A DNA stretch of 64,000 nucleotides from the NCBI GenBank assembly GCA_963850215.1, contig CAWKKI010000004.1, positions 72,682-136,681 of the forward strand, written 5' to 3'. A program made the position numbers and the translations under genes. Shown here in pieces: positions 1-64,000 of the stretch. The notes under the pieces are model-generated. The model worked only from the letters and a program-made list of their open reading frames with translations. It was not told where the DNA came from and did no database searches. How positions within the stretch are numbered: the first letter of the stretch is position 1; each line of letters begins with the position of its first letter. Source of the DNA: an uncultured Actinomycetota bacterium (lineage in GTDB: Bacteria; Actinomycetota; Actinomycetes; UBA12327).

Positions 1-66
1 CAGAGCTGTGCCCAACCCCAACAACAGGCCGAGAACCGCCACTCTGCGCCACAAACGAATCTTCAT
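1..66 (-). CDS. partial CDS (5' end only) with a signal-peptide-like N-terminus MKIRLWRRVAVLGLLLGLGTAL, running off the window start
   Basis: ATG at 66..64 follows a G-rich SD-like stretch. Basic residues are followed by a hydrophobic run. It is co-directional with and 80 nt downstream of 146..565. It is absent from the ORF track because the window edge truncates it. Confidence 0.3.
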   Translation of the reverse strand, partial: MKIRLWRRVAVLGLLLGLGTAL

Positions 67-145
67 CGCCTAACCCCCAGATGAGAACCGCTTCCTACGC
101 AACCGTAACTTACGGGTCCGTAGGTTCACAACCCCTATCGGCCGA

Positions 146-565
146 TCATTTTGGCGGCTGTTTGCGTGCGATGTCCTGGGCAAGGTTGATGAAAGCCCGG
201 GCCAGCTTCTCGGGATCCACTTCCGGCCGGACTACGGCGCGCACCGTCACGTGCCGCTCGGCCTGCGGCTTTCGCTTGTTGACCGCTTTTGGTCGCACCT
301 GGCGCAAGGCCCAGACGGCCGCAGCCTCATCAAGTTTGGTGAGGGCCCGACCAGCCCGCTGCGGCAAACTCGGCCGAGCCGCCGAAATGGCTTGGCGATG
401 CGCCAGGAGCTGCAGGTCACTCATGTTCTTTGACGGCTGGAAGTAGTCGTGGAGGCACCACTGCTCTTGGGCGCTCAGGTAGCCGAAGGTGCCTGGGGCT
501 TTGGCCCACAAGTGCGCTAGGCGGTCGTGGATATGGAGGAAGTCGTGGTCGGTCAGGCGGGACAT
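146..565 (-). CDS. hypothetical protein; first copy of an N-terminal module that occurs three times in the window
   Basis: ORF track, 139 aa. It starts 9 nt after the stop of the RNase H-like gene on the same strand. The N-terminal DFLHIHDRLAHLWAKAPGTFGYLSAQEQWCLHDYFQPSK recurs at the N-termini of 3197..4786 and 29691..30038. The C-terminal VTVRAVVRPEVDPEKLARAFINLA resembles LSVRGLRHDPPDPKRLSRAFIGLA in 44905..45144. I recognise no family. Confidence 0.55.
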   Translation of the reverse strand: MSRLTDHDFLHIHDRLAHLWAKAPGTFGYLSAQEQWCLHDYFQPSKNMSDLQLLAHRQAISAARPSLPQRAGRALTKLDEAAAVWALRQVRPKAVNKRKPQAERHVTVRAVVRPEVDPEKLARAFINLAQDIARKQPPK

Positions 566-574
566 TCGCTCATG

Positions 575-1395
575 TCAACCGACAACCGCGGCCGTCTTTC
601 CTACTTCCCTGAAGCATTTCGCGATTTCTGGGTTCCTCGTGTCCGTGCCCATCCGAACGAAGTAGGTGTGGCCGGCCCTCAACAAAAAGGGCGCATAGGC
701 AAAATCGACCTTCTGAAAGTAGGGACTGGCCTTGGACATTACCTCGTACCTGTACTTGTAACAGCGCTGCACGCGCAGGTACTCGTCTTCGATGATGCGG
801 ATCGTCAGTCGCTGCCCCGTCAGCTTCACGCTGCCGCGCTCGACGGACTCTGATGACTTATTGCGCGAACTGCTTTGACCGTAAGAGGGCGCGGGTTGGC
901 CTTTGGCCGAACTCTTGGCGAGTTTGTCAGCCGCCTTGTTGTGAGTACTTGCCCTGTGTCCCTTGACCCACTCGATGTCAACACGTCGCGGGGTTGCGTT
1001 GCGTACGGCCTTAATGAGCTGCTTCCAAAGATCAGCATTGGCAACGGGGGCACCGTCTTTGGTACGCCAGCGGGTCTTGGGCCACGTGAACATCGCGTTC
1101 GGGTAGTTGTCCACGACATACATCGAGTCAGTTTTGATCAGAATGCGCGTGTACTGAGACCGGTTGGTGATGGGAGACCTGCGACCACAGATGAACTCGA
1201 TCGCCTCGATGCAGGCAAGCAACTCCATCTGCTGATTGGTCGCGCCTTGAACGCCTTGTGGCTGATGATCGGTTCCTCTTCGTCGCCCGCACCGTTGATG
1301 GTGATGATGCGGATCCCCATGCCCCCGACGCGGGGATGTGAGTACGACGAGCCGTCCGTGAAAACGTTGATGGCGTGCTCGTCAAGGTTGTCCAT
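575..1395 (-). pseudogene. RNase HI-like protein with a ~100-aa C-terminal extension, interrupted by one single-nt frameshift
   Basis: The N-terminal part is in one frame from ATG 1395 (MDNLDEHAINVFTDGSSYSHPRVGGMGIRIITING..KAFK). The rest is ORF 575..1228 (..GATNQQMELLACIEAIEF..ILIKTDSMYVVD..WVKGHRASTHNKAADKLA). The RNase H DEDD residues line up only if one nt is restored near 1243-1250 (CAAGGCG-TT-CAAGGCG context). ATG 1395 lies 2 nt after the DUF3892 stop. Confidence 0.7.
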
Positions 1396-1397
1396 CC

Positions 1398-1673
1398 TCA
1401 GAACCTGGGCAGCGCCAAGAGGTTGTCGGTCCAACGACCATCCTTGTATGTACGAACGTAGGGCGGTGCGTTCTCTGGTCTGACAACGCCCACGTAAACC
1501 GCTCCCTGAGCGTCCTGAACGATTGCCTGGTTGCCCTGGCTGGATAACCAATCAACTAGTTGCTGGCGAGTGAGTGTGCCAATTGCATTGGTAGCGGTGT
1601 TCTTCCACGACAAATCTGTGATGTGTTCGTGTCCAGTGCCTCCGGACTGGCGGATGGCAGTAATTTCAATCAT
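1398..1673 (-). CDS. DUF3892-like small protein
   Basis: ORF track, trimmed to ATG 1673, which has AGGAG 6 nt upstream. MIEITAIRQSGG..HEHITDL..YVRTYKDGRWTDNLLALP matches my recollection of the DUF3892 consensus, with DG.WTDNLL.LP near the C-terminus. Confidence 0.7.
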   Translation of the reverse strand: MIEITAIRQSGGTGHEHITDLSWKNTATNAIGTLTRQQLVDWLSSQGNQAIVQDAQGAVYVGVVRPENAPPYVRTYKDGRWTDNLLALPRF

Positions 1674-1815
1674 TGTTTGCTCCTGATCTCGGAGAAGTCC
1701 CACCCCGAGAAAATATCTATATGAGAGCAGTATATCACATAGTGCAAGAATATTGACATGCGCGCAAAAGCATAAGCGTTTCGTTCAATCTGTTTCGTTG
1801 CGATGGCGACAACAC

Positions 1816-1867
1816 CATCGGTACATCCACCTCTAGAGCGATGTGCCCGATCGATAATGTACCGATG
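1816..1867. repeat. 11-bp perfect inverted repeat CATCGGTACAT / ATGTACCGATG with a 30-nt spacer
   Basis: Read directly from the sequence (1816..1826 and 1857..1867). It sits in the low-GC intergenic region upstream of the DUF3892 operon. Confidence 0.6.
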
Positions 1868-2081
1868 CCAAGGACCCTAAGGGACTTAACCCTGCCATCT
1901 GGGGTCGCACAACATCGATGGGTGAAGAAGTCAAAGGACGGCTAGAGCGATAGGACGCCCGACGCGACATAAAACGGCCCCTGTTACAGAGGCCGCATAC
2001 GCGAACAATCCGGACACTGGTGGTCCGGTGGGGACAGTTGGCGAACTCGTCCCCGCCACCCCCGTTACACCGAGCCCTTGA

Positions 2082-2465
2082 GGCCTATCGCCAGCTGGAA
2101 TTCGACGGCAAGATCCCGACCGGGGGATTCGCGGGTCGACCGGGCGCAACCTGCGCCTCAACACTGGTCAAGTAGCCGAACTCATCAGGCGCTACGAGGC
2201 TGGCGACACCGTCTATCAACTAGCAGCCCACTTCGACATTCGCCGGGCCACGGTCAGCAGCATCCTCACGAAGGCCGGGGTCCAGCTGCGGCTACGGCCA
2301 CCAACACCACTGGTGATCGCCGACATGGTGCGCCTCTACGAATCGGGGCTCTCCCTAGCCGCCGTCAGCCAGTACCTGCATTTCGATCCGACCACCGTGC
2401 TGCGCTACCTACGACTGCAGGGCGTGGTCACCCGAGATTGTCAGGGACGGGAAAGGCCGTGCTAG
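2082..2465 (+). pseudogene. start-less fragment encoding two tandem HTH units (resolvase / sigma-70 region-4 type)
   Basis: The frame is open 2082..2465 with no start codon. It translates as ..TGQVAELIRRYEAGDTVYQLAAHFDIRRATVSSILTKAGVQL..IADMVRLYESGLSLAAVSQYLHFDPTTVLRYLRLQGV... The C-terminal part of 9846..10268 has the same architecture. The listed ORF 2078..2473 is a different frame. Confidence 0.45.
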
Positions 2466-2580
2466 CTGGCTAAGACCACTTCCCTCCACCGCGGCCCGAA
2501 CCAGCACCGCTGAACTCTCATCACCGCGGCTCAATGAACGGGATCCAGGCCAACTGGACCGATTTACGGGGGCCGGACAG
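2436..2580 (+). repeat. long direct repeat, copy 1 (85-nt core 2436..2520 plus an IS-end-like motif at 2552..2580)
   Basis: gattgtcagggacgggaaaggccgtgctagctggctaagaccacttccctccaccgcggcccgaaccagcaccgctgaactctca matches 17715..17799 with about 4 mismatches. It is followed, after a 30-nt insertion relative to copy 2, by aactggaccgatttacgggggccggacag. Confidence 0.85.
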
Positions 2581-2627
2581 TCCGTACACGATTCCTATGC
2601 GTTTCTCCATTGCGCGCTTGGCAACCT

Positions 2628-3200
2628 TCAGATGGCCCGGTCGCCGCCGAGTGAAAGCTTGCTGATCGTGCGCTGGAACTCATTGAGGGGTCGAACAGCA
2701 GCGTGCAGTTCGCGCCCATCAATCGTTTTCACGCGCAATTCACCGACGTCCCTAGGGCGACGTGGAAACTGCGCGACCGAGACCCGCGAGACGTCGGACC
2801 AGGTCACCTCGAGTCGCGTGCGCAGACCCATCCAGCGTCCGACGTCGTCCAGTTCAATACAAAGCCGAGTTGCGCTGATGGCTAACACGCCCGGTACGCG
2901 GCCGCCCAGCATCGCACCAAACAACCTTGCTCTCACTGTTGGTTCTAACGGCGGCGCAAGGAAGCGTCCAACTTCCTTAATTTGGAGGTCTGTTGAGCAT
3001 CGAGAGAGCACTGTTGCGTCGCCTGGCACGCTTGGGGAAGGACTCGGGTTTATGGCGCGGAGGCCGATCAAGACGCCCGCTGCAATCGCCACCAGAATCA
3101 GGCCGGTTGCGAATGGCCAACTTTGGCCCCCCGCCACCGCCAACACGATCAATATGCATCCCGCGGCGGCGAGTGCGCCGACGAAAACCTTGATCTTCAC
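2628..3200 (-). CDS. membrane protein with a soluble C-terminal domain; immunity candidate for the upstream RHS-type tip
   Basis: ORF track, 190 aa. Its start overlaps the stop of 3197..4786 by 4 nt. It has two N-terminal hydrophobic helices (VFVGALAAAGCILIVLAVAG, FATGLILVAIAAGVLIGL) followed by ~120 aa of soluble sequence. Confidence 0.55.
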   Translation of the reverse strand: MKIKVFVGALAAAGCILIVLAVAGGQSWPFATGLILVAIAAGVLIGLRAINPSPSPSVPGDATVLSRCSTDLQIKEVGRFLAPPLEPTVRARLFGAMLGGRVPGVLAISATRLCIELDDVGRWMGLRTRLEVTWSDVSRVSVAQFPRRPRDVGELRVKTIDGRELHAAVRPLNEFQRTISKLSLGGDRAI

Positions 3201-4786
3201 AACTTGTCCACATTAGGCAGCTGTTGATAATTGGGTGCTGGGGACTGATTTCTCGGGCAGCCAGGGTCCCCTGTAGCGGGAATGTCCGGACCGTTCGGCG
3301 AAGTCGTCGATGGATCGGAAAAGGGTCCGGTCAGTGACTCTACGTCCAACATTGCTTGAATCGACCGGATAAATAGGCCTGAGCCGGCCATACCTAGTAC
3401 TGCCCCCGCGACCGTCGCTGCGGCCGCAAACGCGGCAGCCTCCTCAGCGGCACTGCATTGAGCCGGCGTGCCCCAGCCGCATTGCACCTCGGCAGCATCC
3501 ACCGCGTAAACCGTCGACACCGCGCCGAGCGCCAACCCCAACGGACGAGCGCCCGCGAAGTCCGCGACGGTCGCGGCCGCACCAGCGCCTACAGCGACAG
3601 TTGTGAACGTGTCTGCAGCCAAACAGTGGATGGCGAAGCACATAAGCCCGGTCGGATCACTTCCGTTAACGGGGTCGCCGCTCGAGTAGAAATAAGGGGC
3701 GCCAGTAAGTTCGGTTCGCGGGTCGGCGCTCGCAAATTGTCCGGTGGATGGGTCGTACCAGCGGGCGCGTAGGTAGATCCAACCTGTGCTCGGGTCGCTG
3801 TATTGGCCGTCCCATCCGAGAGGCAGGGGAGTCGATCCCGAGTGCGAGGACAAACTGCCGTAGGGGTCATAACTCCACGTGGCGCTGACTGTGCCGCCAA
3901 CGTTCGTGCTGTAGATGAAGGCAACTTCGCCATTGGGTTGAACAGTCGCGCCCGGGAGTGCCGCCGCGAACTTAAGTACGTTCACAGAGGCAACTCGAAG
4001 CGCCTCACTGTTCTGATAGATCGACGCTTTCAAAGATCCTGGCGACGCCCACCGGACGTAGACCCCCCGGCTTGGCGCAGTTGGGGTCCAACCGTCTGCA
4101 CGCAAGAGGTCGTGAACCCGGCGCGCATGATCGGATCCCGTGTAACGGACGAATCGATCAATCATGAAACTGACTGCCGATGCCTGGTCGCGTCGAAAGC
4201 CGCGTTCCGTCAACTCGTCGCTGAACGTCTCAACGATCTCCTCGGCAGTCTCTGCATCCACGCGATCGACGGTGCGCTCAAGTGTGCTGAGCGCAGCCTG
4301 CGCCATCACCATTTCAGAATCACCGAATCTGAAACTGGTGGGAACCAACCCGAAGACGGCGAGAAGGAGAAACACGCCCCCGACGAGTAACAGCACCGCG
4401 GCGCCTATTCCGTTGTCTGTTGCAAAGACTGCAACGACGCCTGTTCCGAGCGCGGACGCTCCGACCACAGCAGAGACAATGCGCTCCCACCAGGGCACCC
4501 GTCGATTGATCGCCGACCTCGTTGGACCATCTGGGGTTGCCACAGACCTATGGTGACGAAAGAGTTGAAACAGCGGGGCACTTTCGTCAGCAAAGCAACG
4601 AGTCCCGGCCTCGGCGTGGCAGATCAGCAGCGCCTTGTTCGACAGATCCTTGGACGGCCGGAAGGAGTCGTGGAGGCGCCACGGCTCAGTCGGAGTTAGG
4701 TAGCAGAACACACTGTTGGCATGCGAACACAGCCGAGCTAGACGGTGGTGAATTTGGAGGTAGTCGGGGTTGGAAAGGCGGGGCAT
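3197..4786 (-). CDS. chimeric protein: repeated N-terminal module + 2 TM helices + RHS core-end motif + Ala/Gly-rich hydrophobic C-terminal tip
   Basis: ORF track, 529 aa. The N-terminus PDYLQIHHRLARL..FCYLTPTEPWRLHDSFRPSK is paralogous to 146..565. The TM region is VVGASALGTGVVAVFA / AAVLLLVGGVFLLLAVFGLV. The mid-protein segment WSYDPYGSL..GWDGQYSDPSTGWIYLRARWYDPSTGQFASADP..YFYSSGDPVNGSDPTGL is the canonical RHS core terminus, but no YD-repeat shell precedes it. The gene starts 12 nt after the stop of 4799..6316. Confidence 0.7.
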   Translation of the reverse strand: MPRLSNPDYLQIHHRLARLCSHANSVFCYLTPTEPWRLHDSFRPSKDLSNKALLICHAEAGTRCFADESAPLFQLFRHHRSVATPDGPTRSAINRRVPWWERIVSAVVGASALGTGVVAVFATDNGIGAAVLLLVGGVFLLLAVFGLVPTSFRFGDSEMVMAQAALSTLERTVDRVDAETAEEIVETFSDELTERGFRRDQASAVSFMIDRFVRYTGSDHARRVHDLLRADGWTPTAPSRGVYVRWASPGSLKASIYQNSEALRVASVNVLKFAAALPGATVQPNGEVAFIYSTNVGGTVSATWSYDPYGSLSSHSGSTPLPLGWDGQYSDPSTGWIYLRARWYDPSTGQFASADPRTELTGAPYFYSSGDPVNGSDPTGLMCFAIHCLAADTFTTVAVGAGAAATVADFAGARPLGLALGAVSTVYAVDAAEVQCGWGTPAQCSAAEEAAAFAAAATVAGAVLGMAGSGLFIRSIQAMLDVESLTGPFSDPSTTSPNGPDIPATGDPGCPRNQSPAPNYQQLPNVDKL

Positions 4787-4798
4787 GCAACTTGTCGG

Positions 4799-6316
4799 CT
4801 AAGCCCGTGATGCCGAGACCTTGTTGTCGGCTCGCGCATCGATGACAACAACGGACTCTTCACCTATCAGCTTGAGTTCAGTCAATATGGCATGCACCCG
4901 AACCTGTTCCTCTGCGGTGTAGCAGAGAATGACCTTCACGCTGCTGCGCGTGCCATTGGCCTTCTCGTAGATCTCAACCTGCTTTTGCAAATTTCGTTTG
5001 AGTTGACTGTTGCTTGCCAGTTTGAACTCGATCAACGTCTTGTCGACGGCACCCTTGCTGACCTTAAAGTCCACGGGGCCGCGGCCGTTGTTCGGCTCGC
5101 GGTTGATGTCGAACTCGGTGCCGAAGAAGATCAGTCCGAAGAATAGTTGGACGTCGCTCTCCCGAGAGAACGGCTTATCGCGGCCTTGCTTGTTGATCAG
5201 TTTGTAGCCGTCCTGATTCTCGACGTACTGCTTGAACCCAAGAACACGCTTGAGCGCTTCGCTGTAACTTGACACGTTGCCCTGAGTCAGCGCTTGACGC
5301 AGGGCTGGATCTGCGATGGCCGACTTGACCATCTCAACAAGTAGCCGCTCGGTCTCGTTGCGCTTTTCTTGGCTGACGTGGACTGCACGGTCGCCGGCAT
5401 CCTCTTGCATTCGGATGTACCGGTCGATCAGCTCAGGAAACTCTTGAAGTGTGCGATCAGCGGCTCGGACTCGGTCCTTGGCGGTGGGCTTCTGCCCCAG
5501 CTGACCGCTGAAGTAGTTGTTGATCTGCGCGCGGAGTTGGTCGTCGTCGACTGCTGCCGGCAGGCGATGAAAGTTGCGGACCATGTCGGTTCGGCTGATC
5601 CAAGTGTCGTCACGAGTGAGCATGTCCAGCGGGGTTAGAAGCACAAAGTCGCCGTCGAAGCGCGGCAGGTAGTACGACCGCGTGACCCAGGCCTCTGTGT
5701 CGTAGTTGAAGGAGGCCCTGGGCACAGCGAACATGGCACACATCTCCGCGGGGAGATGTTCCTGCGCGAACTTCTGCGTGTACTCGAGGAGGTAGTTCTT
5801 GATCAGATTGGTTGTGAAGTCACTGATGTTGTCTCGGCCAACACCTGATTTGATCAGCGCCACCTTTTCGAGGTGGCTGCCGTGCGTGATGGTTTCGGTC
5901 CCAAACGACTGCAAGATGGACCCGAGGGCGCCATGCAGTGCGCGCGCAAAGTCCTCGCCGAGACCACTTCCCGAGTTGCCCAACAGCGTGAAGCCGAACC
6001 AATTCTGCTTCACCTCTTTGAAGCAGTACAAGTTGCGGATCAGTGCCGGGTCGAGACCGTCGTCGGCCTTGTCACGGAGGAAGGTCAGGTACCTGATGAT
6101 CGCCTGATGAAGGGCCTGGTACTCGGGGCGTTCACTATGAAACAGCAGGAACGGATCTACGAAGAGAGGCAGATCCGAAACCAAGTTGATGTCGAAGGCG
6201 CCGTACTCATCGAGCACGTTGGGATCAATCCCAAACACTTGGGAAAAGTACAGATCGCCGTTCATCCGCGCCCTCGCCCAATCGATTCGGTCCGTGTAGC
6301 GCCGACGTCCCAACAC
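4799..6316 (-). CDS. large protein with a C-terminal PD-(D/E)XK nuclease-like motif; candidate effector
   Basis: ORF track, 505 aa (GTG 6316; an alternative ATG at 6265 has GAGGG upstream). The C-terminus reads SRESDVQLFF..GRGPVDFKVSKGAVDKTLIEFKLASN, giving the E / D / ExK arrangement of restriction-endonuclease-fold proteins. I do not recognise the N-terminal ~380 aa (FGIDPNVLDEYGAFDINLVSDLPLFVDPFLLF..). It lies 40 nt downstream of the JAMM-E1 gene on the same strand. Confidence 0.65.
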   Translation of the reverse strand: MLGRRRYTDRIDWARARMNGDLYFSQVFGIDPNVLDEYGAFDINLVSDLPLFVDPFLLFHSERPEYQALHQAIIRYLTFLRDKADDGLDPALIRNLYCFKEVKQNWFGFTLLGNSGSGLGEDFARALHGALGSILQSFGTETITHGSHLEKVALIKSGVGRDNISDFTTNLIKNYLLEYTQKFAQEHLPAEMCAMFAVPRASFNYDTEAWVTRSYYLPRFDGDFVLLTPLDMLTRDDTWISRTDMVRNFHRLPAAVDDDQLRAQINNYFSGQLGQKPTAKDRVRAADRTLQEFPELIDRYIRMQEDAGDRAVHVSQEKRNETERLLVEMVKSAIADPALRQALTQGNVSSYSEALKRVLGFKQYVENQDGYKLINKQGRDKPFSRESDVQLFFGLIFFGTEFDINREPNNGRGPVDFKVSKGAVDKTLIEFKLASNSQLKRNLQKQVEIYEKANGTRSSVKVILCYTAEEQVRVHAILTELKLIGEESVVVIDARADNKVSASRA

Positions 6317-6356
6317 AATTCGACTTCCAGCGAAGTCCTTCCATCCGTGATGGATG

Positions 6357-7802
6357 TCATTTCGAAGATTCCAGCTTCACGGGGAGGCGCCGCGCAGACC
6401 CTCGCCCGAGACGCCCCTCAGTGGTGCACTCTGTACAGGCCGGCGACGAACTCGGCACCTCTCTAATGAACTCATTGGTGCGCGGGTTGTGACGGATCCA
6501 GGTGAGTTCGCCCGGCTCCCGCAGCCCGGTCATGTCCATCAAGAACCCGTCCGTGGCGAGCGAGGCGGCAATCGCGTTCAAGGTGATGACGCTCGGCGCT
6601 GGCACGTCAGCGTCATCGACGTATCGCTGTCGTCGCACCTGATTTGGATCAGTGGCCTCCTCTTGAAGCTGGTCCGCGAGGATCAGACCGTTGCACCAAA
6701 GGCAACCTTGTCCGGGAAGCACTGGTCGAGTCACGGTGAAGACATCGAGAATGTCGCCGCTGTCTCTTTCGATCTGCACCTTGACACCCATCTGAACGCC
6801 CGGAATCAGGTATTGGTGCACGAGCGCGTTGAAGACCAGACGCGATTGCATGGAGTCCGCGGCGAGGAACAGGTAGTCGCAGTCACACAAGCTGCTGGCC
6901 ACTCCAGGGTCCACAACGTCGGCCCGAATCGGCACTACCTGGCCACGACCGCCCGTCTCATTTGCGTGGCGTGCTGCGATACGGACCTTTGATGTGCGCA
7001 GGCGTGGAAGCCAGTCCCCAACGAACATGAAGGCACTAAGCACCGGATGGACGTCTCGGCGGCGACTGCCCACCACGCGCGGCAGATTGGTCGGCTCGAT
7101 GGATTCCGGATCGATGACGACAACCTGGCCCACCCCCAGACGACTTAGCTGTTCGACGATCAATGACCCGGCGCCGCCAGCACCGATGACGCCCACCTTC
7201 AGTCCGGATAGGCGCGCTTGTCCTCGATCGCCAAATAGACGCGACTGACGGTCGAATCGGTCCGAGACGTGAGGTGGCGGTGCAGGCGGCGAGGACCGCA
7301 TCTCACGAATGGGCTGATTCGGCTCGACTAGAACCTGCAAGTCAGCCCGAGTCCCATCGGCGAACCAGATGTCCCCGGCGACGGCGTCGGCTGCAAACAC
7401 CAACGCCCCAACCGGTGGCCCATCGACGATGTCCAGCAGCGCCTGATATCCACGCTCGTGCGACTCCATGTCCGTGGCGGAGAAGCCGACTCGATCAGTG
7501 CCCCCGTGGCAATGAACTGCAAGGTAGGCCATCTGAAGATCGGCACATTCCAAGACGCAATCGAGCACAAAGTGGGCGGTAAGCATCCGGTAGCCATGTG
7601 TGCCCGGCAGATAGTCGATGCCATCGCGCGCAAGAAAGAGCCTGTGCACAAGCAAGCGCGTCCCGCGGGACGAGCGCAGAACGGACGCCGCCAGCACGGC
7701 GCCGTGCTCATCCCCATCGCCGGGAAAGAGGTGCTGACGCAACTGCCTCAGCAGTGTGGGCGGAAACCGCACGCTCACCGGCGTCACAGCGACTGCAGCC
7801 AT
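6357..7802 (-). CDS. JAB/JAMM metallopeptidase domain fused to an E1-like (ThiF/MoeB-family) adenylyltransferase domain
   Basis: ORF track 6357..7841, trimmed to ATG 7802. JAMM signature: GDEHGAVL (Glu) and AVHCHGGTDRVGFSATD (HxH-x8-S-x2-D). Rossmann motif: LKVGVIGAGGAGSLIVEQLSRLGVGQVVVIDPESIEPTNL. ThiF-type CxxC pairs: GCLWCNG and PACTECT. Confidence 0.85.
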   Translation of the reverse strand: MAAVAVTPVSVRFPPTLLRQLRQHLFPGDGDEHGAVLAASVLRSSRGTRLLVHRLFLARDGIDYLPGTHGYRMLTAHFVLDCVLECADLQMAYLAVHCHGGTDRVGFSATDMESHERGYQALLDIVDGPPVGALVFAADAVAGDIWFADGTRADLQVLVEPNQPIREMRSSPPAPPPHVSDRFDRQSRLFGDRGQARLSGLKVGVIGAGGAGSLIVEQLSRLGVGQVVVIDPESIEPTNLPRVVGSRRRDVHPVLSAFMFVGDWLPRLRTSKVRIAARHANETGGRGQVVPIRADVVDPGVASSLCDCDYLFLAADSMQSRLVFNALVHQYLIPGVQMGVKVQIERDSGDILDVFTVTRPVLPGQGCLWCNGLILADQLQEEATDPNQVRRQRYVDDADVPAPSVITLNAIAASLATDGFLMDMTGLREPGELTWIRHNPRTNEFIREVPSSSPACTECTTEGRLGRGSARRLPVKLESSK

Positions 7803-8197
7803 GCCAAGACCTTCTGCAGTTTGAGCGCGGCGGTGTCGCACGCTGGGTTCAACCCGTTGGAGCGCCGCGACAGTTGGATCGCGGGGAACGTCTGACCATC
7901 GATCTGATACGACCCGAGTGAACTGCCTTCGCCTAGCGGCAACCCGTTGGGCGAAGCGCCATCAGACCGTCGTACGTCAGGCCCGATGAAGTGTGGATAG
8001 ACATCCGACATTGGGTATTGAAAGGTGATGTGAAACCAAATCCACGTCGAGGCTGGCGAGTACTTGCTGCCCAAGTCGATCGGATCAACAGTCACGTAGG
8101 CGCCACCTTGGTTGTCGGCGACCGCGGTGACGGTCGCGTCCGGGAACGCCTCACGCAGCTCGGTCACCGCCATCTCGACTTCGGGGGTCAGCGTCAT
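7784..8197 (-). CDS. E2/UBC-like protein (prokaryotic E2 family)
   Basis: ORF track, 137 aa, located between the Ubl and E1 genes. It has an N-terminal helix, then WIWFHITFQYPMSDVYPHFIGP, which resembles the UBC ..F.i.FP..YP...P.v.F..HPN segment. The single Cys (C120, NPACD) lies outside the loop after YPHF, and that loop is Ser-rich (RRSDGAS, EGSS). The assignment rests on context plus pattern, not on a search. Confidence 0.6.
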   Translation of the reverse strand: MTLTPEVEMAVTELREAFPDATVTAVADNQGGAYVTVDPIDLGSKYSPASTWIWFHITFQYPMSDVYPHFIGPDVRRSDGASPNGLPLGEGSSLGSYQIDGQTFPAIQLSRRSNGLNPACDTAALKLQKVLAWLQSL

Positions 8198-8203
8198 GAC
8201 GTA

Positions 8204-8461
8204 CTACGAGTTGTCGTCGGGAGCGGTGGCGGCAAACCGGCTGCCGTCCTCAACGTGAACCACTTCGTCGTCGCCGATCAGCTTGCGCTTGTCCGGCTTG
8301 ATGAGGGCCAGTTGAAAGTTCAGTTGAATGGCAACACCGAAGGCAATGGCCGCCTCCTTGACCTCGAGCCCCGTCACATGGTGGCCGCTCACTCGAACGG
8401 CCTTCTTGTTGACCAGGATCTCGACCTCCGGCTTCGTTTTTCCTTCGTCGTCCATCGGCAT
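8204..8461 (-). CDS. small beta-grasp ubiquitin-like protein (multiubiquitin-family-like), 85 aa
   Basis: ORF track 8204..8518, trimmed to ATG 8461, which has AAGGAGG 6 nt upstream. KPEVEILVNKKAVRVSGHHVTGLEVKEAA..LIGDDEVVHVEDGSRFAATAPDDNS fits my recollection of the Pfam Multiubiquitin pattern (..I.VNg....e....tg.qi...a......L......i.dde.v.v.dG..F....d.ns). It is the first gene of the Ubl-E2-E1 array. Confidence 0.65.
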   Translation of the reverse strand: MPMDDEGKTKPEVEILVNKKAVRVSGHHVTGLEVKEAAIAFGVAIQLNFQLALIKPDKRKLIGDDEVVHVEDGSRFAATAPDDNS

Positions 8462-8559
8462 GGCGCCGCCTCCTTGATTGCAAATTAGGTAGTTGGTTGC
8501 TAATCTAGGATTCCACATTAGACGGAGAATTGCAACTTCGCAACCCAGGGGGCGCGGCG
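8462..8559. promoter_or_regulatory. 98-nt divergent intergenic region between the Ubl array and the HTH/ImmA pair
   Basis: Low-GC patch. It contains the self-complementary hexamer TTGCAA twice (gATTGCAAat near 8477 and aATTGCAAct near 8527). No promoter can be called with confidence. Confidence 0.3.
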
Positions 8560-8913
8560 GTGCCGAAACGCGGATGGTTTGACGCAGCAGGCTTCTACGA
8601 GGCCCTCGAGGCCGTTCGCCTGACCCGAAAGGTCAATTGGAAGGGCGTGGCCGCCGAGTCTGGGGTTAGCGCATCAACCCTGACGCGCATGGCGCAAGGG
8701 AAGCGGCCCGACGTCGACGGCCTCGCGGCGCTCACAGCCTGGTCTGGGCTGCGCGCCGATGACTTCGTTCGGAGCGACGACCAGATACCGGACCCAGAAC
8801 CTTTGGCGCTGATCACGACGCACCTACGCAGCGACAAGAACCTCAGCCCGGAAGCGGCGGCGGCCCTGGACGAACTCATCAAGGCCACTTACGAACGCCT
8901 GCGCCGGCAGTGA
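8560..8913 (+). CDS. XRE-type HTH regulator (CapH-like), copy A
   Basis: ORF track 8530..8913, trimmed to GTG 8560 by alignment with its paralogue 40226..40603. The HTH is NWKGVAAESGVSASTLTRMAQGKRPDVDGL. By eye it is roughly one third identical to copy B over the full length, including RPDxDG and PEP motifs. Confidence 0.75.
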   Translation: MPKRGWFDAAGFYEALEAVRLTRKVNWKGVAAESGVSASTLTRMAQGKRPDVDGLAALTAWSGLRADDFVRSDDQIPDPEPLALITTHLRSDKNLSPEAAAALDELIKATYERLRRQ

Positions 8914-8917
8914 CCAC

Positions 8918-9478
8918 GTGGCGTATCGATATGGCTTCAAGACCGAGGCCAACACGCTCGCGCTGCAAGTTCGCGACGAGCTGACGATCGGGCCACTTGA
9001 TCAACTCGATCCCCACAGGCTTGCAACACATTTGGCAGTCCCGATCTGGCCCTTGAGCGACTTCCTAGCCACTCACCCTGTCGTTCGTCATCTCTACGAT
9101 TCCGAGTCGGAGGCCTTCTCGGCGGTCACAGTCTTCTGCGGCCCTCACCGAACCATCGTTCACAACGATGCTCACTCACTCGCGCGCCAACACAGCAACC
9201 TTGCACACGAGTTGTCACATGCTTTGCTCCAACACCCGCCCACACCCGCCCTTGACGACGTCGGCTGTCGGAACTGGGACCAGGAGGTCGAGGATGAAGC
9301 CAACTGGTTGGCAGGCGCTCTGCTCGTTTCTGAGCCCTCAACCATCGCCATCGCTCGGGGCGACTGGGGAGACATCGAAAACGCGGCCGCGCGGCTGGGT
9401 GTAAGCAGACAGATGGTCCAGTTCCGGGTCAACGCAACGGGCGCGGTCAAGCGCATCCAACGCATGCGGCGTGGCTAA
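8918..9478 (+). CDS. ImmA/IrrE-family (COG2856) zinc metallopeptidase (CapP-like), copy A
   Basis: ORF track, 186 aa, starting 4 nt after the HTH stop. It has HExxH in NLAHELSHALLQH and a downstream EDEANWLAGALL (E-x-x-A-N..LL), typical of the family. Confidence 0.8.
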   Translation: MAYRYGFKTEANTLALQVRDELTIGPLDQLDPHRLATHLAVPIWPLSDFLATHPVVRHLYDSESEAFSAVTVFCGPHRTIVHNDAHSLARQHSNLAHELSHALLQHPPTPALDDVGCRNWDQEVEDEANWLAGALLVSEPSTIAIARGDWGDIENAAARLGVSRQMVQFRVNATGAVKRIQRMRRG

Positions 9479-9556
9479 GAGGGAATGCCTCGAAGGACCT
9501 GACGGGCAAACGTTGAGAACTCGGCCCACTTCACTGGTTCCAACTTCAACATTCTT

Positions 9557-9569
9557 GTGGAGCTGAGGG
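9557..9569 (+). repeat. 13-nt perfect copy of the tRNA-Ala 3' end (GTGGAGCTGAGGG); candidate left att-type repeat
   Basis: Identical to 50608..50620, which is the antisense of the tRNA acceptor 3' strand plus the start of the T-stem. Same orientation as the tRNA copy. With one indel the match extends to TT(G)GTGGAGCTGAGGG. Confidence 0.4.
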
Positions 9570-9582
9570 TGTCTGGGTTCAG

Positions 9583-9647
9583 GACATAGGCGACGGTTGA
9601 TAGGCGACAGGTGAGTCGCGACATAGGTGACAGTCACGGACTATGTC
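9583..9647 (+). repeat. three direct copies of (GAC)ATAGG(C/T)GAC plus a palindrome overlapping ATG 9643
   Basis: gacataggcgac at 9583, gataggcgac at 9599 and gacataggtgac at 9620. GACATAG..GTGAC-a-GTCAC..CTATGTC (9620..9647) is a nested inverted repeat. Confidence 0.6.
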
Positions 9648-10268
9648 TCGAGCCCGCGTTGCCGTATTGAAAGTCATCTCCGAAGAGCTATCTGTGGTCA
9701 CCGCGGCTGAGTACGGCTATAGCCGTCAGCATCTTCATCGTCTGCTCGCTCGCTACCGTGAGGGGGGCCTTGATGCGGTCGAGCCCCGCTCGCGACGACC
9801 ACAATCGAATCCGACCAGACCAGCGCGACAGTCCGCGAGGCGATCGTGTCGCTGCGGCTGGCGCTGAGTGCCTACCGTCGTTTAGATTTCGACTTTGAGC
9901 CGGTGTCCCGCCCGCAGCGGGCGGCGTGGCGGCCCCGTTCGCGGATGTCCCCCGCTTTGACGGCCAACGTCGTGGCTGCCTACGGATCCGGGGCGACAAC
10001 CCGGCGGGTCGCATCACAGTTCGGCGTGAGCCGACAAACCGTGGTCCGACAACTACGCGCCCACAACGTTCCCGTCCGGCGCACCGAGCCTCTTTCACCA
10101 GCTGCCGTGCAGGAAGTACTGCGGCTCTACGAAAGCGGCTGGTCACTCGCCCGCGTTGGTGAACGCTTCGATCGCTCCGCCAGCGGCGTGCAGCGGATCC
10201 TCATCCCTGCCGGCGTTCCCCGCCGCTCAAGCTCGACTCCCACATCAAGATCCATCGTACGCCCGTGA
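9643..10268 (+). pseudogene. IS481/IS3-type transposase N-terminal HTH remnant, frameshifted and joined to a double-HTH segment; no DDE domain
   Basis: ORF 9643..9867 reads MSRARVAVLKVISEELSVVTAAEYGYSRQHLHRLLARYREGGLDAVEPRSRRPQSNP, the typical transposase HTH plus RSRRP motif. It continues in another frame (..TSATVREAIVSLRLAL..) into ORF 9846..10268, which has two HTH units (ATTRRVASQFGVSRQTVVRQL and LYESGWSLARVGERFDRSASGVQRIL). No catalytic domain follows. Confidence 0.5.
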
Positions 10269-10352
10269 GGCAAACAACCAAAGAGTTCTCTATTGCTGCG
10301 AACGCTTGCGGGCTCGCTCTTCAGCAATCCGCATGAACGCTCGAGCCAACTG

Positions 10353-10388
10353 CTCACACGAAATGGACCGAAATACGGGGCCGGACAC
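10353..10388 (+). repeat. IS-end-like ~36-nt motif, copy B (ctcacacgaaatggaccgaaatacggggccggacac)
   Basis: Related copies lie at 2552..2580, 17796..17833 and 18069..18106. Copy D directly precedes (on the minus strand) the ATG of an IS3 OrfA remnant, as a terminal inverted repeat would. Confidence 0.6.
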
Positions 10389-10445
10389 TACCGTCGTTTA
10401 GATATAAGATTCATTGTTAGCGGGTTGCTGCAAGACCAGTGATCG

Positions 10446-10706
10446 TCAGTCGGCGCTGAGGTTTCGTGAACGCAGGTACAGGAAGACAACTTTCCCGGCG
10501 ACCACAACCATGACACAACCTGCCGCGCACATAATAATTCCCGTCAAGTTCGCCTTGCCTTCAGAAATCATCGGCAGGACTCCAAAAATCACCAAGAGCG
10601 AACCCAGAAAAAGTACAACAAAAACAATCGTCTGATTCAGGTGATTGCTCAGATCAACTGAGTTCAAAGTTCGCCTCATGACTCTCGCTCTCATATCGCT
10701 CGACAT
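10446..10706 (-). CDS. small two-TM protein; immunity candidate for RHS1
   Basis: ORF track, 86 aa. It starts 12 nt after the RHS1 stop. It has two hydrophobic helices (TIVFVVLFLGSLLVIFGVLPMI, GIIMCAAGCVMVVVAGKVVFLYL). GC is visibly lower than in the RHS core. Confidence 0.5.
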   Translation of the reverse strand: MSSDMRARVMRRTLNSVDLSNHLNQTIVFVVLFLGSLLVIFGVLPMISEGKANLTGIIMCAAGCVMVVVAGKVVFLYLRSRNLSAD

Positions 10707-10718
10707 TTTGCAGCCGAC

Positions 10719-13700
10719 TCAGCATCCTGGGGCTCGATATACTCGAAATCGCCCAGCACCCGTTCGATGGCAACCCGGGTTGAAAACAAGACCCGAGCCA
10801 TAGAAATCAACTAAGGTCGCCAGCACGCCCACCGGCCAGTCTACCAAATGGGATCCTACCCTAAATAGCAAGTACTTTGCGAGGCGCCTCTCGCCCAGCT
10901 TTGCTAACGGGATCGTATAATTGCTGCTCTCCCCCAGGAAGTCGTAAATAGCTCGGCGAAAGTGCCTCTGGCCCAACTCAGCAAGACTAGATATCCACGA
11001 ACGATAACTGAAGAAAGAAACGATTCCATGGAGATGGGGGTGGCGTCCCCACACCCCAATGATGCGAGTTGGATTCTTCTCTCCGCCCGGCTCGCGCTCC
11101 GTATATCTGCCACTGATATCATTGTTATTGATTGGATCGTCGGGGTAGTTGTATGCGTTTTCATTTCCACCCACCTCTGGATCAAGTGAAAGAAAACGTC
11201 CCAGTATCGGGTTGTAGAGTCGATCGCCCATCAGGACGATCCCCGCTACCGCGTCGTTCGAGCGCTGCTTGTCACCGAGCCAGCCGTACGGGGACTGCTG
11301 TGTGTCGGTGCCACGAGCGAGACCGAACTCGGTTGATTCGCTGTACGAGTTCGGTCCAACGCAGGAGGGGTCCGCCGCGTTGGCACTGTTGGTGCAGTCG
11401 ATGCCCGCACCTGACGCGAAGTCGAGCGGCACGGTCGCAACGAGGTCACCGTGTGGATTGCTTAACTCGAGTTCTGCGGTGCCGGTGGAGTTGGCTTCGA
11501 TGGCCATGTCCCCGCCGAGATCATCGACGTATTGCTGCCACGTCCAGGTGGACCCCAAGTTGGTGGAGGTGGTGATGTAGGCGGGGGCATCGCCAGCGCC
11601 GTCGAAATAGTTGACGGTGCGGCGGGTCTCGGTGCCGCCGGTGGTGTAGGTGGTTTGGGTGAACCGGTCGGTTGGATCCAAGGCCATGCTCATCGCCGTG
11701 GCACTTCCGCCGGTTCCTGCCGTGATGGTGGCGGACTTGTCGTTGGCGTAGTAGGTGAACGCGGTTGCCGCTCCACCGGTCACGTCGCCGGCGGGTAGGC
11801 CGAGGGTGCGGCCGAGTGCGTCGTAGCTGATGCCGGTGCCGGTGAGCTGGTCGGCAGTGTTGTAACTGTAGGTCGCCGAGGTGGAGTCGGGCGTCGTGGA
11901 GGTCGAGCACGTACCGTCAGAGGCTGGCGGATATTCGGTGTACGCGGTGCGGTTCCCGTCGGCAGCTTGCGCGGAGCTCGATGCGCTAAAGGCGTAGGCG
12001 CGGGTGGTGCAGCCGTTGGCTCCGTCGCTGTCTTGAGTCTGTGTGAGGCGCCCGTCGTTGTCGTAGGTAAACGCTTGTGAGGACTCGGATGAGGACTGGG
12101 AGACCGTCTGTCCGAACTCGTCGCGAGTGATGCTGAAGGTCATCCACGGGGTCGTCACAGGTGGGCTGCCTGCAACAGTCAGGGCGTAGGTTTGAGACGT
12201 GACTGCGCCGTCGGGGTCGATAGTGGACGACCCGACGAGGCCGGTCGGATAGGTCTGGGACACCAGCGTGCCGTCGGCGTTGTAGCTGCCCTTGAACGTG
12301 GCGGTGCCGCCGAGCAGAGCGACCGACTCGGCCGTGACGACCCCACGGTGCTCAGCGTTACCGTTGGAGTCGGTGGCGTTGACGGTGTAGGTCGTCGCAC
12401 CATGCGCGTCGTCACGGGAGGTCAGGTTCCCGTCAATGTCGTAGCCGCTGCTGGTGGTGTTCCCCTGAGCGCTGTAAGAGGTCGTTTCACCGATCGCGTT
12501 GTAGCCAGTCGTGATCGTCCCGGTCGAGTCGGTCACCGTGGTCTGCAGGCCGGTCGAGCTGTCGTAGCCGAGCGTGCGGGTGGGCACTGCTGTGGTCGTG
12601 ATCCCTGATGTGGTGATCGAGGTAGAGACCAGCCGAGCCCCAGCGGAGTTGGCGTCGGTGTAGCCGTTGGTCGTGGTCCGGGTGGTCGACGAACCTGACG
12701 TCTCGGTCTCGGTCAGCACGTGCCCGTACAGGTCGTAGGTGTAGACCGTCGTGGGCAACGTGGAACTACCGCCACTGGACGGTGCGGCCGCCGGACCTTG
12801 CTGACACATCAGCCCGGCCCACTCAATCGCATTGGCGTTGGAGCCAGTCCCGGTCGACCCGCACTCGGGGGCAGCGGTCTCAGGGCCGACCACGTAGTAA
12901 TACGTCCGAGTGGTGCCGGCGTCGCTGCCGTTCGACGCTGGCTGGGAAGTGGCATAGGTGTCCCCGTCGTCGTAGTAGGTCGTCGAGGAGGTGATGTCGT
13001 TACTCGAGGAGGCCCCGCCGACTCCCATACGCACCGTGGTGGAGGTGGGCTGACGCAACGTCCAACCAGTCGCGGTGCCATCCGTTTGGATCGCGCCACT
13101 CGAATTCACATACACGTCGGACCCGCCGTAAGCGGTGACGGTGACCCGTTGATCGGCCGCACCTGGTGCTGCGCCGTTGGCGACGAGTGGGCTCATCGTC
13201 GCTTGTGTCAGCAGGCGGTACGGCCCACCTGAGGGTTCACTGGCGTCGTAGGAGTTGGTGGTCTGCGCCTGCGCGTCTGCCACCCCGGTCGACAGCTGCA
13301 CCTGATGCGTTGGGCCCAGAGTGGAAAGCACCTCGGACTCATCAGCACTGTAGGTCGTTGTCGAGGACAACAGGGCAGCGCGCTGTGCCGACGTGGCGAT
13401 GTCGTTGACGTAGCCATCTCCGGAGGTGGCGTTCAGTGCGTCTGCCCGGTTCTGAGCTGACAGCGACCAGACCGAGTTTCCAGCGAGGTCATAACCGGTG
13501 GAGTTGATGTTCCAACCAGTGGCGCCGCCATTGTTCGCGCTGTTCACGACGCGACCATTGGCGTCGATGTAATCGATCGAGGCGTAGGGCCATTCCGTTG
13601 ACGTCGGCTGCCACGAAGTTGACGAAGCCAGAAATAGTGACGGCGCATGCGATGCCGGAAACACCGCTGTGCCGTACAACGCGTTGTCGCTGGTCTGGTC

Positions 13701-16700
13701 CCACGACGCCGCGGTCGCGGCCGTAACATCGGGTTGGCCCGAACCGCTGAGCCCAACGCCGTACTCAACGACCTGCTCGGCTACCCCGTTGACAGGGTCG
13801 GTGCGCTTAACATCGGCGACCATCCCTGCCTGGTCCGCACCGGTTCCATCGGTCCCGGTGTAGTAGTCGATCGTCCAGGCCGCCTGACCGGGCGGGGTGA
13901 TGGTGAGCAGTCGGCCGCTTGTGGGGTCGTAGGTGTAGCTAGTGACCAATAGCGGCGTTATCCGCGGATCCCGTTCCTGCAGCAGTTGACCCGAGGTGCT
14001 GTAGGCGTAGTCGGCGATGAACGCTCCACTGGCCATCGCCCCCGTGGACGGATCCCAAGCATTCAGTTGGATCGACTTGAGACGGCCGACGAAGTCACCC
14101 GGGGTTCCCGCAGTCGCCGTGGTACTCGTCGCGTAGGTCAGGGTTAGCCCCTGGCAGCCCTGGACCAGCGGCGTTGGGTAGGCGGGACATGTGATGCCGG
14201 CGGGCGTGGGTGCGAGGATCCGGACGACCTGGCCGTTCACGTAGGTATACGACGTGCTCGCCCCGCCGGGTTGCGCGATCGAAGCGACCTCCCACTGCGA
14301 CGTGGATGCGTCCCACGTCCAAGTCGTCACGGTGCCGTCAGTGTCCGTGAGTGTGTCGCTGTATGCGTAGGCCGGTGAGGTCCCGGTCCGCGTGGCGGTG
14401 AGCACTGAGCCGTCATCGGCGTCACCAACGCCATAGAACGTGTACGGGTACGTGGTGTTGCTCGTGTCATACGTGGACACTGACCCGGTCGAGTCGGTCA
14501 ACGTGGCGTAGCCCTTAGAGGCGAAGTCGGCGAGCGTCTCATCGCCCGCACCGGCGTCCACTCCTGGGATATCCGCGACCCAGCCGGGGCCGAAGATCCC
14601 GGTCGCGCCAGATGTGTTCGTCGAGGGCGACAGCGTGGTGAAGGTGCGCCCAACGCTCATACCGAACACGCTCGCGTCGGTGGCGGACACGGCGAAGTCA
14701 CCCGTCACTTCCGACAAGGTCCCCGGACCTAGTTGCGTTGTGGCGGCGGACGCGGAGAAGGTGTGGGTGGCCATCGTCACGTCGGTGGGCGTCGAACAAT
14801 TGGTGAAGGGGCCCGCCGATGTGGTCGCGAAGCAGGCCTCGATCTGCAGTGGTCCGTCCACCGGGTTACCTTTACCCAGCAGCGTCTGCAGCGTGCTCAG
14901 GGCGTTCCATGTCAGTTGCCCGTAGACCCCGCCGGAGGCTGCGTACGGCCACGAACTCAGACCCGTTCCGCCGGGGACCTTCACATCCCCGACCGGGACC
15001 AACGACCACGGGTTACTCGAGGAGCTTTCGACGCCCCGGACGTAGTTGTATTCGACATAGTTGTTTCCAGAGGCCGCCTTGGTGTTCAGCGTCACATCGA
15101 GCTGCGTCGTAGCCGCCTCGGCCGGCGTCACAATCCCACCGGGCCCCGTGCCGAAAGTGAAGGTGCCAGTCGTTTCGTTGCTGGCCCGGTCCAGTGCCTG
15201 CACCGTCAATGTGTGCAAGCCCGCCGGCAAATTGGATAGCACTGACACACTCGTCGCGCTCGAGGTAATCGGCTGCTGACCGTCAATCCAGTACGTGTAC
15301 TTGGTGACATCGCTCGACGTGTCAGACCAGTTGATCGAGCCCGTGGCGCCCTTGCCGACCCAGCCGCCCGACGTGAACGTGGACGAGCTGAAGGTGGGAA
15401 TGGCGGGGGCGGTGTTGTCGGCGTAGAAGTCTTGCCACGCCGTCAAACCCGAGCCCATATAGACCCCGCCCGAGTAGTCCTCAGATTTGACCTGCCACTG
15501 ATAGTGATCGCCATTGATCAATGGACCGGGCACTTGGTAGGCCGATGGACCGCCCGACGCCGCAGTGGTCCCGACCGAGCCGCTCGAGGAACTCACCCAC
15601 GTGGTGGTGCCACCTGTGACGTCCTTGACGTAAAAGCGCCCGTATGCCGATCCACCGTCTTGGTCGGCCACGACCGCCGACAGATCAGGGGCCGACGCCG
15701 TGTAGGTGCCGGTCGCTGGTGACAGCCCTGTCGGCAGCGTCGGGTAATGGTTGTAAGTGATGTAGATCGCCGGAGCTCCCGATCCGATGTCGTCGGAGTA
15801 GAACTGCCGATACCCATATACGTCGGTCTCTTCGGTGTACATCTCCAGCTGGTGCGCGGTGTAGGTGGCATTCGCCCAGTCCTGCGCGGCCGGGGTGATG
15901 GTGATGTTCTGATACGCCTCCCCCGGACACGACGGCCCGTTGTGCACAAACTGCGCCGATCCCACCGTGGTGCCTGCACTGGGGACGTTGGACCAGTCGG
16001 TTGAGGAGTTCCAGGTGGTCGAGGGGATCGACACATTGATCGTCGCTGCGGTCGCCGAGCACGTGGACGAGTAGGAGTTGTAGACCTGCAAATAGGCGGA
16101 GTCGATATAGGTGCCCACGATCGTCGAGGGCACCGGGAACGTGAAGAACGACCGGTACTTCGCCGCAGACCCGTCCTTACCGGTGTACAGGTAGTCCGCC
16201 GAGTCATACGTCGTCGATGGAGTCGCCGAGTCGACATACGTGTCAGCCGTGTCGTGGAAGTTCGTGGACGGGTCAACCGTCACCGGATACGTGACTGAGC
16301 CCGAGAGCAGCGATTCTGCTGGCGATATCAACTGCACCGCCGACGTCATCGCGGTACCGGGCGCAACAACAGACAGGCCAGGGAAAGCGGCAGCCAACGA
16401 GGAGACTGACGGGAGCGAGCCAGGTACGGCAGGCCCTGCCGTGCCCACAGAGATTGAGGCTGACGGGCTCGGCGCGGCCGAAGAACTGGTTGCCGTGCTG
16501 ACACTTGGCGAACTGCTCGGGCTCGGCGATGCCGACGGAGTCGCTGAACTCACCGGGGTCGCTGCCACTGGGATGGACGAGGACGCACTGACGGTGCTTA
16601 CCGAGCCAGTCGCTAACCCTTGAGCCACCGCACCAGCAACAAGCGGATCCCCCGCCGCCGCACCGTCCGCACCGAACACCGCACCGGGTGACCCCGACGC

Positions 16701-17420
16701 CACGACATCGCCACTTGTGTTGGTGAAAGCCAGAGTGGAATCCGAATTGGACGACACACTCAACCCGGAGGTGTGAATCGGCAGCGCGAACACCGGCACG
16801 GTCGAGGGGCGGGCCTTGATCACCCACGACAACTCATACCCGGTGTCGCCCGCGATCACCTGCAAATCGATGTTCGGGGCCACGTTCGCGTACGTGGCGA
16901 TATTGCCGTCAACCGTCGGGACCGGCAACGAACCAGGCCAAGACACCGTGACACTCTTGCCGTCCTGCGACAGCCGGATCAGATCCCCTGTGCCCCCGTC
17001 GGACAACGACAATGCTGCGGTCGTCGCACCGGTATGAAGGCGACCATCCGAACTGTCACTTAAAGATTTGTCGACCTTGGCCCACGACCCATCGTTCGCG
17101 TGCACCCAGATCGGACCTGCTGAGGCTTGTAACGACAACGAACCGTCCGCATTCGCAAACGTCGACGACGTCGTTGTTCGATCGGCGACGATTTCAACCG
17201 GCGCGTTCTGACTCCGCGCCGCAATCATCGCCGACACCTCATCCGGCTCAGTCGTGACCTTCACCGCAGGTTTCGCCGCGGCAGACGCGGACTGTGCACC
17301 CGCCAACGAGACGGCAGGCACGATGGCCACGAGCACTGCCATGGACGTGATCGAGGCTGCGATCGACACGCGACGTGACGAGGATCGCGCAGAACCGAAC
17401 CGGCGACATGCAGAAGACAT
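10719..17420 (-). CDS. RHS/YD-repeat polymorphic toxin, intact (2233 aa)
   Basis: ORF track. The N-terminus is signal-peptide-like (SITSMAVLVAIVPAVSLAGAQSASA). There are many YD-type repeats (YTYDPTSGRLLTI, YTYDLYGHVLTETE, YNADGTLVSQTYPTG, FTYDNDGRLTQTQD). The core end is LMGDRLYNPILGRFLSLDPEVGGNENAYNYPDDPINNNDISGR, followed by a 127-aa C-terminal tip (10722..11102) that I do not recognise. Confidence 0.9.
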   Translation of the reverse strand: MSSACRRFGSARSSSRRVSIAASITSMAVLVAIVPAVSLAGAQSASAAAKPAVKVTTEPDEVSAMIAARSQNAPVEIVADRTTTSSTFANADGSLSLQASAGPIWVHANDGSWAKVDKSLSDSSDGRLHTGATTAALSLSDGGTGDLIRLSQDGKSVTVSWPGSLPVPTVDGNIATYANVAPNIDLQVIAGDTGYELSWVIKARPSTVPVFALPIHTSGLSVSSNSDSTLAFTNTSGDVVASGSPGAVFGADGAAAGDPLVAGAVAQGLATGSVSTVSASSSIPVAATPVSSATPSASPSPSSSPSVSTATSSSAAPSPSASISVGTAGPAVPGSLPSVSSLAAAFPGLSVVAPGTAMTSAVQLISPAESLLSGSVTYPVTVDPSTNFHDTADTYVDSATPSTTYDSADYLYTGKDGSAAKYRSFFTFPVPSTIVGTYIDSAYLQVYNSYSSTCSATAATINVSIPSTTWNSSTDWSNVPSAGTTVGSAQFVHNGPSCPGEAYQNITITPAAQDWANATYTAHQLEMYTEETDVYGYRQFYSDDIGSGAPAIYITYNHYPTLPTGLSPATGTYTASAPDLSAVVADQDGGSAYGRFYVKDVTGGTTTWVSSSSGSVGTTAASGGPSAYQVPGPLINGDHYQWQVKSEDYSGGVYMGSGLTAWQDFYADNTAPAIPTFSSSTFTSGGWVGKGATGSINWSDTSSDVTKYTYWIDGQQPITSSATSVSVLSNLPAGLHTLTVQALDRASNETTGTFTFGTGPGGIVTPAEAATTQLDVTLNTKAASGNNYVEYNYVRGVESSSSNPWSLVPVGDVKVPGGTGLSSWPYAASGGVYGQLTWNALSTLQTLLGKGNPVDGPLQIEACFATTSAGPFTNCSTPTDVTMATHTFSASAATTQLGPGTLSEVTGDFAVSATDASVFGMSVGRTFTTLSPSTNTSGATGIFGPGWVADIPGVDAGAGDETLADFASKGYATLTDSTGSVSTYDTSNTTYPYTFYGVGDADDGSVLTATRTGTSPAYAYSDTLTDTDGTVTTWTWDASTSQWEVASIAQPGGASTSYTYVNGQVVRILAPTPAGITCPAYPTPLVQGCQGLTLTYATSTTATAGTPGDFVGRLKSIQLNAWDPSTGAMASGAFIADYAYSTSGQLLQERDPRITPLLVTSYTYDPTSGRLLTITPPGQAAWTIDYYTGTDGTGADQAGMVADVKRTDPVNGVAEQVVEYGVGLSGSGQPDVTAATAASWDQTSDNALYGTAVFPASHAPSLFLASSTSWQPTSTEWPYASIDYIDANGRVVNSANNGGATGWNINSTGYDLAGNSVWSLSAQNRADALNATSGDGYVNDIATSAQRAALLSSTTTYSADESEVLSTLGPTHQVQLSTGVADAQAQTTNSYDASEPSGGPYRLLTQATMSPLVANGAAPGAADQRVTVTAYGGSDVYVNSSGAIQTDGTATGWTLRQPTSTTVRMGVGGASSSNDITSSTTYYDDGDTYATSQPASNGSDAGTTRTYYYVVGPETAAPECGSTGTGSNANAIEWAGLMCQQGPAAAPSSGGSSTLPTTVYTYDLYGHVLTETETSGSSTTRTTTNGYTDANSAGARLVSTSITTSGITTTAVPTRTLGYDSSTGLQTTVTDSTGTITTGYNAIGETTSYSAQGNTTSSGYDIDGNLTSRDDAHGATTYTVNATDSNGNAEHRGVVTAESVALLGGTATFKGSYNADGTLVSQTYPTGLVGSSTIDPDGAVTSQTYALTVAGSPPVTTPWMTFSITRDEFGQTVSQSSSESSQAFTYDNDGRLTQTQDSDGANGCTTRAYAFSASSSAQAADGNRTAYTEYPPASDGTCSTSTTPDSTSATYSYNTADQLTGTGISYDALGRTLGLPAGDVTGGAATAFTYYANDKSATITAGTGGSATAMSMALDPTDRFTQTTYTTGGTETRRTVNYFDGAGDAPAYITTSTNLGSTWTWQQYVDDLGGDMAIEANSTGTAELELSNPHGDLVATVPLDFASGAGIDCTNSANAADPSCVGPNSYSESTEFGLARGTDTQQSPYGWLGDKQRSNDAVAGIVLMGDRLYNPILGRFLSLDPEVGGNENAYNYPDDPINNNDISGRYTEREPGGEKNPTRIIGVWGRHPHLHGIVSFFSYRSWISSLAELGQRHFRRAIYDFLGESSNYTIPLAKLGERRLAKYLLFRVGSHLVDWPVGVLATLVDFYGSGLVFNPGCHRTGAGRFRVYRAPGC

Positions 17421-17714
17421 AAAGAAACTCCGGGTCAGTAGGGAGACCCGTCTGGTCGTCGGGGCGAGCGGACAATAGCACTATTTCGGGTGTATCGGTA
17501 AATTCGCCCAGCCAACCCACGAAACCACTCGAGGTGATCTCCCCCAAGCGGGCCCCCAGTTCGGCAGCGGATCGCTGGACGGTACAACGGAGTGTGGTCC
17601 TTTGCCCGTTGAAGTGACGACGACGTAAAGAATCTTAGAAATGCTTGGGGGATAGCCAGCGGCTTGCTACATAGGAGGCAGCGTCCAGAGACCACGCTCT
17701 GGGGTAGCCGAACG

Positions 17715-17833
17715 GATTGTCAGGGACGGGAAAGGCCGTGCTAGCTGGCTAAGAGCACTTCCCTCTACCGCGGCCCGAACCAGCACCGCTGCACTCTCAC
17801 CCGAACTGGACCGAAACTTGGGGGGCCGGACAC
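17715..17833 (+). repeat. long direct repeat, copy 2 (85-nt core 17715..17799 plus IS-end-like motif 17796..17833)
   Basis: Matches 2436..2520 with about 4 mismatches. It continues with cccgaactggaccgaaacttggggggccggacac. Confidence 0.85.
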
Positions 17834-18032
17834 CAACGAATGCTCCAACGCCCGCAGTCGGTGCGCCTCATCCTCCTTCAGCGCCCCGTACTTCGTGCGC
17901 CACCGATAAACGTCTGCTCCGAAACGCCGAGCCGCTTGAACACCTGCGGGATCGTGTGACCCTGCCCCGCAGCTTCTCAGCCTCACGAAGCTTCGCCACG
18001 ATCTGCTCAGTCGAATAACGCTTACCAGGCAT
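17834..18032 (-). mobile_element. IS3-family OrfA remnant (two frameshifts, truncated)
   Basis: From ATG 18032: MPGKRYSTEQIVAKLREAEKL, then in shifted frames GQGHTIPQVFKRLGVSEQTF and YRWRTKYGALKEDEAHRLRALEH. This is the canonical IS3 OrfA HTH. It ends abruptly at the repeat 17796..17833, and no OrfB is present. Confidence 0.65.
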
Positions 18033-18068
18033 CCCCACCCCCACAGACGGTCACAACACTCGCGGCAC

Positions 18069-18106
18069 TCTCACACGAAATGGACCGACACAGGGGTACG
18101 CGACAG
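18069..18106 (+). repeat. IS-end-like motif, copy D (ctcacacgaaatggaccgacacaggggtacgcgaca)
   Basis: It lies just outside the IS3 OrfA remnant's start, consistent with a left terminal repeat of that element when read on the minus strand. Confidence 0.5.
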
Positions 18107-18111
18107 ACAGG

Positions 18112-18678
18112 TTACCGCTCGGGCACAACACATGATTCATTTGCATTTGCCTCGATAAGCAATGAGTGGCGGCCATCGGCCAGGACCGTAGTGGAAGGTA
18201 GTTTAACGGCGAATCCACCGGTGGGGATTTGGCCAAATGAGAAAGTCTCTACGGGGACCATCGAACGCACGACCATGGTCACTTTAGCCTGCCTCGTAAC
18301 ATACCCCCGGACATTAACCGCATCGCCCTTCCTGGACCACGAATATTTGGAAGGATCGCACGGGCGAGCGCCGCCCGTGGGCGAAGCAGCCGCATAGACA
18401 AGGACAGTGGACGAGCTTGATGTCCTCGCGGGGCTTTGGCCCACCTGAAATCCCGGCGTGCCCAGATCGTCAATGCACCGAGTTCCTGCGGGGAGATATT
18501 TACAGGCACCCTCAGGGGAACTCGACGGTGAACTCGTCAAGGTGGGTGAGGGACTTCTCAGAAGAGCTGCTGACTGCTGCGACGCGCAGCCCGTGGAAGC
18601 GAGGCAGACTAAGATCGCGCTGAGCCTGCAAACCCACTGCCACCATGACAGGCGCCCGTTGGCTCGAGGCCTCACCAC
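18112..18678 (-). CDS. putative secreted/lipoprotein; immunity candidate for RHS2
   Basis: ORF track 18112..18771, trimmed to GTG 18678, which gives MVRPRANGRLSWWQWVCRLSAILVCLASTGCASQQ (basic n-region, hydrophobic core, Cys after STG). That start overlaps the stop of the RHS2 tip frame (18672) by 7 nt. Confidence 0.4.
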   Translation of the reverse strand: MVRPRANGRLSWWQWVCRLSAILVCLASTGCASQQSAALLRSPSPTLTSSPSSSPEGACKYLPAGTRCIDDLGTPGFQVGQSPARTSSSSTVLVYAAASPTGGARPCDPSKYSWSRKGDAVNVRGYVTRQAKVTMVVRSMVPVETFSFGQIPTGGFAVKLPSTTVLADGRHSLLIEANANESCVVPER

Positions 18679-21600
18679 GGCTCCCACACCCGTGCCGGCA
18701 CAGATTTGAATGTATATACCTGAAGTGGGTACGCGCCGTCTGGGGTCAGCCTGGCACACTCCTCGAAACAAACCTCAATGTCCGCATATGACGAAGTGAC
18801 CGTCATAAATGACCAATTGAATGCGTCGGAATGGATTTCGACTGAATCGCCAGGCCTCAATTCATAACTGAATTTCCTCGAGAATGAGCCGCTGTACACC
18901 TTGCCAGAGACGTCGCCCCAGCTTAATCCATTAGCCACCAAGAGCCAAAGAATTGACCCGAAATTGGCGACAAACTTGTACCGCCGTTGCCCGCATATAG
19001 ATGACACGTTTCGTGGCTGCACGACCCACCGACGCGGACGCGTACCCAGAGTGTTGTTAGAACCCAATGGCCGCCGGAACCGCCACCGTTCGGCGGTTCG
19101 GTCGTCTCGCCTGACAGGTCCGATCCCGTAACGGGATTCTGGTTGACGTAGTCGTAGGCGTTTGCGCTGCCTTCGAATATCGGGTCAGGCGAGTCGAAGC
19201 GCCCGATGTTGGAGTTGTAGGCGCGCCGCCCCATGAGGATGGTTCCGCCGAGGGCGGCACCGGATCGCTGGTTTCCCCCAGGTAACCGTAGGCACCCGGC
19301 GCCGAAGAGGTTGGTTCGGGAGTGCCGAATTCCGTGTAGGTGTATGTGGCGGTCGGAGCGGTGTCGCTCGACGGGTTGACGGTGGCCACAACGTCACCAC
19401 GCAGGTCGGTCAACTGGAGGCTCACCGCGCCCGATTGGGTCACTTGGGCACCCAGGGTGCCATCAAGACCCGTGACGTCGGCGGTCCAGACGCTGTTTGT
19501 TGTCGTCCAGCTTGGTGAATCCCCAGGATCAGAATAGTCCGTGACGGTCGTGTAGCCGGTTGTTGAGTTTGTTTGACTGGTGTACCGAGACAAACTGCCG
19601 TCGAGGCTGTAAGTGTCGGTGGTGGATCCTTGGGTTTGGGTGTTCAGCATGCCATTGCCGTAGTAACTGGCGCTCAACGCTCCGGCCCCCCAGCATCCGC
19701 CGCGGGCGTCACGGTGACGTCGCCCTGAGTGTCGTAGGTGTAGGGACTGGTCGTGCCAGCAATGGTGCTCGAGGCCAGCCTGTCTGCCGAGTCGTAGTTG
19801 TAGCTTTCGTTCGAGGCGCTGGTGGTGTTTGGCACCCGCCCCCTGTTGCAGCGTTATAGACGGTAAGTGTCGTGCGGTTGGAGTCGGAGTCGTATCCGTA
19901 GGCTCGTGTTGTGCACGAAGTGGCGTAGGTGTCTTGCACGCTGGTCAGGCGATCAGCGACGTCATAGGTGTAAGTCTTGGAGTCGTTCGGCGTGCTTTCG
20001 TTGGTCCAGTCGCCTTGCGCGTTGGCGGATACGGCGTCGCTGATGGAACTTGCCCATTTGAGTTGGAGTACGTCAACTGGGTTGGCGTGCCCGTTGCATC
20101 GATCGTGTATGTGGCAACTGTGCCGTCTGGGTACGTTTGATTCTGAATCTCGGTATCGGGGTCGTAGGTCGCGGTGAATGTGCCGGCCAATTGGTCGACT
20201 TCCTTAACCGGCTGTCCACCGGGTGAATACGTCATGGTGTCGACATCGTGGGGCGTCGTGCGCGTCGCGACCTGACCGTTGAGGTTGTAGGTGTAGCTAG
20301 TCGCCTGGTTGTTGGCGTCCGTGTATGTGACCCCTTGGCCGAAGTCGTCGTATGCGGTTTTGATGTCACTCGTCACGGTGCCAGAAGAGTTAAGCGTTTC
20401 GGCGTCGGTCGGCAATCCGCTGTTGCCGCTGTAGACCGCCGCAGTCCTCGGCGGCGCGGCACCCATTCCAGTTCCCATCATCGTCACCGTCTGTCCCGTG
20501 GGCCGATTCAGCGAGTCGTAGCCCGAGCTGATGGTTTCGGTACCCGTAGTGCCGTACGTCTTGGTCTGAGTCAGCACGGTCAAGTAGTCGCTATAGGTGA
20601 AGGTCACGGTAGGAATGGCGCTGGTGTCGGCGGGCTGCGCGGCCGGAGAGACTTGGCATTTCAGATTCGCCCACTCGGGTTTGTTTCCGCAGGAGGCGAC
20701 CTGGCTGTTGGTGGAGGCCGTGTAGTAGACGATGTGGGTGTCTCCGGCTGTTCCACCGGTGGGATCTGAGGGTTGGTCCTGGTCGATGACGAGGTTGTCG
20801 CCGTTGTAGAGCGACGAGTTCTCGTTGTAGGCGACAGTCGAGGCCAGGTTCAAACCATTGGGATCCGTAATGGTTTGCAGTGGCGTGCCCAGGGTCCAGC
20901 CGGTGTTGTCCGAACCTGCCGTGTAGACGTACTTCGTGGTTCGAGTATCCGCGGTGGAAGATCCTGGAATCGACGAGCCAACGCTTGCCGAAGTGGTTGT
21001 GCTCGTCGGAAGCATGTAGGGATTCCCGTTAACGTTCGTGTCGCTGTTGGGCGCTCCGGCATCGTACGTGATCGCGGTATGGGTGCGACCCCCTTCAACC
21101 ACCCCGTCAACGTTGATGGTGTGCGTTGGTGAGTAGCTGTCGGTCTCGACTTGGTAGGACTGATCCGCGCTCGTGCAGGCGCCGATGGTGCCGTAGTTGT
21201 CGCAGGCGAAGAGGTTGATGGTGCTCAGCGACAGTGCGGTGGCGGCCGGGGAGCCCGAGTTTAGTGCGGTGGCACGGTCAGCGGCCAACAGCGTCGAAGT
21301 GACATTGCCGTATGCGTCGTACTGGGTTGTGGTCACGGCCCATGCTCCATTTACATACGCGGCGGTATTGACCTGATGACCTGACGCGTCGAAGTAGTCG
21401 ACGGTGGCGTACTGATAGTCGGTCTGGGTAGGCGACGCTGTCGAGCTTGGTACGTATCCACCGGGCCAAACCGCGACCGCAGAGGTTGGCGTATCGGTCT
21501 GGTTCCAGGTCGCGGCTGTGGTTCCGTCCATGTTCACCGGGCCACCAGCCGACGACGGTGAGGGGGACGGCGTAGTCGATGGTGTTTGTCGCGGTCGTTC

Positions 21601-24600
21601 CGCCGTAGGTCGATGAGTGAGTTCGCGACACGGAGACGAGTTTTCCGTAGTTCACGTCGGTTGCGGTGTCGTCGTAGGTGAAAGTCCACGCGGCGAAGGC
21701 GCCGGATGAGCTGGCCTGGGCTGGGGAGTAGGCGGTGATGCGCCCGTAGTCGGCGTCAGTGCTCGTCTCATCGTAGGTGTACCCGGAAGCCAGGGGGGTG
21801 GACAGTCGCGGGTCCCACTCGCTGGTCAGTCGACCGCTGGAGTCGAAGGTGTATTTCGCGACGACGACGTCGTGGTAGGTGGCCGAGTTGTCGACGTACA
21901 CGAAGTCGATTTGCGACACCGCTGTGGCGGCGTTGTACGTAAATGACAGACCACGGCAGCCGGCCGTCCAGGTGGTGGAGGACGGCGGGTTCGGGCAGAT
22001 AGTGGTAGACGCGCTCGTCGAGGTGGGATCGGGCGCGTCTACCAGCAACGGGTGCCCCGCCGTGTTGTAGACAATCCCTGTCGAGCTTGAGGTCCCGGGT
22101 GACGTGATCGTGGCTGGCAAATAGTTGCCCGCACCGGATGAATAATTGAACGCGGTGATGTTGTTCGAGGCGTCGACCAGGCTGAAGGTGTTGGTGGTCG
22201 TGTTCTTGGTCAAGGACAGGCCGGCAGTCACCGCATTGGCGTCCGCCGTGTAGGAGACGGTGGATCCGCTAGTCGAGGCTTGCGTGAAGGTGTACGTAGA
22301 CCCATCCGCGGCGGTCAATACCGCATACGAGCTGTCGTCCGTTACAGAGGTATAGCTCGTCGCTTGGGTGGATCCGATCCCCGACACCCAGCCGGGTCCG
22401 AAGATTCCTGTTGCCGAAGGATTGACCGAGTTGAACGTGCGCGACACCAGTAGGTCGGCGCCGTAGGACGGTATGTCGACGTCGGCCGTTGAAAGGGCCG
22501 CGTTGCCCGATTGCAATCCGACGGTAACGGGTCCCGAGCTTGTAGTGCCGAAGTCGACGCCCGACCCGGTGCGTGACAGGGTCACCGACACCGGTGGGGT
22601 GGTGAGCGTGGGGCCTGTCGAGTTGGAGAAGACGGCTTCCACTTGAACCAAGCCGTCATTGGCGATGGTGCGATTCACGTACCAGGTCAGTGTGCCGGTT
22701 TGCACTCCGGCCGCGTTTGTAGTCGTGGCGGTGGGCCAGGTCACGTTGCAGCCACATGAGTCAACCGTCACGTGGTTCGGGATCGTCGTGAAGCTGCCCG
22801 TCGTGCCGAGTCGGTACTGAAAAGTTGCACCAGTGTAGGAACCGGGAACAGCTGCTTGCAGGCTGACCGACGCGGCGGTCTGGCTTCCGTCTGATGGCGC
22901 GAGCATGGCGCCGCTGGTCCCCACGCCGAATACATACGTCTTCGATGCTCCGTTGACGTTGGCGTCGTCAACAGCGGTGACGGTGAGCGTGTACAGGCCA
23001 TTGCTTGTGGGATTGAGGTTGAAGGTGCCGCTCGAACCGGTGACCCAGGACCACACCGGACTGCCGGATCCGTTCTGCAATTCGGTCGTGTAGCCCTCAA
23101 CCAGCGTCGTGGTGTCAGAGAATGAACAGGTTGTCCCGCCCGAGATGAGGGCGGTCCAAGCACCAGCCGGGTAGCCGCTACACGTGACGGTGGGAGCAAC
23201 AGGTGCTGTCGCATCGGTGGTGAACGACTGTGCCGATGTCCACGGCCCATACACCGTTCCGTCATACGGCCGAATGTAAAGCTGATACGTCGTGTTGTTG
23301 CTGAGCGCAGTAGTTGTGGCCAGCGAGCCTGTCGCGCCCGAGGCGAAATAACCGCTCGTGACATCCTCGATGACCGTTGAGCCCTGCTGGACCTTGAATT
23401 CGTACTCCAGCGGGTTGCTCAGCGGGTCGTACGCGTGGGCCTGCAGCGTCGGGGTCAGCGACGAGGTGTACAGGCCGCCATTCGCAGCCCAGTTCTGCGG
23501 ACTTAGCCCCAGGCTGTCCGCCCCGTACGGTGCTTGGTCGTAAGTGATGGACAGAGTTGGGGAAGGACCGAACTCAACAAACTGGTTGCCGTTGGTCTCA
23601 CTCGAGTTGATGAGACCCAGGGTGAACTGCCAACCGTTGGCCTGCAGGTCGGTTTGCACCCAGGACGCGACGTTGATCGGGACCGCCAGATTCGGGCTGG
23701 TCGAAGCGGTGGTGAAGTTCACCGCCGTTGGGCCGGCGATCGAAGTCGGCGGACTGCTCCAGCTAGTAGTTGACGTCGCCTGACTCGTGTAGCTGGCATT
23801 GATGGTGTGATTGATCGAACTATTGGTGAATGTCGTAACGGCGGTTGCCGTGACTGTTGCTGACAGGACTTGCGTCGTCGGGCCCTGCGCAGCGGTCGGT
23901 AGCCCAAAGACGTAGTAGCCGCGGTCGATCCCGCCCCCGTCATAGCCCACGGACACATTCCCGTTGTACGTGGCGTTCAGCTCCTCGGCGGTCGGATACG
24001 CAGACTGGGTCTCGTCATAGGCCGTCCACGACTGCGCCACTGTGTAGGAGGGGTCGATGATCACCGGGAACGTCGTTGACGGCGAGTTCAGCAGAGCCGT
24101 TGGCGCTTGCATGGTTGCCGTGGTTCCCGAGTAGGTCACGGCCACGGCCACCGGCTTGGGGTTGGCTGATGAATCCCACGCCCGAGGCGCGGGAGAGGTG
24201 AACACAATCTGACCGTCGGCATTCTTGACCGTGACGTTGCCCGACGCATCGGCGCTTTGGCTCAATCCCTTACTCAGGGCCGAGCTCAGCACCAACCGCG
24301 CCAACCCTGGATTGCTGGCCGCCTGAGGCGTTTCGACAACGAGGCTGTCTTCGAATCCGCCCGACGTGTCGGCCGTGACGACGAGGTTGACGCCGGGGAG
24401 AACATTCGCGTAGTTGGCCGATGGCCCGGACACCGTGGGGACCGGCAGTACGGTCGGCCACGACACGGTCCATGAGCCCTTTGGTGTCGTGACGTTAGCC
24501 AGCGAAGTGTTGTTGCCGGCCGACAACCTCAGGCCGTCCTCGGCCGCCGCGGGCGAAAAGGTCCCGTCCGAAATTGGCAACGAGATCGGCATCGGCTGCG

Positions 24601-24929
24601 ACCCACGAACCGTTTCGCTGTACCCATCGCGGTGTCGGCGTGGACGTGTAGGTCCGCGTGCCATCGCTATTAACGCTCACCTGAGAATAGGCCGTCTGAT
24701 CGGCATCGATGTCTACTGCTTTGCCGCATTCCTTGGCCAACATCGTCGCCGTCACGGCGTCCACCGCGGCGCTGGCAGCACACGCGGCGGCCTTCGCGCT
24801 GCTTGTCGCCGTTGCCTGCGTCGCGGCTTGGGCCGTCCCCACGCCGCCTGCGACGAGCGCCAGACACAGCCCGCCGATGAGCCAAATGCGGCGGTTTGCA
24901 GCTCCGATGGGACCGCGACGCAGATTCAT
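18672..24929 (-). pseudogene. second RHS/YD-repeat gene, broken by about five single-nt frameshifts
   Basis: Collinear fragments in different frames: 24929..~24590 (signal peptide MNLRRGPIGAANRRIWLIGGLCLALVAGGVGTAQA), 21278..24664, 19945..21537, 19057..19677, 18923..19234 (core end YNSNIGRFDSPDPIFEGSANAYDYVNQNPVTGSDLSGE) and 18672..19067 (low-GC tip). The fragments are paralogous to RHS1 (for example SWPTVLPVPTVSGPSANYANV versus SWPGSLPVPTVDGNIATYANV). Confidence 0.8.
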
Positions 24930-25148
24930 GAATTCCCCTTGGGTTTCGAATCGCACCTCGTGCGAACAACTCCCGCACGCAGCGAACCCAATCGGTGAAA
25001 CACGGGTCATGTCAAGCAAATACACACTATTTGTGACTTGCGTGTACATCGTGACATTCTGTTTGGATCGTCTGGGCGAACCGCGGGCCCAGTTCCGACG
25101 CATCCGTTCGGTTCTAGGCCCGCGGCGCTGGGCTGACCAGGGGACGGG

Positions 25149-25280
25149 TCAGCAGCAGTTCGGCCAATCCAAGGGGTGAACCTTGGGCACGGTCATCGCA
25201 CTGGCACCGGAGGTGGCCACCCCGCTCAAGCTTCCGGCCAGCAACAGGGTGATCAGAATCGCCAGAACCCGGGATTTCAT
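25149..25280 (-). CDS. unannotated small secreted-peptide ORF (43 aa): MKSRVLAILITLLLAGSLSGVATSGASAMTVPKVHPLDWPNCC
   Basis: Found by hand because it is below the ORF-track size cutoff. ATG 25280 has GGAGGAG 8 nt upstream. It has a classic signal peptide with an ASA cleavage-type motif, leaving a ~15-aa C-terminal peptide ending in CC. It is co-directional with and 220 nt upstream of the RHS2 start, and divergent from the HTH-TPR regulator. Confidence 0.5.
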   Translation of the reverse strand: MKSRVLAILITLLLAGSLSGVATSGASAMTVPKVHPLDWPNCC

Positions 25281-25423
25281 GACTCGCTCCTCCACTCGAC
25301 AACACGGATGATGTGATGTCTAGTGGATCGACTACACAAAGTGTGTGTCTTGGAGTTGAACAACACACGTGTCGGGCTCTCACAGGTACGGTGCCGGAAC
25401 GGCCGACCTGGAGAGGAACGGGC

Positions 25424-26755
25424 ATGGGTTCAGAATTCGGGCGTCGGCTGCGGGCACTCCGCACCGAACAAGGCCTCCAACAGTCGGACTTGGCTGGTCC
25501 GGGTATATCGATTTCCTACGTGTCTATGCTGGAAAACGGCAACCGCGAGCCAACCGAACGGGTCGTGCAACACCTGGCCCAGGTCCTTAAGGTCCAGCCC
25601 CATGAGCTGACCGGACCCGTCCCCGCCGAACGGCTCGACCACGCACAGCGTCTTCAGATCGCGTCTGCCGAGTTCGCGTTGGGCAATGGCGAGGCTCACA
25701 AAGCGGCTAGCGAGTTCGCCTCGCTGGAGCCCACCCTGGGGTTGCCGGCCACGTGGGGGTTGGCTCGGGCCCTTGAAGGAATGGGCGATCTCGAGTTAGC
25801 TCTCAAGACACTCGAGCGTGTGGTGCATCTGGCTACCGAGGCGGGCGACTATCCCCTCTTGATACGAGCACACATCGCGCAGAGCCGGTGCATGGGCGAA
25901 ACTGGTGAGCACTCCGACGCCCTTAAAGCAGCCCTGAGGGCAACGAACACCGCCCACGAGCATGGATTACAGGGCACCGACGAACACGCCCAGGCAATGT
26001 CCACCCTGATCGCTCGCTACTACTGGCTAGGCGACATGACAAACGCGGAAGCGGCCGCGCATGAACTGCTCAAACTCGTCGACGCCGGCTCGTCGTGGAA
26101 GGCGCGCGGCTCGGCCTATTGGAATGCAGCCGGGGTCGCCGAGGCCAGTGGGGATCTCCCTCGAGCAGTTCAGTACGCACAACGCGCCGTGGCGCTGCTC
26201 AGTGAGGGCGACGACGAACGCATGTCGGGCCGCTGCGCCGTGGCGTGCGCATGGTTCTGGATGCGACAAGTCGACGCGACCGATCACCTCACCGAGATCC
26301 AAGCAATGCTTGAGCAAGCCAAACGCAAGTTGTCCCTGAGCGGTACTGAGACCGATCACGCTTACCTCGAAACGGAGCAGGCCCGCGCGGCGCTGCTCGG
26401 TGGAAATCCAGCAGAAGCAATCGAATTCTGCAACAGAGCACTGGATCGGCTCGAAACCAAACCCCGCGCCGAAACTGCTACCACCCTGCTCGTACTAGCG
26501 CAGTCACAGGTCGAAGTCGGCGAACAGGCAGACGCCCTAGCAACAGCGGATCGCCTGGAGATGACGCTGCATAGCCTTCAACACAACCGCAGTGCCGCCA
26601 ACAGTTGGCGAGGTCTCGCGGACCTGTACAAGAGGCTCGGTGCCGACGACGCCGCCTACCGTTCCCTCGAATACGCGCTCAATGCCCACGCCATATCGGT
26701 CAGTCCGACGCCGCAGGAGCGCAAGGCCGAGAGCTTGGCGCAGCCGGACAACTAG
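25424..26755 (+). CDS. XRE-HTH + TPR-like repeat transcriptional regulator (443 aa)
   Basis: ORF track 25313..26755, trimmed to ATG 25424, which has GGAGAGG upstream. The HTH is FGRRLRALRTEQGLQQSDLAGPGISISYVSMLENGNREPTERVVQHLAQVL. The remaining ~370 aa are Ala/Leu-rich helical repeats typical of TPR-like sensors. Confidence 0.8.
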   Translation: MGSEFGRRLRALRTEQGLQQSDLAGPGISISYVSMLENGNREPTERVVQHLAQVLKVQPHELTGPVPAERLDHAQRLQIASAEFALGNGEAHKAASEFASLEPTLGLPATWGLARALEGMGDLELALKTLERVVHLATEAGDYPLLIRAHIAQSRCMGETGEHSDALKAALRATNTAHEHGLQGTDEHAQAMSTLIARYYWLGDMTNAEAAAHELLKLVDAGSSWKARGSAYWNAAGVAEASGDLPRAVQYAQRAVALLSEGDDERMSGRCAVACAWFWMRQVDATDHLTEIQAMLEQAKRKLSLSGTETDHAYLETEQARAALLGGNPAEAIEFCNRALDRLETKPRAETATTLLVLAQSQVEVGEQADALATADRLEMTLHSLQHNRSAANSWRGLADLYKRLGADDAAYRSLEYALNAHAISVSPTPQERKAESLAQPDN

Positions 26756-27137
26756 ATCGCGCACGAGGGCGAGCGAAGTTGAATGGCGACATGGCCGAGC
26801 ACGCAATGCGCCTCGCCCTAGCCGCCTCCACCTGGAGAGATTTGCTGATCTATGGGTTGGCTTCGGGCACTAAAGTGCGCTCAGACCCACACCACCTTCG
26901 CAGCCACCACTGAATGGCTGTCCGAGTTCCGACAGGTGGGTACCGCCGAGCAAGCCGCGCCCTCGCGGCGAGCAATCCGAGCCCACTCATCCGTTGACTC
27001 AAGCCCGAAGGCACTTCACACTTCTAGTGTTGCGTCGTGAGAGCGCTTCCTCACGACATGAAGAACGGTCGCGCTGCTCCTTGGGACGCGCACCGCCAAG
27101 AACTCAGTCCCTCGTGGACACTCCAACTGGGGGACAC

Positions 27138-28672
27138 ATGTCTGATCCGTACGGGCCACCGCCTGCTCCGCAGCCACAACCACCCGCGCTGCCAGTCGTG
27201 CGCCCGATACCTACCGGCACGCCTCTGAAGACTGATACCAATATTCAAGGCAATGTTCTTGCAGCCTTCAACAAGGACTGGCAGACATTCCTCCTTCTTC
27301 AGTGGCCCAACGCTGATCAGGCGCGAGCCTGGCTGACCGCCCTGCTTCCACGCTTGTCGAACAACGCCTCGGTGGCTGCCTTCAACGCGGACTTCAGCGC
27401 AAAAAGACACGCCGGAGGCGGAGATCCCGAGGATCTCGCGGCGCTCTGGGTGAACGTTTCCATCACTGGAGCCGCTCTGGCCATGCTCGCACCCGACGCA
27501 TCCACGGCACTCAACGCATTGCCAGTAGACCCGGGAGTGAATCACTTCACGGCGGGCGCGCCGAACGACGCCGCGGCGGTCGGCGATGTGGGCCCAGCGA
27601 TCCCATGAACTGGCTGTTCGGCAAAGACCCGAACAGCATTCATGCCATCGTCACCATCGCCGCTGATCGGGAGAGCGATCTAGCGGTAGAGATTGCGCAC
27701 CAACGGGAACTAGCGGCCCAGAATGGCCTCGCTGTCATCTTCGAACAAGATGGCGCCACACTCCCCCACGAGTCGGCCGGGCACGAACACTTCGGCTTCA
27801 AAGATGGCATCTCGCAACCGGGCGTCATCGGCTTCGACGATGCCGACCCCGACAACCCAAGTCAGGTCAACGGAAAGCCGGGCACGGAACTTCTGCCCAC
27901 AGGTCTGTTTGTGCTCGGCTACCCGGCGACCACTGACGGCGCGGTGAGCGTGGCCGTACCGAAGTGGATGTGGGACGGCAGCTTTCTTGTTCTCCGCCGG
28001 CTCGCCCAAGACGTCCCAGGCTTCTGGGAGGGCGTTGAGACCGCCAACTCAACCCTTCAACCCGCCGACCGAAGCGATGCAACCGGGATTCCGAACGCGG
28101 ACACGTTGGCCGCGCGCTTGGTCGGTCGCTGGCGCAGCGGGACGCCCACCGATGACTCACCAACAGCCGATCACCTCCTGCCGTCGGGCCCAGGTCTCAA
28201 CGATTTCGACTTCACGAGCGATCTGGACGGGCAGAAGACGCCTCACGCCGCGCACATCCGCAAGGTCTACCCGCGGAAGGGAAACAGCGGCCTGAATGAG
28301 CTTCAGACACAAGCGCGGCGGATCCTGCGCCGTGGCATTCCATTCGGCGAGCCATTCGATCCGTCATCTGGGCGGGGGGAGGGCATCGACGCCGAACGTG
28401 GATTGATCTTCCAGTGCTACCAGGCCAGCATCTTCCAGCAGTTTCTCTTCCTCCAGCAAGCGTGGATCAACAACGCAGCCTTTCCGGAACCGGGTGCAGG
28501 AAACGACGCCCTGATCGGCAACGCGTCACAGGTAACGGTCAACCCAAACGGGGTTGCGCGCTCGCTCAGTCTGGCCGATTTCGTCACCACGCAAGGTGCC
28601 GTGTACGCCCTGACACCCTCGCTTTCGACTCTCGCGCTGCTCGCGTCCAGCGGTGCCCTGCCCGTGACGTAA
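27138..28672 (+). pseudogene. DyP-type peroxidase split into two ORFs (27138..27608 and 27605..28672)
   Basis: The C-terminal ORF carries the DyP hallmark HEHFGFKDGISQPGV. The N-terminal ORF has NIQGNVLAAFNKDWQTFLLLQ, typical of DyP N-termini. The junction ..GDVGPAIP* / MNWLFGKDP would read ..GDVGPSDPMNWLFG.. if one C were added to the CCC run at 27593-27595. The stop and start overlap as ATGA. Confidence 0.75.
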
Positions 28673-28704
28673 TGCGAGCCAGCACATAGGCAGGAAGGTC
28701 CTCC

Positions 28705-29208
28705 ATGCCAGCAGCTCGTGAAGACGCCGTCGAGGTTCTCGCTTTGGTCACCGATGCCGTGCAGGTACTGGACTGGGCGGCCAGCAATGACGCATATGTA
28801 CTCGACGACGAGCTTGAACGCGCACAACGTCTGATGCCGGAATCACTTCTCGGCGCCTACCAAGAGGCATTGGACCAAGCCAGGCAAGAGGCCTTTGCGC
28901 TCGCGATCTTGACTTTGTCCGGAGAGAATCCGACCTTTCCGATCGAAGCCGTTCTTGCCACGCTGCAACTTGCTGGGTGGACCGGCGCACTTCGCGCGTT
29001 CAAGTTACAGGTGCTCGAAGAGAGCGGCCGAAGTGAAGTGCGTCAGGCAACCTCAGGCGGTCGACGAGGAGGTGGCGGCATCCGCGGTCGCGTCTTGGGC
29101 GGCTTTCTTGGCGCACTGAACGCGGCCCTTGACAGCTTGAGCGGAGTCCCCGGTGTGGCCGTCATCAAGGAACTCAAGGACTTCCTCGAGCGTGCGGCCG
29201 AACGCTGA
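28705..29208 (+). CDS. hypothetical protein (167 aa)
   Basis: ORF track only. It starts 33 nt after the DyP stop, is helical/acidic and has a Gly/Arg-rich patch. I recognise no family. Confidence 0.4.
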   Translation: MPAAREDAVEVLALVTDAVQVLDWAASNDAYVLDDELERAQRLMPESLLGAYQEALDQARQEAFALAILTLSGENPTFPIEAVLATLQLAGWTGALRAFKLQVLEESGRSEVRQATSGGRRGGGGIRGRVLGGFLGALNAALDSLSGVPGVAVIKELKDFLERAAER

Positions 29209-29690
29209 CCAAGATCGGACGCAGCAACTCATCAAGCGGTGGCGCGCCGTCCGATAGGTCTGCGTGAGTAATGCAATCCCAAGCGGAGCGCGATCGTCGT
29301 GGGTGTGGTCGCACAGCAAGTCACGAAGAGAGAGGCCCTAGCGCTGGGACTCACACATCTGGAGTTTGCTTTGCTCGTGACGGCGAGCTCGGCATTCGTT
29401 ACACACGCAATCGCGGAGCACTGATAACACGAAGGGGTCGACTGAGGCGAACTTAGAGACAACGACCGTAGGTTCACGGCTCAACCATTCGCCGACTCCA
29501 AGGAGGGCGGGCCGACTCCTGACCGCTGGACCCAACGCGCAATGGACGATTCGCGTTGGGTCTGTTAGCCCAATCGGAGAAGAGATCTTGCGAGAGATCG
29601 CATCCGAGGTGGGAGCAACACTGACACGCATCGAATCGCCTTGACAGGACGCATAGTGAACACGAACCACCTTCAACTCACAATTTGGAT

Positions 29691-30038
29691 CTAGAGGCGA
29701 GAGCAGTCATCGACTGACAGGCCAGCAGGGCCAAGGGCGCGATCGAACGCGGCCGTCCGCGTGGGCTGGCCGGCACCAGCGAAGCGCAACAACGGCCAGT
29801 GGCCCACCGACTTCTCCAAAATCTTGACCGAGGTTGCACACATCGGCCGTTGGTGCTGCACAATCCAGTCAACTCCGCACGGCCGGAACGTCGATTTCAC
29901 CGAACCACCCACGGTTGTGCGGTTAATTTCCTGCAAGCACCCCTGCTCTTGGGCAGTCAGATAGCCGAAGGTGCCAGGCGCCTTGGCCCACAGACGAGTC
30001 AGCCGGTCATTTCGCGATCGTCGATATGGGTCATTCAT
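29691..30038 (-). CDS. third copy of the repeated N-terminal module (divergent or decayed paralogue)
   Basis: ORF track, 115 aa. NDRLTRLWAKAPGTFGYLTAQEQGCLQE matches 146..565. At DNA level, atagccgaaggtgccaggcgccttggcccaca (29961..) versus gtagccgaaggtgcctggggctttggcccaca (478..) is ~85% identical. Similarity is lost after the module. Confidence 0.4.
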   Translation of the reverse strand: MNDPYRRSRNDRLTRLWAKAPGTFGYLTAQEQGCLQEINRTTVGGSVKSTFRPCGVDWIVQHQRPMCATSVKILEKSVGHWPLLRFAGAGQPTRTAAFDRALGPAGLSVDDCSRL

Positions 30039-30118
30039 GACACCCTAAGTCTACCCGATTTGATTGAAAATTCAAGCAAAGTTTCACCTGGTTTCGCGAT
30101 GCTGATTTGCTCGGGGCG

Positions 30119-30415
30119 CTAGAGACTGGTCACTCCCTCGCGATCCCTATGGCGCTCATCGATGCGGACGCGACCGGCGTTCCGGGGCTGACACTCCTTC
30201 CCCAAACCATGCCCCAGCCAGAAGCGGATGGCCCGGAATCGCGCTGACACGGCGGTGGCATCAGTCGGCGTTCCCGGTGGTGTGCTGGCGTGTGCCGCGG
30301 TGGGCACTGCAATCGGGGCGACCACTAGGCCCAAGACGGCGACGAGCATGGTGGCCGCGGATCGCCTACGCGACTGCCAGCGAGTTCCGAGCCTGCGTGT
30401 GGTGGCTGGGGGCAT
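30119..30415 (-). CDS. small secreted protein candidate
   Basis: ORF track 30119..30553, trimmed to the Met giving MPPATTRRLGTRWQSRRRSAATMLVAVLGLVVAPIAVPTAAHAS (an Arg-rich n-region plus an AHA cleavage motif). Coding support is weak otherwise. Confidence 0.35.
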   Translation of the reverse strand: MPPATTRRLGTRWQSRRRSAATMLVAVLGLVVAPIAVPTAAHASTPPGTPTDATAVSARFRAIRFWLGHGLGKECQPRNAGRVRIDERHRDREGVTSL

Positions 30416-31306
30416 CTGATGCAAACCTCCCGCTGGGTACAACGCGATCCCCACGCTCCCCGACGTGAAGGCTTCGACCCTTGCGTTAGTGATCAAGTCG
30501 CCGCGCCGTGAAGTCGCCGCGCAGCTCGGTCGATACTGAGTTGTGATCAGCACGGTGTGCGCGCGTTGCGGCGTGTATGGGGCGGGCGGGGAGCCCGGAC
30601 TCTCAGATCACCGACATCGCCCAGTCGATGGTTGACAACCCCAACAGCGTGCTAGCAGGAGCGATCGCTAGCCAGTCGATTGCATCGACCACGTCGTTGA
30701 CGATCGCGACTGACGACACACCGGTCGAGGGTGGCGGCACAACCAACACCGCGTTCCTGGCTGGAAGCTAGCGGACCCAACGCCCTCGCAGCGACCGTGA
30801 GTGCAACCTTCTGGCTCGAAACGGTGACGGCACCCACCGAGTTCCTGCAACTGCAGTACTCCCAGACGGTATTACTCAACTTCAACGGCTTGAGCTGGCC
30901 ACACGTAACCGTCGGGACACTGGCCCTCACGCCGTCCTTCTGAGCGGTGGATCGCGGCAAATCTGTGAGATGCGACCGCTTAGTGATGATCAAAGGGTGA
31001 TGGTTTGGCGATCACGACGCCATCCCTTGACAACCGGCGACAAGGTGGGCAAGAACCACAGTGTCGCCTCAAAGCTGGTGCACGCGGCTGACGGCACCGA
31101 CCGGGGCTCCGAGAGGTCTTGTCAGGGGTTGGACCTACGGTCTGGACATGCGGTGGAGACCAACGTGTGAACACGGAGGAAACAGACGTTCCCACGATAA
31201 CAACTTCTGCAGATATTGCGGTTCGCGCTCGTCCGAGATGCGTCGACGTGCCATCATTCCGACCACTTGGAGGGCGGCTAGGGGCATCTCGGGGGCAGGG
31301 CAGCGC

Positions 31307-33124
31307 ATGATCAACGATCAAGACCAGCAAGCCGCAAGCGCCTTGTTTGATTGGGTGCCGGACGAGCAGATCGCTGCCGTCACGCAGCAGTTCTCCGAAA
31401 TCCTTCCGGAACTGGTCATCGGCATGACCAGGCCACAAGGCACGAATGACAAGCACGTGCTGAAGCGCATAAAGGAGAACCTTGAAGCGCATCACTACCT
31501 CGTCGAGTACGTGCAGGTCGCGGATCTCATAGAACGCGTCGCGGATGAGCTATCCGGGACAGGTCAGGCAAGCAAGTCCCTCAAGGGACATGCACGGATC
31601 ATCCATCTCATGCAGTGGGGTGACGATCTGAGGCAACTCATCGATCCGTCGGTCGCGGCGATGCTCGCAATATTCGACATATATGAACGACGCGGTGAAT
31701 TGACCGCAAAGGCTAAGGAAGAGTCCCGGGTTGGAGTGGCCTACGTCGTTCGCAATTTGATGCATCCCCTCGAGGTATCGTTATTGCGATCGGTCTACAA
31801 GCAACGGTTCTTCCTGGTCGGCGTACAGCAGGACAGCAATGTGCGTATTGAGAATCTCAAGAAAAAGCTCATAGAGGGCGGTGTGGTGCCTCAGGATGCG
31901 GACGAGAAGGCACGAGAGATTCTTACGGTTGACGCAGGTTTCCGGTCCGTAAACGAACAGACATCGTCAGGTGCGTCGCTAAGCATCAACAAGACGTTCC
32001 ACCAGGCCGACGTCTTTGTCCGCGCCGACGAGGTCGCCGATCTTGAGATCGTGACACGCTGGCTCCGCCAGGTGTTCGGGAATCCCTTCGGCACGCCCAC
32101 GCCACCCGAACTGGGCATGGCGGCTGCGTTCCTGGCCGCAAGATCGTCTGCGTCGCTAGGCAGATCCGTCGGTGCAGCGATCGTTGACAAGGGTGGATCG
32201 CTCACCGCTATTGGATGGAATGATGTCGCGAAGCCTCACGGAGGACTGTTCCGAGAAGGCGACAATCCCGATGGCCGCGACCACATCAAGGGCTCCGACC
32301 CGAGCGATGGTCATCGCATCGAGGCTCTAACCGACTTCTTGCGCGCACTCATCGACGAGGATTGGACAGAGGAAGAATGGAAGCTCCTTGGCCCGGATGC
32401 GCGCGTTTGGCTTGAGTCATTGCGAAGGGTCAAGGAAGACGTAGGCCCGGTGGACACCCAGATCGTCCGGCGCCTACCTGTCGTTCGCTCAGTGGCATCG
32501 ACCCGTCTTCTCAATCTCATCGAGTTTGGGCGTTCTGTTCACGCGGAGATGGCCGCTATCACTGACGCCGCCCGGCGAGGCGTCAGTACGCAGGACTGCA
32601 CGCTCTACGTGACTACGTTCCCTTGTCACGAATGCACGCGCAACATCGTCGCGGCCGGCATTACTGCCGTCTACTACGTCGAGCCCTACGCAAAGAGCAT
32701 GGCGTCCGATCTTTACGACGACCTCGTGAAATTCCCGTCTTCGACCGGTGCTGGTTCACAGCAGCGGGTCACTTTCGACGCCTACTCAGGCATCTCCCCG
32801 AAGCGATTCGACGAGGTATTCTCCGCCGTCGCCAGAAAGTACTCGCTTGGTGAAGTGGCTCAAGGGGCTAAGGCGTACCCGGGAGACGCGTTGCCTTGGA
32901 GCGAAACAAGTAGCGCACTTCGCAGCTCCATTCGTGGGTATGTCAACGGTGAGGCTGAAACCGACCCACATTTCGAGGTGGCGAAACGGTTTGCAGAAGA
33001 GAGTGCGATTCGCCAACTGGTGGCCGCGCTGACCGAAGAACGAGCGTCCTTCGAGGTAGCCGAGAAGGAGATCATCCGGTTGCCGGAGAAGGCAGATGTT
33101 GTAAATTCCCACGGCCGGAAATGA
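31307..33124 (+). CDS. anti-phage-type dCTP deaminase (degenerate kinase-like N-domain + cytidine/dCMP deaminase domain)
   Basis: ORF track 31061..33124, trimmed to ATG 31307. The deaminase zinc motifs are SVHAEMAAI and TTFPCHECTRNIVAAGI (HAE ... PCxxC). The N-terminal ELVIGMTRPQGTNDKHVLKRIKENL resembles the degenerate P-loop start that I recall for the defensive DCD family. Confidence 0.75.
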   Translation: MINDQDQQAASALFDWVPDEQIAAVTQQFSEILPELVIGMTRPQGTNDKHVLKRIKENLEAHHYLVEYVQVADLIERVADELSGTGQASKSLKGHARIIHLMQWGDDLRQLIDPSVAAMLAIFDIYERRGELTAKAKEESRVGVAYVVRNLMHPLEVSLLRSVYKQRFFLVGVQQDSNVRIENLKKKLIEGGVVPQDADEKAREILTVDAGFRSVNEQTSSGASLSINKTFHQADVFVRADEVADLEIVTRWLRQVFGNPFGTPTPPELGMAAAFLAARSSASLGRSVGAAIVDKGGSLTAIGWNDVAKPHGGLFREGDNPDGRDHIKGSDPSDGHRIEALTDFLRALIDEDWTEEEWKLLGPDARVWLESLRRVKEDVGPVDTQIVRRLPVVRSVASTRLLNLIEFGRSVHAEMAAITDAARRGVSTQDCTLYVTTFPCHECTRNIVAAGITAVYYVEPYAKSMASDLYDDLVKFPSSTGAGSQQRVTFDAYSGISPKRFDEVFSAVARKYSLGEVAQGAKAYPGDALPWSETSSALRSSIRGYVNGEAETDPHFEVAKRFAEESAIRQLVAALTEERASFEVAEKEIIRLPEKADVVNSHGRK

Positions 33125-33133
33125 GGCGGAGGC

Positions 33134-33394
33134 ATGAGAAAATACCGTAGTAACAAAGGAAAACCAGCTCCGATGAAGAACGACGTAGGCAACCACGAAT
33201 CTGCGGATACCCGTGACTACGTGGTGCTTGTAGGCATCGATGATAGCGACGTCTACGTCATGAGCCGGAACAAGGATGCAGTGCGCAGAGAATTGGTGCG
33301 TCGCGTCGTAAAGCATGAGGTGGCGATCGTGCCACAAGACGTTCGAAGTGCATCCGAACGCCTATTCATCCGTCCGAGCATCGAAAGTTGCTAA
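33134..33394 (+). CDS. small hypothetical protein (86 aa)
   Basis: ORF track. ATG lies 10 nt after the deaminase stop, with GGAGG upstream. I recognise no family. Confidence 0.4.
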   Translation: MRKYRSNKGKPAPMKNDVGNHESADTRDYVVLVGIDDSDVYVMSRNKDAVRRELVRRVVKHEVAIVPQDVRSASERLFIRPSIESC

Positions 33395-33435
33395 ACGGGC
33401 GCATCACACCGGATCTGGCAGCGCTCTTCAGAGTG

Positions 33436-34284
33436 ATGATCGCTTCCCCAGGGGATATGGCTGCCGAGCGAGACGCTACCGAGCAAGTCATTGACTCCTG
33501 GAATCGCCTACACTCCGCCAACCTGAACTCAGTTCTGTTGGCATCTAGGTGGGAGTACGCCGCTCCAGTCATCGAGAATGTCGATGGCCAGCAGATCCTC
33601 AATCGAGATCTGCTCAACCGATCCCACATGCTCGTCGCGCTGTTTGGCGAAAGGATCGGCACGCAAACACCTCGTGCGTTGTCAGGCACCGTCGAGGAAA
33701 TTGATGAAGCCGTCGCCCGTGGCATGGCGGTCCATGTCTTCTTCAGCACCGCGCCTCTGAGCCGAAGCTTCGATCCAGTTCAACTGCGCCGACTCAAGGA
33801 GTACGAGGAGCAACTCAAGGAACGTGGCCTGGTTGGCTATTTCGAGAAGCCATCGGACCTTTCCGAACAAGTCATGCAATGCCTGGTCCGCGATGTCTAC
33901 GTATTCCTCGGCGGAAGTCAGTCAGCCCGCACCGATCCCCGAGGGCTGCTTCGCGTGTCGGCCGCGACTGACTCGATCGGCAGAACCGTCCTCACCGTTC
34001 GCAACGAAGGCACTTCTACTGCAGATGCCGTAGAGGTCGTGGTCCGGTCTGACGCAAGAACGAAGCCATTCACCCTCCTCAATCAGTCCCTGCGCCCTTC
34101 GATCCAACCTGGTGCGAACGTCCATTATGTGTTCAAGGACAAGATTGATCCGAAAGACGTTGTGTGGGTGGACTTGCGCTGGCGTGAGGAAGGCAAAGCC
34201 CGCGACGCTCGACTAAATCTAAGAACCAGTGCCGCAGTACCAAAAGGGGCGCTAGGTACAACCTCTGTGAACGTCGAGTCTTGA
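33436..34284 (+). CDS. DUF4062-like (TIR/deoxyribosyltransferase-like) N-domain protein with a beta-rich C-domain
   Basis: ORF track 33388..34284, trimmed to ATG 33436. MIASPGDMAAERDATEQVI..W..LVALFGERIGT..SGTVEEIDEAV..VHVFF follows the DUF4062 pattern as I recall it (vFiSSp.D...ER......i......W........D....i.g.ryG.....TE.E...A.......ff). Confidence 0.65.
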   Translation: MIASPGDMAAERDATEQVIDSWNRLHSANLNSVLLASRWEYAAPVIENVDGQQILNRDLLNRSHMLVALFGERIGTQTPRALSGTVEEIDEAVARGMAVHVFFSTAPLSRSFDPVQLRRLKEYEEQLKERGLVGYFEKPSDLSEQVMQCLVRDVYVFLGGSQSARTDPRGLLRVSAATDSIGRTVLTVRNEGTSTADAVEVVVRSDARTKPFTLLNQSLRPSIQPGANVHYVFKDKIDPKDVVWVDLRWREEGKARDARLNLRTSAAVPKGALGTTSVNVES

Positions 34285-34347
34285 ACGCGCTCGACGCCTG
34301 ACTCCCACTTGAAACTGTATGTGTCGCTACCGCGAAACAGTGCAAAT

Positions 34348-34992
34348 TCATCTAGCCGTTGGAAGACCTACGACACGATTAAGCAAAGTGCAGTCTGTAA
34401 GCCGCACAAGGTATGGGGGGGCCAGGTCGGCCGTGAATGCAACCCGGTAGCTGGACGGCAGGCTTCCAAGCGCGCACGCAATCCGCCGAACAACCGACGT
34501 AACCTGCGACGCGCCCACCTTCGAGCCGGACCGGAGGTTCTGCACGTGGCAGGCCGCGAACGCTGGACTATTGGCTCCGCCAATTTGCAGCGGGACGTCG
34601 CGCGTACAGACGAGCGCGTAGTGGCTACGGGTCGTTGGGTTGTAGCGACTGGTTACACGGGAATGGACGGGCACTTCATAGGGGGCGCCATCCAGGCCAA
34701 GACCGCCAAGCCAGATTGCAACTTGTGCAGGTGCAACGTCTTTTGCCGACGCACGCGAGAGCATCGGGGTGAACACCACCCGCGGCTGGCACGTTAACTC
34801 AAGCAACGACCCGACCGACGGGCCGATCGCGTTTCCGATTCCCCAGAGGAAGAGTCCTTGATTGGCTTGGCGCTCGGCTTCCTTACGGGCCAGGATCGCA
34901 TCGGCATGCTCCCCCGACTCGTTTCCGTACTTGGTCCAGCAAAACACCTCTGGGATATCTTCGGTAGGACCAATGAACTGGTGATGGCCCAT
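34348..34992 (-). CDS. unrecognised family, paralogue X1 (214 aa)
   Basis: ORF track. By-eye alignment with 36739..37284 over most of the length: CWTKYGNESGEHADAILARKEAERQANQGLFLWGIGN vs LFMKVGTHANEDLSKIIVRKRAEIDAVGFAFWGYGGN; SHYALVC vs SRFALLI; RSGSKVGASQVTSVV vs PSRGKVGTDYIQGRV; APPYLVRL vs IEPYAAFL. Confidence 0.6.
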   Translation of the reverse strand: MGHHQFIGPTEDIPEVFCWTKYGNESGEHADAILARKEAERQANQGLFLWGIGNAIGPSVGSLLELTCQPRVVFTPMLSRASAKDVAPAQVAIWLGGLGLDGAPYEVPVHSRVTSRYNPTTRSHYALVCTRDVPLQIGGANSPAFAACHVQNLRSGSKVGASQVTSVVRRIACALGSLPSSYRVAFTADLAPPYLVRLTDCTLLNRVVGLPTAR

Positions 34993-35078
34993 TTTCTAAC
35001 ACTAGTCGCGCCAACCATGTCCAGCTGGGAGGACTCCCGGCGTGTTCCCTCGGTGACGCTTCTCAGGGAGATCCAACG

Positions 35079-36080
35079 ATGACGCTGTCTGCGCAGAACC
35101 TGCGCATCGAACTCCGCCGCGCCGGCATTGCCAATGCGGCAGTCGACGCGGTGTGGCCGCAGTGGTGGAGTTCCGATGCAGAGTCGTCACTTTCGGCCAC
35201 GGCCGAGTTGACGTTCACCGTCGCTAAACGCCTTGGGCTCTCGCCCGAAAGCTTGCTCGACGGCGAGGCGAAATTCATCTGGCGCGACGAGACGAAGTAC
35301 AAGCGCCTGAGCGCGAAAGTATCTCGAGAGGAGGCGGCCCTCTCCTCGTTCGGTTGCGCACTGGCGAGAGCCGCAGTCAAGGGGACCGGGCAGCCCGAAG
35401 GTCTCGCGCTAGAGGCCCGAACGATACGAGATGCGATCCTGGGTGGCAGCTCGGTTGTGGATGCGCTATCCGTTTTGTCATTCGCGTGGGGCATCGGCAT
35501 TCCGGTCCTCCAGCTTCGCGTCTTTCCACTCAACCAAAAACGCATGCACGCCATGTCAGTTGGCGTTCGCGGGCGCGCTGTGATTCTGCTCGCGCGCGAA
35601 GAGTCTTACTTGGCACCGATGGCCTTCACGGTTGCGCACGAACTCGGCCATGTCATGCTCGGCCACCTTTCCAGTAGTGGCGCGGTTGTGGACGTCGAAG
35701 CACCGATGGATTGGACAGATCCTGGCGACGATGAAGAGGGAGCCGCAGACCGGTTCGCTCTGGAGCTTCTAACTGGGCAAGTGGCCCCTGAGGTGATAGC
35801 CAGCACAGGCGTCTTCTCTGCCACCCAACTCTCGCGGGCGGTCCGTGAACAGGGCCCTGCTCTAGGGATCGATCCAGGCATGCTCGCCTTGTGCGCCGGT
35901 TACACGACCAAGCAGTGGGACAAGGCGTTCGGAGCCTTGAAAACAATCCCGCCCGGTCAGCAGGACGTTGCCGCGTTTGTTAATGCGATCGCCAATTCGC
36001 AGTTGGCTTGGTCGGAATTATCTGTCGACGCAATTGACTACCTGCGGGCGGTTATGGGGCTGTGGGAAGATCGTGTGTGA
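35079..36080 (+). CDS. ImmA/IrrE-family metallopeptidase with an extended N-terminal region (333 aa)
   Basis: ORF track. HExxH in FTVAHELGHVMLGH and a downstream EEGAADRFALELL. I do not recognise the N-terminal ~170 aa. Confidence 0.75.
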   Translation: MTLSAQNLRIELRRAGIANAAVDAVWPQWWSSDAESSLSATAELTFTVAKRLGLSPESLLDGEAKFIWRDETKYKRLSAKVSREEAALSSFGCALARAAVKGTGQPEGLALEARTIRDAILGGSSVVDALSVLSFAWGIGIPVLQLRVFPLNQKRMHAMSVGVRGRAVILLAREESYLAPMAFTVAHELGHVMLGHLSSSGAVVDVEAPMDWTDPGDDEEGAADRFALELLTGQVAPEVIASTGVFSATQLSRAVREQGPALGIDPGMLALCAGYTTKQWDKAFGALKTIPPGQQDVAAFVNAIANSQLAWSELSVDAIDYLRAVMGLWEDRV

Positions 36081-36750
36081 AATCCTTCTCGACGTTGATG
36101 TCGTCATCAAGCTGACTGCCTATGACCTCTTGGACAAGATTGCACACCCCGGATGCGAGACACCATGCGAGCAAAGAGCCGGGGTTACAGCCGCTACCCG
36201 ATACGTTGCGACGAGTCAACTGAAGCGGCGGGCGGCCGACCCCAAGGTTGCCATTGCGCGTCTCGAAGGGTACTTGGACGTCGCGAGCATTCTCGAGCCG
36301 ACGCAGGAGGAAATTGAGTTCGCCGCCCGTCTCGAGAGTGCGGCCACCAGACAAGACCTCGAGCTTGGTACCGGGGAAAGCCAGATCTGCGCCATCGCCA
36401 TTTTCCGCGCTGTCCCGGCAATCCTGACGGGCGACAAGCGTGCAATTGCGACCGCGGAACTGCTCCTGCATTCAGTTCCCCAACTAAGTCAACTGGCAGC
36501 GCGCGTAGCGTGCCTGGAACAGGCTGTCCAACTCACTGTCGAACGCATCGGTGCGGCCACGGTCCGAAATCACGTCTTAGCCGAGCGGAACATGGACACC
36601 GCCCTTGGCGTCTGTTTTGAGGCCACGAGAGTGTCTGTGCCGGCGAACTTCGAGCCAGTTGGTTTGGCCAGTTACATAAGCAGCATGCGAGTGACGGCAC
36701 CGACTCTACTGATGTCGGGAGATTCGCTACATCTGCGGTCAGTTACGTAG
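36073..36750 (+). CDS. PIN-like domain protein candidate (225 aa)
   Basis: ORF track 35968..36750, trimmed to GTG 36073, which overlaps the ImmA stop by 8 nt. Acidic PIN-type positions: ILLDVDVVIKL (first Asp), GTGESQICAIA (Glu) and ILTGDKRAI (Asp). Assignment is by pattern only. Confidence 0.5.
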   Translation: MCEILLDVDVVIKLTAYDLLDKIAHPGCETPCEQRAGVTAATRYVATSQLKRRAADPKVAIARLEGYLDVASILEPTQEEIEFAARLESAATRQDLELGTGESQICAIAIFRAVPAILTGDKRAIATAELLLHSVPQLSQLAARVACLEQAVQLTVERIGAATVRNHVLAERNMDTALGVCFEATRVSVPANFEPVGLASYISSMRVTAPTLLMSGDSLHLRSVT

Positions 36751-37284
36751 GAAAGCCGCGTATGGCTCGATGACATTTGCGCGCAGTTCAATGTTGAGAA
36801 GTTTTGGATCACCCGCGGGTTCGTCGACAACATCGAGGCAGGCCTTGTCTACACGGCCCTGGATGTAGTCGGTCCCTACCTTGCCGCGACTGGGTCCGAT
36901 GGCCACGCGAGTCAATGAAAGGTCGACCTCGTCATCCACTTCTTCCAAGGAGTTGATCAACAGCGCAAATCGGGAGCCAACACAGTTGATTTCTGGGGGG
37001 ACAGGCATCCAATTAATCCCATCCGACGAATACTCTTCCGCACGCACCTGTTCCGCAAAGTGGTTCGAGACCATTGGGTGCATCGCCAAGACGATTGGGC
37101 CGGGCGCGGCGAGGGCGAAGGGCTGAACCATGCTTGTCGGGTTGCACGTGTTGCCCCCATAGCCCCAGAACGCGAAGCCGACGGCATCGATCTCCGCACG
37201 CTTGCGCACGATGATCTTCGACAAGTCCTCGTTCGCGTGGGTTCCGACCTTCATGAACAAGATGTGGTCACCGGCCTGGATCAC
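36739..37284 (-). CDS. unrecognised family, paralogue X2 (181 aa)
   Basis: ORF track. Its start overlaps the stop of 37281..38315 by 4 nt. It is homologous by eye to 34348..34992 (see that entry). Confidence 0.65.
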   Translation of the reverse strand: MIQAGDHILFMKVGTHANEDLSKIIVRKRAEIDAVGFAFWGYGGNTCNPTSMVQPFALAAPGPIVLAMHPMVSNHFAEQVRAEEYSSDGINWMPVPPEINCVGSRFALLINSLEEVDDEVDLSLTRVAIGPSRGKVGTDYIQGRVDKACLDVVDEPAGDPKLLNIELRANVIEPYAAFLRN

Positions 37285-38315
37285 GCCTCAGCCTCCACGT
37301 CCAGCAATGCAAACTCGTATTCCGAACTGTTGGCCTTGCCATAGTCGACACGCTTCTTCTCCAGGACATAGTGCACCTTCGGACTGGCAGACTCACCGTA
37401 GAAGTGCCGCAACTGAACTGGGTCAGTGATCCCGAGGCTCTGAGGCACATGACCCGCACCGGGGATGGAAGCGATCATGAGGTTGCAAGATTTCAGGTCG
37501 GGAGCATCGTCAAGGTGATAAGCGTGCAAGCGCGGCATCATTCGACTTATGTAGAAATGCTCGTTTAGCGCGAACTCCTGCACCCGATGGAGCACGGTTC
37601 TGGGCCAATCCAAATCGGGGTCGTCCGCGATCACCACCGCCCCTTCCCCCGAATAGTGAAGGGCCTCCATCCCGCGCCGCATGAAGACCTTGACGCTCTC
37701 CCCCTCGTTACTGGCTCCCCAGGGCGGATTCGTGTAGAAGCAGTCGAACGGCTCAGCCGCGGGGAACGCATCGAGACAGTTGTAGAGCACCGCATCCAAC
37801 GTTGAGAGGCCCTCGCGGTCAGCGAACCGCTTTACCGCCATCACAATCCGCTCATCGAAGTCGTAGACGGTGATCTGGGCCGGAGCGGTTCGAAGGATTC
37901 GTTTCGCAGACAAGTAGGCGGTGCAGACGCTGATTGCATCACCGTCTCCAATGAACGCAAGTCGCTTGCCGTCTGCCCACCGCGAGACGAACTCACTCTG
38001 CATCACCATGTCACCGGTCTTCATATAGATCTGGTCGAACTCGCGGAGCGGCCTCGGGCGGTTTTGCACCACGTCCGAGACCGCGTTGATCGCGGCCTTC
38101 AGATCAATCTCTTCTGGCATGACCTGCCTGCCTAACTGGAGAATTGGCATACGATGGATGCTGTCCTGAAGATCCTGACTTGCACACGTCGTCCACCAGC
38201 GGTCAACGCGATTCGGCACGTGCGAAAGTAGTGGATCCTTGCGCGCAAGGTGGGCGATCTTCGCGTGACTGCCCAGATACAACGCCGAACCGCGTGTAAT
38301 GCGCGGGTCAACCAC
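37281..38315 (-). CDS. DUF43/BpsA-like class I SAM-dependent transferase with an NPPW motif
   Basis: ORF track, 344 aa (internal alternative start at 38120). Motif I-like KRLAFIGDGDAISV, acidic beta-2 end ITVYDFDERIV, and motif IV FDCFYTNPPWG. The upstream REFDQIYMKTGDMVMQSEFV resembles the DQ..T.eT segment of DUF43 proteins as I recall them. Confidence 0.65.
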   Translation of the reverse strand: MVDPRITRGSALYLGSHAKIAHLARKDPLLSHVPNRVDRWWTTCASQDLQDSIHRMPILQLGRQVMPEEIDLKAAINAVSDVVQNRPRPLREFDQIYMKTGDMVMQSEFVSRWADGKRLAFIGDGDAISVCTAYLSAKRILRTAPAQITVYDFDERIVMAVKRFADREGLSTLDAVLYNCLDAFPAAEPFDCFYTNPPWGASNEGESVKVFMRRGMEALHYSGEGAVVIADDPDLDWPRTVLHRVQEFALNEHFYISRMMPRLHAYHLDDAPDLKSCNLMIASIPGAGHVPQSLGITDPVQLRHFYGESASPKVHYVLEKKRVDYGKANSSEYEFALLDVEAEA

Positions 38316-38624
38316 CCGTGGATCGAGCCGTAGCGGGCCCCGAAATTTGTTCTCACTTCAGTTGCGCTTAGTACCGGCGCGGCAAGGAACTTCGGGGCGC
38401 GTCTACCAGACGTTGACCGAGGTTGCCGCGCCGGTCGATCAGCGGGCCGTGACTGCGGTTCCGCGCGGAGCGGTCCGGCTCGCCCGGCGCCGCCGAAGGT
38501 ATCGCCTCGATGACCACGTCACTAACCCACCAGCCCTCGTTTCAATAGTCGCCTCTCACGAACCGCTTCGTGACCCGCGGGCAGAGCCCTCCCATTCTCT
38601 TCGCGAGCAGACGAAGGCTCGTCC

Positions 38625-38828
38625 TTACTGCCTCGACGAAAGCTGCCCCAAAACTGCGATTAGCTGGTTCGCCGTGGCGTCGCCCTTGGCATGCGCGTAA
38701 AGAAGCAACCACGTGATCCCGGGGTGACCAGGCAATAGTGCGGCAACCAGGATGCCCCAAGCAATCCACCGCAAGAGCCAAGGCGGTGCAAAGCCCACCG
38801 CGACGTCAACGTCGCTAGTCCAATTCAC
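38625..38828 (-). CDS. small hydrophobic ORF (67 aa), doubtful
   Basis: ORF track. It lies 54 nt downstream of the DUF6527-like gene and has two hydrophobic stretches (PPWLLRWIAWGILVAALL, ITWLLLYA). There is no other support. Confidence 0.25.
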   Translation of the reverse strand: MNWTSDVDVAVGFAPPWLLRWIAWGILVAALLPGHPGITWLLLYAHAKGDATANQLIAVLGQLSSRQ

Positions 38829-38882
38829 GTCGACTTCCTCCAGTCGTTAGGAGTGAGGCGGTCATGGCAGGCTCTGAATGCA

Positions 38883-39272
38883 CTACCTGCCGATGAAACG
38901 CAGGAGGCGAGAGGACCAACTGGCCCCATCGGAATCTTGTTGCTGTCGAAGAGCGTTCCGGTCGATTGCATACCCGCGCGCCACTTGTCGGCGGTCTAGC
39001 GGTCGACGCCAGTCGACTCGACCCCGGCTGATGAAGTAGTGCGAATTGCAGCGAAGTCCGCTTGCCGCGACGCTCGGTGACAGCGAGACCTCCCCATCGA
39101 AGGAAACCGTGTACCGCGCCGGTGAAAGTTTGGTGACGACGACGCCCGCGCAACCGCACGGACACAGGTGTCCAGCAGTCGAGTACTTCAGGGAGACGTA
39201 GAGAGTTCCGGAGTCGAGCGGAGATGGGAACGACTCGACCACCTGAATGTCGTATCGATCGATGCGACTCAC
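38883..39272 (-). CDS. DUF6527-like Cys/His zinc-ribbon protein
   Basis: ORF track 38883..39368, trimmed to GTG 39272, which overlaps (GTGA) the stop of the restored E1-like reading frame. LYVSLKYSTAGHLCPCGCAGVVVTKLSP..SLSPSVAASGLRCNSHYFISRGRVDW matches my recollection of DUF6527 (CxCGC ... PS.......C.SHY.I..G.V.W). Confidence 0.6.
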   Translation of the reverse strand: MSRIDRYDIQVVESFPSPLDSGTLYVSLKYSTAGHLCPCGCAGVVVTKLSPARYTVSFDGEVSLSPSVAASGLRCNSHYFISRGRVDWRRPLDRRQVARGYAIDRNALRQQQDSDGASWSSRLLRFIGR

Positions 39273-39845
39273 TTGACGTCCCCATTGCGCATCTCGTTGA
39301 GATAGAGCTTGTACACCGTCTCGCTCAGTTCTTCGTGGGACGCGTAGAGCTCGACGTACTTCTTCCACCGAATGACCGCGAGGAGTGCGTTCAAGGCATT
39401 GGGGTCTGCGATCTGGATGTTGCTGCCGTAGTCATCCTTCCCGAGTGGAATAGCCCGGCCCGGTGGGCATCGCGATGTCGAATTCGGGGAAGTAGCAGGT
39501 GACCTTTACGAGGCCCGTGAGGGCTCCTTCAGCCTCGCTGATTCCCATCCCGACGTCGATGAAGGGCACGTCCCGGGCTCGCAGCCATTCCATGATTGCC
39601 GGTCGCTCGACCGCTTCGGCCGCCGCGAGGAAGACAAACGTGGCGCTCTCGATCACATGCAGGTTGCTGACCGTGAGATGTTCGGGGTGAGCGGTGATCT
39701 GAGTGTGCATCCGCGAGTATTCGGTAGCGAAATGCTCCGCCTTGTTCGGCCGAGCCTGCAGAACCAGCACGGACGCGGCGCCGTCGTAGCCGTCACCGAG
39801 AAGCCGAGCGACCGGGTCGCTAGGAGCGGATGGCAGGTTCAACAT
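39269..39845 (-). pseudogene. ThiF/E1-like protein, N-terminally short and frameshifted near 39440
   Basis: Frame 1 (39845..39432): MLNLPSAPSDPVARLLGDGYDGAASVLVLQARPNKAEHFATEYSRMH..ATFVFLAAAEAVERPAIMEWLRARDVPFIDVGMGI..LTGLVKVT. It continues in the +1 frame as KDDYGSNIQIADPNALNALLAVIRWKKYVELY..NEMRNGDVK* and ends at 39269. It retains GDGYDG (GxGxxG) but lacks the helix and second strand with the acidic residue of a normal Rossmann ATP site. Confidence 0.55.
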
Positions 39846-40080
39846 CGAAGACCATGCCGTCCTTGACCTTGACGCTCTCGCCTGGGCGCATTGACTTGTC
39901 TGCGCCGTGGCCGCGGCTGTACTCCACGGTCGTGCCAGCTGGGTCGTAGGGCTGTCCTGGCGAAGCCAACTCGACCACTTGCTCGAACGTGATGGCCTTC
40001 TCATTCCACTGGTGCGAAATGGTGTTGACGATGATGGTTGCGGTAGTGACCCGCGCATCGATCGCTTCAAGGTCGGTCAT
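39820..40080 (-). CDS. small beta-grasp ubiquitin-like protein, copy B (86 aa)
   Basis: This is the C-terminal part of ORF 39820..40584, from ATG 40080, which has GGAGAG 7 nt upstream. TTATIIVNTISHQWNEKAITFEQVVELA..MRPGESVKVKDGMVFDVEPAIRS has the same pattern as 8204..8461. Confidence 0.6.
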   Translation of the reverse strand: MTDLEAIDARVTTATIIVNTISHQWNEKAITFEQVVELASPGQPYDPAGTTVEYSRGHGADKSMRPGESVKVKDGMVFDVEPAIRS

Positions 40081-40225
40081 GAGGTTCTCTCCATCTCTGG
40101 GGCTCGAGGGATCGTGCATGTCGCTTTCGACCCGCTGACTCAAGTTTAGAACACTTGTGCGTCGAGTTTCAACCAATGCACCGAAAGTGCGACACTGGAG
40201 TGAGTCGATGCTCTTGGGGGGGCCC

Positions 40226-40603
40226 ATGACCAAGACGAAGATCGATGTGGAAGGTCTGTACGCAGCACTCGACGCCCAACGGGATGCCCAGGGCTTGTCC
40301 TGGCGCCAACTCGCGCGCGAGGTCGGAGTCAGCCCGTCGCTGTTGTCGCGTTTGGGTAACCAGTTACGCCCGGACGCCGACGGGTTCGCCACCTTGGTCC
40401 GCTGGCTGAACATGCCTGCTGAAAAGTTCATGGTCGATAGCGCTGGGGCGTCACGAGCCCGGCCCGAACCTGATCTAGTAACCCAACTCGCACCGCTGCT
40501 GAGGGCGCGCCGGGATCTGGACAAGGGCGACGTCGCGTACCTGGAGGAAGTGATCCGTGCCACCGTCCGACATGCGAAGCACACACGTGAGGAACCCGAG
40601 TGA
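40226..40603 (+). CDS. XRE-type HTH regulator (CapH-like), copy B
   Basis: ORF track 40157..40603, trimmed to ATG 40226. The HTH is SWRQLAREVGVSPSLLSRLGNQLRPDADGF. It is a paralogue of 8560..8913 and is divergent from Ubl copy B across 145 nt. Confidence 0.75.
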   Translation: MTKTKIDVEGLYAALDAQRDAQGLSWRQLAREVGVSPSLLSRLGNQLRPDADGFATLVRWLNMPAEKFMVDSAGASRARPEPDLVTQLAPLLRARRDLDKGDVAYLEEVIRATVRHAKHTREEPE

Positions 40604-40679
40604 GCCGTGCGGGCAACTTCAACAAGTCAGCCTGTCGGCGAGTTGCCGTTGAATTGCGCGAGAAATTGGTCTGCAGGCT

Positions 40680-41531
40680 ATGGATGCCTTCGACCCATGG
40701 GGTCTGGCTGCGCTATATGGGATCGACGTCGTCTCGCTGAGCGAACTACCGATCGACGACGAAGTAGTCAGCTACTTCACGATTGATCGCCCTGAGGTGT
40801 TTTCCGGTGCATTGATCCCCATCGGCCACGGCGCGGTCATCGTAGAGAACGACTCCCATCCGCTAGTACGCCGTCGCTCCACGATGGGTCACGAACTCGC
40901 CCACGTGGTTGCTGAGCATCAATTCGATGCACGGCTGACGAACGACCGAGGGTGTCGCCTCGCGAACCAAACACAGGAGGACGAGGCGGCTGAGATTGCG
41001 GGTGAACTCCTCGTCCCGTTCGACGCTGCCCGAAGCCTCGCTCGGAGCAAGGCCACGAACGAGGAGGTCGCGCTCCAGTTCGGCGTCAGCGTCGGGCTAG
41101 CCCGCTGGAGGATGGAGGCCACTGGGGCTCGCATCATCGCTCGACGCGAAGGCGCCGCCCACCAGCGGGCAATTCGCTCGTGGGCCGTTCGTTGGAGCCA
41201 CCCCTGCAGTCAGCGCAGTGCGCGATCTACGCAAGGCCCCTCGCGAGCGCGCTGCGGTGCCGGGATTTGCGTGCGCGCTCACCGGAAGTTGCACGTTCCC
41301 AGGGCGGGTGTCGTGACGCGGCAATCGAAACTGACGCGCGCAGTGACTGGCTGGGCGGAGCCGCATTCGTGTGGCTATTGTCGGCGAACTCATCACCCAA
41401 GCAAGGCCTCAACTTGGCTGTCGAATTGCGGAGGTACACGTGCGCTTGCTCATCAGTCGAACTCAGCAGGATGTGAAGGGGATGCTAGGAGGTCACAAGG
41501 GCGTGCAGTTCACGTTGTCGCATCGACTTGA
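40680..41531 (+). CDS. ImmA/IrrE-family metallopeptidase (CapP-like), copy B, with a suspect C-terminal tail
   Basis: ORF track, 283 aa. HExxH in STMGHELAHVVAEH, and EDEAAEIAGELLVP. Homology to copy A ends near aa 160 (~41160). The remaining Arg/Ala-rich tail looks like read-through or out-of-frame sequence. Confidence 0.65.
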   Translation: MDAFDPWGLAALYGIDVVSLSELPIDDEVVSYFTIDRPEVFSGALIPIGHGAVIVENDSHPLVRRRSTMGHELAHVVAEHQFDARLTNDRGCRLANQTQEDEAAEIAGELLVPFDAARSLARSKATNEEVALQFGVSVGLARWRMEATGARIIARREGAAHQRAIRSWAVRWSHPCSQRSARSTQGPSRARCGAGICVRAHRKLHVPRAGVVTRQSKLTRAVTGWAEPHSCGYCRRTHHPSKASTWLSNCGGTRALAHQSNSAGCEGDARRSQGRAVHVVAST

Positions 41532-41796
41532 ACTGACGGCCGACGAAATAGAGTTGGTGCAGCGCTACAAGCTTGGCGACTACGCCTTGACCTGGTCGAC
41601 CGTTCAGGGCACTCAGATCCCGAATGACACCATCGCGAACACGGCAGCTGGTCGAAGTCAGACAGTTACCGATGTGACGACCCTCCCGAGCAACGAGGAG
41701 ATTGTTAAGAAGGCGTGCGACGAACTTCCCGTTCTGTTCGAGGTGTGCCAATCGTTTGGCGGGACCGAAGTGATCGACTATCCACGCGCGTCGTAA
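41482..41796 (+). CDS. hypothetical protein (104 aa)
   Basis: ORF track 41371..41796, trimmed to ATG 41482, which has GAAGGGG upstream. MLGGHKGVQFTLSHRLELTADEIELVQRYKLGDYAL.. has balanced composition. I recognise no family. Confidence 0.35.
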   Translation: MLGGHKGVQFTLSHRLELTADEIELVQRYKLGDYALTWSTVQGTQIPNDTIANTAAGRSQTVTDVTTLPSNEEIVKKACDELPVLFEVCQSFGGTEVIDYPRAS

Positions 41797-41851
41797 GGGT
41801 CCACGCTTGCGGGCGACGGTCACCGGCACCGAGGGTGCAGCCCGCACGCGA

Positions 41852-43114
41852 TTATCGGGTCGTCTCACTGGGCTCGGCGAGTGATGCGAGTTGCACGGCG
41901 ACCTGGTGCCGTCGATGCGGGCCGAGCGGCCACATCCCGGTTTGCAGGCTTCGCCTAAATTGCTCTGCCGCCAGCAGGTTCTGGCGATCCTCTTTGAGAC
42001 ATAGACCGCGCCAATAGTGCAGCCAAGAGGACTGGGGTATGCCCCGCTCGGCCTTTTCGAACTCGCGCAGTGCGGTGTCGATGTGTCCCGTCATGCCGAG
42101 GGTGTAAGCGCGGGCCGAGCAGGCGATCGCTTTTGAGTGGGCGGACCGCGGAATGCGTAGGGCCTCGTCTAGGTCAACGAGCGCGTCCTCGTGACGTCCC
42201 CACTCAGCGAGTACCTGCCCGCGAACATGCAGCACGCGCGACATGTCGTAGCCACTATGGAGTGCTTGGTTGATCGCCGCGTATGCGGTCGGGAAGTCCC
42301 CGGCGTACCAAGCAATGACGGCGTAACGGCGCCAGAGCCATCGACCTTCAATGAACACGGCAAGTGCGCGGCTGGTGATGGCTCGTGCCCGTTCGTGGTG
42401 TTCCAGCTCGGTGAGCCGTTTGGCGTAGCGATCGATCGCCATCGCCAACTTCTCGCCAGCGCCCACGGGCTCACTGAGAGCGAGCGCAGTTTCGAACGCA
42501 GCGTCCGCGGCGTCGAAGTCGTTTGCTGCAGCATGCAGGTTGCCAAGCTCTCGCCAGGCATCGATGGCGACTGGCTCATCAGCGTGCGTCTCGGTAGCTT
42601 GTCGCAGTGTGCTGATGGCCGGCGCGGTCTGGTGCTGACTGACGTAGCGCGCTGCGAGTTGCAAGAAGTCTGCTGGTGGGTTGGGCCGGTGGCTGACCGA
42701 CTTGCCCCCGGCCAGACGCCATGCAAGTTCGGGAATGAGGGTGGCCCGGTAGTAGCCGGTTGCTGATTCGGGGTCCAGGTAGTGCGGGCTGCGCTCACCG
42801 ATGTCGTTGATGAGTACTTCGGTGATGCGTCCTTCGAAGGACTTGATGGGCAAGCCGTCCAAGTTGAGCCCGGCACGCAGGAGCCGCCGGTCACGCAGGT
42901 TGGCAAACGAGTTGACCTGCCTCTTGATGGCGTCTTCGACCGCTCTGGCGTCCTCAGCATCACTTGTCTTTGTACCGCCGCCCCGCGCGAGTTGCAGCAG
43001 CTCGGGGTTAAGCGCTATCGCAGTGCGTGACATGCCTTCGCGGCGCGAAAGGGCCATGAGCGCATTCGCGATAGCTGCGATGTTGGCGGGCAGGTTTGTG
43101 TTAGCGCGAGCCAT
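41852..43114 (-). CDS. TPR-repeat protein (420 aa)
   Basis: ORF track 41852..43141, trimmed to ATG 43114. The C-terminal two thirds carry repeated A..A...Y..AL helical-pair motifs (AWRELGNLHAAANDFDAADAAFETAL, WYAGDFPTAYAAINQAL, GRHEDALVDLDEAL, GHIDTALREFEKA). Confidence 0.7.
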   Translation of the reverse strand: MARANTNLPANIAAIANALMALSRREGMSRTAIALNPELLQLARGGGTKTSDAEDARAVEDAIKRQVNSFANLRDRRLLRAGLNLDGLPIKSFEGRITEVLINDIGERSPHYLDPESATGYYRATLIPELAWRLAGGKSVSHRPNPPADFLQLAARYVSQHQTAPAISTLRQATETHADEPVAIDAWRELGNLHAAANDFDAADAAFETALALSEPVGAGEKLAMAIDRYAKRLTELEHHERARAITSRALAVFIEGRWLWRRYAVIAWYAGDFPTAYAAINQALHSGYDMSRVLHVRGQVLAEWGRHEDALVDLDEALRIPRSAHSKAIACSARAYTLGMTGHIDTALREFEKAERGIPQSSWLHYWRGLCLKEDRQNLLAAEQFRRSLQTGMWPLGPHRRHQVAVQLASLAEPSETTR

Positions 43115-43153
43115 GGCTGATCTTTGCAGGCCGCCACACATGTAGGGGGTCGT

Positions 43154-43183
43154 GTTCGTACCGCTTCGACCCCGGTTCGTACC
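43154..43183 (+). repeat. 9-nt direct repeat GTTCGTACC x2, 21 nt apart
   Basis: 43154..43162 and 43175..43183, in the divergent intergenic region between the TPR gene and the transfer module. Confidence 0.5.
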
Positions 43184-43248
43184 TGTACCGGCTGACAGCG
43201 CCTGCTTCAGGGTGCTCCCTACCGCCCACTTGGGGTGGTAACAGACAC

Positions 43249-43593
43249 ATGGAGACGGTCATGACAACAGAACTGGATTTGTTCACGTCGGGGGGTGCGG
43301 GCCGGCGGGACGCGAGCCGGGCTTCTCGGGTGATCAGCCGCTACCGGACCGGCGCTCAGATTCGAGTGGGCGCTGTGGATGCCGACACGGACATTGCGGC
43401 CGCGAAGGTCGACGGCATTACCCACGCCACAGGCCAGGCGATGGGTGCGGTGGTTCGAGTCGCTCAGGCCCAACGCCAGTTAGAGACGCTGGCCCCCGAG
43501 GCCAGCGGACGCCTGGCATTGCTGGCCGACGCTCACGTCTTGGCGCTCTCGGACCTGCTCTCCGATCTGCGCCGCGACCTGCGCCGCAAGTAG
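43249..43593 (+). CDS. hypothetical protein (114 aa), first gene of the transfer module
   Basis: ORF track only. Helical and Ala-rich. I recognise no family. Confidence 0.4.
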   Translation: METVMTTELDLFTSGGAGRRDASRASRVISRYRTGAQIRVGAVDADTDIAAAKVDGITHATGQAMGAVVRVAQAQRQLETLAPEASGRLALLADAHVLALSDLLSDLRRDLRRK

Positions 43594-43603
43594 GGGGTCG
43601 ACG

Positions 43604-43825
43604 ATGGGGTTCTTCTTCCTGCTTGCGTTGCTGCTGGCGGTCTCCTCGACCGCGGTCTTTAGTGGATTCGCCGTCTTCGAACTTCACAGGACTCGTCGTG
43701 ACGTTCAAGCCGTGCGTCTGCTGGCGGAGGATCGGGTGAACATGCTCACTCGGGCCACAATCACCGCAATGCGTCGCACTGCCACAGATCCGTCCTCGCC
43801 CTACGACTCACAGAGCCGGTACTAG
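43604..43825 (+). CDS. small single-TM protein
   Basis: ORF track, 73 aa, with the N-terminal helix GFFFLLALLLAVSSTAVFSGFAVF. Confidence 0.4.
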   Translation: MGFFFLLALLLAVSSTAVFSGFAVFELHRTRRDVQAVRLLAEDRVNMLTRATITAMRRTATDPSSPYDSQSRY

Positions 43826-43827
43826 AC

Positions 43828-44040
43828 GTGGCTTCCGGAGACAGAGGCTCGGGCGCCGAGCGGGTCTTGGCGTGGTGCCTCAAGGTGCTGCTGGCTGCGG
43901 CGGCGCTGGTTGTGGCCGTCCGGCTGATCGTGTCCATTGCGGCAGCGCTCACGATCATCGTCGCCCTGATCGGCACACTTCTAATCACTGCTCTGGTAGG
44001 CCGCGCAGCTTGGCGAGCCCATAGATCAAATCGTTGGTAA
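43828..44040 (+). CDS. small two-TM protein
   Basis: ORF track, 70 aa. GTG lies 2 nt after the previous stop. Helices LKVLLAAAALVVAVRLIV and LTIIVALIGTLLITALV. Confidence 0.45.
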   Translation: MASGDRGSGAERVLAWCLKVLLAAAALVVAVRLIVSIAAALTIIVALIGTLLITALVGRAAWRAHRSNRW

Positions 44041-44315
44041 TTCACAAATCGTTGACTATTCCACAACGCAATATTACGACTACACGCACCCCATTTTCTC
44101 GCTGAATTTCAAGAGATTTTGGGACTTGCCTGTTGTCCGACCGGTCGTCCGATCGCGCATTCGGGGACTTGCATTTGGTCCCGGGATGTTCTTTAACAGT
44201 AATCACCCCGGGAATGCTCCTCGCACTTTCACGGGCGACTTCTACATCAACCTTTTTTTTGAAACGTCCCACGACGCCGAAGGCAATCGGCGACCGGGAA
44301 GAAAGGAGCTTTTGT

Positions 44316-44921
44316 ATGGTAACACGAAATTGTGTTGGCTCGAATATCAAATTCACTAAGCCGAAGTTTCAGACGATTCTGGCGGATCCGCCGTGGGACG
44401 TGCAGCAACTTGGCGACCGTGGCGCGCAAGCGCACTACGCGTTGATGGACCTGGAGTCCATCAAGCGGATGCCGGTGGCCCAGTTGGCGGCCGCAGATGC
44501 ACATCTGTGGTTGTGGGTGACGAACGCGACGCTGCGCGCGGGCTACGACGTGATGGAGGCATGGGGCTTCACGCCTCGTTCACCGCTGACTTGGATCAAG
44601 CCCCGCCTCGGGCTTGGGACCTACCTGCGCAACGCGACCGAGCACCTGATCCTCGGCACCCGCGGATCGGCGCCGGTTGCTTACCGGGCGCAGCCGACGT
44701 GGATGTTCGCGCCGTTGCAGGAGCACTCGCATAAGCCGGAAGAGCAGTACGCCGTGATCGAGCGGATCAGCCCCGGGCCTTACCTGGAGCTGTTCGCCCG
44801 TCGTCGCCAGCCGGGCTGGGCGGTGTGGGGCAATCAGATCGACAGCGACATAGCCATCCCCGGCTACCCGGTTCCCTCGGACACCAGCGGCGGTCAAGGG
44901 GGTCTTGATGCCACGGCGTAG
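44316..44921 (+). CDS. MT-A70-family N6-adenine methyltransferase
   Basis: ORF track 44133..44921, trimmed to ATG 44316, which has AAAGGAG 7 nt upstream. Catalytic ILADPPWDV (DPPW), plus HLWLWVTN and TWIKPRLGLGTYLRNATEHLILGTRG, typical of MT-A70. Confidence 0.85.
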   Translation: MVTRNCVGSNIKFTKPKFQTILADPPWDVQQLGDRGAQAHYALMDLESIKRMPVAQLAAADAHLWLWVTNATLRAGYDVMEAWGFTPRSPLTWIKPRLGLGTYLRNATEHLILGTRGSAPVAYRAQPTWMFAPLQEHSHKPEEQYAVIERISPGPYLELFARRRQPGWAVWGNQIDSDIAIPGYPVPSDTSGGQGGLDATA

Positions 44922-45144
44922 GGCGCGGACCACCAACCGTCGACCCCGTGATGAACGGCGACTAAGTGTGCGCGGACTACGGCACGACCCACCTGACCCG
45001 AAGCGACTCTCACGAGCGTTCATCGGGCTGGCGCTGGCTCGGGCCGAAGCCGAAGCCCGCGCACAGCAAGTAAGCGATCCCGGAGCGACTCGAGTTGACG
45101 ATCACGACGCCCAGAAGGACGGGGGTCACGATGGAATCAGCTGA
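44905..45144 (+). CDS. small basic protein (79 aa)
   Basis: ORF track. It overlaps the MT-A70 stop. LSVRGLRHDPPDPKRLSRAFIGLALARAE shares a motif with the C-terminus of 146..565. Confidence 0.4.
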   Translation: MMPRRRARTTNRRPRDERRLSVRGLRHDPPDPKRLSRAFIGLALARAEAEARAQQVSDPGATRVDDHDAQKDGGHDGIS

Positions 45145-47317
45145 CACGACCGCAGTCCCCCGCGACGGCTGGGTGCATTCGGAGTTGCATCTGCCGCGTC
45201 CACTTGAGGTCGAGCAGGTCGAAACGATGCTGCTTCGCCTGGCGGCCGACCGGGCTGCTCCCCCGCTGGTGTTCGAGGCCCGCGCCGAACAAGGGCAACT
45301 GGTGCAGCACCTCGTGGGATGCCCTGCCGAGCATGTGGTCTGGGTGCAGCGCACGCTGCGCGACCTGCTTCCCGGTCTCGACATCGACACCCTCACCACA
45401 CCACGACGGGCGGTGCAGCGATCGGTCCGGCTGCGCATGCGGCCACGCGCCCTAGCGTTGTCGACCAAACGCGCCGAAGCAGTCGGGCTCACTCTTCTCT
45501 CCGCGCTGGATGCCCGGCTGCATCAAGGCGATCGGCTGGTGCTGCAAGTCATGCTCGGTCCGCGCCTGACCCCGAAGCACCTGCCACGCACCGTCACCGA
45601 CCCGACAGCACCCTGGTGGCAGTTGCTCAGCCACGGGGAGGTCGATGCGACCACGCCGGTGCGCGAGCAGATCGACGCCCGTTCCGGGCAGCACGGCTTT
45701 GCCGCCACCGTCCGCATCGGTGCCAGTGCCCACACCGCTGAACGTCGTCAGCAGCTGATCATTGGTGTCCTCGGCGCACTGTCAACATCGCAGGAACGCG
45801 GCACCTACCTCGATCTGACATTCGAACCGGCGCGACGCATAAACGAACCGAAAACGCCATGGCGATGGCCCCTTCGACTCGGCGCCAGCGAAGTCACCGG
45901 ATTGTTGGCATGGCCGCTGGGCGAACGCGACCTTCCCGGCGTCGCGCCCCTACATCCCCGGCCGCTACGGGTACCGGAGGGAGTCTGCGGATCCGAACGC
46001 ATCTTCGCCGTCCCCGCAGCCCCCGGGCCACCGCATCCGGTCGGCATCTGGGCTCGCGACATCACCTCACACCTGGTGACCACAGGGCCGACCGGTTCGG
46101 GCAAGAGCACCGTGCTTGAGGCACTCATCCGCGCCGATATTGCCGCAGGTCGTCCCGTGTTGGTGATCGACCCGAAACGCCAGCTCGTCGATGACGTCAT
46201 CGAACGGGCCGTGCCGGCCGATCGGGTAGACGACGTGGTGGTGATCGATCCAGCCGATGCCGCCGCTATCGGTCACGTGGTTGGGTTCAACCCCCTCGAC
46301 GTGGGCGATCGCGATCCCGACGTGGTAGTCGACGGACTGGTTGCCGTGCTCAAGGCGGTGTTTCACGACGGGTGGGGTCCACGCACCGAAGACGTAGTGC
46401 ATTCCGGTTTGCTCACACTGGTGCGAGCGAGCACAGAACGCGCGGAGCCGTTCACGCTGCTCGACCTGCCCCGGCTGCTGACCGACGAACGCTTCCGCAC
46501 ATCGGTGATCGGACATGTGCTCGGCGATCCCGGTCTGGATTCGTTCTGGGCCTGGTACCTCGCGCTGAGCCCCGGCGCGCAAGCCCACGCCATCGCCGCA
46601 CCGCTGAACAAGCTGCGCCAATACCTGCTGCGACCCAGCCTGCGCGCCATCCTCGGCCAACCCCGCCCGAAGTTTCGGCTGCGCGACTTGTTCACCGACA
46701 ACAAGGTGGTGCTGGTCCCGCTCAACGAGGCACTCATCGGGCCACTGACCGCCCAGCTCCTCGGGTCGCTCATCGTGGCGGAAACGTGGTCAGCCACCTT
46801 GGAGCGCGCCAAGGAACGTAAGCCAGGCAGCCGCCCGGCCAGCGTCTACATCGATGAGGTGCAGCAGTACTTGCACCTTCCAACGTCTATCGATGACGCG
46901 CTGAGCCGTAGCCGCTCGCTCGGAGTGGGCTGGCACCTGGCGCACCAGGCACGTGCTCAACTGACGACCTCCACCCGGGCCGCGATCGACTCCAACGCCA
47001 AGTCGAAGATCGTGTTCCGGCCACTGGACCCTGACGACGCGCACGCCATGGCCAAGCAAGCACCTGACTTGCAGCCGGTCGACTTCTTGAGTCTCGGCCA
47101 ATTTCAGGCCTACGCGCACCTGACTGCAGACGGCGCACCCACCGGATGGGCGCTGGTGCGGACCCTGCCGCCACCCGAGCCCACCGGACTGGCCGCACGC
47201 GTGCGCGCTGCCAGCCGCGAGCACTATGCGTCGCCGATCCCAACCTCTGCCCACAGCGCCGCCGCAGCCGAGGCGGATGGGCATCTGCCGGTGGGCCGCA
47301 AGCGGAGGCAGGGATGA
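45095..47317 (+). CDS. coupling-protein-like (TraD/TraG/VirD4-type, FtsK/HerA-superfamily) P-loop ATPase
   Basis: ORF track, 740 aa (alternative start at 45131). Walker A is TTGPTGSGKSTVLEAL and Walker B is ASVYIDEVQQY, followed by GVGWHLAHQARAQL. The size and the neighbouring replication-relaxation gene fit a conjugative DNA-transfer ATPase. Confidence 0.75.
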   Translation: MTITTPRRTGVTMESADTTAVPRDGWVHSELHLPRPLEVEQVETMLLRLAADRAAPPLVFEARAEQGQLVQHLVGCPAEHVVWVQRTLRDLLPGLDIDTLTTPRRAVQRSVRLRMRPRALALSTKRAEAVGLTLLSALDARLHQGDRLVLQVMLGPRLTPKHLPRTVTDPTAPWWQLLSHGEVDATTPVREQIDARSGQHGFAATVRIGASAHTAERRQQLIIGVLGALSTSQERGTYLDLTFEPARRINEPKTPWRWPLRLGASEVTGLLAWPLGERDLPGVAPLHPRPLRVPEGVCGSERIFAVPAAPGPPHPVGIWARDITSHLVTTGPTGSGKSTVLEALIRADIAAGRPVLVIDPKRQLVDDVIERAVPADRVDDVVVIDPADAAAIGHVVGFNPLDVGDRDPDVVVDGLVAVLKAVFHDGWGPRTEDVVHSGLLTLVRASTERAEPFTLLDLPRLLTDERFRTSVIGHVLGDPGLDSFWAWYLALSPGAQAHAIAAPLNKLRQYLLRPSLRAILGQPRPKFRLRDLFTDNKVVLVPLNEALIGPLTAQLLGSLIVAETWSATLERAKERKPGSRPASVYIDEVQQYLHLPTSIDDALSRSRSLGVGWHLAHQARAQLTTSTRAAIDSNAKSKIVFRPLDPDDAHAMAKQAPDLQPVDFLSLGQFQAYAHLTADGAPTGWALVRTLPPPEPTGLAARVRAASREHYASPIPTSAHSAAAAEADGHLPVGRKRRQG

Positions 47318-47472
47318 CACGTTTGTTCTCCTACTTCCTCACCGTTACGGGTCGTTCTTGGTCGTGCCCCGGTGATCGATGCGGCGTCCTACCGGGTGTC
47401 CGGTCGCGAGCCTCAGGCCCTCCTCATATGGCCAGGTGGGCTCCGCTGCTCCGGCCCTGGGCGGAGGGGACT

Positions 47473-47491
47473 GACCCCGCTCAGCGGGGTC
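47473..47491. promoter_or_regulatory. GC-rich hairpin GACCCCGC-tca-GCGGGGTC upstream of the replication-relaxation gene (oriT-like candidate)
   Basis: An 8-bp perfect stem with a 3-nt loop, read directly from the sequence. It sits in the 232-nt intergenic gap between the ATPase and 47550..48359. Confidence 0.35.
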
Positions 47492-47549
47492 TACATGCTC
47501 AGCTGAACAGGAGCAGCTATGGGGCGGGCATGCCCCACGGAGCTGGGCG

Positions 47550-48359
47550 ATGAGGTCCTCACACACCGACCAGCTGCTCGCACAGCTGAGCGAGCACGAC
47601 AGGGCTGTGCTGCTCGATGTGTTCCGCTTCCGATTGCTGACCACCCGCCACATCCAGCGGCTGCACTTCGATGAGGCGCATCGCTCACGCGTGGCGTCGA
47701 CTCGCGCTTGCACCCGAACGCTGAGCCGGCTGCGAACAGCCGGCGTGCTGCGCCCGTTGGAGCGTCGCATCGGAGGAGCGCGTGCGGGGTCGGCAAGTCA
47801 CGCGTGGTTCGTGGGGCCCGCCGGTGAAGGAGTGCTGCGAGCACTCGACGTGGGACGCGGTGGTCGCCACAACTACCAGGAGCCGTCACGCCACTTCGTG
47901 GAACACACCCTCGCCGTCGCCGAAGCGGCGGTGCAGATCATCGAAGCCCACCGAGGGCACCTGTTCGAATTACTGGACCTGAGAACGGAGCCCGGCAACT
48001 GGCGGCCATCACTCTCACGCTTCGGAACCACGCAATGGCTCAAGCCTGATCTGCATCTAGTGAACGCCGACGGCGAGTACGAACACCACTGGTTCATCGA
48101 GATCGACCTGGCTACCGAGCACCTGCCCGTCGTGCTGCGCCAGTGCGCCGCGTACGAGTCGTATCGCGCGACGGGGCGCTATCAGGCCGCACATGGGCTG
48201 TTTCCGATCGTGCTGTGGGTAACACCGACCCAGGCGCGAAAAGCCGCCCTGTCCGGCGCGATTGCGGCCACAGCGAGTCTTAGCTCCGAGCTGTTCCAGG
48301 TCCGCCAAGCCGAGGAGCTGCTCCAAACCCTGACGGGCCCGCGCAGCGAGGGCACCTGA
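47550..48359 (+). CDS. replication-relaxation family protein
   Basis: ORF track, 269 aa. LSEHDRAVLLDVFRFRLLTTRHIQRLHF.. and HTLAVAEAAVQI..WFIEIDLATE match my recollection of the Replic_Relax family. Confidence 0.75.
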   Translation: MRSSHTDQLLAQLSEHDRAVLLDVFRFRLLTTRHIQRLHFDEAHRSRVASTRACTRTLSRLRTAGVLRPLERRIGGARAGSASHAWFVGPAGEGVLRALDVGRGGRHNYQEPSRHFVEHTLAVAEAAVQIIEAHRGHLFELLDLRTEPGNWRPSLSRFGTTQWLKPDLHLVNADGEYEHHWFIEIDLATEHLPVVLRQCAAYESYRATGRYQAAHGLFPIVLWVTPTQARKAALSGAIAATASLSSELFQVRQAEELLQTLTGPRSEGT

Positions 48360-48495
48360 CCGGTGTTCAGGCAGGTCAAAGCCACTTTTCGGACTGGACT
48401 TCTGCGGCGAGAAGAGCGTCACTGTCAGAGCGGTCGCGGCCCGCCGCCCAGGCCCCGCGATCGCAAATAGCAAGCAATACAAGGAAGGAGGCCAT

Positions 48496-48873
48496 ATGCC
48501 TACACCCAACGAACACCCAACCAATCAACTTGAGGGCATGCCCAGCGCGGCGGAAGAATCCCGCTTTCGCACCATCGCGGTGCGCGTCGACGAGGACCTG
48601 CACGCCCAGCTGCGCTTCATCGCGCAACTGTCCGGCACCAGCATTTCTGACGAGATCCGCCAGGCCATCGAACGACGCATCACCACCGCGCAGGACGACC
48701 CAGAACTGATCACCCGCGCACAAGAGGTACGCGATGAGATCGAACGGGAAGCCGCGACCCGCAAGGCCGCGATCGCCGGTTTCATGGGCCAACAAACACT
48801 CGACGTGAAGGTACCCACCAAGTCAGCGGCACAGCGCAGGGCACGTAAAGCACCAGCAAGCTCGGGCGATTAG
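48496..48873 (+). CDS. ribbon-helix-helix (CopG/MobC-like) protein
   Basis: ORF track, 125 aa, with AAGGAGG upstream. FRTIAVRVDEDLHAQLRFIAQLSGTSISDEIRQAIERRI is an RHH beta-alpha-alpha pattern. Confidence 0.6.
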   Translation: MPTPNEHPTNQLEGMPSAAEESRFRTIAVRVDEDLHAQLRFIAQLSGTSISDEIRQAIERRITTAQDDPELITRAQEVRDEIEREAATRKAAIAGFMGQQTLDVKVPTKSAAQRRARKAPASSGD

Positions 48874-48885
48874 GCGGCGGGAGCG

Positions 48886-50694
48886 ATGAACTCGACGACA
48901 AGCACCCCACCAACACCGGGCGGGCAGGCATCGAAGACTGCCGTGTCCTACCTGCGCGTCAGCACCGCCGATCAAGCCACCCGGGGTGGGCGGGAAGAGG
49001 GTTTCTCGATTCCCGCGCAACGTGAAGCGAACCTGCGCAAAGCGGCTGGCCTCGACGCCACCGTCATCGCCGAGTTCGTAGATGCTGGCGAATCGGGAAC
49101 CTCCGCCAGCAAGCGGCCCGAACTGCAGAAGATGCTGACGTATGTTCGTGAACACCACGTCGACTACTGCATCGTGCACAAGCTTGATCGGCTCGCGCGC
49201 TCACGCGCCGACGACGTCGCGATCCACTTCGCGCTCACACAAGCCGGAGTAACGCTGGTATCCACCAGCGAGAACATCGACGAGACGCCGTCCGGGATGC
49301 TCATGCACGGCATCATGAGCAGCATCGCCGAGTTCTACTCCCGCAACCTCGCCAACGAAGTCACCAAAGGGCTGGTCCAAAAAGCCAGCCTCGGTGGCAC
49401 CGTCACCCGAGCACCCGTCGGCTACCGCAACATTCACGTCACCGACGAACTCGGCCGCGTCAACCGCACCATCGAACTAGATACCGACCGCGCTGACCTC
49501 GTCGCATTCGCGTTCTACCGCTACGCCGACGGCGACATGACCCTGTCCCTGCTGCTGGAGGAACTCACCGATCGTGGACTGACCAGCCGGCCCACCCCGA
49601 AATGGCCAAGCAAACCGCTGTCGACAACAAGCCTGCACAAGCTGCTGCGCAACCCCTACTACAAAGGTGAAGTCCACTACCGAGGCGTGCAATACAACGG
49701 AACACACACCGCCCTAGTCGACCCCGTCACCTGGCAGAAAGTGCAAGACCTGCTGGCAGCAAACCGGATCGGCGGCACCCACCAACGCACCAACCAGCAC
49801 TACCTGCGGGGCAGCGTCTTCTGCGGCGAATGCGGCTCACGTCTCATGCTCACCACCGCACGCAACCGATGGGGCACCAACTATCCCTACTTCATCTGCT
49901 CAGGGCGCGCCCGCCGCACGACAACGTGCGAACGCCAAGCCATGCCAGTCGATCTGGTCGAGGAACTCATCGAGGACGAATACGCCACCATCGCGCTGTC
50001 CCCCGAACTGCGCGACCAGACAGAAGCCCTGATCCTCGACGACTTCGACAAACTCCACGCCGACTCCAGCAAGGACCGGCGCACCGCCGAACGCAGACAA
50101 TCCAAACTGCTCGCCGAACGCGACAAACTCCTGCAAGCCCACTACGCAGGCGCGGTGCCCCTCGACCTTCTCAAGACAGAACAAGACCGCATCGCAGGCC
50201 AACTCGCGGCCGTCCAGCAGTCACTGAATACCGCGCAAGCCAACTACGACCACATGCGCACAACCCTGGCCGACTGCCTCGACCTCACCCGCGACTGCCA
50301 CGCCGCCTACCTACAAGCCGACGACAACACCAGACGCACCTTCAACCAAGCGTTCTTCTCAAAGATCTACATCGATGAAGACGACACAAGCCGCCAACGC
50401 TCAATTCACGTCGACTACAACGAGCCGTTCAACCAACTCCTCAACCGGCTCGTCCCCGCCCACGAGCACCGCACGATGCAAGAAAAACAACGGGCGATGG
50501 CGAAAACACAACATGCACAAACGGCGAACCACGCGTCAAGCGGCGCCACGACCCCTGGCGGAAACTCCCGCGTCGCGGAGGTCCAGGGTTCTCATACTGA
50601 CACTTTGGTGGAGCTGAGGGGATTTGAACCCCTGACCCCCTCGATGCGAACGAGGTGCGCTACCGGACTGCGCTACAGCCCCCGGAGGCAGTGA
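48886..50694 (+). CDS. large serine recombinase (integrase)
   Basis: ORF track, 602 aa. Resolvase catalytic domain: AVSYLRVSTADQ..GFSIPAQRE..VDAGESGTS..CIVHKLDRLARS. Recombinase domain and zinc ribbon: CGECGSRLM..YFICSGR. A coiled-coil tail follows. The last ~30 codons read through the antisense of the tRNA gene. Confidence 0.9.
   Translation: MNSTTSTPPTPGGQASKTAVSYLRVSTADQATRGGREEGFSIPAQREANLRKAAGLDATVIAEFVDAGESGTSASKRPELQKMLTYVREHHVDYCIVHKLDRLARSRADDVAIHFALTQAGVTLVSTSENIDETPSGMLMHGIMSSIAEFYSRNLANEVTKGLVQKASLGGTVTRAPVGYRNIHVTDELGRVNRTIELDTDRADLVAFAFYRYADGDMTLSLLLEELTDRGLTSRPTPKWPSKPLSTTSLHKLLRNPYYKGEVHYRGVQYNGTHTALVDPVTWQKVQDLLAANRIGGTHQRTNQHYLRGSVFCGECGSRLMLTTARNRWGTNYPYFICSGRARRTTTCERQAMPVDLVEELIEDEYATIALSPELRDQTEALILDDFDKLHADSSKDRRTAERRQSKLLAERDKLLQAHYAGAVPLDLLKTEQDRIAGQLAAVQQSLNTAQANYDHMRTTLADCLDLTRDCHAAYLQADDNTRRTFNQAFFSKIYIDEDDTSRQRSIHVDYNEPFNQLLNRLVPAHEHRTMQEKQRAMAKTQHAQTANHASSGATTPGGNSRVAEVQGSHTDTLVELRGFEPLTPSMRTRCATGLRYSPRRQ
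50606..50682 (-). tRNA. tRNA-Ala (anticodon CGC), 77 nt with encoded CCA
   Basis: The reverse complement is GGGGCTGTAGCGCAGTCCGGTAGCGCACCTCGTTCGCATCGAGGGGGTCAGGGGTTCAAATCCCCTCAGCTCCACCA. It has a 7-bp acceptor stem with a G3:U70 pair (the Ala identity element), an anticodon stem CCTCG/CGAGG with loop TTCGCAT, and a T-arm AGGGG-TTCAAAT-CCCCT. Confidence 0.9.
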
Positions 50695-50881
50695 GGTTAC
50701 CAGCGCGCACGCACGCGCCCGAATCGCCGCCTCTGGCAGCGACATCGCGCGGAATGGCGCGCGATTCCAAGGACGGAGCGAGCCAAATTGCCGGAACCGT
50801 CTGCGGAATCGGGGCGTATATGCCTCGAAGATGCAGACGGTCGGAGGTGGGATGAGCGTTGCGTCGCGATTGGGCTGGCGA

Positions 50882-51817
50882 CTAGTCGCCGGCGGCGCGG
50901 CGCTTGAGCAGGTCCTCGACCTCGCGGTCGTACACCTGGTCGAGATCGATGTCGTCCTCGAAGAAGGGCGGAGCCGCTGCAGTGCGCCCGTCCTCGGACA
51001 TCCCCGCAGCCATTCGACGTTGGTATGCAGCTTCCGCCGCTTCGTACTCCGCCTGCTCCAGCATCCGCGCGGTCGTCCACGAACCCGGATGCGTAAGGTC
51101 GATGATCCGCGGGATCGCAGTCGCAGTCGGTGCGGTGACGTAGGTCGGCAGCGGCACCGGCACCGGCTCCCAACCACCCTCCACCACGACCTGGGTGTCG
51201 AGCTGATCGGCCCTGGCGGAGGCGTAGGAAGCAGAACGAGCACCGCTTCGTGCGACCCGCGCCGGCCGAGCACCTGCAGCACCGGAGCGCCGTCGTGCAC
51301 GCGTGCGCGCCATCGACGCGCGCTTTGTCGCACTGCGCAGCAGCCACACGTAACCAACCAACAGCGCTGTCGGGATCGCAATGACCCACATCGGGGCGAC
51401 GCCGATGACACCCGACACGACCGCAATCACCGTCGCCAAGAAGAGGACAGACAAGACAACTACCTTGCGTCGCGCTTGTCGTTGACGAACCAACGAAGCC
51501 GACGACACCGGCCGCGACACCGGACGTGAAGCCGCGGCACGAGCCGCAGAAACCCGGGCTGCGGACCGCTGAGCCCGACGCAACTGTTGGCGCGAACGCC
51601 GCGTCGCCCGGGGCGGCGCCGACTCCTCGCCGCGGGCTGGCATGACGAGCGGGTTCTTCTTCGCCTCGTTGTCCCGACGCGACAGCGAACGCATCGCGCT
51701 CGAGAATCGATCAACCGACCGCGTCTCGGTGTTCGCGTCGTGCCGGTTGAGCCACATGGGGACGAGCACCACCGCCCATAGGGCGACGATGACTGCATAA
51801 ATAAGGCCGCTCCCCAT
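50882..51817 (-). CDS. SepX/GlpR-like divisome membrane protein
   Basis: ORF track 50882..51841, trimmed to the Met giving MGSGLIYAVIVALWAVVLVPMWLNRHD, the conserved N-terminal helix I recall for actinobacterial SepX/GlpR. It has a basic Arg-rich middle, a second TM segment, and lies beside moeA/glp as in Corynebacterium and Mycobacterium. Confidence 0.65.
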   Translation of the reverse strand: MGSGLIYAVIVALWAVVLVPMWLNRHDANTETRSVDRFSSAMRSLSRRDNEAKKNPLVMPARGEESAPPRATRRSRQQLRRAQRSAARVSAARAAASRPVSRPVSSASLVRQRQARRKVVVLSVLFLATVIAVVSGVIGVAPMWVIAIPTALLVGYVWLLRSATKRASMARTRARRRSGAAGARPARVARSGARSASYASARADQLDTQVVVEGGWEPVPVPLPTYVTAPTATAIPRIIDLTHPGSWTTARMLEQAEYEAAEAAYQRRMAAGMSEDGRTAAAPPFFEDDIDLDQVYDREVEDLLKRRAAGD

Positions 51818-51950
51818 GGTCTCGAACGTTACGACGCGCACTTGCGCGCTCGAAGGAGGCGACTCGGTGTGTCGCGAGATACGCAGCGAGTCTTGTGTGA
51901 CATCGACCCCAACGGGCTAATGCCAGCACTCGACCACCACCGACCGCGCT

Positions 51951-52559
51951 TCATGGCTCCACCGGTCGGGCGCTGCGCCATCGCGCGAGCAGACCGTTGG
52001 GCCCGACCTCATCGGCCGTCAGCGCAAAGGTCCGGTGATCACGCCAAGCGCCGTCGATGTGCAGGTATTTCTCGCGCAATCCCTCGTCGCGGAAGCCGAG
52101 TTTCTCGACGATCCGAAGGCTCGCAGCGTTCTCAGGGCGGATGTTGACCTCGAGCCGGTGCAGGCCCATCGTGTAGAAGCAGTGATCGACCGTCAGCGCC
52201 ACCGCGGTGGGCATGACCCCGCGACCAGCTACCTCCTGCGAGATCCAGTAGCCGACGAATCCCGACCGCAGCGACCCCCACGAGATGCCACCGACGGTCA
52301 GCTGACCGACGAGCACGCCGTCGTACGTGACCACGAGCGGCAACGTGTGCCCGACCTTGGCCTCGCGCCGCAGTCGGCGCACCATGTCGGTGAACGTCCC
52401 TGGCGCACCAGCGCCAACGATCGGCGAAGTGGCCTCCCAGGGGCGAAGCCACTCCATGTTCGCGGTCCGCACGTCCATCCAGCGCGAGCCATCTCGCTGC
52501 CGGATGCCGCGCACACCCACCCGACCGTCATGCAACTCGACGGGCCAGCCCGGGCTCAC
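51951..52559 (-). CDS. GNAT-family N-acetyltransferase (RimJ/RimL-like)
   Basis: ORF track, 202 aa. It has the acetyl-CoA motif QEVAGRGVMPTAVALTV. Its stop overlaps the moeA neighbour arrangement seen in actinobacteria. Confidence 0.75.
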   Translation of the reverse strand: MSPGWPVELHDGRVGVRGIRQRDGSRWMDVRTANMEWLRPWEATSPIVGAGAPGTFTDMVRRLRREAKVGHTLPLVVTYDGVLVGQLTVGGISWGSLRSGFVGYWISQEVAGRGVMPTAVALTVDHCFYTMGLHRLEVNIRPENAASLRIVEKLGFRDEGLREKYLHIDGAWRDHRTFALTADEVGPNGLLARWRSARPVEP

Positions 52560-53776
52560 GTGCGGCGCCTTTCGAGCACCATCACCTCGACGGTCGAGCC
52601 AGCGGCCAGATGCGTGACGGCGTCAGGGACGATGACGAACGAGTTCGTCTCCGCGAGGCCGGCGAGAGCCGAGCGGTCAGCCCCCAGCGGATGCACCACG
52701 TAGTGCCCCTGCTCAAGCGAGAGTTTCGCGCGCACATAGTCGCGACGACCCTCCACCGATGCGATGTCACCAACCAGCCGACCGCGCACTGTCTGTCGCG
52801 TCACCGGCGAGACGTCAAGCATCCGTCGCAGGCACGGCCCAACGAAGATCTCAAACGCGACGAATGCCGACACTGGATCGATCGGCAGCAAGAAGAACGG
52901 CGTCGCATCAGGCCCGATCGCACCACGTCCCTGTAGGCCCGTCGGAGCCATCGCGACATCGGCGAGTTCAACCTGACCGAGTCGGCTCAACGTCTCAGCC
53001 AACGCACCCGACGACCCGATCCCGACTCGACCAGCAAGCACGACTGCATCCGCACGGACGAGTTGGTCCTCGATCGTGTCCAGCAGCACGCGCGGCTCGT
53101 CCGACACGATGCCCACGCGATACGCATCGGCGCCCGCGTCACGCGCCGCACTTGTCAATACATACGTCGTCGCATCACTGACATGACCCGGCCGCAACGG
53201 AACCCCCGGCTCGGACAGATCGCGGCCAGTGGCCAGCACGACCACACGCGGTCGCGGCCGAACCGCGACGCGTTCGCGTCCGGCAGCCGCGAGCAGACCC
53301 ATGTGGCCCGCGCCGAGTCGAGTCCCACGACGCACCAGAACCTGATGCGCGCGCGCATCGGCGCCCATGTAGTGCACAAAAGTCGAGGTGTCCCCCGCAT
53401 GCCTGATCTCGACCCGCGCGATCCCCGCATCCGTCCACTCGACCGGGATGAAGGCCTCGGTGCCCACCGGCAACGGACCGCCGGCCAGCACGCGCGCGCA
53501 GAACCCCGGCTGGACCGACACCGTCGGCGCATCACCTGGGTAGACGTCCCCAACCACGGGCAACGTGACCGGCGCGCTCGGAGTCGCAGACGCCACGTCT
53601 TCAAGTCGAACGGCGTAACCGTCGAGCTCGGCGGAGTCGAAGGGCGGCAGGTCGTGGGTCGCGACGACGTCCTCGACCAAGGTGCAGCCCTGCGCCTCAA
53701 GCAGATGAAGGTCGAGCGGCTCGATGGGCCGCACCCCCGCGAGACAGGCGGAGAGGTGCGCGTCGACCGTTGTCAC
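52556..53776 (-). CDS. moeA: molybdopterin molybdenumtransferase MoeA / gephyrin-like Glp
   Basis: ORF track, 406 aa. LPPFDSAELDGYAVR, the MoeA domain order, and GSTVEVMVL at the C-terminus are typical. Confidence 0.85.
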   Translation of the reverse strand: MTTVDAHLSACLAGVRPIEPLDLHLLEAQGCTLVEDVVATHDLPPFDSAELDGYAVRLEDVASATPSAPVTLPVVGDVYPGDAPTVSVQPGFCARVLAGGPLPVGTEAFIPVEWTDAGIARVEIRHAGDTSTFVHYMGADARAHQVLVRRGTRLGAGHMGLLAAAGRERVAVRPRPRVVVLATGRDLSEPGVPLRPGHVSDATTYVLTSAARDAGADAYRVGIVSDEPRVLLDTIEDQLVRADAVVLAGRVGIGSSGALAETLSRLGQVELADVAMAPTGLQGRGAIGPDATPFFLLPIDPVSAFVAFEIFVGPCLRRMLDVSPVTRQTVRGRLVGDIASVEGRRDYVRAKLSLEQGHYVVHPLGADRSALAGLAETNSFVIVPDAVTHLAAGSTVEVMVLERRRT

Positions 53777-54657
53777 GAAGTCCGCTCCGAGAGCCAGCGC
53801 GCGAAGTCATCGCCGAGGTTCGGTGATCGGAGCCCGTACTCGACGTTTGCCCGCAGCCAGCCGTCTGGCGTCCCGATGTCATCGCGCCGACCGCGATAGA
53901 TGACGCCGAGCATCCCGTTCGTTCCACCTTCGCACCGCGCACACGCTGCCATCGCATCTGTCAGCTGAATCTCGCCGAGCGCACCGGGCTTCGTCTGTGC
54001 GAGTCGCTCAAAGATCGCCGCCTCGAAGACGTAGCGACCGATCACCGCGAGCTGACTCGGTGCGTCTTCTACTGATGGCTTCTCCACCAACGACGTGATG
54101 CGCACAACGTCCTGGGCATCGGTTGGTTCGACCGCTGCGCAGCCGTACCTGCTGATCTCCTCGCCCGGCACCTCGATCAGCGCGACCACCGAGCCACCGC
54201 GCGCGGCCTGCACATCGAGCAGGCGGGCAAGCAGCGCGTCATCCACCAGGTCGTCGGCCAGCATGACCGCGAACGGCTCGTCGCGCACCGCCTCACTCGC
54301 CGACAGCACGGCGTGCCCGAGCCCCAGGGGATCTGGCTGCACCGCCTCACGCACCTTCGCCAGCGAGTCGAGAGTGGCCAGGCGCGCGAGCGCCTTCTCG
54401 TCGCCACGCTCACGCAGAGTTCGCTCCAACGAATCGTCCGTGAAGTGGTCGATGACGCCACGGCGCTCTCCGTTGGTCACTATGACCACGTCATCGATGC
54501 CAGCGGACGTCGCTTCTTCAACGATGACCTGGATCGCCGGCCGATCCAGCAGCGGCAGCAACTCCTTCGCGACCACCTTCGTCTCCGGCAGGAATCGAGT
54601 GCCGAGGCCAGCAGCGGGGACCACTGCCGTGTGCGCACGCGCTGGCGATGAAGTCAC
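53773..54657 (-). CDS. galU: UTP-glucose-1-phosphate uridylyltransferase
   Basis: ORF track 53773..55164, trimmed to GTG 54657. AVVPAAGLGTRFLPETKVVAKELLPLLDRPAIQ is the GalU N-terminal signature. VEKP and IGRYV motifs are also present. Confidence 0.85.
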   Translation of the reverse strand: MTSSPARAHTAVVPAAGLGTRFLPETKVVAKELLPLLDRPAIQVIVEEATSAGIDDVVIVTNGERRGVIDHFTDDSLERTLRERGDEKALARLATLDSLAKVREAVQPDPLGLGHAVLSASEAVRDEPFAVMLADDLVDDALLARLLDVQAARGGSVVALIEVPGEEISRYGCAAVEPTDAQDVVRITSLVEKPSVEDAPSQLAVIGRYVFEAAIFERLAQTKPGALGEIQLTDAMAACARCEGGTNGMLGVIYRGRRDDIGTPDGWLRANVEYGLRSPNLGDDFARWLSERTS

Positions 54658-54720
54658 GTTGGGCAGCCTATCGACGCAAACTGAACGCATCCTCCACGAA
54701 GATCTGGGCACAATCCCGAC

Positions 54721-55344
54721 ATGACCAACGAGGACGGGGACGCGACCAACGCCGCGGTCAGCGCGAAGGTCGAGGCTAAGCAGGCCTTGCGCAATCGGCT
54801 GCGGGCTGCGCGCAGCGAGCGCACGCCTGCCGATCGGGAGACGGCGAGCCTTGGCATCGCGACGAACGCGATGAACCTGGTGCGTGGCCTCAGCACGAGT
54901 TTCGTCGCGGCCTACGCCTCCGACGGAAGCGAGCCGCCGACCACGCAGTTGATCACCGAACTGCACGGTGCTGACGTGCGGGTCCTGCTGCCGATCGTGC
55001 GCGAGGACCGCGAACTCGACTGGGCCATCTTCGAAGGTTTCGACGAGCTCGCTCCCGGTGCACAAGGGATCCCGGAGCCACTCGGCACACGACTCGGGCT
55101 CGTCGGGATCGAGCAGGCCGCGTTGCTCTTCGTCCCCGCGCTCGCGGTCGATGCCTCTGGCCATCGGATCGGTCAGGGCATGGGCTGCTACGACCGCGCC
55201 CTAGCCCGTTATCCCAACGGTGTCGTGGTGGCGATCGTCTTCGACGACGAGGTGCTCACGGGCGAAAGTGAGATCCCGGTCGAGGCGCACGATCGTGCGG
55301 TCAACGCCGTCCTCACGCCGTCTCGAGTCCAGTGGTTCAGGTGA
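54721..55344 (+). CDS. 5-formyltetrahydrofolate cyclo-ligase
   Basis: ORF track, 207 aa. KQALRNRLRAARS.., the ..SEPPT.. segment and GHRIGQGMGCYDR are typical of the 5-FCL family. Confidence 0.8.
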   Translation: MTNEDGDATNAAVSAKVEAKQALRNRLRAARSERTPADRETASLGIATNAMNLVRGLSTSFVAAYASDGSEPPTTQLITELHGADVRVLLPIVREDRELDWAIFEGFDELAPGAQGIPEPLGTRLGLVGIEQAALLFVPALAVDASGHRIGQGMGCYDRALARYPNGVVVAIVFDDEVLTGESEIPVEAHDRAVNAVLTPSRVQWFR

Positions 55345-55461
55345 ACGAAATAGACGAAACAGCCCCGGGTGTTGCACCATTAGCACTCGGCCTGCGGGAG
55401 TGCCAGCGCGGCGGTTCGATCGCCGGAGCTCGTGCGGGCCGTTCGCTATCTGGAGGACTCA

Positions 55462-55908
55462 GTGCCGACCTACCAATACGCATGCACGGCGTGCGACCAC
55501 CGCTTCGATGCGGTGCAGGCCTTCAGCGACGGCTCCCTCACCGAGTGTCCTGAGTGCGGCGGAGTCCTGCGCAAGGTCTTCTCGTCGGTCGGGGTGGTCT
55601 TCAAAGGGCCGGGGTTCTACCGGACCGACAGCAGGGACAAAGCTGCGGCCGGGGTCGGAGCTTCGGCTCCCGCCAACGGATCGGCTGAATCGGCCTCGGC
55701 GAAGGAGTCCGGGGCTTCCTCATCGAAGGAGTCAGGCTCCGGCTCGTCGTCCGAAGCAAGTTCGGGCTCGTCAAAGGAGTCCGGCTCTTCCTCGTCGAGG
55801 GAGTCTGGTTCTGGCTCGTCGAACGGCTCGGGTTCGGATTCCTCGACATCAGCGGCCTCGGCGGCCCCTGTGCACAAGTCGACGCCTGCGAAGAGCACGG
55901 GCGCATAA
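55462..55908 (+). CDS. FmdB-family zinc-ribbon protein with a Ser/Gly-rich tail
   Basis: ORF track 55432..55908, trimmed to GTG 55462, which has TGGAGGA upstream. MPTYQYACTACDHRFDAVQAFSDGSLTECPECGGVLRKVF is the FmdB CxxC..CxxC core. Confidence 0.8.
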   Translation: MPTYQYACTACDHRFDAVQAFSDGSLTECPECGGVLRKVFSSVGVVFKGPGFYRTDSRDKAAAGVGASAPANGSAESASAKESGASSSKESGSGSSSEASSGSSKESGSSSSRESGSGSSNGSGSDSSTSAASAAPVHKSTPAKSTGA

Positions 55909-55917
55909 CCTCCGCCC

Positions 55918-56610
55918 GTGCTTCGGGCAAACACACGGGCAATCCCCTACGACGACCTTCGTCGCGACCCGCGGTTTCGTCAGATTGCCCGGGCCGTGCG
56001 CAGCCGTCGACGCCTGCTCGGCGCCGCGTGTGTGGCACTTGCGGTCTTCCTCGTTGTAGGCGTGCTGCGACCTTCCGCACCGCCCACGCGCACAGTCGTT
56101 GTTGCCGTGCACTCGATCGCGGCCGGTCATGTGGTCGCCGCCGCGGACGTGAAGCTCAGCGCCGTGCCTGCGGCAATCACACCCGCCACGGCGCTACGTG
56201 ACCTTGCGGCGGTGCTCGGCAGAACCACTGCCAACGCCATGGATGCCGACGAGGTCGTGACCCCATCGCGGCTGATCGGCCCCGGCCTGCTCGCCGGCAC
56301 TAGCCAGCTGGTCGAAGCCCCCGTGCGACTCGCGGATGCGGCTAGTGCCTCGTTGCTCGTACCAGGACAACTGGTGAATGTGATCGCCGCCTCCGACAGC
56401 GATGCCTGGACTGTCGCCGCCTCGGTACGAGTGCTTGCGATCCCGGGTGCACAGGGTGGCGGGTCGGCGGGAGTGTTCGCGACGAGCTCGGCCAGCGACG
56501 AAACAACCGGTGGACTGATCGTGCTCGGCGTCGATGCGAAAACCTCGGTTGCGCTGGCCAAGGCGAGCGTGCGCTCGCGGCTGTCGGTGACTGTGCTCGC
56601 TGACCCCTAG
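55918..56610 (+). CDS. SAF-domain (CpaB/RcpC-like) protein
   Basis: ORF track, 230 aa. It has an N-terminal TM helix followed by VVVAVHSIAAGHVVAAADVKL, typical of a SAF domain. The position matches the conserved actinobacterial neighbourhood. Confidence 0.55.
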   Translation: MLRANTRAIPYDDLRRDPRFRQIARAVRSRRRLLGAACVALAVFLVVGVLRPSAPPTRTVVVAVHSIAAGHVVAAADVKLSAVPAAITPATALRDLAAVLGRTTANAMDADEVVTPSRLIGPGLLAGTSQLVEAPVRLADAASASLLVPGQLVNVIAASDSDAWTVAASVRVLAIPGAQGGGSAGVFATSSASDETTGGLIVLGVDAKTSVALAKASVRSRLSVTVLADP

Positions 56611-56697
56611 TGGTCAACACCAGGACTGTCGCTACCGGCTCAGGCCCCAACCGCGCGCTACGTTGCCGATGAAGCGTCGTCAGTGAGGGGGTCGTTC

Positions 56698-57123
56698 ATG
56701 CTCAAGGGCTTTCGCGAGTTCATCTTCCGCGGCAATGTCATCGACCTCGCCGTCGCGGTTGTCATCGGCGCCGCGTTTACCGCACTTGTCAATTCGTTCG
56801 TGAACGCCGTCATCAACCCACTGCTCGGCGCGGTGGGCACCAAGAACCTCAACAACTACGTGTGGTGCCTGAAAGGCCCGTGCAGCACGGCAGCCACAGC
56901 CCCGCACCCGGGTGTGTACGTCGCGACGGGTTCGATCCTCAGCGCACTCATTACCTTTCTCATCACGGCGACCATCGTCTACTTCGTCATCGTGCTTCCG
57001 TACACGCGAGCCCGTGCATTCATGGATCGCAACAAGCCCGAGGCCGACCGCGAACTCACTGAGGTCGACCTGCTCGTCGAGATCCGGGACGAGCTGCGCG
57101 CCGGGCGAGACGCGGGAGGCTAG
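56698..57123 (+). CDS. mscL: large-conductance mechanosensitive channel
   Basis: ORF track 56683..57123, trimmed to ATG 56698, which has GAGGGGG upstream. MLKGFREFIFRGNVIDLAVAVVIGAAF is the MscL signature. Confidence 0.9.
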   Translation: MLKGFREFIFRGNVIDLAVAVVIGAAFTALVNSFVNAVINPLLGAVGTKNLNNYVWCLKGPCSTAATAPHPGVYVATGSILSALITFLITATIVYFVIVLPYTRARAFMDRNKPEADRELTEVDLLVEIRDELRAGRDAGG

Positions 57124-57320
57124 GACCCGTGGTGCGGCGGAACCTCGCGAAGGAATCGCTCATCGTCTGATTCGTCGCGCGGGACCTCGCCCCAGCCCAC
57201 GGCATCCTCATCCGCGGAGTGGACCCGTTCCTTGTCCACGCGTGGCTTCTTTGCCGGCGGGCGAGGCGGGATATTCGCGTTCTTTGCTCCCGGCTCTTGC
57301 GGATCGGTGCTCACTCGCCC

Positions 57321-58319
57321 ATGATCTCGCGAATGCCCGTCCACGCCCTCAACCATGTGGGCATCAGCACTCCAGACCTGGACAGATCGCTCGCCTTCTG
57401 GCGCGATTTGCTCGGCTTTGAGCAGGTCAGCGGCTTCTCCTGGGACGTGGGCACGACACCCGCGGACGAAGGCCTCGGCTTGGTCGATTCGGCGGCGGAG
57501 GTGGCGATCCTCAACGCCTGCAACGTCTTCCTGGAGATACTGCACTTTCGATCACCTGCACCGAGGCCGCAACCCATCGACCATCTTCGCACCGATCGCG
57601 GCATCAACTACGTGGCCCTCGAAGTCGCCGATGTCGACGTCGTACTTCAACGACTACGAGACGCCGGGGTGGTCGTCGAACGCGATCCCTCCATCTCCGT
57701 CGACGGTACGGTCCGCACCGCGACCGTGCGCGATCCCGATGGCAACGTGGTGGATCTGCGTGCAACGATCGCGCCCGACTCCGCGCTTGCCGGAGCACGA
57801 CTGCACGTGACCGCAACTCCGCCGCGCGATGATCAACCGCCCCAGACGACCGATGCTTCGGCCGGCGAGATCAGTCGCGATGTGCTCGGCATCAGCATCG
57901 TCGGGGTCTGCACGCCCGACATGGAGCGGCATACAGCCTTCTACCGCGACGCGGCAGGACTTGCCCAAGTAGTCGACCGCCGCGACGACACGAGCCCATC
58001 GATTGCATTGAGTGCTGGCAACGTGTTCGTTGACTTCGCTCGCTACGAATCCGAGGGCACCTCGTACCAGTCAGGACCGAAGCGCGTCCATGACCACGGC
58101 TTCAACCATCTGTGCTTCGACGTTTCGGAAATCGACGAGTTGCATGCGCACCTCGTCGAGAGCGGGATGACGTATCACCGCGCGCCCGCAGCGATGCCTG
58201 CAGGCAACTCGATCATGGGCTACGCGACCGACCCGCTCGGGATCCCCGTCGAGTTATTGGAAAACCGCAGCACCAAGGCCTTCTTGTGGTGCGGACTCCT
58301 GCGCTACGACGCCGGGTAG
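57321..58319 (+). CDS. two-domain VOC (glyoxalase/dioxygenase-fold) protein
   Basis: ORF track 57219..58319, trimmed to ATG 57321. It has two repeats of the H..(I/L)....D...(S/T)..FY motif (LNHVGISTPDLDRSLAFWRDLLGF and ISIVGVCTPDMERHTAFYRDAAGL). Confidence 0.7.
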   Translation: MISRMPVHALNHVGISTPDLDRSLAFWRDLLGFEQVSGFSWDVGTTPADEGLGLVDSAAEVAILNACNVFLEILHFRSPAPRPQPIDHLRTDRGINYVALEVADVDVVLQRLRDAGVVVERDPSISVDGTVRTATVRDPDGNVVDLRATIAPDSALAGARLHVTATPPRDDQPPQTTDASAGEISRDVLGISIVGVCTPDMERHTAFYRDAAGLAQVVDRRDDTSPSIALSAGNVFVDFARYESEGTSYQSGPKRVHDHGFNHLCFDVSEIDELHAHLVESGMTYHRAPAAMPAGNSIMGYATDPLGIPVELLENRSTKAFLWCGLLRYDAG

Positions 58320-59041
58320 GCGAACCGCTCTGCGTCGATGGCAGCGGCGGCCTCGCGGACCGACGCGAGTTGATTGGTGTCGACGAGCAACCCGCGCAAC
58401 ATAAAGCTCGCCGCACGATCGGACTCGATCGCCAGATCTACCGTGACGTGCTTGTTCGCGGGCGTGAGCATGTGCGCGTTGAGGACCGACATGACCAGGT
58501 CGCGGATCATCTGCACATCCAGCACGACGAACTCGCCGTCCTCGACACCCTTCGCCGCGAGCGATGACACGCCAGCGTTGAGCGCATCTCGTTGCGCCTT
58601 CCAGGCCACGAACTCGTCGGTGTTGATGACGTCGTCGCGGATGATCCCGACTGCGTCAAAGGGCAAGGTGCGCAAGAAGACGACCGCCCACTGGATGTAG
58701 GCAAACAGTCGCGGAGCGACTGGCCCGTCGAGATCGTTGATGCTCGTGATGACGCGGACCGGCGGCATCAGACCCGCGGTCAGCAGCTCGTCGGCAATGG
58801 CGGCCTTGGACGTGAAGTGGTGAAAGAGCGAGGGCTGGCGCACCCCGACCTCGGTCGCGATATCGCGGGTCGAGGTGCCGAAGTAGCCGCGCCGGGTGAA
58901 CATCTCCGACGCGACTCGCAGGATTCGTTCGCGGGTCGGCTCTGTCCCTGAGCCAGCTGCGGTCGTAGCATCCGCGGACGCGATCGAGCCAACGGTCGAG
59001 GAAGCGATCTCCGCAGAGGCCGCAGACGCGGACGCAGGCAC
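58304..59041 (-). CDS. TetR-family transcriptional regulator
   Basis: ORF track 58304..59206, trimmed to GTG 59041 (17 nt after the upstream stop). The HTH is RERILRVASEMFTRRGYFGTSTRDIATEVGVRQPSLFHHF. Confidence 0.8.
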   Translation of the reverse strand: MPASASAASAEIASSTVGSIASADATTAAGSGTEPTRERILRVASEMFTRRGYFGTSTRDIATEVGVRQPSLFHHFTSKAAIADELLTAGLMPPVRVITSINDLDGPVAPRLFAYIQWAVVFLRTLPFDAVGIIRDDVINTDEFVAWKAQRDALNAGVSSLAAKGVEDGEFVVLDVQMIRDLVMSVLNAHMLTPANKHVTVDLAIESDRAASFMLRGLLVDTNQLASVREAAAAIDAERFAYPAS

Positions 59042-59058
59042 AACCCGAGCGTAGTCGG

Positions 59059-59871
59059 TCAGGCGCCGGGAGTGCCGTACACGTCGGCTCGCCGGTTGGC
59101 GACACTCGGCAGTTGCTCGCGAATCTGTCGCTGCTCGTCCAGGTCGATGTCGGCAATCAAGACCTGGTCGGCGGCCTCGGTCGTGCCCGCGAGGGCTCTG
59201 CCCCACGCATCGACAATCAACGAATGCCCGAAGAAACGCGGCCCGTACTGATTCGGCGCGATCATCACCACCTGCTCCTCGACCGCCCGCGCGCGAACCA
59301 GCAGCTCCCAGTGCGCCGCGCCGGTGCGCGCCGTGAAGGCCGACGGCGCCGAGACGATGTCAGCGCCTCGAACGGCCAGGGCGCGGTATAGCTCGGGGAA
59401 ACGCAGGTCGTAGCAGATGCTCATGCCGAGGCGCGCATGATGATCGGACAGGTCGGCGGTCACGATGTCGTCGCCAGCACGCACGGTCCCCGACTCGAAG
59501 TACTGCGCACCCGGGACAGCGATGTCGAATAGATGCAGCTTCCGGTAGGTGGCCGCGAGCTGACCATCCGGGCCGAAGAGCGTCGAGGTGTTCGCGATGT
59601 GGCTGTCGTGACTGAGTCGTTCGGAAAAGCTGCCGGCAACGAACCAGACCCCGTGCCGCTTCGCCAGTCCCGCCGCCCACTGAGTGACCGACCCGTCGAA
59701 TGGCACTGCTCGTTCGACCATCTGCTCTGGCTTGCCAGTGCAGTCGAAGATCTCGGGGAGCACGACGAGCGCCGCGCCCTGCGCGGCCGCCTCGTCGACC
59801 AGACCTTCGGCAACCTGGAGGTTGCGGTCACGGTCGAGGGTCGCCGCCATCTGAATCGCCGCTACCCGCAT
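59059..59871 (-). CDS. carbon-nitrogen hydrolase (nitrilase-superfamily) protein
   Basis: ORF track 59059..59940, trimmed to the Met giving MRVAAIQMAAT. The E-K-C triad context is LVVLPEIF, YRKLHLFD and MSICYDLRFPELY. Confidence 0.85.
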   Translation of the reverse strand: MRVAAIQMAATLDRDRNLQVAEGLVDEAAAQGAALVVLPEIFDCTGKPEQMVERAVPFDGSVTQWAAGLAKRHGVWFVAGSFSERLSHDSHIANTSTLFGPDGQLAATYRKLHLFDIAVPGAQYFESGTVRAGDDIVTADLSDHHARLGMSICYDLRFPELYRALAVRGADIVSAPSAFTARTGAAHWELLVRARAVEEQVVMIAPNQYGPRFFGHSLIVDAWGRALAGTTEAADQVLIADIDLDEQRQIREQLPSVANRRADVYGTPGA

Positions 59872-59903
59872 GTGCAGCAGCCTAGAAGCCTTACAGTCAC
59901 GGC

Positions 59904-61400
59904 GTGAGCGTCGAGAGCGAGCCCAATCAGGACTACCCACGCGCCCCTTACGACGACATCCGCAGCTACATCGAGGCGTTGCGCGCCACCGGCAACCTCA
60001 TCGACATCGACTCGTTGAATCAAGATGGGTACGAGAGCACCGCCCTCGCCTACCGGCTCACCGAGCGTTATGGCATCTCGAAGGCGCCGGCCTTCCTGAT
60101 CCGCGAAATCGTGCAAGACGGCCGCACGTACGGTCCGTTGCTCGGCAACGCCTACGGTCCGTGGGCGGCCGAGGCAATCGGCTTCGGCGTCGAGGACATC
60201 ACGGACGACCACACCGCGATGTATCGCGCGGCTCAAGGACGGGTTTCGCAGTCGCTCGGTCGGATGGGCTTCGAGCGCATCGCGCCGGTAGAGGTGGCGC
60301 CCGGGGCTGCCCCGGTCAAGTCGGTGGTTCACACCTCGCCCGAGGACGTGGACCTCTTCAACTACGGCTTCATCAAGTCGAATCCGGCGGACAACGGTCG
60401 TTACATCACGACCCCGGCAGTGATCCTGCACGACGAGAAGCTCGGCTACAACGTCGGCACCTACCGCTGTCAGATCAAATCGGGCCAACGAATCGGTGCG
60501 AACATCGGTGTTGGCCAAGACGGCTGGAACATCTTGATGGCGCACAAGGCACGCGGTGCGACGTCGGTGCCGTGCGCCATCGCCATCGGCACCGATCCGA
60601 TCCTGTGGGGCGCGTCCTGCTCGAAGCTCGGGGGCCCTGGCAGCGACGAGTACAGCGTGGCGGGCGGGCTGCGAGGACGTGCGATCGAAGTCGTGAAGGC
60701 CGAGACCTCGGATCTGCTCGTGCCCGCGCATGCCGAACTGATCGTTGAAGGTGAGATCCCGCTCTACGAGATGGAGCCGGAAGGTCCATTTGCCGAGTTG
60801 TACGGCCATCTGGGGCCCGGGTACGACGAGAACTTCTTCATGAACGTGCGCGCCATCACGCATCGCGTGAACCCGATCATCGTCAACGCCTATACCGGAA
60901 TCGAGCGCGGCTTTCTCAACGCGCCCGCCGAGGTGGCCATGCGCGCCCGATACTCGATGTCCATTCCCGGCTTGGTCGGCATCCATCTGCCGATCCAGTC
61001 GATGGGCGTGCATGTGATGTCGGTGAAGAAGACCCAACCCGGTCAGGGACTGGCGGCCGGTCTTTCTTACTCGTCCAGCTTCACGATGGCGAAAGTCGTC
61101 ATCGTCGTCGACGATGACGTCGACATCTACTCCTACGACGCCGTGATGCGGGCGCTCTCCGCGCGCTGGCAACCCTCGGCAAGCGTGATGCTTCCGCAGA
61201 CGCAAGGCGGTAAGGCCGATCCGTCGATCACTACCCCCGGTCTCTCGTCGAAGATGGTGATCGACGCGACTCGGCAGTGGCCGATCGAGGGCGGACCCGT
61301 CGACTTCGCCCCAGTGTCGCGGCAGTTGCTGCTCGCCGAGGAGCCGGACATCTTCGCGCGCATCGACTCGATGTGGCCTTCGCTGTTCAACGATCGTTGA
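59904..61400 (+). CDS. UbiD-family (prenylated-FMN-dependent) decarboxylase
   Basis: ORF track, 498 aa. The length, the YDDIRSYIEALRATGNL start and the GTYRCQI..GQDGW segments fit UbiD-like decarboxylases. Confidence 0.8.
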   Translation: MSVESEPNQDYPRAPYDDIRSYIEALRATGNLIDIDSLNQDGYESTALAYRLTERYGISKAPAFLIREIVQDGRTYGPLLGNAYGPWAAEAIGFGVEDITDDHTAMYRAAQGRVSQSLGRMGFERIAPVEVAPGAAPVKSVVHTSPEDVDLFNYGFIKSNPADNGRYITTPAVILHDEKLGYNVGTYRCQIKSGQRIGANIGVGQDGWNILMAHKARGATSVPCAIAIGTDPILWGASCSKLGGPGSDEYSVAGGLRGRAIEVVKAETSDLLVPAHAELIVEGEIPLYEMEPEGPFAELYGHLGPGYDENFFMNVRAITHRVNPIIVNAYTGIERGFLNAPAEVAMRARYSMSIPGLVGIHLPIQSMGVHVMSVKKTQPGQGLAAGLSYSSSFTMAKVVIVVDDDVDIYSYDAVMRALSARWQPSASVMLPQTQGGKADPSITTPGLSSKMVIDATRQWPIEGGPVDFAPVSRQLLLAEEPDIFARIDSMWPSLFNDR

Positions 61401-61443
61401 TCACTGCTGGCCCACGGCTGCGAGTTCGTCGGACGGCACCTCC

Positions 61444-62556
61444 TCAGGCCAGTGCCGCTTCGATCTCCCGCATCGGGCGGGTGTCGTCCCACTCCTTGAT
61501 GTTGTGCAACGGCCGCGCGCCTGCATACGGACCCATCCGAACGATCACGGTGTCGAGCGATCGCGACACCCAGGTGCGCTGACCGCCGTAACCGGCCAAG
61601 TACACGAGATCACCGCCCGGTCGTTCAAGACCGCCGCGGGTGCCCGCCTCGATGCCTGGGCCGGGATAGCCAGGTGAGTCCAGCCACGTGAACAGGCCGT
61701 AGTTGCGCGTCTCCGCAACACTCGGCGTCAGCATCTGATCGACCCAGGCGGCCGGAAGCACCTGAACGTCACCGAAGCGACCGCCGTCGCGCAGCAGCAT
61801 CCCAAGTCGGATCCACGTATCCGGTGTCGCGATCAGGCAGCACTCCGTGTGCGGCCGACGGGTCTGCTCATCGGACAGCCACACATGCGCCTCACGCACA
61901 CCCAGCGGCTCGATCAGCACCTCGTTGAGAAACTGCGCATACGACATGCCGCTCGCGCCCTCGATCGCCATACCGAGAAGCGCCGCATTCACATCGTTGT
62001 ACTCGAACTTGCTTCCAGGCTCCCCGACAGCGGCAGCCGAGAGCACCACGGAACGACTGTCTGACGCGAAGAGCATCCGCCAGAACGCAGAGGTCGGGGA
62101 CGGGCTTATCTTGAACCGCTGCAGTCCCGACCTCATGCTCATGAGCTGCAGCAACGTGATGGCACCGCGCGGGTCATGTGCCCACTCCGGCACGTAGGCA
62201 CCCACGCGATCGGCAGGCGAGCCGATCAGGCCTCGTTCGATCGCCGCGCCAATGAGCATGGCCTGCACGGTCTTGTGCATCGACTGCGACTGCATGAAGG
62301 TGTCCGCGGTCCGCGATTCGTCGTACCAAGACCGCACCACATTGGGACCGTGAGCGACCACGACAGCCTGAGTCCGGAAGCGAGCCAGATACTCAACGAT
62401 CTGGTCCAGCGCACCATCGAGTGCCGCATCACTCCCCACGGGCAGCGCAAACGGCTGAGAGGAAGCAACCGCATCAAACGGTTCGTACCACTCAGGTGGG
62501 AGGTTGCCGCCTGAGGGAATCTGCGAGAAAAAGCGCTTCGCCAGCCGAGAGTCCAC
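61444..62556 (-). CDS. beta-lactamase-family serine hydrolase
   Basis: ORF track 61444..63219, trimmed to GTG 62556, because the upstream 221 codons lie antisense to the type III PKS gene. It has an SxxK motif in QSQSMHKTV, and a YND segment (FEYNDVNAALLG). Confidence 0.7.
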   Translation of the reverse strand: MDSRLAKRFFSQIPSGGNLPPEWYEPFDAVASSQPFALPVGSDAALDGALDQIVEYLARFRTQAVVVAHGPNVVRSWYDESRTADTFMQSQSMHKTVQAMLIGAAIERGLIGSPADRVGAYVPEWAHDPRGAITLLQLMSMRSGLQRFKISPSPTSAFWRMLFASDSRSVVLSAAAVGEPGSKFEYNDVNAALLGMAIEGASGMSYAQFLNEVLIEPLGVREAHVWLSDEQTRRPHTECCLIATPDTWIRLGMLLRDGGRFGDVQVLPAAWVDQMLTPSVAETRNYGLFTWLDSPGYPGPGIEAGTRGGLERPGGDLVYLAGYGGQRTWVSRSLDTVIVRMGPYAGARPLHNIKEWDDTRPMREIEAALA

Positions 62557-62565
62557 GGGCCCATC

Positions 62566-63681
62566 ATGTCCTTTGGTCTGGCGGTTCGGCCGGGCGCGCC
62601 TAGTATCCGAAACGTGGCGCACATCGCCGCGGCGCGGGGCGTGGTGGCGCCGCACCGTTATCGGCAACGCGAAATCACTGAGGCATTCGCACGCCTCGTG
62701 ACGCACGACAGCGCACATCGGGTGATCTTGGAGCGGCTGCACGCTAATGCGGGTGTGGAGACCCGCTACCTCGCGCTGCCCCTCGAGCGTTACCCCGACC
62801 TCAGCGGCTTCGGCGAGGCCAATGACGTCTTTATCGCAACCGCACTCGACCTCGGCGCAGCAGCGATCACCGGCGCACTGGATTCGTGCGGTCTGGCGCC
62901 ACGCGACGTTGACCTCCTGGTGAGCACATCGGTCACGGGGATCGCGACGCCCTCGATCGATGCTCGACTGGTCGAACGAATCGGGCTGCGCTGCGACCTC
63001 AAACGCATCCCGATCTTCGGGCTCGGCTGTGTGGCCGGCGCGAGCGGCATCGCGCGCGTCCATGACTACCTGCTTGGGCACCCTGACGATGTCGCGGTGC
63101 TGCTCTCGGTCGAACTGTGCTCGCTGACCATTCAGCCCGACGACGACTCGATGCCCAACCTGGTCTCGAGCGCGCTCTTCGGGGACGGTGGCTCGGCCGT
63201 GGTGATGGTCGGCGCTCAACGGGCCGAGAGGATGGGGCTGACCGGTCCTCGAGTGCGCGCCAGCACATCCCGCATCTATCCCGACTCCGAGCGCGTGATG
63301 GGGTGGGACATCACCGGCTCTGGTTTCCGGATCGTGCTGTCGTCGAGCGTGGCTGAGATCGTTGAGCAGTATCTGGCCGAGGACGTTGAAGGGTTCCTAG
63401 AACCGTTCGGCCTGAAGGCAGGCGACATCGAAACCTGGGTCTGCCATCCAGGTGGCCCCAAGGTGCTTGATGCGGTCGAGCGCTCGCTCGCGCTCTCCCC
63501 TGATGCACTTGCACTGAGCAGGCGCTCACTCGCAGCGGTCGGCAACCTGTCGTCGTCTTCGGTGTTGCATGTGCTCGCCGCGACCCTCGACCGCGAGCCG
63601 CAGCCCGCCGCGGAGTCGCCCGGGATGCTCATGGCGATGGGCCCGGGGTTCTGCAGCGAGCTCGTGCTGCTCGAGTGGTGA
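62566..63681 (+). CDS. type III polyketide synthase (chalcone/stilbene synthase family)
   Basis: ORF track, 371 aa (alternative GTG at 62614). Active-site Cys is in FGLGCVAGASG, with His in WVCHPGGPKVLD and Asn in AVGNLSSSSVLHVL. Confidence 0.9.
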   Translation: MSFGLAVRPGAPSIRNVAHIAAARGVVAPHRYRQREITEAFARLVTHDSAHRVILERLHANAGVETRYLALPLERYPDLSGFGEANDVFIATALDLGAAAITGALDSCGLAPRDVDLLVSTSVTGIATPSIDARLVERIGLRCDLKRIPIFGLGCVAGASGIARVHDYLLGHPDDVAVLLSVELCSLTIQPDDDSMPNLVSSALFGDGGSAVVMVGAQRAERMGLTGPRVRASTSRIYPDSERVMGWDITGSGFRIVLSSSVAEIVEQYLAEDVEGFLEPFGLKAGDIETWVCHPGGPKVLDAVERSLALSPDALALSRRSLAAVGNLSSSSVLHVLAATLDREPQPAAESPGMLMAMGPGFCSELVLLEW

Positions 63682-63691
63682 GGTCGCGCAG

Positions 63692-64000
63692 ATGACCTGG
63701 TACGCGCTGCTCATCGCAGCAGTAGCAGTCGAGCGACTGATCGAACTGGTGGTGTCGACGCGCAACGCGCGTTGGGCCTTCGCGCACGGTGGAGTCGAGT
63801 ACGGACGCGGCCACTACCCCTTCATGGTCGTGCTCCACATCGGTCTGCTGGTGGGTGCGCTGGTCGAGGTCGACGTGGCGAATCGACCGTTCATCCCCGC
63901 TCTCGGCTGGCCGATGTTGGCGCTCGTGCTGGCGGCACAAGGACTGCGGTGGTGGTGCATCGCGACTCTCGGTCATCGTTGGAACACCCGAGTGATCGTG
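63692..64000 (+). CDS. isoprenylcysteine carboxyl methyltransferase (ICMT)-family membrane methyltransferase, partial (3' end beyond the window)
   Basis: Hand-translated from ATG 63692, 10 nt after the PKS stop: MTWYALLIAAVAVERLIELVVSTRNARWAFAHGGVEYGRGHYPFMVVLHIGLL..LRWWCIATLGHRWNTRVIV. This is the typical partner gene of bacterial type III PKSs (SrsB-like). It is absent from the ORF track because no stop lies within the window. Confidence 0.75.
   Translation, partial: MTWYALLIAAVAVERLIELVVSTRNARWAFAHGGVEYGRGHYPFMVVLHIGLLVGALVEVDVANRPFIPALGWPMLALVLAAQGLRWWCIATLGHRWNTRVIV

What the first reader, a model, noticed from the sequence alone, without database searches (positions are those of the whole stretch)
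38625..41160. Second Ubl locus (Ubl, short frameshifted E1-like, DUF6527-like zinc protein) with its own divergent HTH + ImmA pair
**Seen in the sequence**
- About 31 kb from the first locus the same layout recurs.
- On the minus strand: Ubl (40080-39820), an E1-like gene overlapping its end (39845-39269), and a CxCGC...C.SH protein whose GTG overlaps the restored E1 stop (GTGA).
- On the plus strand, across 145 nt: paralogues of the HTH and ImmA genes of locus A.

**Differences from locus A**
- There is no E2-like gene and no JAMM domain.
- The E1-like protein keeps GDGYDG but lacks the rest of the ATP-binding beta-alpha-beta unit.
- It needs a +1 shift near 39440 to reach its conserved C-terminus (NIQIADPNALNALLAVIRWKKY).
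- The ImmA copy has an aberrant tail.

**Inference**
- This is either a decaying relative of locus A or a distinct Ubl + E1 + zinc-ribbon architecture in which the DUF6527 protein substitutes for E2/E3.
- The duplicated regulator-plus-Ubl arrangement argues that the HTH/ImmA pair is a functional part of these systems rather than a chance neighbour.
Basis: partly seen in the sequence, partly recalled or inferred. Interest (0 to 1): 0.6.

Follow-up and report, generated by a model that had tools for sequence, protein, structure and literature searches.

The report
Damaged Type II Bub ubiquitin-like operon
This is an ordinary copy of an already described bacterial ubiquitin-like conjugation operon (Type II "Bub") with its usual CapH/CapP regulator pair, but its central E2-E1 enzyme gene has lost about half its length, so it probably no longer works.

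Summary
Locus B is not a new architecture. It is a Type II Bub operon (formerly "6E.2/DUF6527"; Ye, Gong, Chambers and Corbett, bioRxiv 10.1101/2024.11.21.623953).

- **Layout:** bubA (Multi_ubiq), bubBD (E2-E1 fusion) and bubE (DUF6527, a Ser-His protease with a C4 zinc site), plus a divergent CapH/CapP pair. That paper reports such a pair at 31% of Bub operons.
- **Intact relatives:** Nocardioides, Mycolicibacterium, Salinibacterium and about 22 Bacteroidota and other loci all carry a BubBD of about 390 aa (DUF6791 + ThiF).
- **The lesion:** the window's bubBD lacks 197 codons in frame. These cover the E2 Ser/Lys/His residues, the GxGGTG ATP loop and the Arg finger.
- **"GDGYDG":** this is the N-terminus of the E2 domain, not a relic of the nucleotide loop.
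- **Intact genes:** BubA, BubE and CapH keep all their family-invariant residues.
- **1-nt shifts:** there is one in bubBD and one in capP. They cannot be trusted, because this assembly shows 13 such shifts in 100 kb of core-gene alignment, including an S4-like ribosomal gene.
- **Large deletions:** none was seen in 108 core orthologues, so the 591-nt deletion is probably real.

Low interest.

The parts
38883..39272 (-). bubE: DUF6527/BubE protein, 129 aa, apparently intact. It keeps the C4 zinc site (C37, C39, C41, C75) and the proposed Ser-His dyad (S67, H78).
   Evidence: PF20137 E=7.9e-18. It is 57-74% identical to more than 100 homologues of about 130 aa, many of the named ones actinobacterial. 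Family-invariant residues are present. The AF2 model has pLDDT 82, with 8 strands and a C-terminal helix.
39269..39845 (-). bubBD remnant: an E2-E1 fusion gene reduced from about 1167 nt to 577 nt. Codons 1-21 match the N-terminus of the E2 domain. The rest matches homologue residues about 219-388 (the second half of the ThiF adenylation domain, the crossover-loop Tyr and the C-terminal region).
   Evidence: tblastn with three intact BubBD proteins. Alignment A1. Library search: the match always begins at query residue 21-22, and full-length relatives are about 390-400 aa.
39774..39791 (-). Deletion junction (GGC TAC GAC | GGC GCC GCG). 197 codons are missing in frame between 39783 and 39782. 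The loss takes out most of DUF6791 (E2 Ser-x-Lys and His), the GxGGTG loop, the DGD motif and the HNAxR Arg finger.
   Evidence: None of 108 core orthologues shows a comparable internal deletion.
39453..39464 (-). Frame change by one extra base in ACCGGGCCGGGC. Frame 1 stops at 39432, and the conserved C-terminus continues in the +1 frame.
   Evidence: It cannot be told apart from the assembly's background of 1-nt indels.
39820..40080 (-). bubA: a ubiquitin-like protein with one beta-grasp domain, 86 aa, intact. It ends in the family-invariant C-terminal Ser.
   Evidence: PF14452 E=1.6e-15. It is 65-80% identical to the BubA of L004-L006. Alignment A3.
40081..40225 (.). Divergent promoter region. 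On the minus strand there is a promoter-like site, TTGAAA-18-TAAACT (40172-40143). Just upstream of it lies a conserved imperfect inverted repeat (CAGTG-N14-CA(C/T)TG), which is a candidate CapH operator.
   Evidence: Promoter scan. DNA alignment with L005 and L006 shows both blocks conserved. The operator assignment is inference; the repeat finder reported nothing.
40226..40603 (+). capH: an XRE-type HTH repressor, 125 aa, intact.
   Evidence: HTH_3 and HTH_31. It is 71% identical over 123 aa to the HTH gene beside the Nocardioides and Mycolicibacterium Bub operons.
40600..41531 (+). capP: an ImmA/IrrE-type (M78) metallopeptidase. The GTG start at 40600 overlaps the capH stop. One base is missing at about 40666-40671. 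The open frame from ATG 40680 keeps HELAH and the conserved RGCR Cys. Homology ends at about 41180, and a 116-aa tail without relatives follows, because the usual stop is absent.
   Evidence: Peptidase_M78 E=4e-14. PADLOC capP E=2.9e-12. Frames. tblastn.

Best explanation
[quoted passage not shown] It is carried as cargo on an integrated mobile element.

How an intact system works (from the literature, not tested here):
- CapH represses the divergent promoter.
- Single-stranded DNA produced by DNA damage or phage infection activates the CapP peptidase. CapP cleaves CapH, and bubA-bubBD-bubE are then expressed.
- BubBD adenylates the C-terminus of BubA.
- BubA passes through oxyester intermediates, first on a crossover-loop Tyr and then on the Ser of the fused E2 domain, onto target lysines.
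- BubE, a Zn-stabilised Ser-His peptidase, removes the conjugates.

In this window, bubBD has lost 197 codons in frame. The loss covers the whole E2 active site and the ATP-binding half of the adenylation domain. The locus therefore cannot adenylate or conjugate BubA (inferred from the sequence). BubA, BubE and CapH look intact.

The two 1-nt frame changes (bubBD near 39460, capP near 40670) are as likely to be consensus errors of this assembly as real mutations.
For: - **Family assignments:** PF14452, PF20137 and Peptidase_M78/capP.
- **Orthologous operons:** the same gene order and overlaps, with a 388-aa DUF6791+ThiF protein, in Salinibacterium, Nocardioides and Mycolicibacterium.
- **Wider survey:** about 22 of 28 loci from Bacteroidota, Burkholderiaceae, Balneolales and others have a 387-394-aa ORF ending at the bubE start. 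tblastn with the window's BubA found a bubA in 19 of the 28. The five loci scanned in Pfam gave DUF6791+ThiF in four and Multi_ubiq in three of four small ORFs.
- **The lesion:** the window remnant aligns to residues 1-21 and about 219-388 only.
- **Lost residues:** the near-invariant E2 Ser/Lys/His, GxGGTG and HNAxR. These match the residues shown to be essential in E. coli BubBD (S106, R219).
- **BubE:** invariant residues are intact, and the fold is 8 strands plus a terminal helix, as published.
- **Published description:** the operon type and its CapH/CapP association.
- **Mobile context:** a large serine recombinase next to tRNA-Ala, a coupling-protein-like gene, a deaminase, and patchy distribution of BubE (2 of 60 relatives).
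Against: - The deletion rests on a single MAG consensus.
- That consensus is demonstrably error-prone for 1-nt indels: 13 shifts in 100.5 kb of core-gene alignment.
- No anti-phage phenotype has yet been shown for any Bub operon, so the 'defence' role is inferred from context.
- The deletion is in frame. It preserves the overlaps with bubA and bubE, so a 190-aa product could still be made.
Confidence: 0.85

Rival explanations
1. The locus is an intact Type II Bub operon in the real organism. On this view the 591-nt deletion and both frame changes are artefacts of assembly or of strain mixing in the metagenome bin.
For: - The assembly carries about 0.13 frame shifts per kb in core genes, including a doubly shifted S4-like ribosomal gene and a pstB copy.
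- Completeness is estimated at only 76% despite 18 long contigs. That fits broken marker genes.
- Two shifts in 2.2 kb is only mildly above background (Poisson P about 0.03).
Against: - None of 108 orthologous core genes shows a large internal deletion.
- The junction is clean and in frame, with no repeat that could collapse an assembly.
- Indel noise of the kind seen here is single-base.
Confidence: 0.1
2. This is the reader's alternative: a distinct, functional Ubl + short E1 + DUF6527 architecture in which the zinc protein replaces E2/E3.
For: - The deletion is in frame.
- bubA, bubE and the gene overlaps are preserved.
Against: - The remnant lacks the Gly-rich loop, the DGD motif and the Arg finger, which every adenylating E1 needs.
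- No other protein in a library of 1.84 billion representatives shares the junction. The short hits are fragments that still keep DGDxFxNHNAFRAPG.
- BubE is experimentally a peptidase, not a ligase.
- The BubE model has no RING or treble-clef match.
Confidence: 0.03
3. Division of labour between the two loci. On this view locus B survives because its BubE (the only DUF6527 gene in the genome), and perhaps its BubA, serve the BubE-less locus A module 31 kb away on the same element.
For: - The genome has one DUF6527 gene and two Multi_ubiq genes.
- Both Ubls end in Ser.
Against: - The two Ubls show no significant similarity.
- BubE is predicted to recognise its cognate BubA.
I did not check this.
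- There is no direct evidence for the idea.
Confidence: 0.04

Closest known systems
Type II Bub operon (BubA / BubBD / BubE; formerly 6E.2 or 'DUF6527' operons), Ye, Gong, Chambers & Corbett, bioRxiv 10.1101/2024.11.21.623953
   Same: - The gene order is bubA-bubBD-bubE, and there is no JAB peptidase.
- BubA is a Multi_ubiq beta-grasp protein.
- BubE is DUF6527 with the C4 site and the Ser/His dyad.
- The remnant of the middle gene is orthologous to BubBD (57-62% identity to actinobacterial BubBD).
- A CapH/CapP pair lies next to the operon.
- The operon sits in a mobile element.
   Different: - bubBD lacks 197 codons (the E2 active site and the ATP-binding half) and shows one frame change.
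- BubA here has a single beta-grasp domain. The characterised E. coli ZDHYS365 BubA has three.
CapH + CapP regulator pair (described for CBASS and other defence operons; Calloji, Chambers & Corbett, bioRxiv 10.64898/2026.05.16.725639; the Bub paper cites earlier work on the pair)
   Same: - A small XRE-type HTH protein is followed by an M78 (ImmA/IrrE) metallopeptidase with HExxH and a conserved Cys.
- The two genes overlap by 4 nt and are divergent from the operon they control.
- PADLOC capP model, E=2.9e-12.
   Different: - capP shows a 1-nt frame change after codon 23 and has no stop at the usual position (a 116-aa tail).
- Neither cleavage of CapH nor activation by ssDNA was tested here.
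Type I Bub operon (BubAB, BubCD, BubE), with locus A of this window as its BubE-less relative
   Same: Both are Ubl/E2/E1 conjugation modules with Multi_ubiq Ubls and ThiF-type E1 proteins. Both are often paired with CapH/CapP.
   Different: - Type I fuses a JAB peptidase to the E1 and the Ubl to the E2. Locus B has neither fusion.
- Locus A and locus B proteins are not detectably similar (Ubl, E1) or only 34-35% identical (regulators).
Bil (bacterial ISG15-like) and Type II CBASS Cap2/Cap3 systems
   Same: Both are bacterial E1/E2-based conjugation pathways with a deconjugating peptidase. Cap2 is also an E2-E1 fusion.
   Different: - Those systems use Cys thioesters and JAB peptidases.
- Bub uses Tyr/Ser oxyesters and the DUF6527 protease.
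- PADLOC E1-E2 models match the homologue's ThiF part only weakly.

Membership tests
Type II Bub operon | BubA: a ubiquitin-like beta-grasp (Multi_ubiq) protein encoded first | tested here: met
   PF14452 E=1.6e-15. It is 65-80% identical to the BubA of intact operons, and the invariant residues, including the C-terminal Ser, are present.
Type II Bub operon | BubBD: an E2-E1 fusion of about 390 aa (DUF6791 E2 domain with catalytic Ser, ThiF adenylation domain with Gly-rich loop and Arg, crossover-loop Tyr) | tested here: not met
   Only a remnant is present. It is orthologous over residues 1-21 and about 219-388, and the Tyr is retained. The E2 Ser/Lys/His, GxGGTG and HNAxR are deleted. The read-through gives no Pfam hit. 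The gene belongs to the family by descent but not as a working enzyme.
Type II Bub operon | BubE: a DUF6527 protein with four zinc-binding Cys and a Ser-His dyad | tested here: met
   PF20137 E=7.9e-18. C37, C39, C41, C75, S67 and H78 align with invariant or near-invariant columns. The model is a beta-rich fold with no PDB neighbour, as published.
Type II Bub operon | No JAB/JAMM peptidase, and gene order bubA-bubBD-bubE with overlapping genes | tested here: met
   The ORF map and Pfam scans show no JAB in 38.6-41.5 kb. The 26-nt and 4-nt overlaps are identical to L004-L006.
Type II Bub operon | ATP-dependent conjugation of BubA through oxyester intermediates | not testable with these tools
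   This is a biochemical property. The sequence predicts it is lost here.
CapH/CapP regulator pair | An XRE-type HTH repressor directly followed by an M78 metallopeptidase with HExxH, divergent from the regulated operon | tested here: met
   HTH_3/HTH_31 and Peptidase_M78. PADLOC capP. HELAH and RGCR are present. The pair is 65-72% identical to the pairs beside orthologous Bub operons.
CapH/CapP regulator pair | An uninterrupted capP reading frame | tested here: inconclusive
   There is a 1-nt frame change at about 40666-40671 and no stop at the usual place. The assembly's indel background makes the shift unreliable.
CapH/CapP regulator pair | ssDNA-stimulated cleavage of CapH by CapP and de-repression of the operon | not testable with these tools
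   Known from experiments on other members.
   Foldseek of a pLDDT-82 model against the PDB gave a best E-value of 1.8 and no RING or treble-clef entry. The fold is an 8-strand beta domain.

The most novel reading that the evidence does not exclude
The in-frame mini-BubBD allele is not simple decay. On this reading the element has switched off conjugation at locus B but keeps BubA and the genome's only BubE. That would make a two-locus, mixed-subtype Bub system.
Probability: 0.04. Interest if true: 0.5.

Novelty: already known. Interest (0 to 1): 0.15.

Why it matters
For biology, little. The operon type, the role of DUF6527 and the CapH/CapP association were all published in 2024, and Pfam now names PF20137 'BubE'.

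There are two practical points:
- The locus is a natural loss-of-function allele of bubBD, with its partners preserved. It sits in a mobile defence island that also carries a second, BubE-less Ubl module.
- The reference-based check shows that this assembly has about one 1-nt frame error per 8 kb, even in essential genes. Every 'frameshifted gene' reported from this genome should therefore be treated as unproven until reads are seen.

Tried and rejected
- **BLASTP of locus A against locus B:** the E1 and Ubl proteins show no significant similarity, so recent duplication is rejected.
- **Pfam on the remnant and on its read-through:** no hit, because the retained part lacks the diagnostic N-terminal ThiF motifs.
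- **Near relatives to reconstruct the ancestral junction:** BubE is absent from all 7 same-family genomes and present in only 2 of 53 same-class genomes, at 35-49% identity or less. Microhomology at the breakpoints could not be assessed.
- **Genome-contig scan with exact peptide patterns:** it returned distant, mostly Bacteroidota loci, not close actinobacterial ones. These were still useful as a broad survey.
- **First assembly check, dropped:** I listed intact long core genes (rpoB, rpoC, dnaE and others). I dropped it as biased, because it only sees survivors. The orthologue-by-orthologue tblastn survey replaced it.
- **Neighbouring ORFs:** the small ORF 38625-38828, the capP tail, ORF 41371-41796 and the TPR gene 41852-43141 have no counterparts next to other Bub operons. 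They are not parts of the system.
- **Inverted-repeat finder on the intergenic region:** it reported nothing. The candidate operator rests only on the DNA alignment.
Full report
**What is in the sequence**

The minus strand of 38883-40080 carries three overlapping reading frames.
- An 86-aa Multi_ubiq protein at 40080-39820 (PF14452, E=1.6e-15).
- A frame that starts at ATG 39845, 26 nt inside the first gene, and ends at 39269.
- A 129-aa DUF6527 protein at 39272-38883 (PF20137, E=7.9e-18). Its GTG start overlaps the preceding stop as GTGA.

Across a 145-nt gap, the plus strand carries two more genes.
- A 125-aa XRE-type HTH protein at 40226-40603.
- A Peptidase_M78 (ImmA/IrrE) gene.

**What the locus is**

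I looked up three of the many DUF6527 homologues that are about 60% identical. In Salinibacterium soli, a Nocardioides MAG and Mycolicibacterium novocastrense they sit in the same operon.
- Multi_ubiq (81-86 aa).
- A 388-aa protein with DUF6791 and ThiF domains, starting 26 nt inside the first gene.
- DUF6527, overlapping the middle gene by 4 nt in Nocardioides and Mycolicibacterium.

In Nocardioides and Mycolicibacterium (three of the four loci fetched) there is also a divergent HTH + Peptidase_M78 pair. The precomputed Pfam label for PF20137 is now 'BubE'.

The literature search led to Ye, Gong, Chambers and Corbett (bioRxiv 10.1101/2024.11.21.623953). That paper describes these operons as Type II Bub, formerly 6E.2/DUF6527.
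- BubA is the Ubl.
- BubBD is an E2-E1 fusion. It works through a crossover-loop Tyr and an E2 Ser, using oxyester intermediates.
- BubE is a new Ser-His peptidase with a C4 zinc site. It removes BubA conjugates.
- 168 of 544 Bub operons (31%) are flanked by CapH+CapP.

PADLOC's capP model matches the window's ImmA gene (E=2.9e-12).

**Survey of other genomes**

A genome-contig scan with the window's BubE returned 28 loci, mostly Bacteroidota, with some Burkholderiaceae, Balneolales, Chloroflexota and Gammaproteobacteria.
- In about 22 of them a 387-394-aa ORF ends at the bubE start.
- tblastn with the window's BubA found a bubA upstream of it in 19 of the 28.
- I scanned five of these loci in Pfam. 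The long ORF gave DUF6791 + ThiF in four, and ThiF only in the Chloroflexota locus. Three of the four small upstream ORFs scanned gave Multi_ubiq.
- tblastn with the window's CapH and CapP found the divergent pair in 5 of the 28.

**The E1-like gene**

tblastn with three intact BubBD proteins shows three aligned pieces in the window's gene.
- Residues 1-21.
- Residues about 219-325, at 54-62% identity.
- Residues about 315-388 in the +1 frame, at 57-58% identity.

The multiple alignment places the break between D21 and G22 (39783|39782). 197 codons (591 nt) are missing, in frame. The missing block contains:
- most of DUF6791, with its near-invariant His, Ser-x-Lys (the E2 active site);
- the GxGGTG loop;
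- the DGD motif;
- the HNAxR arginine.

These correspond to the residues whose mutation abolishes activity in E. coli BubBD (S106, R219). What remains is IDVGMG, the crossover-loop Tyr, NIQ and the C-terminal helices.

It is not a relic of the nucleotide-binding loop.

A full HMMER search of 1.84 billion representatives gave 407 relatives.
- Full-length relatives are 390-400 aa.
- The match always starts at query residue 21-22.
- The short hits are fragments that still carry DGDxFxNHNAFRAPG.

The window's short form is unique. That speaks against a distinct functional architecture.

**The other genes**

- **BubA:** it keeps every invariant column, including a C-terminal Ser that is invariant in all ten Type II BubA proteins aligned.
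- **BubE:** it keeps C37, C39, C41, C75, the near-invariant P66-S67 and H78. These match the published C4 site and Ser-His dyad.
- **BubE model:** an AlphaFold2 model built from 47 sequences (pLDDT 82) has eight strands and a long C-terminal helix. Foldseek against the PDB found nothing better than E=1.8, and no RING or treble-clef entry. This agrees with the paper's statement that the fold has no close structural neighbour.
- **CapH:** it is full length and 71% identical to the Nocardioides orthologue.
- **CapP:** it begins at GTG 40600, overlapping the capH stop. It then changes frame because one base is missing at TTGG|TC (40666-40671). It continues from 40672, with ATG 40680 as the first available start, and keeps HELAH and the RGCR cysteine. 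It has no stop at the usual position, which gives a 116-aa tail with no relatives.

**Can the frame changes be trusted?**

I took 200 kb from a same-family genome. I extracted 161 long ORFs from it and compared them with the whole assembly by tblastn.
- 108 ORFs have an orthologue-like hit, covering 100.5 kb of alignment.
- 11 of those genes show 13 collinear changes of frame, or 0.13 per kb.
- One is a doubly shifted S4-like ribosomal protein gene on C10.
- A pstB copy on C11 is also shifted.

Essential genes cannot be broken at that rate, so these are consensus errors.

Two shifts in the 2.2 kb of locus B are only mildly above this background (Poisson P about 0.03). They lie in the same kind of short G/C runs. 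I therefore do not count the bubBD and capP frame changes as evidence of decay.

None of the 108 orthologues shows a large internal deletion. The 591-nt deletion is therefore probably real, in at least the dominant strain.

**Relation to locus A, and the wider context**

- The Ubl and E1 of locus A (8204-8518 and 6357-7841) show no significant similarity to those of locus B.
- The two HTH/ImmA pairs are 34-35% identical to each other. Locus B's pair is 65-72% identical to the pairs beside orthologous operons in other genera.
- Each regulator pair therefore travels with its own operon. There was no duplication within this genome.
- The genome has only one DUF6527 gene.
- BubE is absent from all seven same-family genomes searched, and present in 2 of 53 same-class genomes.
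- The locus lies in a stretch of lower G+C. The same stretch holds a large serine recombinase abutting tRNA-Ala, a coupling-protein-like gene and a deaminase.
- This fits the published observation that Bub operons sit in mobile elements and defence islands.

**Mechanism, and what is shown versus inferred**

- **Shown here:** family membership of four genes; orthology of the remnant; the extent of the deletion; preservation of the catalytic and zinc residues in BubE; a promoter-like site (TTGAAA-18-TAAACT, 40172-40143) and an adjacent imperfect inverted repeat, both conserved with L005 and L006.
- **Taken from published experiments on other members:** de-repression by CapP cleavage of CapH on ssDNA; BubBD chemistry; BubE peptidase activity.
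- **Inferred:** this allele cannot adenylate or conjugate BubA; the inverted repeat is the CapH operator.

**Verdict**

This is a known system in a damaged copy.

Noticed in passing
whole genome (G000), e.g. C10:62898-63521, C10:57206-57710, C1:389402-390127, C11:240057-240815: The assembly carries about 0.13 single-base frame changes per kb in conserved core genes: 13 in 100.5 kb, affecting 11 of 108 orthologues. They include a doubly shifted S4-like ribosomal protein gene and a pstB copy. These are almost certainly consensus errors. They undermine every 'frameshifted gene' call in this genome, and may explain the 76% completeness estimate for an 18-contig bin.
   Followed up: yes
window 8195-8206 (locus A): The Ubl gene (8204-8518, minus strand) and the E2-like gene (7784-8197) are in the same frame, separated only by a stop codon and two codons. 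This resembles a Type I BubAB fusion interrupted by a stop. Locus A has no DUF6527 gene anywhere nearby. Its Ubl also ends in Ser.
   Followed up: partly
window 39820-39822; L004-L027 bubA ends: All ten Type II BubA proteins aligned end in an invariant Ser (...RS or ...GQS). The Type I BubA that has been characterised ends in Gly. In many loci from both Actinobacteria and Bacteroidota, bubBD starts exactly 26 nt inside bubA.
   Followed up: partly
L025:3807-4981 and L035:1658-2821: Two other loci (Cytophaga sp. FL35 and a Bacteroidetes MAG) have the BubBD position split into two or three ORFs (172+198 aa; 204+111+119 aa). Disruption of the enzyme gene, or sequencing error, may therefore not be rare in this operon family.
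   Followed up: no
window 40081-40225; L005:4449-4602; L006:4452-4602: The intergenic region between bubA and capH is conserved at the DNA level across three genera. It has a CAGTG-N14-CACTG element just upstream of the -35 box. In the two homologues a second CAGTGTT copy lies downstream of the -10 box, and this copy is degenerate in the window.
   Followed up: partly
window 41181-41796: The capP frame runs 116 aa past its homologous end and overlaps a 141-aa ORF (41371-41796) in another frame. Neither has relatives beside other Bub operons or any Pfam hit, so what is encoded between capP and the TPR gene (41852-43141) is unclear.
   Followed up: partly
window 36739-38315: Directly downstream of bubE lies a BpsA_C-like transferase (37281-38315, PF01861 E=2e-19), coupled to a 181-aa protein with no family match.
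   Followed up: no
window 48886-50694 and 50606-50682: A large serine recombinase (Resolvase + Recombinase + Zn_ribbon_recom) has a 3' end that runs across the antisense tRNA-Ala(CGC) gene. G+C content rises from about 0.60 to about 0.66 just upstream of this region, at about 45 kb. This probably marks the end of the mobile element that carries both Ubl loci.
   Followed up: partly
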